A stretch of DNA of 37,680 nucleotides from Solirubrobacteraceae bacterium (lineage in GTDB: Bacteria > Actinomycetota > Thermoleophilia > Solirubrobacterales > Solirubrobacteraceae), in the NCBI GenBank assembly GCA_035938755.1, contig DASZGO010000084.1:1-37680 (forward strand), given 5' to 3'. Positions within the stretch are counted from its first letter, which is position 1. Every line of letters begins with the position of its first letter. The notes under the pieces are model-generated. The model had not been told where the DNA came from. It saw nothing but the letters and a program-made list of their open reading frames with translations, and did not search any database. A program made the translations under genes and the position numbers. Shown in pieces: positions 1 to 37,680 of this stretch.

Positions 1-497
1 GTCTGCTCGGCCAGCACGGTCCCCGGCTCCGCCCCCAGCTCGGCCGCCCGGCGGCGAGCCCGCTCGGCCGGCTCGGCGGTCAGGAACACCTTGATCTCAG
101 CCTCCGGAGCCACCACGGTCCCGATGTCACGGCCTTCGGCCACCCAGTCGCCGGTGGACAGCAGAAGTCGCTGCTGGGCCACCATGGCCTCTCGCACGGC
201 CGGGTCGGCCGCGGCACGGGAGGCGCCCTCGGAGACCTCGGGCGTGCGGATGGCCTGGGTCACGTCCTGGCCGTCGCAGGTGACGCGACCACGCCCTCCG
301 GGCGCGGTGCCCCCAAGCTCGATCTCCACCCGCGGGGCCACTTCCGCCGGCTCGGCGCCCCGCTGCCTCGCGACCAGGGCCACGCAGCGGTACATGGCGC
401 CCGAGTCCAGGTAGGTGAAACCGAGCCGCTGGGCCACCGCGCGAGCCACCGTCGACTTGCCCGCGCCCGCCGGGCCGTCAATGGCAACGACGGTCAC
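1..497 (-). CDS. cmk: Cytidylate kinase, 3' end runs off the left edge of the window
   Basis: Absent from the ORF track because it is truncated. Manual translation from GTG at 497 gives MTVVAIDGPAGAGKSTVARAVAQRLGFTYLDSGAMYR... and later VAEGRDIGTVV, which are Cmk motifs. The GTG overlaps the aroA stop (GTGA). Confidence 0.95.
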   Translation of the reverse strand, partial: MTVVAIDGPAGAGKSTVARAVAQRLGFTYLDSGAMYRCVALVARQRGAEPAEVAPRVEIELGGTAPGGRGRVTCDGQDVTQAIRTPEVSEGASRAAADPAVREAMVAQQRLLLSTGDWVAEGRDIGTVVAPEAEIKVFLTAEPAERARRRAAELGAEPGTVLAEQ

Positions 498-1798
498 CTC
501 TGCAGCGCCTTCAGGTCCTCGATGAATGTGGGGTAGGAGATGTCGGCGGCCTCCATCCCTACCACCTCCACTCCCTCCTCCGAGGCCAGGCCGGCCACCG
601 CCCCCAGGAGCGCCAGGCGGTGGTCGCCGTGGGCCGTCAGGCGCCCGCCCCGCAGCGACCCGGTGCCGGTGACCACGAACCCGTCGACCGTGGCCTCGAT
701 GTCCCCGCCCAGGCCCCGCAGTCCGCTGACCACCGTCTCGATCCGGTCCGATTCCTTGACCCGGAGCTCCTTGGCCCCTCGCACCAGCGTCTGGCCCTCG
801 GCAAAGCAGCCGAGCAGAGCCACCAGGGGCAGCTCATCGATGGCCAAGGGGACCTCGTCGGCGTCGACCGTGATCCCCTCGATAGGCCCGTTGGACACAT
901 CGATCTCCGACACCGGCTCGCCGGCCCCGAACCCGCCGACCGGCTCGGCCTCGCACAGCACGATCGCCCCCATCCGCTGGAGGATCCGCAGGAATCCGGT
1001 GCGCGTCCAGTTGACGCCCACGCCGTCGAGCACCAGCCGCGATCCCTTGACCAGCACCCCAGCCGCGATCAGGAACGCCGCCGAGGACATATCTCCCGGC
1101 ACCTCCACGTGGTCCAGCTCGAGCTCGTCCGTGTTGCCCACGGTGATCCGGTAGCCGGTCTGAGGATCGCCCTCGCGCAGCAGCGGAGCGGCGGCCGACA
1201 GCAGCAGCCGCTCGGTGTGGTCGCGTGTGGGCACGGGCTCGACCACCGTGGTCTCGTCGGTCAGCAGCCCGGCCAGCAGCACGCACGACTTCACCTGGGC
1301 ACTGGCCACCGGAAGCGGGTACGTGATTCCGGCCAGTGGGGCACCGTGGACGATGAACGGCGGGAAACGTCCCTCCCGGGCCTCGATCCGGGCGCCCATC
1401 AGCTCAAGCGGCTCCGCGATCCGATCGATCGGCCGGCGGCGGATCGAGTCGTCCCCGTCGAGCTTGAACGACTGACCCTGCTGACAGGCCAGCCATCCCG
1501 GCAGCAGGCGCATCAGCGTGCCGGCGTTGCCCACGTCGATCCGCACGGTCGGTATCTGGGCGTCGCGTAGGCCCACGCCCCGGACGATGAGTTCGTCGTC
1601 GCGCTCCTCCACGATCGCGCCGAGCTGCTGGATCGCGCTCAGGGTCGAGCGCGTGTCCGCTGCATTCAGGTAATTGCAGATGCGCACCGGCTCGGACACC
1701 ATGGCGGCGATAATCGCGCTGCGGTGCGAAATCGACTTGTCGGCCGGCGGGCGCACCTCTCCGCGCAGCGAGTCGGCCGGGGCGAAGCGGACGTTCAC
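494..1798 (-). CDS. aroA: 3-phosphoshikimate 1-carboxyvinyltransferase (EPSP synthase)
   Basis: Motifs DKSISHR, DVGNAGTLMR, ASAQVKS, RDHTE, ELRVKESDR, DHRLA. The start is most likely GTG at 1798 (VNVRFAP), overlapping the tyrA stop, rather than 2077. Confidence 0.96.
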   Translation of the reverse strand: MNVRFAPADSLRGEVRPPADKSISHRSAIIAAMVSEPVRICNYLNAADTRSTLSAIQQLGAIVEERDDELIVRGVGLRDAQIPTVRIDVGNAGTLMRLLPGWLACQQGQSFKLDGDDSIRRRPIDRIAEPLELMGARIEAREGRFPPFIVHGAPLAGITYPLPVASAQVKSCVLLAGLLTDETTVVEPVPTRDHTERLLLSAAAPLLREGDPQTGYRITVGNTDELELDHVEVPGDMSSAAFLIAAGVLVKGSRLVLDGVGVNWTRTGFLRILQRMGAIVLCEAEPVGGFGAGEPVSEIDVSNGPIEGITVDADEVPLAIDELPLVALLGCFAEGQTLVRGAKELRVKESDRIETVVSGLRGLGGDIEATVDGFVVTGTGSLRGGRLTAHGDHRLALLGAVAGLASEEGVEVVGMEAADISYPTFIEDLKALQR

Positions 1799-2865
1799 GC
1801 GCGGGCCACCGGAAAGCCCAGGCCGCGGACCAGGTTCTGCGCGCGCTGGGCCGCCTGGAGGCCGGAGATCCACAGCGCGATCACGCCCTCGCTCATGTCC
1901 GGGGCCGGGTACAGCGCCAGGTCCACGATGTTGACCCCGGCCCGGCCCAGCTCCAGCGCCAGCTGGGCCACCACCCCGGGTCGGTTGGGCACGGAGGCCC
2001 GGAGCTCGATCAGCGGCTCGGCGCCCAGGTGCGCTTCCAACAGGCGCCGGCGATCCGCGGCCGCGTCTTCGTTCCACCGGGTCAGCCAGTCGAAGTCTCC
2101 GCGGGCCAGCGCTTCCCGCACGCGCTCCAGCATCCGGCTGGCCTGGTCGACCGCCGTGATCAGAGCATCCGCATTGGAGATGTAGATATCGGTCCAGACC
2201 GAGCTGGGGGCGCCGGCCACCCGGGTGGCGTCGCGGAAGCTCGGCCCGGTGGCCGGCAGGCGCTCATCGCCGGCCGCCAACGTGGCCGCGGCCTGCGAGA
2301 CCAGGACGTTGGCCAGTACGTGTGGGAGGTGCGAGACCGTGGCCAGAATCGCGTCGTGGGTCTCGGGGTCGATGGCCGCCGGCCGCGCGCCCAACCCGCG
2401 CAGCAGCCGGTGCAGGCGCTCGTACAGCACGCCTGAGGTGACCTGGGTCGGAGTCAGATACCAGGTCGCGCCCTCGAACAGGTCGGCCCGGGCGTGCTCC
2501 ACGCCCGCGCTCTCGGCTCCGGCCAGGGGATGCCCGCCCACGAACCGCGGGTCGTCGTGACGGGCCACCACGGCTCGCTTGGTCGAGCCGACGTCGCTGA
2601 TCACGCAGTCGGCCGGCGCCGCGGCCAGCACGTCGCCCACCACGTCTCCAAGCGCACCCACAGGGACCGCCACCAACGCCGCCTCCGCGTCGGCCAGCGC
2701 CTCGGCCAGGCTGTGAGCGCCCTCGTCCAGCGCCCCCCGGGCCACCGCCTCAGCGCTGGCCCGGGGGTCGGCGTCGTATCCGGACACCGTCGCGCCCAGC
2801 CGCTCGCGGGCCGCCAGCGCGACCGAGCCGCCGATTAAGCCCACGCCGATTACCGCGAGCTTCAA
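1795..2865 (-). CDS. tyrA: Prephenate/arogenate dehydrogenase with C-terminal ACT domain
   Basis: Rossmann motif GVGLIGGS, SDVGSTK, GGHPLAGAE, SHLPH, FRDATRVA, then ACT-like VPNRPGVVAQLA...AGVNIVDL. TTG start overlaps the upstream TGA. Confidence 0.94.
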   Translation of the reverse strand: MKLAVIGVGLIGGSVALAARERLGATVSGYDADPRASAEAVARGALDEGAHSLAEALADAEAALVAVPVGALGDVVGDVLAAAPADCVISDVGSTKRAVVARHDDPRFVGGHPLAGAESAGVEHARADLFEGATWYLTPTQVTSGVLYERLHRLLRGLGARPAAIDPETHDAILATVSHLPHVLANVLVSQAAATLAAGDERLPATGPSFRDATRVAGAPSSVWTDIYISNADALITAVDQASRMLERVREALARGDFDWLTRWNEDAAADRRRLLEAHLGAEPLIELRASVPNRPGVVAQLALELGRAGVNIVDLALYPAPDMSEGVIALWISGLQAAQRAQNLVRGLGFPVARA

Positions 2866-3953
2866 GGGCCGCCGCTGCGACGGGCTCTCACTGCTTCAGC
2901 CAGGCCGTCGAGGACCTCGACCGTCCGCTCCCAATCCAGGCAGGCGTCAGTGATCGATTGCCCGTAGGTGAGCTCTCCCGGATGGGCGGGATCCATTTCC
3001 TGGCGCCCGAATACCAGAAACGACTCGAGCATCACCCCCACGATGGCGTGGTTGCCATCCGCGATCTGGCGCCCCACCTCGGCCGCCACAGCTGGCTGGC
3101 GAGCCGCGTCCTTGCCGCTGTTGTCGTGGCTGAAGTCGACCATCACCCGCTCCGGCAGCTCGGCCTGGCCCAGCAGCTCCAGCGCCCCGGACACGGCGCC
3201 CGGATCGAAGTTCGGAGCCTGGCGCCCGCCCCGCAGGATGATGTGGCAGTCGCGGTTGCCCTTGGTGTGGAGAATGGCCGGGGCGCCGTCGCGATCGATA
3301 CCCGCAAAAGCGTGGGGCACGGCGGCCGCCCGCACGGCGTCGACCGCCACGACCACGTTGCCGTCGGTCCGGTTCTTGAATCCCACCGGCATCGACAGGC
3401 CGGAGCCGAGCTGGCGATGGATCTGGCTCTCGGTGGTCCGGGCCCCGATCGCTCCCCAGGTCACGGCGTCCGAGATGTACTGCGGGGTGATCGGGTCCAG
3501 AAACTCGCAGCCCACCGGCAGCCGCAAACCGAGCACGTCCAGCAGCACGCGGCGGGCGATGTGCAGCCCCGCGTTCACGTCCCCCGAGCCGTCCAGATGC
3601 GGGTCGTTGATCAGGCCCTTCCACCCGGTGGTCGTCCTCGGCTTTTCGAAGTACACGCGCATCGTGATCAGCAGGTCGGCCTGTAGCCGCTCAGCCTCCC
3701 GGCTCAGGCGCTGCGCGTAGTCGAGCGTGGCGGCCACATCGTGCACGCTGCACGGTCCCACCACCACCAGCAGCCGGTCGTCGTGGCGGTCCAGCACGGC
3801 GTGGGTCTGGGCCCGGCCGCGCAGCACGACCTCGGTCTGGGCGTCACGCAGCGGCAGCTCGGATGTCAGCTGCTGCGGCGAGATCAGCGGCTCCAGCCGC
3901 TCGATCCGCTGGTCGCGGACGGCGTCCGGGGTGTTGACCGGCGAAGCCGCCAT
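2862..3953 (-). CDS. aroG: DAHP synthase, type I-alpha (E. coli AroF/AroG/AroH-like)
   Basis: VVGPCSVHD, MRVYFEKPRTTTGWKGLINDP, GAIGARTTESQIHRQLGSG, GFKNRTDG, VDFSHDNS, YGQSITDAC. Confidence 0.93.
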   Translation of the reverse strand: MAASPVNTPDAVRDQRIERLEPLISPQQLTSELPLRDAQTEVVLRGRAQTHAVLDRHDDRLLVVVGPCSVHDVAATLDYAQRLSREAERLQADLLITMRVYFEKPRTTTGWKGLINDPHLDGSGDVNAGLHIARRVLLDVLGLRLPVGCEFLDPITPQYISDAVTWGAIGARTTESQIHRQLGSGLSMPVGFKNRTDGNVVVAVDAVRAAAVPHAFAGIDRDGAPAILHTKGNRDCHIILRGGRQAPNFDPGAVSGALELLGQAELPERVMVDFSHDNSGKDAARQPAVAAEVGRQIADGNHAIVGVMLESFLVFGRQEMDPAHPGELTYGQSITDACLDWERTVEVLDGLAEAVRARRSGGP

Positions 3954-3956
3954 GGT

Positions 3957-4772
3957 CTAGAGGAGCACTTCCTTTCCGGCGAGAGCGGCGGCCGCCCGCA
4001 CCTGCTCGGCGTACTCCGAGAACCCCTCTGTGGGCAGCGCCTGCGGCCCATCGCACCTGGCGTCCTCAGGTCGTGGGTGCACCTCCACCATCAGGCCGTC
4101 GGCTCCCACGGCCGCCGCGGCCAGCGAGAGCGGGCCCACCAGCTCGCGCCGCCCCGCGGCGTGGCTGGGGTCGACCAGTACCGGCAGGTCCGTCAGCTCC
4201 TTGAGCACAGGGACCGCCATCAGGTCCAGGGTGAAGCGGTAGGCCCGCTCGAATGTCCGGATCCCCCGCTCGCACAGCATCACCGACCGGTTGCCCTCCT
4301 TCAGGACATACTCGGCCGACAGGAGCAATTCCTCCAGGGTGCTGGCCAGGCCGCGCTTGAGCAGCACGGGCACCTGGGCCCGCCCCACTTCGGCCAGCAA
4401 CGGGTAGTTCTGCATGTTCCGCGAGCCGATCTGCACCACGTCGGCCACTTCCAGCGTCACGTCGAGCTCCCGCGGGTCCATGACCTCGGTCACCACCGGC
4501 AGGCCGGTCAGCTCCTTGGCCTCACGCAGGATCTCCAGCGCCTGGCGTCCCAGTCCCTGGAACGCGTACGGCGAGGTGCGGGGCTTGAACGCCCCCCCGC
4601 GCAGCAGCGTGGCGCCCGCCTCGGCCACCGCGTGGGCGGTCTGGAGCGTCTGCTCGCGCGACTCGACCGCGCACGGACCAGCGATCAGAGCAAAGTGCCG
4701 GCCACCGACCTTCTGCCCGGCGATGTCGAGCACCGGGCGGTCGTCGGTGGCGGTGGGTTGCGTGGCGATCAT
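3957..4772 (-). CDS. aroF: DAHP synthase, type I-beta, catalytic barrel only (no N-terminal regulatory domain)
   Basis: [61 protein letters not shown]. Shine-Dalgarno-like AGAGAGGA lies 6 nt before the ATG. Confidence 0.92.
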
Positions 4773-4806
4773 TGCTAGTCCTCTCTGGTTCGAACTCTAG
4801 GGAAGG

Positions 4807-4822
4807 GCGGGCCACGGCCCGC
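4807..4822 (-). terminator. GC-rich hairpin in the aro operon leader (possible pause or attenuator hairpin)
   Basis: GCGGGCC-GT-GGCCCGC on the minus strand, followed by CCTTCCCT rather than a U-tract. Confidence 0.35.
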
Positions 4823-4902
4823 GGGGGGACGAGGTACGGCGCCCGTCGTGCTCTGGGGGGGCCAACCCGTTCAGGGCAGGCACAAGGGAGCAGGCAGAGC
4901 GC

Positions 4903-4974
4903 CTAGCTAAATCGCCAGCAATAGAGGCAGCCGCGGGGGGCGGTGTCCTGCGCGGTGCGACTGCCTTTGCTCAC
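4903..4974 (-). CDS. Putative leaderless leader peptide MSKGSRTAQDTAPRGCLYCWRFS (aromatic amino acid attenuator)
   Basis: GTG at 4974 lies 7 nt after a -10 box. The last codons are TAT TGC TGG CGA TTT AGC TAG (Y-C-W-R-F-S). The stop is 130 nt upstream of the first DAHP synthase gene. Confidence 0.72.
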   Translation of the reverse strand: MSKGSRTAQDTAPRGCLYCWRFS

Positions 4975-4981
4975 AACAGGG

Positions 4982-5010
4982 GTTGTACCACGGGGCGCGC
5001 GATCTGCCAA
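4982..5010 (-). promoter_or_regulatory. Sigma70/SigA-type promoter of the aro operon
   Basis: TTGGCA (5010-5005), 17-nt spacer, TACAAC (4987-4982), with an extended -10 TG. The predicted +1 is the G of the leader GTG. Confidence 0.72.
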
Positions 5011-5038
5011 GCGCTCGACCGCCGGTCGATCGAGATGT

Positions 5039-5067
5039 CGATTTTCCTTGCTATTCAAGGAAAATCG
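5039..5067. repeat. Perfect AT-rich inverted repeat (12-bp arms, 5-nt loop): operator, terminator or REP-like element
   Basis: CGATTTTCCTTG-CTATT-CAAGGAAAATCG, between the hisC stop and the aro promoter. Confidence 0.8.
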
Positions 5068-5088
5068 TCCACACGCCCCCCGCGCCAG

Positions 5089-5220
5089 CGTGGGGCGGCC
5101 GCGCCGTGGCGCCGTGGGGCGGCCGCCAGCGGTCCGCCGCCGCGCTCCCCGCGCCGCGCTCCGCCGCGCCGCGCCGCGGCCGCCGCGCTCCCGCCGCGCC
5201 GCGCTCCGCCGCACCGCCCA
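5089..5220. repeat. Low-complexity GC repeat tract
   Basis: CGTGGGGCGGCCGC twice (5089-5102, 5113-5126), then degenerate CCGCG/CCGCGCTCC units up to the hisC stop. Confidence 0.7.
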
Positions 5221-5221
5221 C

Positions 5222-6328
5222 TCAGCCGACGCCCAGCACCTCGCCCAGCGCGGCCACGAAACGCTCATTCTCGGTCTCGGTGCCCACGGTGACGCGCAGG
5301 CAGCCCTCGCGGCCCAGTGATGCCCCCGCCCGGACCAGCACGCTGCGCTCGGCCAGACCACCCACCACCTCGACCTCCGAGGGCCCGCCGCTCTCCTCGG
5401 GGTCTGGCAGCCGGACCCACACGAAGTTGGCGTCGGACTCCGCCACCCACAACCCTAGGCCCCGCACGCCCTCCTCCAGCGAGAGCCGACCCGCGATGGT
5501 GTGGGCCACCCGCTGCTCCACCTGGTCCTGATGGCGCAAGGCTTCGATCGCGGCCGCCTGGGTGGGGGCGCCGAGGTAGAACGGTTGGCGCACTTGGTCC
5601 ACCGCGGTCCGGAAGTCGGGTGACCCGCACAGCGCGTAGCCGGCGCGCATTCCGGCCAGCCCGTACACCTTGGAGAACGTCCGCAGCAGGACCAGGTTGG
5701 GGTGCTCTCGCAGCAGCCCCAGCGAAGCGAACGGATCCCCGATCCGCAGCGAGAACTCCACGTAGGCCTCGTCCAGGATCACACACACATGGCGCGGTAC
5801 CCGGTCCAGGAACTCGCGCACCCGGTCGAGCTCCAGCGCGGTGGAGGTGGGGTTGTTGGGGTTGCAGATCAGCACCAGCCGGGTCGCCACGTTCACCTCG
5901 GCGGCCATGGCCTCCAGGTCGTGGCGGTCCTCCGCATCCAGCGGCACCTCGATCGCCCGGGCGCCCGAAGCCGCCGACAGGTGGGGGTACACGCTGAACG
6001 CCGGCCAGGCGTACACCACTTCCGCGCCCGGCTCGAGCAGTGCCTCACCGGCGGCCAGCAGGATGTCGCACGAGCCGTTGCCCAGCGCGATCCGCTCCGG
6101 TCCCATCTCGTAGCGCTCGGCCAGCGCCCGGCGCAGCGGCGAGTACGACGGGTCCGGATACCGGTTGACCCGGCCTACCGCGTCCCGTGCCGCTTGCACG
6201 ACCTCAGGCAACGGCTCGAAGTAGGACTCGTTGGAGGCCAGCAGGGCCACGTCGCCGCCCAGGTCGTAGCCCGAAGCCACCGGGTAGACCGGGATGCGGC
6301 GGATCCGCTGGGCGAACTCGAGCGTCAC
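5222..6328 (-). CDS. hisC: Histidinol-phosphate / aromatic amino acid aminotransferase
   Basis: LASNES, NRYPD, GNGSCDIL, CNPNNPTS, LDEAYVEF and the PLP-lysine motif RTFSKVYGLAGMRAGY. Confidence 0.92.
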   Translation of the reverse strand: MTLEFAQRIRRIPVYPVASGYDLGGDVALLASNESYFEPLPEVVQAARDAVGRVNRYPDPSYSPLRRALAERYEMGPERIALGNGSCDILLAAGEALLEPGAEVVYAWPAFSVYPHLSAASGARAIEVPLDAEDRHDLEAMAAEVNVATRLVLICNPNNPTSTALELDRVREFLDRVPRHVCVILDEAYVEFSLRIGDPFASLGLLREHPNLVLLRTFSKVYGLAGMRAGYALCGSPDFRTAVDQVRQPFYLGAPTQAAAIEALRHQDQVEQRVAHTIAGRLSLEEGVRGLGLWVAESDANFVWVRLPDPEESGGPSEVEVVGGLAERSVLVRAGASLGREGCLRVTVGTETENERFVAALGEVLGVG

Positions 6329-6334
6329 TGGGGC

Positions 6335-6700
6335 CTATTGTGCCGCGTCGAGATCGCTGCGCAGCGCGCGCGCCTCGCCCAGGTAGACGTGCCGGGGCTC
6401 GTGGTCCTCGGGGGCGTAGTAGTGGACGAGCACCCGGATCACCTGGGGCATCGAGCCTGGCACCGGGACCTCGCGGGCGCACAGCAGCGGCACACGGTCC
6501 AGGCCCATCCGGCGGGCCGCCACGGCCGGGAACTCGGCGTCCAGGTCGTCGGTCAGGGTGAAGATGCAGCTCACGAACGCACTCGCCTCGAGCTGGTTGC
6601 GCTCCATCAGCTCGTGCATCAGCTCGTTGGTGGCGGACAGGATGGCCTCGGCCTCGTTGGCCCCCGCGCTGTTGGCGCCCCGAAGCGCAAAGAGCCGCAT
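6335..6700 (-). CDS. aroH: Chorismate mutase, AroH class
   Basis: ALRGAN, FTLTDDLDAEFPAVAAR, VPLLCAREVPVPGSMPQVIRVL, HVYLGEARALRSDL. Confidence 0.95.
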   Translation of the reverse strand: MRLFALRGANSAGANEAEAILSATNELMHELMERNQLEASAFVSCIFTLTDDLDAEFPAVAARRMGLDRVPLLCAREVPVPGSMPQVIRVLVHYYAPEDHEPRHVYLGEARALRSDLDAAQ

Positions 6701-6707
6701 TGCAGCG

Positions 6708-6713
6708 ATTCTA
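6708..6713 (-). promoter_or_regulatory. -10 element for a leaderless aroH-hisC transcript
   Basis: TAGAAT lies 7 nt before the aroH ATG, with no Shine-Dalgarno. Its TAG is also the stop codon of the upstream gene. Confidence 0.6.
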
Positions 6714-8999
6714 GGAGGCCGTCGCCGGCACGTTGAGGCACGGCGGACCTACGATTCCGGACAGGATCGAGGAGCCGGGCCCGCGGGCCAGGGGCGCGAA
6801 CGCCGGCTCGACTAGGGTCGGGCCGTCCAGCTGGGCTCCGGGCGAGCCCTGCAGGCTGAGCAGGGTGGTGCCCGGAGCGACCCTGATCGGGATCTGCACC
6901 CTTCCCCCGCGGGGCACTGCCGGGACTCCGCCCACGACCACGGTCTGCGGAGACGACGCAGCGAGCGTGGCGGGCCGGAACGCCGGGCTGGGATTGTCGA
7001 TCGTGAGCTGTCCCCGAGCGCAACTCAGGCGCAGCGGCGTCAGCACGGCGGTCCGCAGGGCCGCCAGCTGAGGCGCCGACAGCCTGTTCTGGAGACGCCG
7101 GGCCAGCGGCCGCAGGTCATAGAACAGCAGGTCACCGAACGGACTGGGGAACGGAGGTTCGCCCACCACGTCGCGCAGCGCGCGGGTCAGCTCGAGCTGG
7201 TCGGGATAGCCCCAGAGGTTGACCACCAGCCCCTGAAATCCGGCGGCCGCGGCGCCGGTGACCGCCAGGCCGACCGGCTTGGCCGCCAGCTGCGACTGCC
7301 AGTCCACTCGCCGCCCCTTCATGGCGCCGTAGCTGAAGCGCAGCGCGCTGGCGTTGATGAACCCCCGGGCCTGGTCGTATTCGAGGCTCACGGCCGGGGC
7401 GTACGGCACGGTTTGGCCCGGCTCGCGGTAGGGCTGATAGCCCTCGGGAAACGGCACGTAGGGCAGCTCCAGGACCGAGGCTCCGCGGGGCAGGACGGTC
7501 TGCACGTTGGCGAAGAACACCTGGTCGGAGTGGTAGACCACGGCGTCGTCGTGATAGGGCACCAGGCCGAACGGGTTGGTCTGGTCGATCGCCCCGAAGG
7601 CCAGCACGCCGGCCGCGATCAGTGCGAAGGCGACCGTTCGCCGGCCAGGTGAGATACGCCTGCGCAGCGCGTCCAGCAGCAGCCCGCTGGCCAACAGCGA
7701 GAAGAACGCGATCAGCACCGATATCCGGTTCCAGGCGCGGATGTCGGCGGTTACGAACACCCGGACGAGGCTCGAGACCCCGCCGGTCACACCCACGGCC
7801 AGGCATACCCCCACGCCCGCGGCGGCGTACCCGTAGATCGGGCGGCGGCGCACCAGCAGGGGAACGCCTACCAGCGCCCCCAGCGCGACCACGCCGAGCC
7901 AGATGAAGCCCACGTCGCCCACCAGCCCCATCGCCTCGTGACACTGTTCGCAGTAGGTCTGACGGGGCGTGATGGCGTCGTAGCGACGGGTCAGACTGCG
8001 CAGCGGCTTTATCCGGTCATCCCGGGAGGGCAGGATCAGATTGGACACCGACAGCGCCAGGTCGTCGCCCGCGCTGGCCGCCCGGGAGACCACGGCATTG
8101 CCGCCATGGTGGGCCTGGTAGGAGATCGTTGGCGCCAGGTTGAGCGTGAGCACCGCGGCGATCAGGATCCAAGCCGCCGCGGCTGAGACGACAGCTCGCC
8201 GCGACCGCCGGGCCAGCAGCGCGATCAGCACCGCGGCGGCAACGAGGGTGAGCGAAAACACCGCGTAGTAGAGCCCGCCCGAGGCGATCACGGCGCACAG
8301 GACGACGGTCTCCACAGTTCGCCGGCTCACCCAGACCAGCGGTCCGCGGGCCGGCGGTCCGCGGCGCTCGAACAGCGCCTGCCCGCGGAGAATCGTCACG
8401 AACAGGTACGCGGCCAGCGGCAGCGCGTAGTAGGCCGACAGGAACAGGTGACCGTCGCCGCGGAACAGGTGGTAAGGCAGCAGCGCGAACAGCACCGCAC
8501 ACACCACCGCGGCGCTCCGGGAGGCACCCAGCCGGCGCGTGGCCCAGAACGCGGCCAGCGCGTCCAGCGGGTAGGTCAGCAGATAGAACAGATTGAGCAC
8601 CACCGCCGGTTTGGCCACCAGCGTCAAGCCCCTGATGATCAGGAAGTTCAGGTTGTCGGCCGACTGGGGGTAGTCGAACAGCTGCTGTCCAAACGGCGCC
8701 CCCAGGCTGTGGTTGGTCGCGAACCAGCCATGGGCGGCGATCGCCTTGATCAGCGACAGGTAGAACAGCGTGTCGTCGCGCGAGGAGTAGCGGAACGGAA
8801 CTCCCAGATCCGCCCGCCAGAGCCGGAGCGCCCACGCGGCCAGGGCGAGCGACAGCAGCACCGCCCCGGCGCCGGCCACGACGTCGCTGCGCAGCCAGGT
8901 GCGCGGACCACCGCGGCGACGGCGGCGCAGTGCCCGACCCGGCCGGCGGCCGACCGCTGACTCGTCAAGCTCGCCTACGTCCAGGGACGGGACGCTCAC
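6711..8999 (-). CDS. Large polytopic membrane protein, probable GT-C-fold (lipid-linked sugar) transferase with an extracytoplasmic C-terminal domain
   Basis: Many hydrophobic helices. Acidic RDD in the first external loop; LPYHLFRGDGHLFLSAYY, IRAWNRISV, LPYVPFPE, LRFSYGAMKGR. The start is placed at GTG 8999 because TATGAT (9015-9010) looks like a -10 box; ATG 9014 is an alternative. Confidence 0.6.
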   Translation of the reverse strand: MSVPSLDVGELDESAVGRRPGRALRRRRRGGPRTWLRSDVVAGAGAVLLSLALAAWALRLWRADLGVPFRYSSRDDTLFYLSLIKAIAAHGWFATNHSLGAPFGQQLFDYPQSADNLNFLIIRGLTLVAKPAVVLNLFYLLTYPLDALAAFWATRRLGASRSAAVVCAVLFALLPYHLFRGDGHLFLSAYYALPLAAYLFVTILRGQALFERRGPPARGPLVWVSRRTVETVVLCAVIASGGLYYAVFSLTLVAAAVLIALLARRSRRAVVSAAAAWILIAAVLTLNLAPTISYQAHHGGNAVVSRAASAGDDLALSVSNLILPSRDDRIKPLRSLTRRYDAITPRQTYCEQCHEAMGLVGDVGFIWLGVVALGALVGVPLLVRRRPIYGYAAAGVGVCLAVGVTGGVSSLVRVFVTADIRAWNRISVLIAFFSLLASGLLLDALRRRISPGRRTVAFALIAAGVLAFGAIDQTNPFGLVPYHDDAVVYHSDQVFFANVQTVLPRGASVLELPYVPFPEGYQPYREPGQTVPYAPAVSLEYDQARGFINASALRFSYGAMKGRRVDWQSQLAAKPVGLAVTGAAAAGFQGLVVNLWGYPDQLELTRALRDVVGEPPFPSPFGDLLFYDLRPLARRLQNRLSAPQLAALRTAVLTPLRLSCARGQLTIDNPSPAFRPATLAASSPQTVVVGGVPAVPRGGRVQIPIRVAPGTTLLSLQGSPGAQLDGPTLVEPAFAPLARGPGSSILSGIVGPPCLNVPATAS

Positions 9000-9053
9000 A
9001 GCGTCGCCGATCATATGTCGAGCCGCCGCACAGCCTCCGCGCCAGGCCGAGAG

Positions 9054-10487
9054 CTACTGAGAGAGCAGGTTCTGCCGAGCCTGCGAGGCGTGGCCCACGG
9101 GCGTGTTCAGCATGAACCGGTCCACCCCGGTCGGCACGGCGGGAAGGAACGACAGCAGCAGGAAGAGCGTCCCCGCCACGGCCGCCTGGCGGAGCCGGCG
9201 GGAGCCGGCGATCGCGGCCAGCGGCAGCACCCACACGATGTACCACGGCGTCAGCCAGGCCAGGCCGGCCAGCAGGGCCAGCGTGGCCCATCCGGCGCCC
9301 GACAGCCAGTCCCGGCAGCGCCAAAGCGCTGCGCCGGCTACCCCCAGGGCGGCCAGCCCCACCAGCCGCAACATCAGAGTGCCGCCTCCGAACGCCAGTA
9401 CGAAGATGTTGGGGATGCTGAACGGAGTGACCAGGCTGCTCTGGTCAGACAGGTTCGGGGCGGCCGTCCCGAACAGCAGCAGGTAGCCGGCGGCCAGCGG
9501 GACCGCGGCCAGCGCGGCGCCGGAGAGAAGCCGCCAGCGACCCCGGGCCGGCCCCACGCCGAGCAGCAGGAACGGCAGCAGGAGGATGGCGGTGAACTTC
9601 ACCGCCACGGCCAGCATCAGCATCGCTCCCGCGGACCGCTCGCGGCCCGAGAGCACGAGCGCGATCGCAGCTATCGACGGCAGCAGCATGAAGAAGTCGT
9701 TGTGGAAACCGCCCACCGCGTAAACCAGGTAGATCGGGTTCAGGGCCACGAACGCCAGGGCCAGGCGCGGGTCCCGCCCCAGCCGCCGGGCACACCACAC
9801 CACCAGGCCCAGGAAGCCGAGGCTGGCGCTCACCGTCACCACCTTCAGCACCCAGTAGGCGACGGGCAGGGGCAGCCGCCCGACCGCATAGCTGCCGGCG
9901 CTGAACAGCGGCCCGTAGGGGCTGTGCAGATGCCGCCAGGTCGTAAACGCGTAGATCGGGTCGTGCAACTCCTGCGCGATCACGTTCTGGTACGGGTTCA
10001 GCCCGTGCAGCCCGCCCAGCCGGGCGTAACCCAGGTAGTTGAACAGATCGGTGAGCTGCAGCGGCGGGCTCATCACAAGGATCACGTGCAGGGCCACCAC
10101 GGCCACGACGATCGTCCGCAGGGACATCCGCCGAGCCGCCGCGAGCACCACGCCGTAGGCGATCGCGGCCGCGAGCAGGCAGGCGGTGAACGCGTCGCTC
10201 AGCACGGTTGAATCGACCCGCAGGCCGCCGAACACGGCGTGCAGCGGCCCGGCTTCCCACGAGGTGAATACGGCCGAGCTGCGCGGCACCAGCACCGAGG
10301 GACCGCCGGTGGAGAAGGCGACCAGGCTCAGCGTCAACAGCACCAGGGTGGCCAGGGCCAGACGGCCAGCGAGCGGCCCCAGCTCGACCCGGACGCGGGG
10401 CAGCGACAGCCCCCGGCCGACCGAGACGGGCTGCGGCAGGGCAACCGCTCCGTCGGCCGCGGCCGGCGCGACGCTGGCCATCGACAT
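9054..10487 (-). CDS. Polyprenol-phosphomannose-dependent alpha-(1,6)-mannosyltransferase-like protein (MptA/MptB family), paralog 1
   Basis: DLFNYLGYAR, SPYGPLF, LNP...VGGFHND, AVAVKF, PWYIVW in a multi-TM protein. The start is uncertain (ATG 10487 or 10481; the ORF opens at 10544). Confidence 0.8.
   Translation of the reverse strand: MSMASVAPAAADGAVALPQPVSVGRGLSLPRVRVELGPLAGRLALATLVLLTLSLVAFSTGGPSVLVPRSSAVFTSWEAGPLHAVFGGLRVDSTVLSDAFTACLLAAAIAYGVVLAAARRMSLRTIVVAVVALHVILVMSPPLQLTDLFNYLGYARLGGLHGLNPYQNVIAQELHDPIYAFTTWRHLHSPYGPLFSAGSYAVGRLPLPVAYWVLKVVTVSASLGFLGLVVWCARRLGRDPRLALAFVALNPIYLVYAVGGFHNDFFMLLPSIAAIALVLSGRERSAGAMLMLAVAVKFTAILLLPFLLLGVGPARGRWRLLSGAALAAVPLAAGYLLLFGTAAPNLSDQSSLVTPFSIPNIFVLAFGGGTLMLRLVGLAALGVAGAALWRCRDWLSGAGWATLALLAGLAWLTPWYIVWVLPLAAIAGSRRLRQAAVAGTLFLLLSFLPAVPTGVDRFMLNTPVGHASQARQNLLSQ
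9678..10050. repeat. 373-nt near-identical segment, copy 1 (copy 2 at 11274-11646)
   Basis: Direct repeat with a 1596-nt offset between the two Mpt paralogs. Confidence 0.9.
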
Positions 10488-10572
10488 CGACGGCGCCACC
10501 GCGTGATCGGAATGTGCTTGCGGAGCACGCATTTTGCGCCGCAAATAGTGCCGTGCCGCGAATGAGATTGGC

Positions 10573-10600
10573 CTCGGCCGCGGTTGGGATCCGGTTAAGG
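10573..10600 (-). promoter_or_regulatory. Candidate sigma28/FliA-WhiG-type promoter upstream of Mpt paralog 1
   Basis: CCTTAA-N16-GCCGAG, the same spacing as the stronger site at 24759-24788. Confidence 0.35.
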
Positions 10601-10631
10601 GCGTAGCGCCCGTGAAGCCCGGCGGTCCGGC

Positions 10632-12080
10632 CTACTGGGCCAGGGTCCGCTCCAGCGCTCGCGAGGCCTGGCCGGCGGAGCCGTCGAGCAGACCGATCCC
10701 GTGCTGATGCAGCAGGTGACTGGAGTCCGGAACCGCGGCCACCACCAGGAACACGGTGAATGCGAGCGCGGCCCGCCGCAGCCGCACGCTCTGGGCCAGC
10801 GCGGCCAGCGGCGCGGCCCAGATCACGTACCACGGCATGAGCCAGCCCACGCTGGCGATCACGGCCAGCATGGCCCAGCCCGCGCGGGTCAGCCAGTCTC
10901 CGGGCCGGAGGAGCAACCAGACCACGACGCCGGCCAGGGCCACGGCGAACAGCTTGAGCAGTAGCGGCGTGGCGCCGCCCGCGCCGATCAGCAGGCCGAA
11001 CAGGTTCGGGACGCTGAAACCGGTGATGAGCGTGGTCTGATCCTGGAGGTTGGGCAGGCTGGGCCCGAACAGGACCAGGCTGAGCGTGGCCAGCACGATC
11101 GCGGCGCCCCCGGCGCCGGCCAGCAGGCGCCAGCGCCGCGCGGCCGGCCGCACCGCCACCAGCATGAACGGGAGCAGCACGATCGCGTTGAGCTTGACCG
11201 CAACCGCCACCATCAGCAGCGCGCCGGCCGCTCGTTCGCGCCCCGACAGGAGCAGGGCGACCGCGCCGACCGCCGGCAGCAGCATGAAAAAGTCGTTGTG
11301 GAACCCGCCCACCGCGTAAACCAGGTAGATCGGGTTCAGCGCCACGAACGCCAGGGCCAGGCACGGGTCCCGCCCCAGCCGCCGGGCACACCACACCACC
11401 ACAGCCAGCAACCCCAGGCTCGCGGCCACGGTCACCAGCTTGAGCGCCCAATAGGCCACCGGCAGCGGCAGCCCACCGACCGCGTAGCTGCCGGCCGTGA
11501 ACAGCGGGCCGTACGGACTGTGCAGGTGCCGCCAGGTGGTGAACGTGTACACCGGATCGTGGAGCTCCTGCGCGATCACGTTCTGGTAAGGGTTCAGCCC
11601 GTGCAGCCCGCCCAGCCGGGCGTAACCCAGGTAGTTGAACAGATCGCTGCTCAACATCGGCGGGGTCATCAACAGGATCAGGTGCAGCGCCACGACCACG
11701 ATCACCAGCGTGCGCAGCGACAGGCTGCGCACCGCGGCCAGGACGATCAGATAGGCCACGGTCATCGCCACGATCACCAGGCTGACTGCCGCGATCAGCA
11801 CGCCGAAGCGCGGTGGCACGGCGCCAAACCAGCCGTGCAGCGGACCGGACTCCCAGCCCGGGAACGCGCGGAGGCTGCGGGCCACCATCAGCGACGGGCC
11901 GGAGGCGGTAACCAGGACGAGCGCGAACACCGCGGCGACCAGTGATCCCAGAGCCAGCGCGGCGGCGGTCCGACCAAGCCGGACGCGAACCCGGGGCAGC
12001 GACAGCCGGGCCGCCAGTGAAACCGTGCCCGGCAGCACAAGCGCGCCGTTGGGCCCATCAGCTCGGTGTCGCGAAGCCAT
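10632..12080 (-). CDS. MptA/MptB-family mannosyltransferase-like protein, paralog 2
   Basis: SSDLFNYLGYAR, SPYGPLF, GGFHND, AVAVKL, MPWYVIW. The probable start is ATG 12080 (MASRHRADG). Confidence 0.8.
   Translation of the reverse strand: MASRHRADGPNGALVLPGTVSLAARLSLPRVRVRLGRTAAALALGSLVAAVFALVLVTASGPSLMVARSLRAFPGWESGPLHGWFGAVPPRFGVLIAAVSLVIVAMTVAYLIVLAAVRSLSLRTLVIVVVALHLILLMTPPMLSSDLFNYLGYARLGGLHGLNPYQNVIAQELHDPVYTFTTWRHLHSPYGPLFTAGSYAVGGLPLPVAYWALKLVTVAASLGLLAVVVWCARRLGRDPCLALAFVALNPIYLVYAVGGFHNDFFMLLPAVGAVALLLSGRERAAGALLMVAVAVKLNAIVLLPFMLVAVRPAARRWRLLAGAGGAAIVLATLSLVLFGPSLPNLQDQTTLITGFSVPNLFGLLIGAGGATPLLLKLFAVALAGVVVWLLLRPGDWLTRAGWAMLAVIASVGWLMPWYVIWAAPLAALAQSVRLRRAALAFTVFLVVAAVPDSSHLLHQHGIGLLDGSAGQASRALERTLAQ
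11274..11646. repeat. 373-nt near-identical segment, copy 2
   Basis: Aligns without gaps to 9678-10050. Confidence 0.9.
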
Positions 12081-12084
12081 TGCG

Positions 12085-12100
12085 CTGGCAATACTGCCAG
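12085..12100. promoter_or_regulatory. Inverted repeat in the divergent intergenic region between two glycosyltransferases
   Basis: CTGGCA-ATAC-TGCCAG. Confidence 0.35.
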
Positions 12101-12136
12101 GCTCCGTCGGGTGGGTTGGGCCATAACATGCGCGCG

Positions 12137-13699
12137 GTGAGCGTTGGCACCGTCGCATCCCCGGCGACCTCCCAACCCGCCGCGCCGCCCCGCCGGACCG
12201 CGGTCTCGGTGATCAGCCACCCCGTGACCATCGCCGTGCTGGCGCTGACCGCTCTGGCCGCCGCATTGCGGTTCTACCGCCTGGGCCATCAGGGCTTCTG
12301 GTTCGACGAGGCCAACACCGCTCAGCTCGTGCACTTCTCGCTGGGCAAGATGCTGGGCCTGATCCCGCAGACCGAGTCCACTCCCCCGCTCTACTACTGC
12401 GTGGCCTGGGCGTGGACGCGGGTGTTCGGTTATGGCGAGGCGGGACTGCGGTCGCTCTCGGCGGTGGCCGGGGTGCTGACCGTGCCCGTGGCTTACGGGG
12501 CCGGGGCCAGGCTGGTCTCGCGGCGCACCGGGCTGATCGTGGCCGCGCTCTGCGCCTGCAACCCATTTCTCATCTGGTACTCGCAGGAGGCTCGCTCCTA
12601 CGCGCTGCTGGTTCTGTTCAGCGCCCTGGCGCTGCTCAGCTTTGCCTTAGTGCTCGATCGCCCGACGCCCCGGCACGTGGCGCTGTGGGTGGTGTGCTCG
12701 GCGCTGGCTCTGGCCACCCATTACTACGCCGTGGTGGTGGTGATCCCGCAGGCCGCCTGGCTCCTAGTGCGGCTCCGCGACGATCGCGCCGTGCAGGCGG
12801 GCCTGGCCGTGGTCGCGCTGTGCGGGCTGGCGCTGATCCCCTTGGCCCTGTCCCAGCACTCGACCGGGCACGACAGCTGGATCACCCACTCGGATCTCGG
12901 GGTCCGGCTGCGCCAGATCATCCCCCAGTTCCTGATCGGCACCGACGCACCGGCCCGCACGTTGCTCAAGTTTCTGGCCCTGGCCCTGGCCCTGGTGGGG
13001 CTGGGGCTGCTGGGCCTGCGCCGCCGTCTGCCCGAGGGCCGCAGAGGCCTCCTGGCCCTGGGGTTGGCGGCGACCGGGTTCGTAATCAGCCTGGCCTTCA
13101 TCGCCGCGGGCAGTGACGCGCTGATCACCCGCAACATCATCGGCGTGTGGCTGCCGGCCGCCATCGCCGTGGCTGCCGGCCTGGCCCTGGCCCGGCCGCG
13201 CGTGGTCGGCGCGGTGGTGGCCGCCGGGCTCTGCGGCATCGGCGTGGCGGCCGCGGTCGGGGTGGCTACCGACTACAAGTTCCAGCGGCCGAACTGGCGC
13301 GTGGTGGCCCAGGAGCTGGGCCCCCGACCCGTGGCGGGATCGGACCGGCTGATCCTGATCCAGCACTACCGGACGCTGCTGCCGCTTTCCCTGTACCTGC
13401 CCCACCTGCACTTCGTTCCGGGGCGCGGCGTGGCCGGAGTGCGCGAGCTCGACGTGGTCGCGTTCAGCTCGCCCCAGCAGCCGCTGTGCTGGTGGGGCGC
13501 GGCCTGCAACCTGATCCCATCCCGGATGCAGGCGGCCTACCACGTGCCCGGTTTTCACCGCCTGTGGCTTCGGCGGGTGCGGCAGTTCACGATCATGCGC
13601 CTGGTCTCCGACCGCCCGCGGCGCGTGACCCCGGCCACGGTCAGCCGCGCGCTGCATACGACGAGCCTGCCCCGCGACGAGCTCCTGAGCCAGCACTAG
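12137..13699 (+). CDS. GT39/GT83-like (PMT_2 family) membrane glycosyltransferase
   Basis: FWFDEA (catalytic DE), ESTPPLYY, LRSLSA, WYSQEARSYALL, THYY, many TM helices. The start is GTG 12137 (7 nt after TAACAT) or ATG 12128. Confidence 0.85.
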   Translation: MSVGTVASPATSQPAAPPRRTAVSVISHPVTIAVLALTALAAALRFYRLGHQGFWFDEANTAQLVHFSLGKMLGLIPQTESTPPLYYCVAWAWTRVFGYGEAGLRSLSAVAGVLTVPVAYGAGARLVSRRTGLIVAALCACNPFLIWYSQEARSYALLVLFSALALLSFALVLDRPTPRHVALWVVCSALALATHYYAVVVVIPQAAWLLVRLRDDRAVQAGLAVVALCGLALIPLALSQHSTGHDSWITHSDLGVRLRQIIPQFLIGTDAPARTLLKFLALALALVGLGLLGLRRRLPEGRRGLLALGLAATGFVISLAFIAAGSDALITRNIIGVWLPAAIAVAAGLALARPRVVGAVVAAGLCGIGVAAAVGVATDYKFQRPNWRVVAQELGPRPVAGSDRLILIQHYRTLLPLSLYLPHLHFVPGRGVAGVRELDVVAFSSPQQPLCWWGAACNLIPSRMQAAYHVPGFHRLWLRRVRQFTIMRLVSDRPRRVTPATVSRALHTTSLPRDELLSQH

Positions 13700-14381
13700 C
13701 CAGCGCGCCCACCTCGGCCGAGCTCAGCTGGCGGGCCTGCCCGGGCGGGAGGTCTCCCAGGGCCAGCGGGCCGAAACGCACCCGGGTCAGCCGGAGCACC
13801 GGGTGCCCCACCTCCTGGCACATCCGCCGCACCTGGCGCTTGCGGCCCTCGTGGATGGTGATCTCCAGCGTGTCGGGCCCGATCGCTCGCACCCGCGCCG
13901 GCGCGGTGCGGCCGTCCTCGAGCTCCACGCCTCGCCGCAGCCGCTGCAGCGCGGCTTGGCTCACCGGGCCCTCGGCCACCCGGGCCCGATAGGTCTTATC
14001 CACCTCAAAGCTCGGGTGGGTGAGCCGGTGGGCCAGCGCGCCGTCATTGGTCAGCAGGATCAACCCGGTGGTGTCGGCGTCCAGCCGCCCGACCGGGTAC
14101 AGCCGCAGCGGGCTGTCCACCAGCGAGACCACGGTGGGACGCCGCTGGGGGTCGCGGGCGGTGGAGACGACCCCTTCGGGCTTGTTCACCGCGTATACCA
14201 CTCGCTCGCCCGTCGGCTCGATCACCGCTCCGTCCACCGCGACCAGATCCGCGGCGCCCACGTCCCGGGCCGGGTCGGTCACCTGGGCGCCGTTCACGGT
14301 CACCCGCCCGGCGCGGATGATGTCCTCGGAGGCGCGGCGAGACGCCACGCCGCTGGCCGCCAGGTGCTTGGCCAAGCGCAT
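13641..14381 (-). CDS. rluB: Ribosomal large subunit pseudouridine synthase (RsuA/RluB family)
   Basis: S4 domain (RLAKHLAASGVASRR), NKPEG, YPVGRLDADTTGLILLTNDG, IHEGRKRQVRRM. Confidence 0.93.
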   Translation of the reverse strand: MRLAKHLAASGVASRRASEDIIRAGRVTVNGAQVTDPARDVGAADLVAVDGAVIEPTGERVVYAVNKPEGVVSTARDPQRRPTVVSLVDSPLRLYPVGRLDADTTGLILLTNDGALAHRLTHPSFEVDKTYRARVAEGPVSQAALQRLRRGVELEDGRTAPARVRAIGPDTLEITIHEGRKRQVRRMCQEVGHPVLRLTRVRFGPLALGDLPPGQARQLSSAEVGALASAGSGARRGAGSSYAARG

Positions 14382-14403
14382 GCGGCTGCCACCATAACCG
14401 GCG
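14382..14403. promoter_or_regulatory. 22-bp divergent intergenic region, probable bidirectional -10 element
   Basis: The ATGs at 14381 (minus) and 14404 (plus) have no Shine-Dalgarno between them. The central ACCATAAC reads TATGGT on the minus strand and CACCAT/CATAAC on the plus strand. Confidence 0.45.
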
Positions 14404-15450
14404 ATGGATCTCGATCTGCTGCACCAGACGCTCGACGAGGCGGGGCAGCCGGGCTTCCGCGCCCGGCAGGTCTGGCGCTGGGCGGCCCAGGGCGCGCCGG
14501 GCTATGAGGCCATGACCGACCTCCCGGCCGGGCTGCGCCAGGACCTGGCCGAGCGGGTGCCGTTCTCAACCCTGTCGGTCGATGCCGAGGCACGATCGCA
14601 TGACGGGACGATCAAGACGCTGTTCCGGACGGCCGACGGCCGGCCGGTCGAGGCGGTGCTGATGCGCTACCGGGATCGCCGCAACTCCCTGTGCCTGTCC
14701 TCGCAGTCGGGTTGCCCGCTCACCTGCACGTTCTGCGCCACAGGGCAGATGCGGTTCGGGCGCAACCTGTCGGCCTGGGAGATCGTGGACCAGGCGCTGC
14801 ACTTCCGCCGGCTGGCCGCCGAGGCCGGCGAGGGCGGTCCGGACCACGCGGTGTTCATGGGCATGGGCGAGCCGATGATGAACCTCGACGCGGTGCTGGA
14901 CGCCTGCTCGCGGCTCCCGGAGGTGGGCATCACGGCCCGACGCACGGCGATCTCCACCGTGGGCTGGATTCCCGGGATCGAGCGCCTGAGCGCCGACCCG
15001 CGGCCGATCCGGCTGGCGCTGTCGTTGCACGCCGCCGATCCGGAGCTCCGCTCGCAGCTGATGCCGGTCAACAACCGCTACCCGCTGGACCAGGTCCTGG
15101 CGGCCTGCCAGGCCTATCACCAGCGCAAGCGCCGCCAGGTGTTCATCGAGTACGTGATGCTGGCCGGGGTCAACGACACCGTCTCGCAGGCCATCGAGCT
15201 GGCCGAGGTGCTCGGGGCGGGCGGGCACCAGATATACAAGGTCAACCTGATCCCGTACAACCCGACCGGGTCGCCATACGCAGCATCCTCACGCCGGGCC
15301 ATCGCCGCCTTCCGGGACCAGCTGGAGCGTCACGGCGTGGGGGTGACGGTCCGGCTGACCCGCGGTCAGGACATCGCGGCCGCCTGCGGCCAGCTGGCCG
15401 CCGCGACCTCCGCGGCCAGCCAGCGCGTCATGCCGGTCCCAAGGCGATGA
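14404..15450 (+). CDS. rlmN: 23S rRNA (adenine(2503)-C2) / tRNA methyltransferase, radical SAM
   Basis: CLSSQSGCPLTCTFCATG, MGMGEPMMN, LALSLHA, IEYVML.GVND, NLIPYNP, GQDIAAACGQL. Confidence 0.95.
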   Translation: MDLDLLHQTLDEAGQPGFRARQVWRWAAQGAPGYEAMTDLPAGLRQDLAERVPFSTLSVDAEARSHDGTIKTLFRTADGRPVEAVLMRYRDRRNSLCLSSQSGCPLTCTFCATGQMRFGRNLSAWEIVDQALHFRRLAAEAGEGGPDHAVFMGMGEPMMNLDAVLDACSRLPEVGITARRTAISTVGWIPGIERLSADPRPIRLALSLHAADPELRSQLMPVNNRYPLDQVLAACQAYHQRKRRQVFIEYVMLAGVNDTVSQAIELAEVLGAGGHQIYKVNLIPYNPTGSPYAASSRRAIAAFRDQLERHGVGVTVRLTRGQDIAAACGQLAAATSAASQRVMPVPRR

Positions 15451-15483
15451 TCCGGATGGACCTCCGATGGTCACCCGGCAGCG

Positions 15484-16482
15484 TCAGCCCGCGGGTGCCG
15501 CCGCCCTTGCGGCCCGGGAGGCGCCGATCCGCGTCAGCGCCGCCCGATGCCGGCGGGAGCCGCCGATCAGCGACGCGTCGAGCTGGGCCCGCTTGTACAG
15601 CCAATGCACGTCGGCCTCCCAGGTGAACCCAATTCCGCCGTGGGCCTGAATCGCCGAAGCCGTCACCTCCCGGCCGCCCTCAGCCGCCGCGGCGGCCGCC
15701 AGGGCGGCCGCTTCGGGCAGGCGGTCGGGATCGGCGTCGGCCGCCCAGGCCGCGTAGTACACGCCTGAGCGGGCGCTCTCGGTGTCCCGCAGCATCTGGG
15801 CGCAGCGGTGGCTGACCGCCTGGAACGAGCCGACGGGCACGCCGAACTGCTTGCGGTCCTTGACGTATTCGAGTGTCATGTCCAGCGCGCGCTGGCACAC
15901 GCCGACCAGCTCGGCCGCGATGGCCGTGCGCACGCGCTCGGCCGCACCGGCACCCAGCGGCTCTCCGGACCCGCTGACCGTGGCGAACCGGCGGGTGGCG
16001 TCGATCGAGACGAACGGCTCGACGTCGGCCTCGTCCCGATCCAGCAATTGGGCGTCGTCGTCGTCTAGGAGCACGATCACCCCTGCGTCCTCGGCGTCGG
16101 CCGCCAGCTCGGGGGTCCCCAGCCCGGCCGTGATCTCGCCCGAGGCCAGCCCGGGCAGCCAGCGCTGCTGCTGGTCCGGGCTGCCGGCGGCTTCGATCAC
16201 CGCGGCGGCCGTGGCCGAGGACAGGAACGGAGACGCCGCACAGGCGTAGCCCAGCTCCTCGAGCAGCACGCTGAGCTCGACGGCGCCCAGGTCCTGGCCG
16301 CCGTGCTTGGCCGAGACGGCGATCCCGGGCCAGCCCAGCTCAACCAACTCGTTCCACAGCGCTTCGTCGTACCTGGCGGCCTCGGCCGCTTCGCGCACCT
16401 TGGCAAACGGAGAGCGGGCGGCCAGCAGGTCGTGGGCGACGCGCTTGATCTCCTTCTGCTCGTCGTTCAGATCGAAATGCAT
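15484..16482 (-). CDS. Acyl-CoA dehydrogenase family, short beta-type subunit
   Basis: YVKDRKQFGVPVGSFQAVSH, IQAHGGIGFTWE. It is 332 aa and lacks the usual SEP-x-AGSD and G-x-K-x-W FAD motifs. Confidence 0.9.
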   Translation of the reverse strand: MHFDLNDEQKEIKRVAHDLLAARSPFAKVREAAEAARYDEALWNELVELGWPGIAVSAKHGGQDLGAVELSVLLEELGYACAASPFLSSATAAAVIEAAGSPDQQQRWLPGLASGEITAGLGTPELAADAEDAGVIVLLDDDDAQLLDRDEADVEPFVSIDATRRFATVSGSGEPLGAGAAERVRTAIAAELVGVCQRALDMTLEYVKDRKQFGVPVGSFQAVSHRCAQMLRDTESARSGVYYAAWAADADPDRLPEAAALAAAAAAEGGREVTASAIQAHGGIGFTWEADVHWLYKRAQLDASLIGGSRRHRAALTRIGASRAARAAAPAG

Positions 16483-16492
16483 TCTCAGTCTC

Positions 16493-17632
16493 CTAACGTG
16501 CCTTGGGCAGGCCGAGCACCCGCTCGGCGACGATGTTCTTGAGGACCTCGGTGGTGCCGCCCTCGATCGTGTTCCCGCGGGCCCGCAGCAGCTCGTAGGC
16601 CCAGGGCGTGCCCGCTTGAAGCGCCTCGGGGCCGAGCAGGTCGGCCGCCAGCTGGGTCAGCTGCTGGTTGGTCTCAGACCACATCCACTTGACCAGGGAG
16701 CCCTCGGGCCCAGGCTGGCCGTAGCGCTCGATCTGGGTCAGGCCGCGGTACGCGGTCAGCCGGATTATCTCGGCCTTGAGGTGAAGCTCGCCCAGCTTGT
16801 CGGCCACCACCGGGTCCTCGAGCAGCCCTCGCCGGTCGGCTTCGGCCAGCACCTGATCGAGCAGCTGCCGCAGCCGAACCTGGAGGAAGAAGCCCAGCCC
16901 GGCCCGCTCGTTCATCAGCGTGGTCAGGGCCACTTTCCAGCCGTTGCCCACGCCGCCGAGCACGTTCTCGTCGGGGATGCGGGCACCCTCGATGAACAGC
17001 TCGTTGAACTCGGACTCGCCGGTCATCTGGCGCAGCGGCCGGACCTGGATCTCGTCCTGCTCCATGTCCATGAGGAAGTAGGTCAGGCCCTTGTGCTTGG
17101 GGACCTCGGTGTCCGTGCGGGCCACGAGCATGCACCACTTGGAGTACTGGGCGCCGCTGGTCCACACCTTCTGCCCGGTGACCACCCACTCGTCGCCGTC
17201 CTTGACGGCACGGGTCTTGAGCGAGGCCAGGTCGGAGCCGGCCTCGGGCTCGGAGAAGCCCTGACACCAGATCTCCTCGGCGGTGACCATCGGGGCCAGG
17301 AACCGATCCTTCTGCTCATCGGTGCCCCAGACCATGATCGTCGGCCCGGCGAGGAGCAGCCCAAGCACATTGGCTGGCAGTGGAGCCTGGGCCCGGGCCA
17401 GCTCCTCGAAGAAGATGGCCGACTCGGTCAGCGTCGCGCCGCGGCCACCGTACTCGACGGGCCAGTGCACGGAGGCCCAGCCGCCGTCGGCCAGGCGGCG
17501 CTGCCACTGCCGCCGCCACTCGTAGGCCTCGCCGTCGGAGTTCTCCGGCGGCTCGCCGGCCGGGTTGTCGGCCAGCCAGGCCCGCAGCTCGTCGCGGAAC
17601 GCGGTTTCTTTGTCAGTGAACGTCAGGTCCAT
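16493..17632 (-). CDS. Acyl-CoA dehydrogenase, alpha-type subunit
   Basis: WCQGFSEPEAGSDLASL, GQKVWTS, FNELF, TTLMNERAG, TIEGGTTEV. Strong Shine-Dalgarno AAGGAGG upstream. Confidence 0.93.
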   Translation of the reverse strand: MDLTFTDKETAFRDELRAWLADNPAGEPPENSDGEAYEWRRQWQRRLADGGWASVHWPVEYGGRGATLTESAIFFEELARAQAPLPANVLGLLLAGPTIMVWGTDEQKDRFLAPMVTAEEIWCQGFSEPEAGSDLASLKTRAVKDGDEWVVTGQKVWTSGAQYSKWCMLVARTDTEVPKHKGLTYFLMDMEQDEIQVRPLRQMTGESEFNELFIEGARIPDENVLGGVGNGWKVALTTLMNERAGLGFFLQVRLRQLLDQVLAEADRRGLLEDPVVADKLGELHLKAEIIRLTAYRGLTQIERYGQPGPEGSLVKWMWSETNQQLTQLAADLLGPEALQAGTPWAYELLRARGNTIEGGTTEVLKNIVAERVLGLPKAR

Positions 17633-18249
17633 GGTTGTGGTTCCTCCTTTGCGGCGAGCCGCACCGCGCAGCCCACCAGAACGTCTTCCAATTCGATCGC
17701 CCGGCCGCCCGCGCGCACGTGGGCACGGGCCAACTCGTGCACACCCGAGGACAGCACGTACAGCGCTTGCTCGGGAACCTCTACGCCGGCTCGGGCGAAC
17801 GTCCGGCCATAACGCCGGGCGAACCGCCGGATCGCCTCCTCACGCTCGGTATGGACTGGCGCCCACTCGAGCAGATACACCCGGGCAAACAGCGGCTCCG
17901 TATCGAACGTCTGCAGGTAGGCGCGCAGGCCCAGCCTGAGCTCCTCCCGCCAGTCGCTCGCCCCGCGCACCGCTGCGCTGACCCGTGCGGCCAGGACCTC
18001 CTGTCCCAGACGGTAGGCCGCGGCCAGGCACGCCTCTTTTGACTCGAACAGCTCGTAGAACGTGCCCCGGGACACGCGAGCCAGCTTGACCGCATCGGCC
18101 ACGGTCGCGGCCTCGTAGCCCTTCTCGGCCACCACGCGGACCATCGCGTCGAGCAGCTTGGCCCGCTGCGGCTTTTCGCTGAGCAGCGGTCCTAGGTCGG
18201 GGTGCGCGGTGATGAGCGATCCTTCCACCGAGCCCGCATCGTACCTCAT
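17623..18249 (-). CDS. TetR/AcrR-family transcriptional regulator
   Basis: RAKLLDAMVRVVAEKGYEAATVADAVKLARVSRGTFYELFESKE helix-turn-helix. Confidence 0.92.
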   Translation of the reverse strand: MRYDAGSVEGSLITAHPDLGPLLSEKPQRAKLLDAMVRVVAEKGYEAATVADAVKLARVSRGTFYELFESKEACLAAAYRLGQEVLAARVSAAVRGASDWREELRLGLRAYLQTFDTEPLFARVYLLEWAPVHTEREEAIRRFARRYGRTFARAGVEVPEQALYVLSSGVHELARAHVRAGGRAIELEDVLVGCAVRLAAKEEPQPWT

Positions 18250-18300
18250 GAGTATCGCTTGTGTACCTGTAAGGTCTCGCTGCGAAACTTCTGCACTGGA

Positions 18301-18317
18301 GTTGACCTATGGTCAAC
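18301..18317. promoter_or_regulatory. Palindromic candidate operator upstream of the TetR-ACAD operon
   Basis: GTTGACC-TAT-GGTCAAC; it contains a -35-like TTGACC on both strands. Confidence 0.55.
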
Positions 18318-18373
18318 CGGAGCGCAAAAGTTCGGGTCCCCAGGCCCCGCACCGCCGCGGGGCCCGATCCCGC

Positions 18374-18955
18374 CTACGCCGGGCCGCCGCCCCGCGCCTC
18401 GCCGGCCCGCATCAGCCGGTCGCGCAGCTGGCCCTCCAGCTCGGGCGTGGGGTCGAACGCGGAGGGATCGGGCAACTCCTTGAGCGAGCCCAGCCCGAAC
18501 AGGCGCAGAAACAGGTCCGTGGTCCGGTACAGCACCGCCCCGAACTGCGATCGGCCGGCTTCCTCGATCACGCCCCGCTCCAGCAGTGTGCCCACGGCCG
18601 ATTCCGCCCCCACCCCCCGGATGCGGGCGATCTCCGGCCGTGACACCGGCTGCAGGTAGGCCACGATGGCCAGCGTCTCGGCCTGGGCGGGGGTGAGCGG
18701 TGGCGTCCGGGGCTTGGCCAGGAGCTGCCGGGCGGCGAGCTCGGCCTCGGGATGGCTGGACAGGGCCCAGCCGCCGGCCAGCTCCCGCAGGACCAGACCG
18801 CGGCGTTCGAACTCGTAGTGCTCGCGCAGGCGCTCCAGCGCCGTCACCACGTCATGCAGCTCCGCGCCGGCCGCGTCGGCCAGCGCGTTCGCAGCCACGG
18901 GCTCCGGGCTCAGAAACAGCAGCGACTCCAGCGTGGGTTCGAGGGCCAGCGTCAT
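18374..18955 (-). CDS. scpB: SMC-Scp complex subunit ScpB
   Basis: LESLLFLSPEP, LTPAQAETLAIVAYLQPVSRPEIARIRGV, LYRTTDLFLRLFGLGSLKELP. Confidence 0.95.
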   Translation of the reverse strand: MTLALEPTLESLLFLSPEPVAANALADAAGAELHDVVTALERLREHYEFERRGLVLRELAGGWALSSHPEAELAARQLLAKPRTPPLTPAQAETLAIVAYLQPVSRPEIARIRGVGAESAVGTLLERGVIEEAGRSQFGAVLYRTTDLFLRLFGLGSLKELPDPSAFDPTPELEGQLRDRLMRAGEARGGGPA

Positions 18956-19695
18956 GACGCCACTCGCGCCGCGGCGGCCGGCGCCGCGATCGTGATCTCC
19001 CCGAATGGCTCATCCTGCTGCCAGGTCAGCTCGCCCTGCTTGTACAGCTCGAGGACCGCGAACAGCGTCACCGCTACCGTGACCCGGTCGGCCCGGGCGA
19101 TCGCCTCGTCGAAATTGAAGCTGCCCCGGCGTAGCAGCGCGCGCAGGTGGCCCAGGCGCTCGCCCAGACTGACCGTGGGAGCCGCCATGTGGCGGACGTC
19201 AACCGGCTCAGGAAGCTCGAGCAGGTCCCCGATTGCGCTGGCCAACCGCTCCGGTTCGTACACCGCCCGGGCCTCGGCCAGCGAGGCGCGGCGCAGCGCC
19301 GGCGGCAGCGGGGCGGAGCGGAACCGATAACCGGCCTGGGAGGCCAGCCGCTGGTCGAGGTAGCTGGCCGCCGCCCGGTAGCGGTGGGCGTCGAGGAGCC
19401 GGGCCAGCAGCTCCTCGGCCGCCTCGCCGGGATCCAGTTCGATCAGCTGCTCTTCCTCGCCCGGCAGCAGCAACCGCGACTTGAGCTCCAACAGGGCGGC
19501 GATCAGCACCAGGAATTCCGTGGCCGCCTCGAGGTCCAGCTCCCCGCGCCGGTCCAGGTGATCGATGTAGGAGATGACGATCTCGGCCAGGTCGACCTCG
19601 AGCAGGTCGACCTCTTCACGCAGGATCAGCGTGAGCAGCAGGTCGAACGGCCCGGCAAAGACGTCGAGATCGAGCTCCAGATCTACCAGGCGCAC
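18952..19695 (-). CDS. scpA: Segregation and condensation protein A (kleisin)
   Basis: FAGPFDLLLTLI, EFLVLIAALLELKSRLLLP, LFAVLELYKQG...QDEPFGEI. Confidence 0.95.
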   Translation of the reverse strand: MRLVDLELDLDVFAGPFDLLLTLILREEVDLLEVDLAEIVISYIDHLDRRGELDLEAATEFLVLIAALLELKSRLLLPGEEEQLIELDPGEAAEELLARLLDAHRYRAAASYLDQRLASQAGYRFRSAPLPPALRRASLAEARAVYEPERLASAIGDLLELPEPVDVRHMAAPTVSLGERLGHLRALLRRGSFNFDEAIARADRVTVAVTLFAVLELYKQGELTWQQDEPFGEITIAAPAAAARVAS

Positions 19696-19707
19696 GGGCT
19701 TGGCAGG

Positions 19708-20703
19708 CTACCCGCTGCGCCGGACCGGTCCAACGCCCATGGCCTGCCGCACGTCGAGCAGCGTGTCGGCGGCGATCGCGCGGGCCTTCTCGGCCCCGTC
19801 GGCCAGGATCTGTTCCAGCCGGGCCTCGTCTCCGCGCAGCTCCTGGAACCGCTCGCGGACCGGCGTCAGGTAGTCGACCACCGCGTCCGCTACGGCCGTC
19901 TTGAATGCGCCGTAGCCGGCACCATCGAATTCCTTCTCCACCTCCTCCGGCCGCACGCCGCGCACGGCAGACAGGATCTCGATCAGGTTCGAGATACCGG
20001 CCTTGTCGGGTCCCCGCACCACATCGGTCCCGGAGTCAGTCACGGCGGAGCGGAACTTCTTGGTCACCGCGTCAGGTTCATCCAGCACGTAGACGGTGCC
20101 CTGCGGGCTGCCGCCGGTGGTGGACATCTTGCGGTCCGGGAACTGGAGATCCATGATCCGCGCGCCCACCTCCGGGATCCGGTGCTCCGGGACCACAAGC
20201 GTCTCGCCAAAGCGCGCGTTGAACCGGACAGCGATGTCCCGCATCAGCTCGACGTGCTGGCGCTGGTCATCGCCCACGGGCACCTCATGGGCGCGGTAGG
20301 CGAGCACGTCGGCGGCCATCAGAACCGGATAGGAGAACAGGCCGGCGGACACCAACTCGCGCTGCGCGCCGGATTTCTCCTTGAACTGGTGCATGCGGTT
20401 GAGGTCGCCGAACGACGTGACGCTCGAGAGCAGCCAGGTCAGCTCGGTGTGCTCGAGGAGGTCCCCCTGGCGAAAGAAGATGCAGCGCTCGGGATCAAGC
20501 CCGGCGGCCAGAAGCGTGGCCGCGGTGTCGTACACGGACTCGCGCAGGGCCGCCGGCTCGTAGGGCACGGTGATCGCGTGTAGGTCCACGATGCAGTAGA
20601 TGGCCTCGCCGCGGTCCTGGCCGGCCACGTACTGAGTGATGGCCCCGATGTAGTTGCCCAGGTGCTTACGCCCTGTGGGCTGGATGCCCGAGAAGATCCG
20701 CAT
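19708..20703 (-). CDS. trpS: Tryptophan--tRNA ligase
   Basis: FSGIQPTGRKHLGNYIGA, YPVLMAADVL, VPVGDDQRQHVE, and the KMSKS variant KMSTT. Confidence 0.96.
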   Translation of the reverse strand: MRIFSGIQPTGRKHLGNYIGAITQYVAGQDRGEAIYCIVDLHAITVPYEPAALRESVYDTAATLLAAGLDPERCIFFRQGDLLEHTELTWLLSSVTSFGDLNRMHQFKEKSGAQRELVSAGLFSYPVLMAADVLAYRAHEVPVGDDQRQHVELMRDIAVRFNARFGETLVVPEHRIPEVGARIMDLQFPDRKMSTTGGSPQGTVYVLDEPDAVTKKFRSAVTDSGTDVVRGPDKAGISNLIEILSAVRGVRPEEVEKEFDGAGYGAFKTAVADAVVDYLTPVRERFQELRGDEARLEQILADGAEKARAIAADTLLDVRQAMGVGPVRRSG

Positions 20704-20715
20704 GTGGGGCCGAGG

Positions 20716-21351
20716 CTACTGAGCAGGCGCGGGGGCAGCCGCCGCCGGTTTGGCGCGCGGCTTTCGCAGCCCGTAGGCCGCGATCACGCCGGCGATCCCA
20801 CCCGCCAGATGCCCCTGCCAGGACACGTGGCCCTGGGGCACGAGACTCCCGATCAGCGCGCCACCCCAGACCACGCCGACCACGATGCCCACCAGCACCT
20901 CGAGCGCACTCCGGTCGAAGAAGCCCCGGACCAGCAGGTACGTGGCGTAGCCGAAGACAAGACCGCTAGCGCCGACTGTGATCGAGTGGGCCGGAGCGAT
21001 GAGCCACGTACCCAGCCCGCCCAGGAGAATCACGATCGCGGTAACCAGCGCCAGCCGCCTGGCGCCATGCAGCGCGATGATCACTCCTAAGAACACGAGC
21101 GGGAGCGTGTTCCAGAAGAGATGCTGGAAGCTGGCGTGCAGGAACGGCGCGGTGACGATCCCCCACAGGTGCGAGACGCTGCGGGCCCAGATTCCGTCGC
21201 TGTCCAGGCGGTTGGAGTCGATCGTGTTGATGATCTCGACGATCCACATGAGCGCCACCATCGAGGCCAGCAGCGTGATTCCCTCCCGCTGGGACCGGTA
21301 CTTGACCGGCCGCGGCGGGCGCGCGCTCTGATCTGAGACGGCAGTGCTCAT
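20716..21351 (-). CDS. Rhomboid-family intramembrane serine protease
   Basis: TAPFLHASFQHLFWN, VGASG (catalytic Ser), SWQGHLAG (catalytic His). The likely start is ATG 21351 (MSTAVSD), 7 nt after CATCCT. Confidence 0.9.
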   Translation of the reverse strand: MSTAVSDQSARPPRPVKYRSQREGITLLASMVALMWIVEIINTIDSNRLDSDGIWARSVSHLWGIVTAPFLHASFQHLFWNTLPLVFLGVIIALHGARRLALVTAIVILLGGLGTWLIAPAHSITVGASGLVFGYATYLLVRGFFDRSALEVLVGIVVGVVWGGALIGSLVPQGHVSWQGHLAGGIAGVIAAYGLRKPRAKPAAAAPAPAQ

Positions 21352-21373
21352 CACATACAGGATGGCAGGTGGC

Positions 21374-22504
21374 TCAGCTGTCCAGTGCCGCCAGGGCGAC
21401 GGCCACCGCCACCTCGGCCCGCTCCCGGAGCGACGCCGCCAGCACAAACTCTTCTGGGGTGTGGGCTCCACCCCCGCGCGGGCCCAGCCCGTCAACGGTC
21501 AGCGGGATGGCCGCCGCGAAGTGGCTGGCGTCGCTGGCTCCGCCCCGGGACACTCCGATGATCCGCCGCCCCAGCCGCGCCGACGCCGCGTCCAGCACGG
21601 CCCGAGTACCGGCCTGGGCATCCATCCCGGGCCACACCCGCTCCATTCGCGCCTCGAGCTTGACGCCGTCGATCTCCGGCGGCACCGCGCCCAGCACCGC
21701 GTCGAACGCCCCCATCCGGTCGGCCCGCAGGTCGAAGATCAGCTCCCCGGCCCCGGGCACGACGTTGAACGCCTGGCCGGCCCGCACGACCGTCGGCACC
21801 ACGCTCAGCCGATCCGGCCCCCCCGGGTCGTGCCGGGCCCCGATGTCCAGTGCTGTCCGGGCCAGGGCCAGGAGTGCGTTAGCGCCCTTGTCAGGCGCGC
21901 TCCCCGAATGGGCTGGCCGTCCGGTGGCCTGGGCCCGGAGCGTGCCGGCCGCCTTGCGCCGCACCACCACCCCCTCCTCGCCGGCCGGACCGCGTTCTCC
22001 GGCCTCGAAGCACAGGCAGCAGTCAAACTCGCTGAACCGCGGCACGTGCGCGAACCGGTGCGTGCGCCACTCCTCGTCGGTGACCAGCAGCACGGCCAGC
22101 TCGCCGAAACGCTCCGGTCGGGCGGCCAGCGCTCGGGCGGAGCCCAGCGCCAGGACCACTCCCCCCTTCATGTCGGAGGTGCCCGGTCCGTACAGCCGGC
22201 CGCCCTGGCGGCGCAGTGGACCGTGGGCCTCGTGTGCGATCACGGTGTCCAGGTGTCCGACCAGCAGGAGGCGGCCCCGGCCGGTGCCTGCGATCAGCGC
22301 CACCAGGTCGTCTGCGTTCTCCGGCGTCGAGCACGGGACCCGCTCGGTCCGGGCCTGGGCCGGCAGCAGCGCCGTGCACACCGCGATCGCCTCTTCGGCT
22401 CCGGCCCGGTCGCCGGAGGGCGATGACACCGCGACCAGCGCCTCGAGCTCGCGCTCGGCCCGAGCGGCGATCTCGATTGCCGACTGCGCGACGAGCTCGT
22501 CCAC
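21374..22504 (-). CDS. M20 family metallopeptidase (carboxypeptidase G2-like)
   Basis: GHLDTV, GPGTSDMKGG, DEE, AHSG..P.KGANA, GGASDA, DGLGPRGGGAHTPEE. Confidence 0.9.
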   Translation of the reverse strand: MDELVAQSAIEIAARAERELEALVAVSSPSGDRAGAEEAIAVCTALLPAQARTERVPCSTPENADDLVALIAGTGRGRLLLVGHLDTVIAHEAHGPLRRQGGRLYGPGTSDMKGGVVLALGSARALAARPERFGELAVLLVTDEEWRTHRFAHVPRFSEFDCCLCFEAGERGPAGEEGVVVRRKAAGTLRAQATGRPAHSGSAPDKGANALLALARTALDIGARHDPGGPDRLSVVPTVVRAGQAFNVVPGAGELIFDLRADRMGAFDAVLGAVPPEIDGVKLEARMERVWPGMDAQAGTRAVLDAASARLGRRIIGVSRGGASDASHFAAAIPLTVDGLGPRGGGAHTPEEFVLAASLRERAEVAVAVALAALDS

Positions 22505-22519
22505 GCGGGAGAGTGTGCG

Positions 22520-24712
22520 CTAACCGACGTCGGGAAGCGGCGTGCCGGGCGGCACCGGGCGCACCTGCCCGTCGAGGTCTCCGATGGCGTGCAGCTTCAT
22601 CAGCGCCCCGATCGCCGTCCGGGTGAACTGGCGCCCCGCCAGTTCGGCGCACTCGCTGAGCGCAGAGTCCGTGTTCTTCGGCTCGCTGTAGGGACGGCCT
22701 CCGGTCATCACGTCCCACGCGTCGGCCACGGCCAGCAACGCTGCCCCCTCGGGGATCTCGGCCTCGCTCAGGCCCTGGGGGTATCCGCTTCCGTCGGCCT
22801 TCTCGTGGTGGTCGCGGATCCATTCCACCTGATCGGGGGCCAGGACACCTTCCACGATCCGCGCCGACAGCTCCGCGTGCTCCCGGATCACCGACAGCTC
22901 CTCGCCGCTGAGCGGACCGTTCTTGCACAGCACGGCATCCGGGATGCCGACCTTGCCCACGTCGTGAACCAGGGCCGCCTCCTTGAGCAGCATCACCTTC
23001 TCCGGCGACCAGCCGGCCGCCAGGGCCAGGCTTCCGGCCAGTTTCGACACCCGCTCGGAGTGCTGGCTAGTGGCGGGATCCTTGGCGTCGATGGCCCGAG
23101 CCAACGCCTGAAGTCCCAGCACCGCGTTGGAGCGCTCCAGCAGATCGATCCGCGCCGGGCCGGCCAGCTCCTTGATCAGCTGGGCGTCGAATACCCAGCT
23201 GCGATTGCGCCCATGCGCCTTGCTCCAGTAGAGCGCGCTGTCGGCGTAGCGCACCAGTTCGGCCGCGTGCTCGGTGGCCCGCGTGTCGCAGATTCCGGCC
23301 GACACCGTAATCCGGTACGGCCGAGTGCAGGTGGCGGCGATCAGCCGCCGGGCGCGCTCGGTGGCCACCAGCGCCTCCTCGCGCGTGGTCTCCGGCATCA
23401 CCCAGGCAAACTCGTCTCCGCCCAGCCGGCCCAGCGTGTCCTCGACGCGGGCGTTGTCCATCAGGCAGCGAGCCACCGTGGTCAGCATCGCATCGCCTGC
23501 TTCGTGGCCGCTGAAGTCGTTGACCTGCTTGAAGTTGTCGACGTCGAGCACCACGACCGACAGCGTGCGGTCATGACGCACGCCGCGGGACACCTCGGCC
23601 GCCAAGCGCTCGTGCAGGGACCGCCGGTTGGCCAAGCCGGTGAGCGGGTCGGTCGAGGCCTGCGCCGCCAGCTGGGCCCGATCGTCCAGCGTGGCGATGG
23701 CCGAAGCCAGCAGATCGGCGAACTCCATCAGTTGACTCTCGTCATGGTCGGTCAGCCCAGGCTCGCCCGCGGCTACCGCGATGACTCCCCAGCTCTGGGG
23801 ACCCACCTTGACCGAGGCCATGATGCTCGACGCGAAGCCCAGCTTCCGGGTCTGACTGCCCTCCGGATAGTGGTTCACCCGCATCGGTCTCTCACCCGCC
23901 CGGGCTCGGTCGAGCTCGGAGCCGGGCCCGAACGGGACCACCCGGCCCGGCGGGTAGCGCCCCGACCTCTCATCGGCCCAGGAGCCGACCACCACGGCCT
24001 CGCAGTCCGACTCGAAGCGCAGGATTCCCGCCCCGGCGCCGCCCAGCAAGGCCGCCGCCTCGCGGGACACGAGGGCGTAGATCGCCTCCGACGGTTCGCC
24101 CTGGAGTACCGCCGTGGCGATGCGGCGCAGGGCGGCCTGTTCCGCCGCCAGCAGCTCGGCGCGGGCTCTGAGCTTGCGCATGAGCCCCTTGCCCAGCGAG
24201 ATCGTGGCGCCGAGGACCGCGAAGCTCGGCAGGACGATCACCAGCTCGGCGATGTAGTGGCTGTCTCCGGAGTGCGGGTCGTAGATCAGCGGCAGCGCCT
24301 GGACGATCATGCAGCCCACGATGTACACGGCGGCCACCGCCGGGCGGTGGAAGTAACCGGCGAATACGACGACGAACAACAGGTAAATCCAGCCCGGCGA
24401 CGCATGGCCGCCGGACGAGGCCACCACGCCGGCCACCAGACCAACCGAAACCAGGCTCAGGGCATGGATGAGCCACGTCGGCGCCTTGGGCCAGTCGATA
24501 CACAGCGCCATGATCAGCCCGCAGCCGGTGGCCACCGCGGCTAGGCCGACCATCCATGCCCAGTGGGCCCGACCCAGCCCCGGCAACAGCAGGAACGACG
24601 ATACGGTGATGCCGCCGAGCGCGTACATCCACCCGCCCACCTTGCCGGCTAGGACACGCTCCTCGGGGTCGATGGCCGCGTAGGCGGCCAGGCGTTTGAT
24701 TGGGTTACCCAT
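22520..24712 (-). CDS. Membrane-anchored GAF-GGDEF-HD-GYP c-di-GMP turnover protein
   Basis: About six N-terminal TM helices and a GAF-like region. GGDEF part: TDPLTGLANRR, DVDNFKQVND..GH..GD, RVED-x5-GGDEF. HD-GYP part: HDVGK, HHEKADGSGYP, DAWDVMT..RPY. Confidence 0.93.
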   Translation of the reverse strand: MGNPIKRLAAYAAIDPEERVLAGKVGGWMYALGGITVSSFLLLPGLGRAHWAWMVGLAAVATGCGLIMALCIDWPKAPTWLIHALSLVSVGLVAGVVASSGGHASPGWIYLLFVVVFAGYFHRPAVAAVYIVGCMIVQALPLIYDPHSGDSHYIAELVIVLPSFAVLGATISLGKGLMRKLRARAELLAAEQAALRRIATAVLQGEPSEAIYALVSREAAALLGGAGAGILRFESDCEAVVVGSWADERSGRYPPGRVVPFGPGSELDRARAGERPMRVNHYPEGSQTRKLGFASSIMASVKVGPQSWGVIAVAAGEPGLTDHDESQLMEFADLLASAIATLDDRAQLAAQASTDPLTGLANRRSLHERLAAEVSRGVRHDRTLSVVVLDVDNFKQVNDFSGHEAGDAMLTTVARCLMDNARVEDTLGRLGGDEFAWVMPETTREEALVATERARRLIAATCTRPYRITVSAGICDTRATEHAAELVRYADSALYWSKAHGRNRSWVFDAQLIKELAGPARIDLLERSNAVLGLQALARAIDAKDPATSQHSERVSKLAGSLALAAGWSPEKVMLLKEAALVHDVGKVGIPDAVLCKNGPLSGEELSVIREHAELSARIVEGVLAPDQVEWIRDHHEKADGSGYPQGLSEAEIPEGAALLAVADAWDVMTGGRPYSEPKNTDSALSECAELAGRQFTRTAIGALMKLHAIGDLDGQVRPVPPGTPLPDVG

Positions 24713-24725
24713 TGGCAGCGGGATC

Positions 24726-24743
24726 GGGAGGGCGCGCCCTCCC
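24726..24743. other. Perfect 18-bp palindrome in the 5' UTR of the c-di-GMP gene
   Basis: GGGAGGGCGCGCCCTCCC, which buries a GGGAGG Shine-Dalgarno-like sequence. Confidence 0.55.
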
Positions 24744-24758
24744 TGACCCTCAATGGAC

Positions 24759-24785
24759 TTGTCGGCAGAACTCGGGCCGGGTTTA
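24759..24785 (-). promoter_or_regulatory. Sigma28 (FliA/WhiG)-type promoter
   Basis: TAAA (24785-24782), 15-nt spacer, GCCGACAA (24766-24759); one mismatch to the established TAAA-N15-GCCGATAA consensus. Confidence 0.72.
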
Positions 24786-24809
24786 AGGCCGACGGACGGT
24801 TTCCCAGCC

Positions 24810-24833
24810 TTTATCCCGCTCCCAGCGGATAAA
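24810..24833 (-). terminator. Hairpin just after the gcvPB stop
   Basis: TTTATCC(C)GCT-CCC-AGCGGATAAA, a 10-bp stem with one bulge, starting 6 nt after the stop; no U-tract. Confidence 0.5.
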
Positions 24834-24839
24834 CCGCGG

Positions 24840-26339
24840 CTACAAGGGTTGGCGGACCACGGGGCGCCGCGCCGCCGCCGCTTCGTCCAGCCGCCTCACC
24901 GGCGTGGTGTACGGCGCGTTGCGGGCCACCTCGGGGTCGTTCCGGGCTTCGCGCAGGATCTCGGCGATCACCCCGGCAAACCGGTCGAGCGTCTCCTTGG
25001 TCTCCGTCTCCGTCGGCTCCACCAGCAGCGCCTCGTCGACGATCAGCGGGAAGTACACGGTCGGCGGATGCACCCCGTGGTCAAGCAGACGCTTGGCCAG
25101 GTCCAGCGTCCTGATCCCCAGCTCCCGCTTCATCGGGCCCCCGGAGAGCACGAACTCGTGCATGCACAGCCGTTCGTGTGCCGCCGGCAGGTACTCGACC
25201 ACGCCCTCCTGGCGCAGCCGGGCCAGCAGATAATTGGCGTTGAGCACGGCCACCTCGGAGACCTCGCGCAGACCCGGGGCGCCCAGCGAGCGGATGTAGG
25301 CGTAGGAGCGGACGAACACGCCGTAGTTGCCCTGGAACCCGCGCAGCCGCCCAATCGACTTGGGCCGCTCGTAGTCGAGGTCGTAGGCCGGCTCGGACCC
25401 GTTGCCCTGCGAGGTGCGCCTGATCACCTGGGGCCGGGGCAGGAACGGCTCGATGCGATCTGACACCGCGATCGGGCCCGCGCCCGGGCCCCCACCCCCG
25501 TGGGGCTGGGTGAACGACTTGTGCAGGTTGAAGTGCACGATGTCGAAGCCCATGTCTCCCGGGCGGGTGATACCCATGATCGCGTTGAGGTTGGCGCCGT
25601 CGTAGTACAGCGTCGCCCCCACCTCGTGGACCACCGCGGCGATCTCCTCGATTCCGGTCTCGAACAGCCCCAGCGTGGAGGGGTTGGTCAACATCAGGCA
25701 GGCCACGTCCCCGTCGACCTTGGCCCGCAGATCATCGAGGTCCACGTTCCCGTGCCGGTCGGTGCCGAGCTTGACCAGCTCATAGCCGGCCATCGTGACC
25801 GTGGCCGGGTTGGTGCCATGCGCCGTATCGGGGGTGAGGACCTTGGTCCGTCGCTCGCCACGGTCCTCGTGGTAGGCCTGCGTCAGCAGCACTCCGGCCA
25901 GCTCCCCGTGTGAGCCGGCCGAGGGCTGGAGCGATACGTGCGGAAGCCCGGCTATCTCGGCCAGCGCCGCCTGGAGTCGCCACATGAGCTCCAGCGCCCC
26001 CTGAGCGCGGGCGGGGTCCTGAAGCGGATGCAGCTGGGCGTGCCCGGGCAGCGCGGCCACCCGCTCATGGAGTTTGGGGTTGTGCTTCATCGTGCACGAC
26101 CCCAGCGGATAGAAGCCCGTGTCCAAATCGAAGTTGCGCTGCGAGAGCCGGTTGAAGTGGCGCACGATCTCCGGTTCTGAGACCTCGGGCAGGCGAGGCG
26201 GCTCGGCCCGGCGCAGCGCGGGCGGGATCAGCTCGTCCAGCGGCCGCTCGGGCACGCCGACCGCGGGGGCGACGAACGCCCGCCGCCCCGGGCGGGAGCG
26301 CTCGAAGATGGTCAGATGGTCGTCGGCGCCGCGGATCAT
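24840..26339 (-). CDS. gcvPB: Glycine dehydrogenase (decarboxylating) subunit 2
   Basis: YPLGSCTMKHNP, QPSAGSHGE, AHGTNPA, YYDGANLNA, HFNLHKSFTQPHGGGGPGAGP, EPTETE. Confidence 0.96.
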   Translation of the reverse strand: MIRGADDHLTIFERSRPGRRAFVAPAVGVPERPLDELIPPALRRAEPPRLPEVSEPEIVRHFNRLSQRNFDLDTGFYPLGSCTMKHNPKLHERVAALPGHAQLHPLQDPARAQGALELMWRLQAALAEIAGLPHVSLQPSAGSHGELAGVLLTQAYHEDRGERRTKVLTPDTAHGTNPATVTMAGYELVKLGTDRHGNVDLDDLRAKVDGDVACLMLTNPSTLGLFETGIEEIAAVVHEVGATLYYDGANLNAIMGITRPGDMGFDIVHFNLHKSFTQPHGGGGPGAGPIAVSDRIEPFLPRPQVIRRTSQGNGSEPAYDLDYERPKSIGRLRGFQGNYGVFVRSYAYIRSLGAPGLREVSEVAVLNANYLLARLRQEGVVEYLPAAHERLCMHEFVLSGGPMKRELGIRTLDLAKRLLDHGVHPPTVYFPLIVDEALLVEPTETETKETLDRFAGVIAEILREARNDPEVARNAPYTTPVRRLDEAAAARRPVVRQPL

Positions 26340-27700
26340 GCCGGCGCCTCGACGTTCTGGCGCTCTGCCGCCACCGCCGCGCCGAGCCCGCCGGCCAGGC
26401 GATCGATGTCCTGGCGGCTGCGCTGCTCCGTGATGGCCACCAGCAGTCCGTTGGGGAGCTCGGGGTAGTCGTGTCCCAGCGGATAGCCCGGGTTGATCCC
26501 CTGTTCGCGGCAGCGCGCCAGCACCCGGTCCACCGGAGCGTCGAGGTTGACGGCGAACTCCCGCACCACTGGCTGCTCGTGCACCGCTGAGATGCCCGGC
26601 ACCGCCCCCAGCCGCTGCCGGGCGTGGGCCGTCCGGTGGACCAGGAGGGTCACCAGATCGACGATCCCCTGGCGACCCAGCCAGGTCAGGTAGATGACTC
26701 CAGCCAGGGCGTTGAGCGCCTGAGCGGTACAGATGTTGGAGGTGGCCTTCTCACGCCGGATGTGCTGCTCGCGTGTCTGGAGGGTGAGTACGAAGCCGCG
26801 CCGACCGTCGACGTCCCGGGTCTCTCCCGCGATGCGGCCGGGCACACGGCGGATCAGCTCCTGGGTGGCCGCGAAGAACCCGAACGAGGGACCGCCGAAG
26901 TCAAGCCGGTTGCCCAGCGTCTGGCCCTCGCCCACGGCGATGTCAAAGCCGCACTCGCCCGGGGGGCGAAGTAGCGCCAGGGGAAGCGGGTCGCAGGCGC
27001 AGATGGCCAGCGCGCCGGACCGGTGTGCCGCCTCGGCCAGCGGCTCCAGGTCCTCCACGGCCCCGAGGAAGTTCGGTTGCTGGACCACCACGGCGCTCAC
27101 GTCCTCGTCCAGGTCGGGCAGCCGGGTGAGCCCGTCGATCAGCGGCGCCTCCTCGACCTCCATGTCCCAGGCGCGCGCCAGCGTGGCCAGCGCCTCCCGG
27201 GCGTGCGGGTGAACCCCGCGGGACACCACGAACCGGCGCCGGCCCTTCTCCAGCTTGGCCAGGTAGCCCGCCGCGGCCACCGCGCTCGGACCCTCGTAGA
27301 CCGATGCGTTGGACACCGGCAGCCCGGTCAGCTCGCTGATCGCGGTCTGGTACTCGAACATGGCCTGGAGCGTGCCCTGGGAGACCTCGGGCTGATATGG
27401 CGTGTACGGGGTGAGGAACTCCGAACGCTGCAGGATCGAGTCGATGAGCGCCGGTATGTAGTGGTCGTACATGCCGGCGCCCAGGAACGACAACTCGGCA
27501 TCCGTGGACACGTTGCGCTCGGCCAGCTCCCGTAGCTCGGCGTAAACCTCCTGCTCCGAGAGCCCGGGGTCCAGCGCGAGCGGGCGGGCGAGCCGGAGCC
27601 GCGCCGGGATGTCCGCAAACAGGTCCTCGACCGAGGAGACGCCAATCGCCTCGAGCATCTGCCGGCGATCGTCATCGGTGACCGACGTGTACTGCGTCAC
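26336..27700 (-). CDS. gcvPA: Glycine dehydrogenase (decarboxylating) subunit 1
   Basis: FLGAGMYDHYIP, TPYTPYQPEVSQGTLQ, FGGP, LQTREQHIRREKATSNICT. Confidence 0.96.
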   Translation of the reverse strand: MTQYTSVTDDDRRQMLEAIGVSSVEDLFADIPARLRLARPLALDPGLSEQEVYAELRELAERNVSTDAELSFLGAGMYDHYIPALIDSILQRSEFLTPYTPYQPEVSQGTLQAMFEYQTAISELTGLPVSNASVYEGPSAVAAAGYLAKLEKGRRRFVVSRGVHPHAREALATLARAWDMEVEEAPLIDGLTRLPDLDEDVSAVVVQQPNFLGAVEDLEPLAEAAHRSGALAICACDPLPLALLRPPGECGFDIAVGEGQTLGNRLDFGGPSFGFFAATQELIRRVPGRIAGETRDVDGRRGFVLTLQTREQHIRREKATSNICTAQALNALAGVIYLTWLGRQGIVDLVTLLVHRTAHARQRLGAVPGISAVHEQPVVREFAVNLDAPVDRVLARCREQGINPGYPLGHDYPELPNGLLVAITEQRSRQDIDRLAGGLGAAVAAERQNVEAPA

Positions 27701-28083
27701 TGCAGCGTTGCCTCGTACGCGCCAGCGTCCATCAGCGACTGGGTCTCGGAGGGGTCGGACAGCCGGACCTTGACCAGCCAGCCCTCGCCGTAGGGGTCCT
27801 CGTTGAGTGTCTCCGGCTTCTCGGACAGAGCCTGGTTGACCTCCACGATCTCGCCTGACAGCGGCGCGATGACGTCCGACACGGCCTTGACCGACTCGAT
27901 CTCGGTGTAGGACTCATCCTTGGCCACTGTCTTGCCCACGTCCGGGACCTCGAAGAACACCACTTCGCCCAGCGCGTCCTGGGCGTACCAGGTGATCCCG
28001 AACGTGGCGGTGCCATCGTCCACGCGGGCCCAGTCGTGCTCGGCGTGATACAGCAGGTCGTCGGGATAGCTGGCGTCGGCCAT
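27697..28083 (-). CDS. gcvH: Glycine cleavage system H protein
   Basis: From ATG 28083: MADASYPDDLLYHAEHDW...GIT.YAQDALGEVVF, lipoyl motif IESVKAVSD, NEDPYGEGWL. Confidence 0.95.
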   Translation of the reverse strand: MADASYPDDLLYHAEHDWARVDDGTATFGITWYAQDALGEVVFFEVPDVGKTVAKDESYTEIESVKAVSDVIAPLSGEIVEVNQALSEKPETLNEDPYGEGWLVKVRLSDPSETQSLMDAGAYEATLQ

Positions 28084-28085
28084 GC

Positions 28086-29180
28086 TCAGGCGTCCTTTCG
28101 ATAAAGCGGCTTGCGCTCGACGGTAGCGGGACGGTTGGTCCCCCGGACGTCGATTTCGATGCGGGTCCCGGGCTCGGCCCGGTCGGCCGGCACGTAGGCC
28201 AGGCCGATTCCCCGCTCCAGGCAGGGCGAGAACGTGCCACTCGTGACCTCGCCTCCGCCCACCACCGGGTTGCTCTGGCGCGGGATTCCCGCGCCGTCGA
28301 TCACGAACGGCACGAGTTTCTGATCGGTCCCTCGCTCCCGCGCCGCAGCGACCGCCTCCGATCCGATGAAGCCGGTCTGCTCCTTGCAGCACCAGCCCAG
28401 CCCAGCCTCGATCGGCCCGCGCTCCTCCATGAGGTCGTTGCCGTACAGGTGAAAGCACACCTCGAGCCGCAGGGTGTCCCGGGCCCCCAGCCCGGCCGGC
28501 TTGGCTCCGGCGGCCAGCAGGGCTTCCCACACTCCGGGCGCGTCGCTCGGATCCAGCAGCAGCTCCACCCCGTCTTCACCGGTGTATCCGGTTCCGCACA
28601 CGATGACTGGGAGCCCGCCCACCCCGCCGACCGCGCGCTCGCAACAGTGCATGCGCGGCGGTAGGGCACCGTCGGCCAGGCTCGCCACCAGTGCCCGGGC
28701 GCCGGGCCCCTGGACGGCCAGCATGGCGAAGCGGTCGGCCACGTCGAGCACGTCCACGTCGTGGCCGGAGATCCCGGCCTGCGCAGTGAGCCAGGCCAGG
28801 TCTTTGGCGTGGTTGGCGGCGTTGGTCACGGTCAGGAACTCGCACTCGGCCAGGCGGTAGGTGAACAGGTCGTCGAGCACCCCCCCGTCCTCGCGGCACA
28901 GGACGCTGTACTGGGCCCCGCCTTCGGGGATCCGGCGCACGTCGTTGGACAGCACGCGCTGAAGGAACTGGAGCGCCTCCGGACCGCGCGTTTCGACCTG
29001 TCCCATGTGCGAGACGTCGAACACCCCCACCGCGTTGCGCACCGTCAGGTGCTCGGCCCGAATGCCCTCGTACTGGACCGGCATCTCCCAGCCCGCGAAC
29101 GGCACCAGCCGCCCGCCGGCGGCCACATGCTGGTCATACAACGGGGTGCGTCGGAGCGCGGTTTCGGCCGTCGGGGTCAC
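28086..29180 (-). CDS. gcvT: Aminomethyltransferase (glycine cleavage T protein)
   Basis: RTPLY, FAGWEMPVQY, FDVSHMG, TGYTGEDGVE, GLGARDTLRLE, VTSGTFSP. Confidence 0.96.
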   Translation of the reverse strand: MTPTAETALRRTPLYDQHVAAGGRLVPFAGWEMPVQYEGIRAEHLTVRNAVGVFDVSHMGQVETRGPEALQFLQRVLSNDVRRIPEGGAQYSVLCREDGGVLDDLFTYRLAECEFLTVTNAANHAKDLAWLTAQAGISGHDVDVLDVADRFAMLAVQGPGARALVASLADGALPPRMHCCERAVGGVGGLPVIVCGTGYTGEDGVELLLDPSDAPGVWEALLAAGAKPAGLGARDTLRLEVCFHLYGNDLMEERGPIEAGLGWCCKEQTGFIGSEAVAAARERGTDQKLVPFVIDGAGIPRQSNPVVGGGEVTSGTFSPCLERGIGLAYVPADRAEPGTRIEIDVRGTNRPATVERKPLYRKDA

Positions 29181-29248
29181 CTAGAGGCGGAGGCTAGTAC
29201 ACGCCGCCCCCGTGACCAGCGTCCGGCAGGGTCCGCCGGTCCGGGGCT

Positions 29249-29279
29249 GAGCACAACCGGAAGTCGGTTGACTTTGCTC
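29249..29279. other. Intergenic hairpin between the GH2 gene and gcvT
   Basis: GAGCA-CAACCG-gaagt-CGGTTG-actt-TGCTC. Confidence 0.45.
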
Positions 29280-29323
29280 GGGCTGGGGACTTGGACATCC
29301 GTCCAGCCGGAGCGCGGCGCGGT

Positions 29324-31213
29324 CTATCCGGACCCAGTCTGGCGAGTCCGGTGGTAGACCCGCGACACCACGGACCAGGCCGGCTTGCCGTTGCCGGACA
29401 GGTCGAGCAATCCCTTCTCCACGAACGGCGGATCGGGACGCGGGTTGCCGCCGCCCCAGCCCGGCCGGGCGGCAAAGTCCTGCAGCGTCCACCAGATGGC
29501 TCCGGACAGCCACGGCTTGGACGCGAACGCGGCCAGGTGGTATGCGGCGGTGTTGCTCTGGAATTCGTAGGTCCCACGTTCCTCCACCGGGCCGTGCCGA
29601 TTGCCGTCGAATCCGAACTCGCTGACCATCAGGGCCTGATGCGGGTAGCAGGCCCGCAACGTGTCCAGGAACGGCCCCAGCTGGTCCCGATCGTCGTTCG
29701 CTCCCCCGCCGGCGTCGAACCACCCGAAGTATTCGTTGTGACCGATCACGTCCAGCGGGGCGTAGGCGGTTTGGCAGGGGACGCCCGGCCAGCCGCTGGT
29801 GGCCATGCCCACCGGCCGCGTGGGATCCAGCTGACGGGCCAGGGCCGCCGCCCCCGCGACGTAGTTGGCCTCCTGGCGGCTAGCCGGGGTGCTCAGTTCA
29901 TTGGCCACGCTCCACAGCATGATCGAGGGGTGGTTCTGGTTGGTCAGAATGCTCTGCTCCAGGAACCCATGGGCGTTGGCCAGCCAGCCCGGTTGGTCGA
30001 GGTACTGGTCGGCCACCTGATACACCGGCACCTCCGACCAGATCAGGATCCCGTCGCGGTCGGCCATCTCCAAGATCTGGGGGTTGAGCGGGTAATGCGA
30101 CCGGATCACCTTGCCGCCCGCCTGCCTCACCTGGTCCACCATCCAGCCCAGCTGGGACGGGCTGAGCGCGGCACCGGTGGCCACGCTCTGCTCGTGCACG
30201 TCAAAGCCCCGCAGGCTGAGCGGGCGCCCGTTCAGCCGCAGCCGGCCATCCGACGTGACCGCGATGCTCCGCACCCCGCTGTAGGAGACGTACCCACCAA
30301 GCTGATGGCCTTGGCGATCGGCCAGGGTGAGCGTCGCCCGGTATAGGACGGGATGGTCCAGGGACCACAGCCGGGGGTGCGGAAGCGTCGCCGCGGCCGA
30401 GGGCTGCCAGGTGGCTCCCGGGGCCAGCCGGACGGTGCCGAAGTCCAGGGCCACCGGCCCGTAGCGCCCGCGCAGGGTGAGCACCTGCGCGCGGCTGGAG
30501 AGATTGCGAATCACGGCGCGCTCGGTGATCGTGGCCGCGCAGTGGATGCACGGGAGCACCGGGACAATGGCCAGTCGCGAGATGTCCGCCCGCTGCACCG
30601 GGCGCAGGTAGACCTCGCGCAGCAGCCCGCCGAAATTCCACCAGCCGCCACCCGGCCCCGGCGGGAGGTCGGACGGCGAGCGCCGGTCATCCACCCGGAC
30701 CACGAGCCGGTTGACCCCAGACCCGGGGCGGCCCAGGTCGAACTCGAACGGCAGGGAGGCCCCCGTGTGACCACCCAGCCGGCGGCCGTTGAGCCACACC
30801 GTGGCCCGGTAGTTAGCCGACTCGAAGCGGACGATCCAGCGGCGGTCGCCCAGCCCCACATAGGGCGCGAACGCCCCGCTGGGAACGAGGAAATCCCGCC
30901 GGTACCAACCCACCGAGCCGCTCATGGAGGGGGCCGAGAAATCGCCTGCGTTGAACGCGTTGGGCACGCTCACCGCGCCCCAACCGGTGGTGTCGGCGCT
31001 CTGCCACCACCCCTGGGCCAGCCCGGCGTCGGTGGGGTCCGCGCGGTACAGCCAGGTCCCACCCAGCAGGTAGCGATTGGTCTGACCGTCCCGGTACAGC
31101 GCGCCGAGCGTGGGCGGGGTGGCGATGCCCTGCGGCGGCTGCGCCCCGGCTGCGCCGGCACTGGACAGGAGCAGCGCCAGGCCGAGCCCCAGGGCGGGGA
31201 CGAGCCGCCTCAT
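29324..31213 (-). CDS. Secreted glycoside hydrolase family 2 (beta-glucuronidase/galactosidase-like)
   Basis: Signal peptide (MRRLVPALGLGLALLLSSAGAAGA). GWYRRDF, WWNFGGLLREV, IRSHYP, NHPSIMLWSVANE (acid/base Glu), MVSEFG (nucleophile Glu). Confidence 0.9.
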   Translation of the reverse strand: MRRLVPALGLGLALLLSSAGAAGAQPPQGIATPPTLGALYRDGQTNRYLLGGTWLYRADPTDAGLAQGWWQSADTTGWGAVSVPNAFNAGDFSAPSMSGSVGWYRRDFLVPSGAFAPYVGLGDRRWIVRFESANYRATVWLNGRRLGGHTGASLPFEFDLGRPGSGVNRLVVRVDDRRSPSDLPPGPGGGWWNFGGLLREVYLRPVQRADISRLAIVPVLPCIHCAATITERAVIRNLSSRAQVLTLRGRYGPVALDFGTVRLAPGATWQPSAAATLPHPRLWSLDHPVLYRATLTLADRQGHQLGGYVSYSGVRSIAVTSDGRLRLNGRPLSLRGFDVHEQSVATGAALSPSQLGWMVDQVRQAGGKVIRSHYPLNPQILEMADRDGILIWSEVPVYQVADQYLDQPGWLANAHGFLEQSILTNQNHPSIMLWSVANELSTPASRQEANYVAGAAALARQLDPTRPVGMATSGWPGVPCQTAYAPLDVIGHNEYFGWFDAGGGANDDRDQLGPFLDTLRACYPHQALMVSEFGFDGNRHGPVEERGTYEFQSNTAAYHLAAFASKPWLSGAIWWTLQDFAARPGWGGGNPRPDPPFVEKGLLDLSGNGKPAWSVVSRVYHRTRQTGSG

Positions 31214-33225
31214 GAGCGCGCTCCTCCACCCTGCCGGAGTCCATGGTGCGGGCCGGGTTTGCCCGGCTTGGGTTTGGGCTTGGGCTTGGGCTTCTTGACC
31301 TTCAGCTTCACGGTCGCCCGGGTGATGTTCCCGGCCTTATCGGTCACGGTAATCGTCACCGCGTAGTCACCCGGCCGGGCATAGCTGTGGGCGACGCGGG
31401 TCATTCCCCGCTTGATCTGCGACACCGTGCCGTCCCCCCAGCGAAGCGTCACCGAGGCCACGCCCGACGCGTACGTGGACGGCTGCCCAGACGGGGGCAG
31501 GTCCCCGTAGGCCAGCCGGGCCTGGATCCGGCGCTTAATCTCTTTGACCCCGCTCAGGGTCAGCCCGGCCACCGGCGGAGTCGTGTCCACGAACAGACTG
31601 CCCACACCCGACTGGCTCTGCTGGCCAGCCGGGTTGGTCGCCGTGAGTTGATAGCTGTGGGGTCCGTCGCCGATGGGGGTCGGCGGTTGGGCGGACGTGG
31701 CATCGGTCTGGATCACCACCACGCCATCCAGGCTGAGCGCGAAATGCACCGGGCCCCACGGCTCCCGCGGCGCAGGCCAGGTCAGCGTGGGCCGGGACGT
31801 CCGTACGTACCGGCGGCGGGCGGGCACCGCGAAACCGCCCGGCGGCTGGTAGAGCTGGGCCGACATGATCTGCTCCGCTCCAGCCGGCCCCTGGACCCAT
31901 ACCACCGCTGCGTCTCCGTAGGTGTCGCCTGCCGCCGCGGACCCCTGCCCCGCCGCGGCCGGCCCCTGGACCGGCGAGGACAGCACGACCTCCGGACCCA
32001 GGGGGTCGCGTCCCGGGGCGTAGCGGAGGCGGATCTCCGGCGTCCCGGTGCTGCCGGGATCCTGCTGCCAAGCCACCAGGTGGCTGTAGAGCCCGGCCAT
32101 GGCCGGGACCCCCCAAGGAGGGGAGGTCCCCGGGGCCGTGTCGAGCTGGCTGGTCGCGCCTAGGCTCCCGTTGTCGTTCAGCTCGGCGCCCACCAGCGCG
32201 TGGGTCAGGGTGCGCTGCGATGTGACCAGCCCGCCTCCGTACTCGCCCATGGCGATCCGCGGATCGTCGGCCCCGTCGGTGCTAGGACCACTCAGCCCAT
32301 CCGGTTGGGTCAGGCCGTCGTAGGCCGAGCCGCGAAGCCGGTTCATCAGCACCCGGGAGCTCGTTTGGCCGGCGCAGGACAGCTGTTCGTGGAACGCCAC
32401 CTGGACGTAGGAGGAATCACCACCCGCGCCGACCGCCGGCTCATCGGCTGACAGCTCCGTGCAGCCCGGCAGTGGCCCGTCGGCCCGCTCGACGGCCACG
32501 CTGGGCGATGTCCCCCAGACCCGGCGGGTGTAGATGCCGCCGACCTCGCCCCAGGCCACGATGCCCACGCCGTCGCCTGCCGCCACCACGGCCGGTCGGC
32601 CCGCGCCCGATCCCGCGTTGTCGCCGGCGAAGGCGTTCAGGGCCGACGGCTCGAGCGCCCACTTGTTCTGCCAGAAGTAGGCCGCCCGGACGTCGGTGCC
32701 GGTTCCGTCAGCCACCGTGAACGTCAGGTAGGCCTTGCCGGCGTTGCTGATCGAGATCGCCGGGTTCGCCGCGCCGCTGGCCAGGGCCGCCGGTCCGCCG
32801 AGCGCCCCGCGACCTGGCGGCTGTTCGGCGGCGTAAAGCACGCCGGCGTTGACGAACCCGACCAGCAGCAGGCCGCCGTTGCCGGCCCCAATCACCGGCT
32901 GCGAAGACGGTCCGGCCAGGCCGGCGTCAACCTGGACCGGCGGCTGGAAGGACCCTCCGGCCAGGCGGGAGACGAACACGTGGGTGCCGCCCCCGGCCTG
33001 CTTGAGGTAGACCAGGCCCCCGGTGCCGTCGCGAGCGACCGAGAGACCGAGCGAGGCGGGGCTGGCCAGGCCAGAGGTCGGCCCGTCGATCGTGTGGGCC
33101 GGCGCGGCCACCGGCTGCTGCTGAGCCGCGGCCGGGGCGGCCAGGACCAGGCACACCGGCACGGCCACCAGCGCGCCGCGGCGGAGCCGGGCGGTGGGTC
33201 GAGCCCGTGAGCCCCCAAGACTCAC
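31210..33225 (-). CDS. Secreted beta-rich protein with C-terminal Ig-like and PKD domains and a Lys-Pro tail
   Basis: Signal peptide ending APAAA-QQQ and repeated beta-strand units. VDTTPP, PKD motif WGDG...YARPGDYAVTITVTDKAGN, then KKPKPKPKPKPGKPG. Its stop overlaps the GH2 start (ATGA). Confidence 0.75.
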   Translation of the reverse strand: MSLGGSRARPTARLRRGALVAVPVCLVLAAPAAAQQQPVAAPAHTIDGPTSGLASPASLGLSVARDGTGGLVYLKQAGGGTHVFVSRLAGGSFQPPVQVDAGLAGPSSQPVIGAGNGGLLLVGFVNAGVLYAAEQPPGRGALGGPAALASGAANPAISISNAGKAYLTFTVADGTGTDVRAAYFWQNKWALEPSALNAFAGDNAGSGAGRPAVVAAGDGVGIVAWGEVGGIYTRRVWGTSPSVAVERADGPLPGCTELSADEPAVGAGGDSSYVQVAFHEQLSCAGQTSSRVLMNRLRGSAYDGLTQPDGLSGPSTDGADDPRIAMGEYGGGLVTSQRTLTHALVGAELNDNGSLGATSQLDTAPGTSPPWGVPAMAGLYSHLVAWQQDPGSTGTPEIRLRYAPGRDPLGPEVVLSSPVQGPAAAGQGSAAAGDTYGDAAVVWVQGPAGAEQIMSAQLYQPPGGFAVPARRRYVRTSRPTLTWPAPREPWGPVHFALSLDGVVVIQTDATSAQPPTPIGDGPHSYQLTATNPAGQQSQSGVGSLFVDTTPPVAGLTLSGVKEIKRRIQARLAYGDLPPSGQPSTYASGVASVTLRWGDGTVSQIKRGMTRVAHSYARPGDYAVTITVTDKAGNITRATVKLKVKKPKPKPKPKPGKPGPHHGLRQGGGARS

Positions 33226-33297
33226 GCTGAATCCCTGTCGGCCGTGGATCTGACGCAGATAGAACAGGTTAGGCAGGACGAGGTTGCGGTCTTACCG

Positions 33298-34380
33298 CTA
33301 CCGGTCCTTCAAGAACGACGGGATGTCGATCTCGTCGTCGCGGATCTCCAGCGAGGAGCGGCGGACGTCGTCGATCGTTACCTCGCGCTCGCGCCGCGCG
33401 GTCTCGGGTCGCGGCTCGCGTAGACGCGCGGGGCCGTGGTGCTCGAAGCCAGTGGCGATCACCGTGACCCGCACGTCCTCGGCCATGGCGTCGTCAATCA
33501 CGGCGCCGAAGATGATGTTGGAGTTGGCGTCGGCGGCGCTCTGCACCACGTTCGCGGCCTCGTTGACCTCGAACAGTCCCAGGTCATGACCGCCGGTGAT
33601 GTTCAGCAGAATGCCCATTGCCCCTTCCACCGATTCCTCGAGCAGCGGGGATGAGATCGCCATCTTGGCCGCCTCCGCGGCTCGGTTCTCGCCGCTGGCC
33701 ATCCCGATGCCCATCAGAGCGGTGCCGGCGTCACGCATGATCGTCCGCACGTCCGCAAAGTCCAGGTTGATCAGCCCCGGGATGGTGATCAGGTCGGTGA
33801 TGCCCTGGACGCCCTGGCGCAGGACGTTGTCGGCCTCCCGGAACGCATCCAGGATCGATGTCCGGCGCTCGACGATCGCCAGCAGCTTCTCGTTCGGGAT
33901 CACGATCAGCGTGTCCACGTTCTCGCGCAGCCGCTGAATGCCCGCCTCGGCCTGTTTGGCCCGCTGCGTGCCCTCGAAGGCAAACGGCCGGGTGACGCAG
34001 CCCACGGTCAGGGCCCCGATTTCGTTCTTGGCGATGTCGGCCATCACCGGCGCGGCGCCGGTGCCGGTACCGCCGCCTTCTCCGGCGGTCACAAACACCA
34101 TGTCGGCGCCCTTGAGAGCCTCCTTAATTTCATCCCGAGACTCCGCGGCCGCGCCCTGCCCGATGTCGGGATTGGCCCCGGCACCCAGGCCCTTCGTGAG
34201 CTCATGGCCGATGTTGAGCTTGATGTCGGCGTCGCACATGGCCAGCGCCTGCGCATCGGTGTTGGCGGCGATGAACTCCACGCCGCGCAGGCCCGCGTCG
34301 ACCATGCGGTTGACGGCGTTAGTGCCGCCGCCGCCGACGCCTACGACCTTGATTACTGCTAGATAGCTACCGCTCTCCAT
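33298..34380 (-). CDS. ftsZ: Cell division protein FtsZ
   Basis: [37 protein letters not shown] and the C-terminal peptide DIPSFLK. The start is ATG 34380 (MESGSYLAV). Confidence 0.98.
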
Positions 34381-34390
34381 CGAACCGTCC

Positions 34391-34415
34391 GAATCTAGAG
34401 TTAGGGTTGAGGGTT
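34391..34415. promoter_or_regulatory. Degenerate second FtsR-like site just upstream of the ftsZ start
   Basis: GAATCTAGAGTTAGGGTTGAGGGTT shares the GGTTGAGG.TT half-site with the 34552-34576 palindrome. Confidence 0.5.
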
Positions 34416-34447
34416 TTCCAGCTCGCTCGCTCTTTGCGGAGTTTCGC

Positions 34448-34477
34448 ACGTTATTGGCTGGGGATGCGTGAGGTCAA
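34448..34477 (-). promoter_or_regulatory. SigA-type ftsZ promoter
   Basis: TTGACC, 18-nt spacer, TAACGT. Confidence 0.6.
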
Positions 34478-34551
34478 CGTTCTGACGCTTTCGCAACGTT
34501 CGTTGCAAAACCCCAAACTCTTGAGAACGGGGTGAGTGTTGGCCCATCGGC

Positions 34552-34576
34552 AAGCCTCAACCTTTACTTGAGGCTT
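34552..34576. promoter_or_regulatory. 25-bp palindrome resembling the actinobacterial FtsR (MerR-type) site upstream of ftsZ
   Basis: AAGCCTCAA-GTAAAGG-TTGAGGCTT on the minus strand, with perfect 9-bp arms. Confidence 0.65.
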
Positions 34577-35429
34577 ATCCACCGCTCTGCGTGCCTCCAC
34601 TGCCGGCGCCGGTCCCGGTCCCGCCTGCGTTCGCCGTGGCCACCGCCGCCGCCCCGGCCCCGGCCGCCGGTCGACGGGGATCGGTCACGTCGATGTACGC
34701 GGCGCCCGCCGACCCGGAGTCGGAGAGCACGGCGATGGCCGCGGACCACTTCTGCGTCAGGTCGCTCGAATCCCCCAGGTACACCTGCGGCCCCGCCCGC
34801 AGCTGGGCCACCAGCCCGTGCGGCGCCGCGGTCTGTATCTGACTGATCCTGGACAGCAGCTGATAGGGCGCCGCGGCCAGCGCGGCCACCGCGGCCAGCG
34901 CCCCCTGATCGGTCAGCCGTGGTCCGCCCGGGGGCACGCTGAGGGCGATCGTGGGCAGGGAGGGTGCCGACTGAACGTCGCGCAGGAGCGTGCCGTCGGA
35001 GGCCACGGCGATCGTCCGCCCGGGCAGCTGAATGACGGCTACAGGAAGCTGCTCGATGACCTGGATCCGCATCCCATGGGGAAACCCGGTCGAGACCTGG
35101 AGCGTCTTGACCGCTGGATAGGGCGAGACGGCGGTGCGCAGCTGGGCCATATCGACGTCCAGCGTCGTCATGTTCCGGGCAGCGGTCACGAGCGCCGAGC
35201 GGATCGCCGCCGCATCCGGGCCGCTTTGGCCGGTCACCGTGACGGTCTTCACCGACACGAACGACGAGTCCCGAAACCAGAACCAGCCCCCTCCCAGCAG
35301 GACACCCAGCGCCACCAGCCCAACGGCCACCAGCCGCAGACGGCGGGCCGAGCGCAGGGGGCGGGCGAGGCGCGGGGGGCGGGCGAGGCGCCGGGGGCGG
35401 GCGAGGCGCCTCCCATACCACAGCCTCAC
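34575..35429 (-). CDS. ftsQ: Cell division protein FtsQ/DivIB
   Basis: Basic N-tail, one TM helix, POTRA-like region (VKTVTVTG...FPHGMRIQVIE.LPVA), C-terminal YIDVTDPRRP. Located between murB and ftsZ. Confidence 0.88.
   Translation of the reverse strand: MRLWYGRRLARPRRLARPPRLARPLRSARRLRLVAVGLVALGVLLGGGWFWFRDSSFVSVKTVTVTGQSGPDAAAIRSALVTAARNMTTLDVDMAQLRTAVSPYPAVKTLQVSTGFPHGMRIQVIEQLPVAVIQLPGRTIAVASDGTLLRDVQSAPSLPTIALSVPPGGPRLTDQGALAAVAALAAAPYQLLSRISQIQTAAPHGLVAQLRAGPQVYLGDSSDLTQKWSAAIAVLSDSGSAGAAYIDVTDPRRPAAGAGAAAVATANAGGTGTGAGSGGTQSGG
35357..35410 (+). repeat. 3 x 18-bp tandem repeat in the ftsQ 5' end
   Basis: GGGGGCGGGCGAGGCGC(G/C) three times; encodes RRLARP-RRLARP-PRLARP. Confidence 0.9.
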
Positions 35430-36343
35430 TGGGGACTCCGATCGCCCGGCAGCTCCACCGTACCCAGTACCTGAACCTCGGGCTCGAGCTCGACGCCGAA
35501 GCGCTCCTTCACCCGGCGCCGTCCTTCCGCGATCAAGGCCACCACGTCGGCGGTGCTGGCCTCCCCGTGGTTGACGATGAAGTTCGCGTGCTTGGCCGAG
35601 AAGCTTGCCCCGCCGATCCGCAGGCCCCGCAGGCCCGCCGCCTCGAGCAGCTGTCCCGCCGTCCGGCCCTCGGCCCGAGGGTCGCTCGGGTTCTTGAACG
35701 TGGAGCCGAACGTCTTGATGCCTCCGGGCTGGGCGGCCTTGCGTCGGGCCCGCATGTCGGCCAGCGTCTGCTTGACCTGGCTGGGCTCGGCGGGCGCCAG
35801 CGCGAACGACCCCTGCGCCACCACCTCACCTTCGCCGAGCGAGGAGCGGCGATACTCGAAGCCCAGATCGGCCGGCCTGCGGCGCTCGGTGCCCCGCGCG
35901 CTCACCACATCGACCCACTCGAGCACCCGGGCCAGCTCTCCGCCGTAGGCGTTGGCGTTCATCCGCACCGCCCCCCCGACGGTCCCGGGGATGTTGACGC
36001 CGAACTCGATCCCGGTCAGGCCGGCCTGAGCCGCCCGGGCCGAGACCGTGGGCAACCGCGCGCCGCCGCCGCAGCGAATGCGGCTGCCCTCGAGCTCGAT
36101 CTGGCTCAGCTTGCGATCCAGTTTCAAGACCAGTCCGTCCACGCCGGCATCTGCTATCAGGAGGTTCGACCCCGAGCCCACGACCCCTACCTTCACCCCC
36201 TCGGCGCCCGCCCAGGCCAGAAGTTCCTCCAACTCCTCGATCGAGCCCGGACGGGCGAACAGCTCGGCTCGGCCACCGGTGCGAATCGTGGTCAGACGGG
36301 CGAGGTTGAAGTCTGGCTGGACACCAGGCGGGGGGTCGGCCAC
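35426..36343 (-). CDS. murB: UDP-N-acetylmuramate dehydrogenase
   Basis: TTIRTGG.A, GSGSNLL, IPGTVGGAVRMNANAYG, FGSTFKNP, KHANFIVN, LEPEV. The likely start is GTG 36343, 6 nt after TACTCT. Confidence 0.95.
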   Translation of the reverse strand: MADPPPGVQPDFNLARLTTIRTGGRAELFARPGSIEELEELLAWAGAEGVKVGVVGSGSNLLIADAGVDGLVLKLDRKLSQIELEGSRIRCGGGARLPTVSARAAQAGLTGIEFGVNIPGTVGGAVRMNANAYGGELARVLEWVDVVSARGTERRRPADLGFEYRRSSLGEGEVVAQGSFALAPAEPSQVKQTLADMRARRKAAQPGGIKTFGSTFKNPSDPRAEGRTAGQLLEAAGLRGLRIGGASFSAKHANFIVNHGEASTADVVALIAEGRRRVKERFGVELEPEVQVLGTVELPGDRSPQ

Positions 36344-36393
36344 TCGGCCAGAGTAGACACGGGGGCGGCTAGTCAGACCGGGGCGATCGGCGC

Positions 36394-37680
36394 TCAGTCC
36401 ACCAGCGACCGGGCCAGCGCGTCGATGTTTCCCGCGCCCATCAGCAGACACAGATCGCCAGGGCGGCGGGCGCCAGTCAAAAACTGGCGCGCGTCGTCAA
36501 ACCCGGGCACCCAGGCCACGGGGCGCCCGCCGGCGGCGTCGGCGGCTGCGGCGGCCACCAACCGTCCATCCACGCCGGGAAAGTCCTCCGGTCGCTCGCG
36601 GGCCGGGTACACGTCGAGCACCGCCACCACGTCGGCCGCGGCCAGCGCCCGGCCGAAAGCCTGGTACAGCGCACCCGTACGCGAGTACAGGTGGGGCTGG
36701 AATACGGCCACCAGCCGCCGGGGCGCGAGGGTCCGCGCTGCGGCGAGAGCGGTGGCGACCTCGGTGGGGTGGTGAGCGTAGTCGTCGTAGACCGCGCCGC
36801 CGCCCGGCGCCTCCCCCACCCGCTCGAACCTCCGGCGCGCTCCGGCAAAGTCCCGGAGCCCAGCCGCCGCCTGCTCAGGGTCGGCTCCGGCCAGGGCGGC
36901 TGCGGTCAGCGCCCCCGCGGCGTTGATCGCGTTGTGGGCTCCCGGAACGCTGAGCTCGACCTCTGTCCCCCGCCAGGCAAACCGGGACCCGCCGGCAAAC
37001 AAGACGGGTTCGGGGGCGTCGTAGACGATCGCCTGAGCCGGGGCCAGGCCGCGCACCGCCGGCCGGTCCCAGACCACGGCTTGCTCCGCCCGAGACAGGA
37101 AGGCGCGAAACGTGTCCTCCAACTCCAGGCGCGAGGAGTAGGTCGCGTGGTGATCGAGCTCGGCGTTGGTCAGCACCGCGATCTGCGGGTCGAGCTTGAG
37201 CAACGAGCGGTCGGACTCGTCGGCCTCCACCACCATCCACTCGCCGACACCCCATCCCGCCCCGGCGCCGGTGGAGCGTAGTTCGCCCCCCAACGCGTAC
37301 GGGGGGTCCAGGCCACAAGCCCGCAGCACGTGGACGATCATCGCCGCGGTGGTGGTCTTGCCGTGGCTGCCGGTCACCGCGATGCACCGGCGTAGCGCGG
37401 CGATCTGGGCCAGCAGCTCGGCCCGGTGGAGCTCGCGGCCAGCGCCTGCCTGGCGCTCGGGGTTGTCGGGACCCACCGCCGTTGAGTAGACGATCTCGGC
37501 CCCCGCGGGGACGTTTTCCGCCGCGTGGCCGATCACCGGCTCGATGCCGCGTTCGCGCAGCCGCTCGGTGTAAGAAGACTCGGCCCGGTCGGATCCCGTG
37601 ACCGAGGCCCCCAACGCCTGGGCGATGATCGCCAGGCCGCTCATGCCGGCTCCGCCGATGCCCACGAAGTGGAGCCTCCG
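36394..37680 (-). CDS. murC: UDP-N-acetylmuramate--L-alanine ligase, 5' end beyond the right edge
   Basis: RRLHFVGIGGAGMSG, VTGSHGKTTT, EADESD, DDYAHHPTE, FQPHLYSRT, MGAGNI. The frame is open to position 37680. Confidence 0.96.
   Translation of the reverse strand, partial: RRLHFVGIGGAGMSGLAIIAQALGASVTGSDRAESSYTERLRERGIEPVIGHAAENVPAGAEIVYSTAVGPDNPERQAGAGRELHRAELLAQIAALRRCIAVTGSHGKTTTAAMIVHVLRACGLDPPYALGGELRSTGAGAGWGVGEWMVVEADESDRSLLKLDPQIAVLTNAELDHHATYSSRLELEDTFRAFLSRAEQAVVWDRPAVRGLAPAQAIVYDAPEPVLFAGGSRFAWRGTEVELSVPGAHNAINAAGALTAAALAGADPEQAAAGLRDFAGARRRFERVGEAPGGGAVYDDYAHHPTEVATALAAARTLAPRRLVAVFQPHLYSRTGALYQAFGRALAAADVVAVLDVYPARERPEDFPGVDGRLVAAAAADAAGGRPVAWVPGFDDARQFLTGARRPGDLCLLMGAGNIDALARSLVD

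Follow-up and report, generated by a model that had tools for sequence, protein, structure and literature searches.

Upstream of the DAHP-synthase operon of a Solirubrobacterales genome lies a short open reading frame that ends in tyrosine, tryptophan and phenylalanine codons. It raises the question of whether ribosomes translating this frame report the supply of the three amino acids and, if so, by which route the signal reaches the synthase. In the same phylum the Phe-Tyr-Phe leader aroR precedes aroF in Corynebacterium glutamicum (PMC4046766; PMC11802643; PMC7356990; PMC3890552). AroR is reported to respond to Phe and not to Tyr, despite its Tyr codon (PMC11802643), and has been described both as transcriptional (PMC11802643) and as translational control (PMC7356990). 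The first-pass annotation of the locus knew of no described leader of this form in the lineage; this holds for Solirubrobacterales, for which we found none, but for the phylum it has to be narrowed in view of aroR-aroF. No report of leader-peptide control or attenuation in Solirubrobacterales or Thermoleophilia was found in the literature searched, outside which most subscription papers lay.

In this work we have analyzed the leader in a window of 37,680 nt, the whole stretch of DNA examined here, and in its homologues. The results extend amino-acid leader control to Solirubrobacterales, abundant soil bacteria, and raise the question of how attenuation proceeds in bacteria with few U-tract terminators and an apparently motor-less Rho, as well as how the lineage ends its transcripts. 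The first-pass annotation proposed no output mechanism, and both a hairpin at the stop codon and pairing with the initiation region had escaped it.

Leader locus, promoter and neighbouring genes

All features are located on the minus strand. The gene order starts with an aroH-type chorismate mutase gene (6335-6700) and a hisC-family aminotransferase gene (5222-6328), which lies upstream of the leader promoter and is syntenic in relatives. The leader is followed by the genes for DAHP synthase Ibeta (3957-4772, 271 aa) and Ialpha (2862-3953), tyrA encoding prephenate dehydrogenase (1795-2865), aroA (494-2077 as the listed ORF, with the true start about 95 codons in) and cmk (3-497), truncated by the window end. 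The predicted promoter, supported by its sequence and by recurrence in homologues, comprises the -35 hexamer TTGGCA (5010-5005), a 17-nt spacer and TACAAC (4987-4982), which together with the preceding TG-G forms an extended -10 box (TGGTACAAC, 4982-4990) lacking the final T, as in most homologues. Seven nucleotides after the box a GTG at 4974 opens a uORF of 23 codons (VSKGSRTAQDTAPRGCLYCWRFS), closed by TAG at 4905-4903 (4903-4974 with the stop). Its sole aromatic residues, Tyr18 (TAT), Trp20 and Phe22 (TTT), belong to the candidate control codons Tyr(TAT)-Cys-Trp-Arg(CGA)-Phe(TTT) at 4909-4923, and the uORF is the 3′ end of a 152-codon ORF (4903-5361). Promoter, spacing, frame, aromatic residues, burial within the longer ORF and the order of the genes downstream are thus as the first-pass annotation had given them. 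Its remark that TAT and TTT are unexpected in such GC-rich DNA agrees with codon use in our own gene calls for the genome, in which TAT makes up 15% of Tyr codons and TTT 12% of Phe codons.

The leader promoter is absent from the output of the sigma-70 scan of the window because its -10 box lacks the final T. Among 192 homologous leaders (the set is defined below) the box TGnTAnAA[ACG] is present in 138; selection was by the -10 box alone, and their -35 position has T in 87% and G in 80%. Related -10 boxes were found in 31 of the remaining 54, most of which retain the final T and differ in the first TA. In the leader promoters of the whole order, the extended -10 is nearly always off consensus at one end, the final T being lost or the first TA changed, which suggests, as far as sequence can tell, a tuned weak promoter strength. 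A Shine-Dalgarno-like word precedes the uORF start in only 6 of 132 leaders. The earlier description of the uORF as leaderless suits the 7-nt gap in the window, but the distance from the box of the predicted promoter to the start is 5-8 nt in only 52 of 136 homologues and 9-15 nt in 84.

DAHP synthase's Shine-Dalgarno sequence (AGAGAGGA, 4779-4786) was recognized from the sequence and as a conserved block in alignment A1. A second TAnnnT box, TAGAGT (4794-4799), is a possible internal promoter or pairing partner; such a box occurs 24-31 nt before the DAHP-synthase start in 76 of 147 homologues as against 31 (maximum 43) in shuffles. The window Ibeta lacks the N-terminal ferredoxin-like regulatory domain: PF18152 was found in the relative L003 and not in the window protein. 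A short Ibeta is encoded in 16 of 99 Ibeta-first loci, and in 48 loci Ibeta is gone and Ialpha stands next to the leader, often with Ibeta-like first codons retained. One 370-nt contig of a soil metatranscriptome corresponds to 4597-4966 with 2 differences and runs through the hairpin into the gene; the public RNA runs consist of contigs only, which give no start, strand or level and possibly derive from DNA. Rfam yielded no family match for the leader at E 0.05 (best E 0.12).

Several features of the surrounding DNA were recorded as well. In L006 and L007 the hisC stop and the uORF start overlap, which places the promoter within hisC and could allow the uORF to be coupled to hisC translation as well. 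Immediately upstream of the window promoter there is an AT-rich palindrome (5030-5077) with at least 4 similar copies on other contigs, and several relatives carry unrelated palindromes at the matching place. A low-complexity GC repeat tract (5090-5221) directly follows the hisC stop, and in a close relative (run X6) 151 different letters replace 4993-5216. Further upstream, a 767-aa probable membrane protein (6711-9014), with no match in NCBIfam or Pfam, is encoded beside two GT87 glycosyltransferases.

A conserved reading frame with aromatic codons

When loci were retrieved by DAHP-synthase similarity alone, the tail Trp-Arg-Phe-X-stop was present in 29 of 30, and in the 30th the contig ends 156 nt upstream. 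Among 14 further operon-type loci 8 had the tail, the 6 without it belonging to families f5 and f6, and it was absent from 6 DAHP-synthase copies in other contexts. A 22-nt motif, searched with two mismatches allowed, was found in 221 of 251 Solirubrobacterales genomes (f1 68/75, f2 9/10, f3 72/75, f4 68/75, f5 3/14, f6 0/1) with 2 control matches in total; the three f5 matches look like chance. All matches named below phylum or class belong to Solirubrobacterales, its families or Thermoleophilia. A pattern tolerant of synonymous changes matched in 22 of 239 sister-order genomes, with no match of the exact motif type, and none of the five operon queries was present in the 19 loci retrieved. 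The working set of 192 leaders was obtained from 218 motif loci by removing 22 duplicates, 2 loci inside unrelated genes and 2 with short flanks; two of its rows (L016, L025) and one entry in the tallies (G487) belong to genomes that are flagged unpublished, and none of the conclusions rests on these. The first downstream match among the five queries is DAHP synthase in 162 of the 192, and the other 30 have at most 483 nt of downstream sequence and no query match. An aromatic-codon uORF before DAHP synthase is conserved across Solirubrobacterales.

The uORF bears the marks of a translated frame. Of the 138 boxed leaders, 2 are without a start; in 132 of the other 136 the first ATG or GTG 5-16 nt after the box is in frame with the tail, giving uORFs of 21-44 codons, and with the tail recurring in the loci found by similarity this bears out the earlier idea that a short ORF with aromatic codons is kept upstream of DAHP synthase. 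Over the stretch of eight codons that closes with the Trp position, just ahead of Arg, 700 of 1536 positions (46%) are aromatic, as compared with 97 and 32 (6% and 2%) when the same eight codons are read in the other two frames. A stop within 18 codons upstream interrupts the uORF frame in 1 of 192 leaders versus 14 and 12 for the other frames. Tyr, Phe and Trp interchange freely at the positions outside the fixed Arg-Phe. The earlier proposal that one leader integrates all three end products agrees with the presence of Tyr, Trp and Phe together in 189 of 192 homologues, but it is weakened by the replacement of the Trp beside Arg with Pro, Ser, Cys or Arg in 11 of 192 and by AroR, which is reported to answer Phe and not Tyr (PMC11802643). 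The rare Tyr codon is enriched, the ratio TAT:TAC being 155:171 in the leaders and 15:85 genome-wide.

The end of the frame, CGA-TTT-NNN-TAG, is fixed to a degree that amino acid identity would not require. CGA-TTT is unchanged in 192 of 192 leaders, and only 20 of 1988 Arg-Phe pairs in our gene calls for this genome are encoded in this way. Since an exact pattern had served to retrieve 120 of the 192 loci, the counts free of circularity are those for protein-anchored leaders (37 of 37) and for the mismatch-tolerant matches listed (141 of 150, out of 230 in all); the 9 exceptions comprise 2 matches in other genes, 4 second matches in motif-bearing genomes and 3 in f5. No synonymous change was found in the tail; L236 and L237, considered as synonymous variants, were rejected since they are located within unrelated genes. 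The fourth codon, after Phe, may be Ser, Ile, Thr, Arg, Leu or Lys. Arg-Phe stands at one distance from the stop in 192 of 192, and the stop is TAG in 191 of 192. The single leader with TAG changed to CAG, L238 (G166), has an ORF extended by eight codons into the hairpin. No Arg-UCG tRNA was present among the 41 anticodons found in a single-contig relative, in whose list two expected tRNAs are also missing; CGA is likely to be read by wobble. The leader peptide very probably senses amino-acid supply through the ribosome.

The stop-codon hairpin and predicted pairing with the DAHP-synthase start

A hairpin (4838-4903) begins at the G of the stop codon, with the 5′ arm at 4903-4894, the 3′ arm at 4847-4838 and a stem of 9-10 bp. 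The best partner, chosen for pairing, matches 8-10 of 10 positions in 192 of 192 leaders. Covariation is seen at motif positions 19 and 20, which are paired in 187 and 186 of 192, above the shuffled means of 169 and 155 and the maxima of 179 and 169. For a ribosome with CGA in its P site and UUU in its A site, the stem begins at +12; hairpins at the mRNA entry site can pause ribosomes. No U tract follows the hairpin in any of the 192 leaders (at most 4 T in 8 nt), and an intrinsic terminator, understood as a hairpin with a U tract, was not found in the leader. The stop hairpin alone was predicted by RNAalifold for a 31-sequence alignment; neither a conserved alternative partner for its 3′ arm nor a conserved, mutually exclusive antiterminator/terminator pair was found, and the z-score of the whole-leader fold is -0.84. 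Two simpler structures were discarded: release of the 3′ arm onto the Shine-Dalgarno, whose accessibility does not change on masking of the 5′ arm (0.52 vs 0.49 unpaired, 142 leaders), and a short local hairpin over the tail, which by eye is not preserved in variants.

Folding of whole leaders pairs the aromatic codons with the region before the DAHP-synthase start codon at a mean probability of 0.4-0.5 (142 leaders). The duplex between the tail and its cognate initiation region is predicted at -19.3 kcal/mol as against -16.5 kcal/mol for distant non-cognate pairs. The cognate duplex is the better one in 102 of 147 leaders (an upstream control segment in 68 of 147), and in 99 of 147 pairing is better for the real codons than for their synonymous recodings on average. 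In four draws of 31-34 divergent representatives each, de-duplicated by sequence and not by tree, cognate pairing exceeded all 5000 permutations every time, and the control segment gave p of 0.87, 0.29, 0.12 and 0.025. Perfect 12-bp helices with both strands changed occur in different lineages (L028, L251, L223, L245). The specificity has bounds: aromatic tails pair equally strongly with the initiation regions of unrelated genes (-19.6 vs -18.4), and the register of the helix is not fixed, a Trp-anchored extension of at least 3 bp being present in 30 of 140 leaders (permuted mean 16.5, maximum 28). In a 31-sequence alignment 81% of cells in the long-range helix pair, but its covariation does not beat shuffles, 41-179 of 500 being as high. 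The complementarity of the control codons to their own downstream initiation region is statistical and not universal.

With a ribosome-sized mask on the aromatic codons, 24 of 34 representatives needed over 1 kcal less to open the initiation region (median saving 2.0), whereas 14 of 34 (0.4) did so with a mask far upstream and 15 of 34 (0.1) with one at the stop. About 10 of the 34 showed no effect of masking or the reverse, and in an earlier run with 124 of 147 leaders the median gain was only 0.8 kcal. In the window a 16-bp helix is predicted between the tail and a partner at 4758-4777, which flanks and partly covers the DAHP-synthase start codon; the tail pairs with codons 1-5 and the spacer (4770-4758 with 4910-4921, with one bulge, and 4777-4774 with 4904-4907), and the core pair probabilities are 0.9-1.0 in three fold lengths. 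Opening of the initiation region costs 15.2 kcal when the leader is free, 8.6-9.0 kcal when Tyr, Trp or Phe is masked and 16.5 kcal in the control; a mask at the stop codon also opens it (10.0 kcal). The window tail is no better than non-cognate ones if the test stops at AUG (-16.3 vs -18.5).

Two further uses of the tail were rejected. The idea that CGAUU is invariant owing to pairing with the first DAHP-synthase codons was dropped because the partner is also present in leader-less copies; it occurs in 82 of 83 long forms and only 21 of 64 short or Ialpha-first forms, and CGA-TTT is kept in the latter. Frameshift or read-through coupling into DAHP synthase was set aside since the frame relation, judged by eye, varies between loci.

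Output of the leader

On balance we lean towards translational attenuation of the Ms5788A/LEU-element type, acting on DAHP-synthase initiation, as the best reading of these data. The predicted hairpin would bring the uORF tail beside the initiation region, and the two would form a closing helix, over the Shine-Dalgarno flank in most homologues and over the first codons in the window. With enough charged tRNA the ribosome would finish the uORF and leave, the helix would re-form and initiation would stay low. With Tyr-, Trp- or Phe-tRNA in short supply the ribosome would remain on the tail, block the helix and let DAHP synthase be translated, and the downstream genes may follow through coupling or mRNA protection. 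Perhaps, though this part is weaker, the invariant CGA-UUU, both codons of which are probably wobble-read, and the hairpin at +12 from the P-site codon lengthen the pause. Against this model speak the invariance of CGA-UUU, for which the long-range helix does not account, and the second TAnnnT box, which in about half of the homologues could bypass the leader.

Known systems provide precedents for its parts. In Ms5788A, a polycysteine leaderless sORF of Mycobacterium smegmatis, reporters have established translational attenuation by pairing of control codons with the Shine-Dalgarno (bioRxiv 10.1101/834739). It resembles the present leader in its GUG start, in the predicted pairing of its 3′-terminal control codons with the initiation region downstream and in a structured spacer of about 100 nt, but it relies on a run of a single amino acid and an exceptionally stable duplex and is proven by reporters, whereas here three amino acids are interspersed and the helix is weaker, variable in register and predicted only. 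In the LEU element, predicted upstream of leuA in Actinobacteria (Seliverstov 2005, PMC1262725), a base stem of control codons and Shine-Dalgarno likewise closes an inner structured domain without a terminator; it differs in its leucine codons and conserved pseudoknot. The same source reports no RNA element for Phe or Tyr operons, has a genome list without Solirubrobacterales, and mentions codon mutations in S. coelicolor that behaved unlike classical attenuation, which is a caution for the model proposed here. If the model is true, the leader represents, with three amino acids, a mechanism that has so far been shown for cysteine and predicted for leucine. The aroR-aroF pair of C. glutamicum shares a short aromatic-codon uORF before DAHP synthase in an actinobacterium, with stalling expected to raise expression. 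The Solirubrobacterales leader adds Trp and the fixed CGA-TTT-NNN-TAG tail, has no U-tract terminator and belongs to a lineage without a motor-competent Rho; the likeness is drawn from descriptions. The leaders trpL and pheL (PMC11802643) and ilvB1 of M. tuberculosis (PMC13236596) also have control codons a few positions ahead of the stop and a hairpin with one arm placed so that a terminating ribosome would mask it, but they combine hairpin, U tract and competing antiterminator, neither of the last two being found here. More than 200 natural variants, and a dicodon-hairpin geometry whose invariance is unexplained, are available for work on this leader.

The way in which the order ends transcripts bears on the choice between translational and transcriptional output. 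None of 61 genomes of the order reached the TIGR00767 cut-off for Rho (509 bits), the scores of their single Rho-like protein being 56-288 bits (rows L257-L277, compared with L278-L283). The cut-off was passed in 27 genomes of three sister families, and the sister families f7 and f9 gave almost no Rho match. In family f1 this protein retains the RNA-binding domain together with Walker A/B-like motifs, but its catalytic segment is altered and two loop segments are missing; from the roles of such motifs we take the affected parts to be the catalytic and motor loop segments. In this genome the C-terminal part of the protein lies on a contig end (G000:C213). Conexibacter woesei and Baekduia soli are given as the sole Actinomycetota without functional Rho in the set of Moreira and colleagues (PMC11347177). 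U-tract terminators are rare in our gene calls for this genome, with 2 at 229 convergent and 4 at 234 widely spaced gene ends. A Rho without motor loops and the scarcity of such terminators make classical or Rho-dependent attenuation unlikely, judged from these genomes, and Rho-dependent termination, our first reading, was dropped because of the degenerate Rho. An apparent co-absence of Rho and leader in f5 (0/7) vanished at a laxer threshold, at which 3 of 4 had a very divergent copy; f6 at that threshold has such a copy and no leader.

One might go further and suppose that in the whole order, with its motor-less Rho and almost no U-tract terminators, amino-acid feedback is purely translational, a single uORF summing Tyr, Trp and Phe while CGA-UUU and the entrance hairpin act as a built-in pause that sets the opening time of DAHP synthase. 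This extension is tentative and we consider it rather doubtful.

Ribosome-controlled transcription attenuation with a non-standard output is an unlikely rival of translational attenuation. The hairpin would act as an antiterminator or a U-less terminator, or the motor-less Rho would stop RNA polymerase on the C-rich leader. The position of the 5′ arm at the stop codon suits it, as a terminating ribosome would melt the hairpin and one on the upstream codons would not; so do the frequency of U-less hairpins at this genome's gene ends (109 of 229 vs 71 in one shuffle), the RNA-binding domain retained in Rho and the description of AroR as transcriptional (PMC11802643). The leader is indeed rich in C: uORFs and loops have more C than G in 97% and 88% of cases, as compared with 20-32% for the flanking coding stretches, but this may only mirror complementarity to the purine-rich initiation region. 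The missing U tract, the 3′ arm without a conserved alternative partner and the Rho scores (56-288 bits vs 509) with lost loop segments weigh against it.

Control of mRNA stability is less probable still. The invariant AU-rich stretch before the hairpin, which presumably fits an RNase E preference, would serve as an endonuclease site that a stalled ribosome shields and that is cleaved once the uORF is cleared. Such a site would account for the invariance of CGA-TTT at the nucleotide level despite its 1% usage and for the clustering of aromatic codons within a footprint of the stretch, and each of 5 genomes tested encodes members of the RNase E/G, J and Y families, one RNase Y being split. It fits poorly with the variable fourth codon, whose first base is changed from A to C in 6 of 192, and leaves the cognate pairing with the initiation region unexplained.

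We find it just as improbable that the peptide itself arrests the ribosome, its aromatic-rich Arg-Phe-X-stop end responding to a free aromatic amino acid or pathway intermediate. TnaC and SpeFL stall ribosomes on such small molecules, and Arg, Phe and TAG fixed at one distance (192, 192 and 191 of 192) would fit; yet selection on the peptide would permit synonymous codons, of which none was found, and the interchange of Tyr, Phe and Trp elsewhere, as in control codons, and the enrichment of rare TAT (155 TAT to 171 TAC) point away from it. Very improbable is a translated uORF that is no starvation sensor, with the second promoter-like box driving the operon and the core serving as a protein-binding site on DNA or RNA, for despite the core's nucleotide-level invariance and the TAnnnT box in 76 of 147 homologues such a site would neither stay in phase with a start codon that lies 21-44 codons upstream (132 of 136) nor enrich aromatic codons in one frame only, and the box is missing in about half.

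Translational attenuation may not be confined to the aromatic operon in these bacteria. No trpE leader was found in 5 of 5 genomes, trpE overlapping or abutting the upstream gene in each. A crude genome scan for promoter-linked uORFs returned this leader and two unconvincing matches and missed the leader of leuA. The latter, a uORF with a run of Leu codons and no Rfam match, is present in 5 of 5 genomes from four families (G000:C1:2352-2478; L324-L328). In these five, including the present genome, the Leu codons are predicted to fold onto a purine tract at or just before the Shine-Dalgarno, which is the design of the LEU element.
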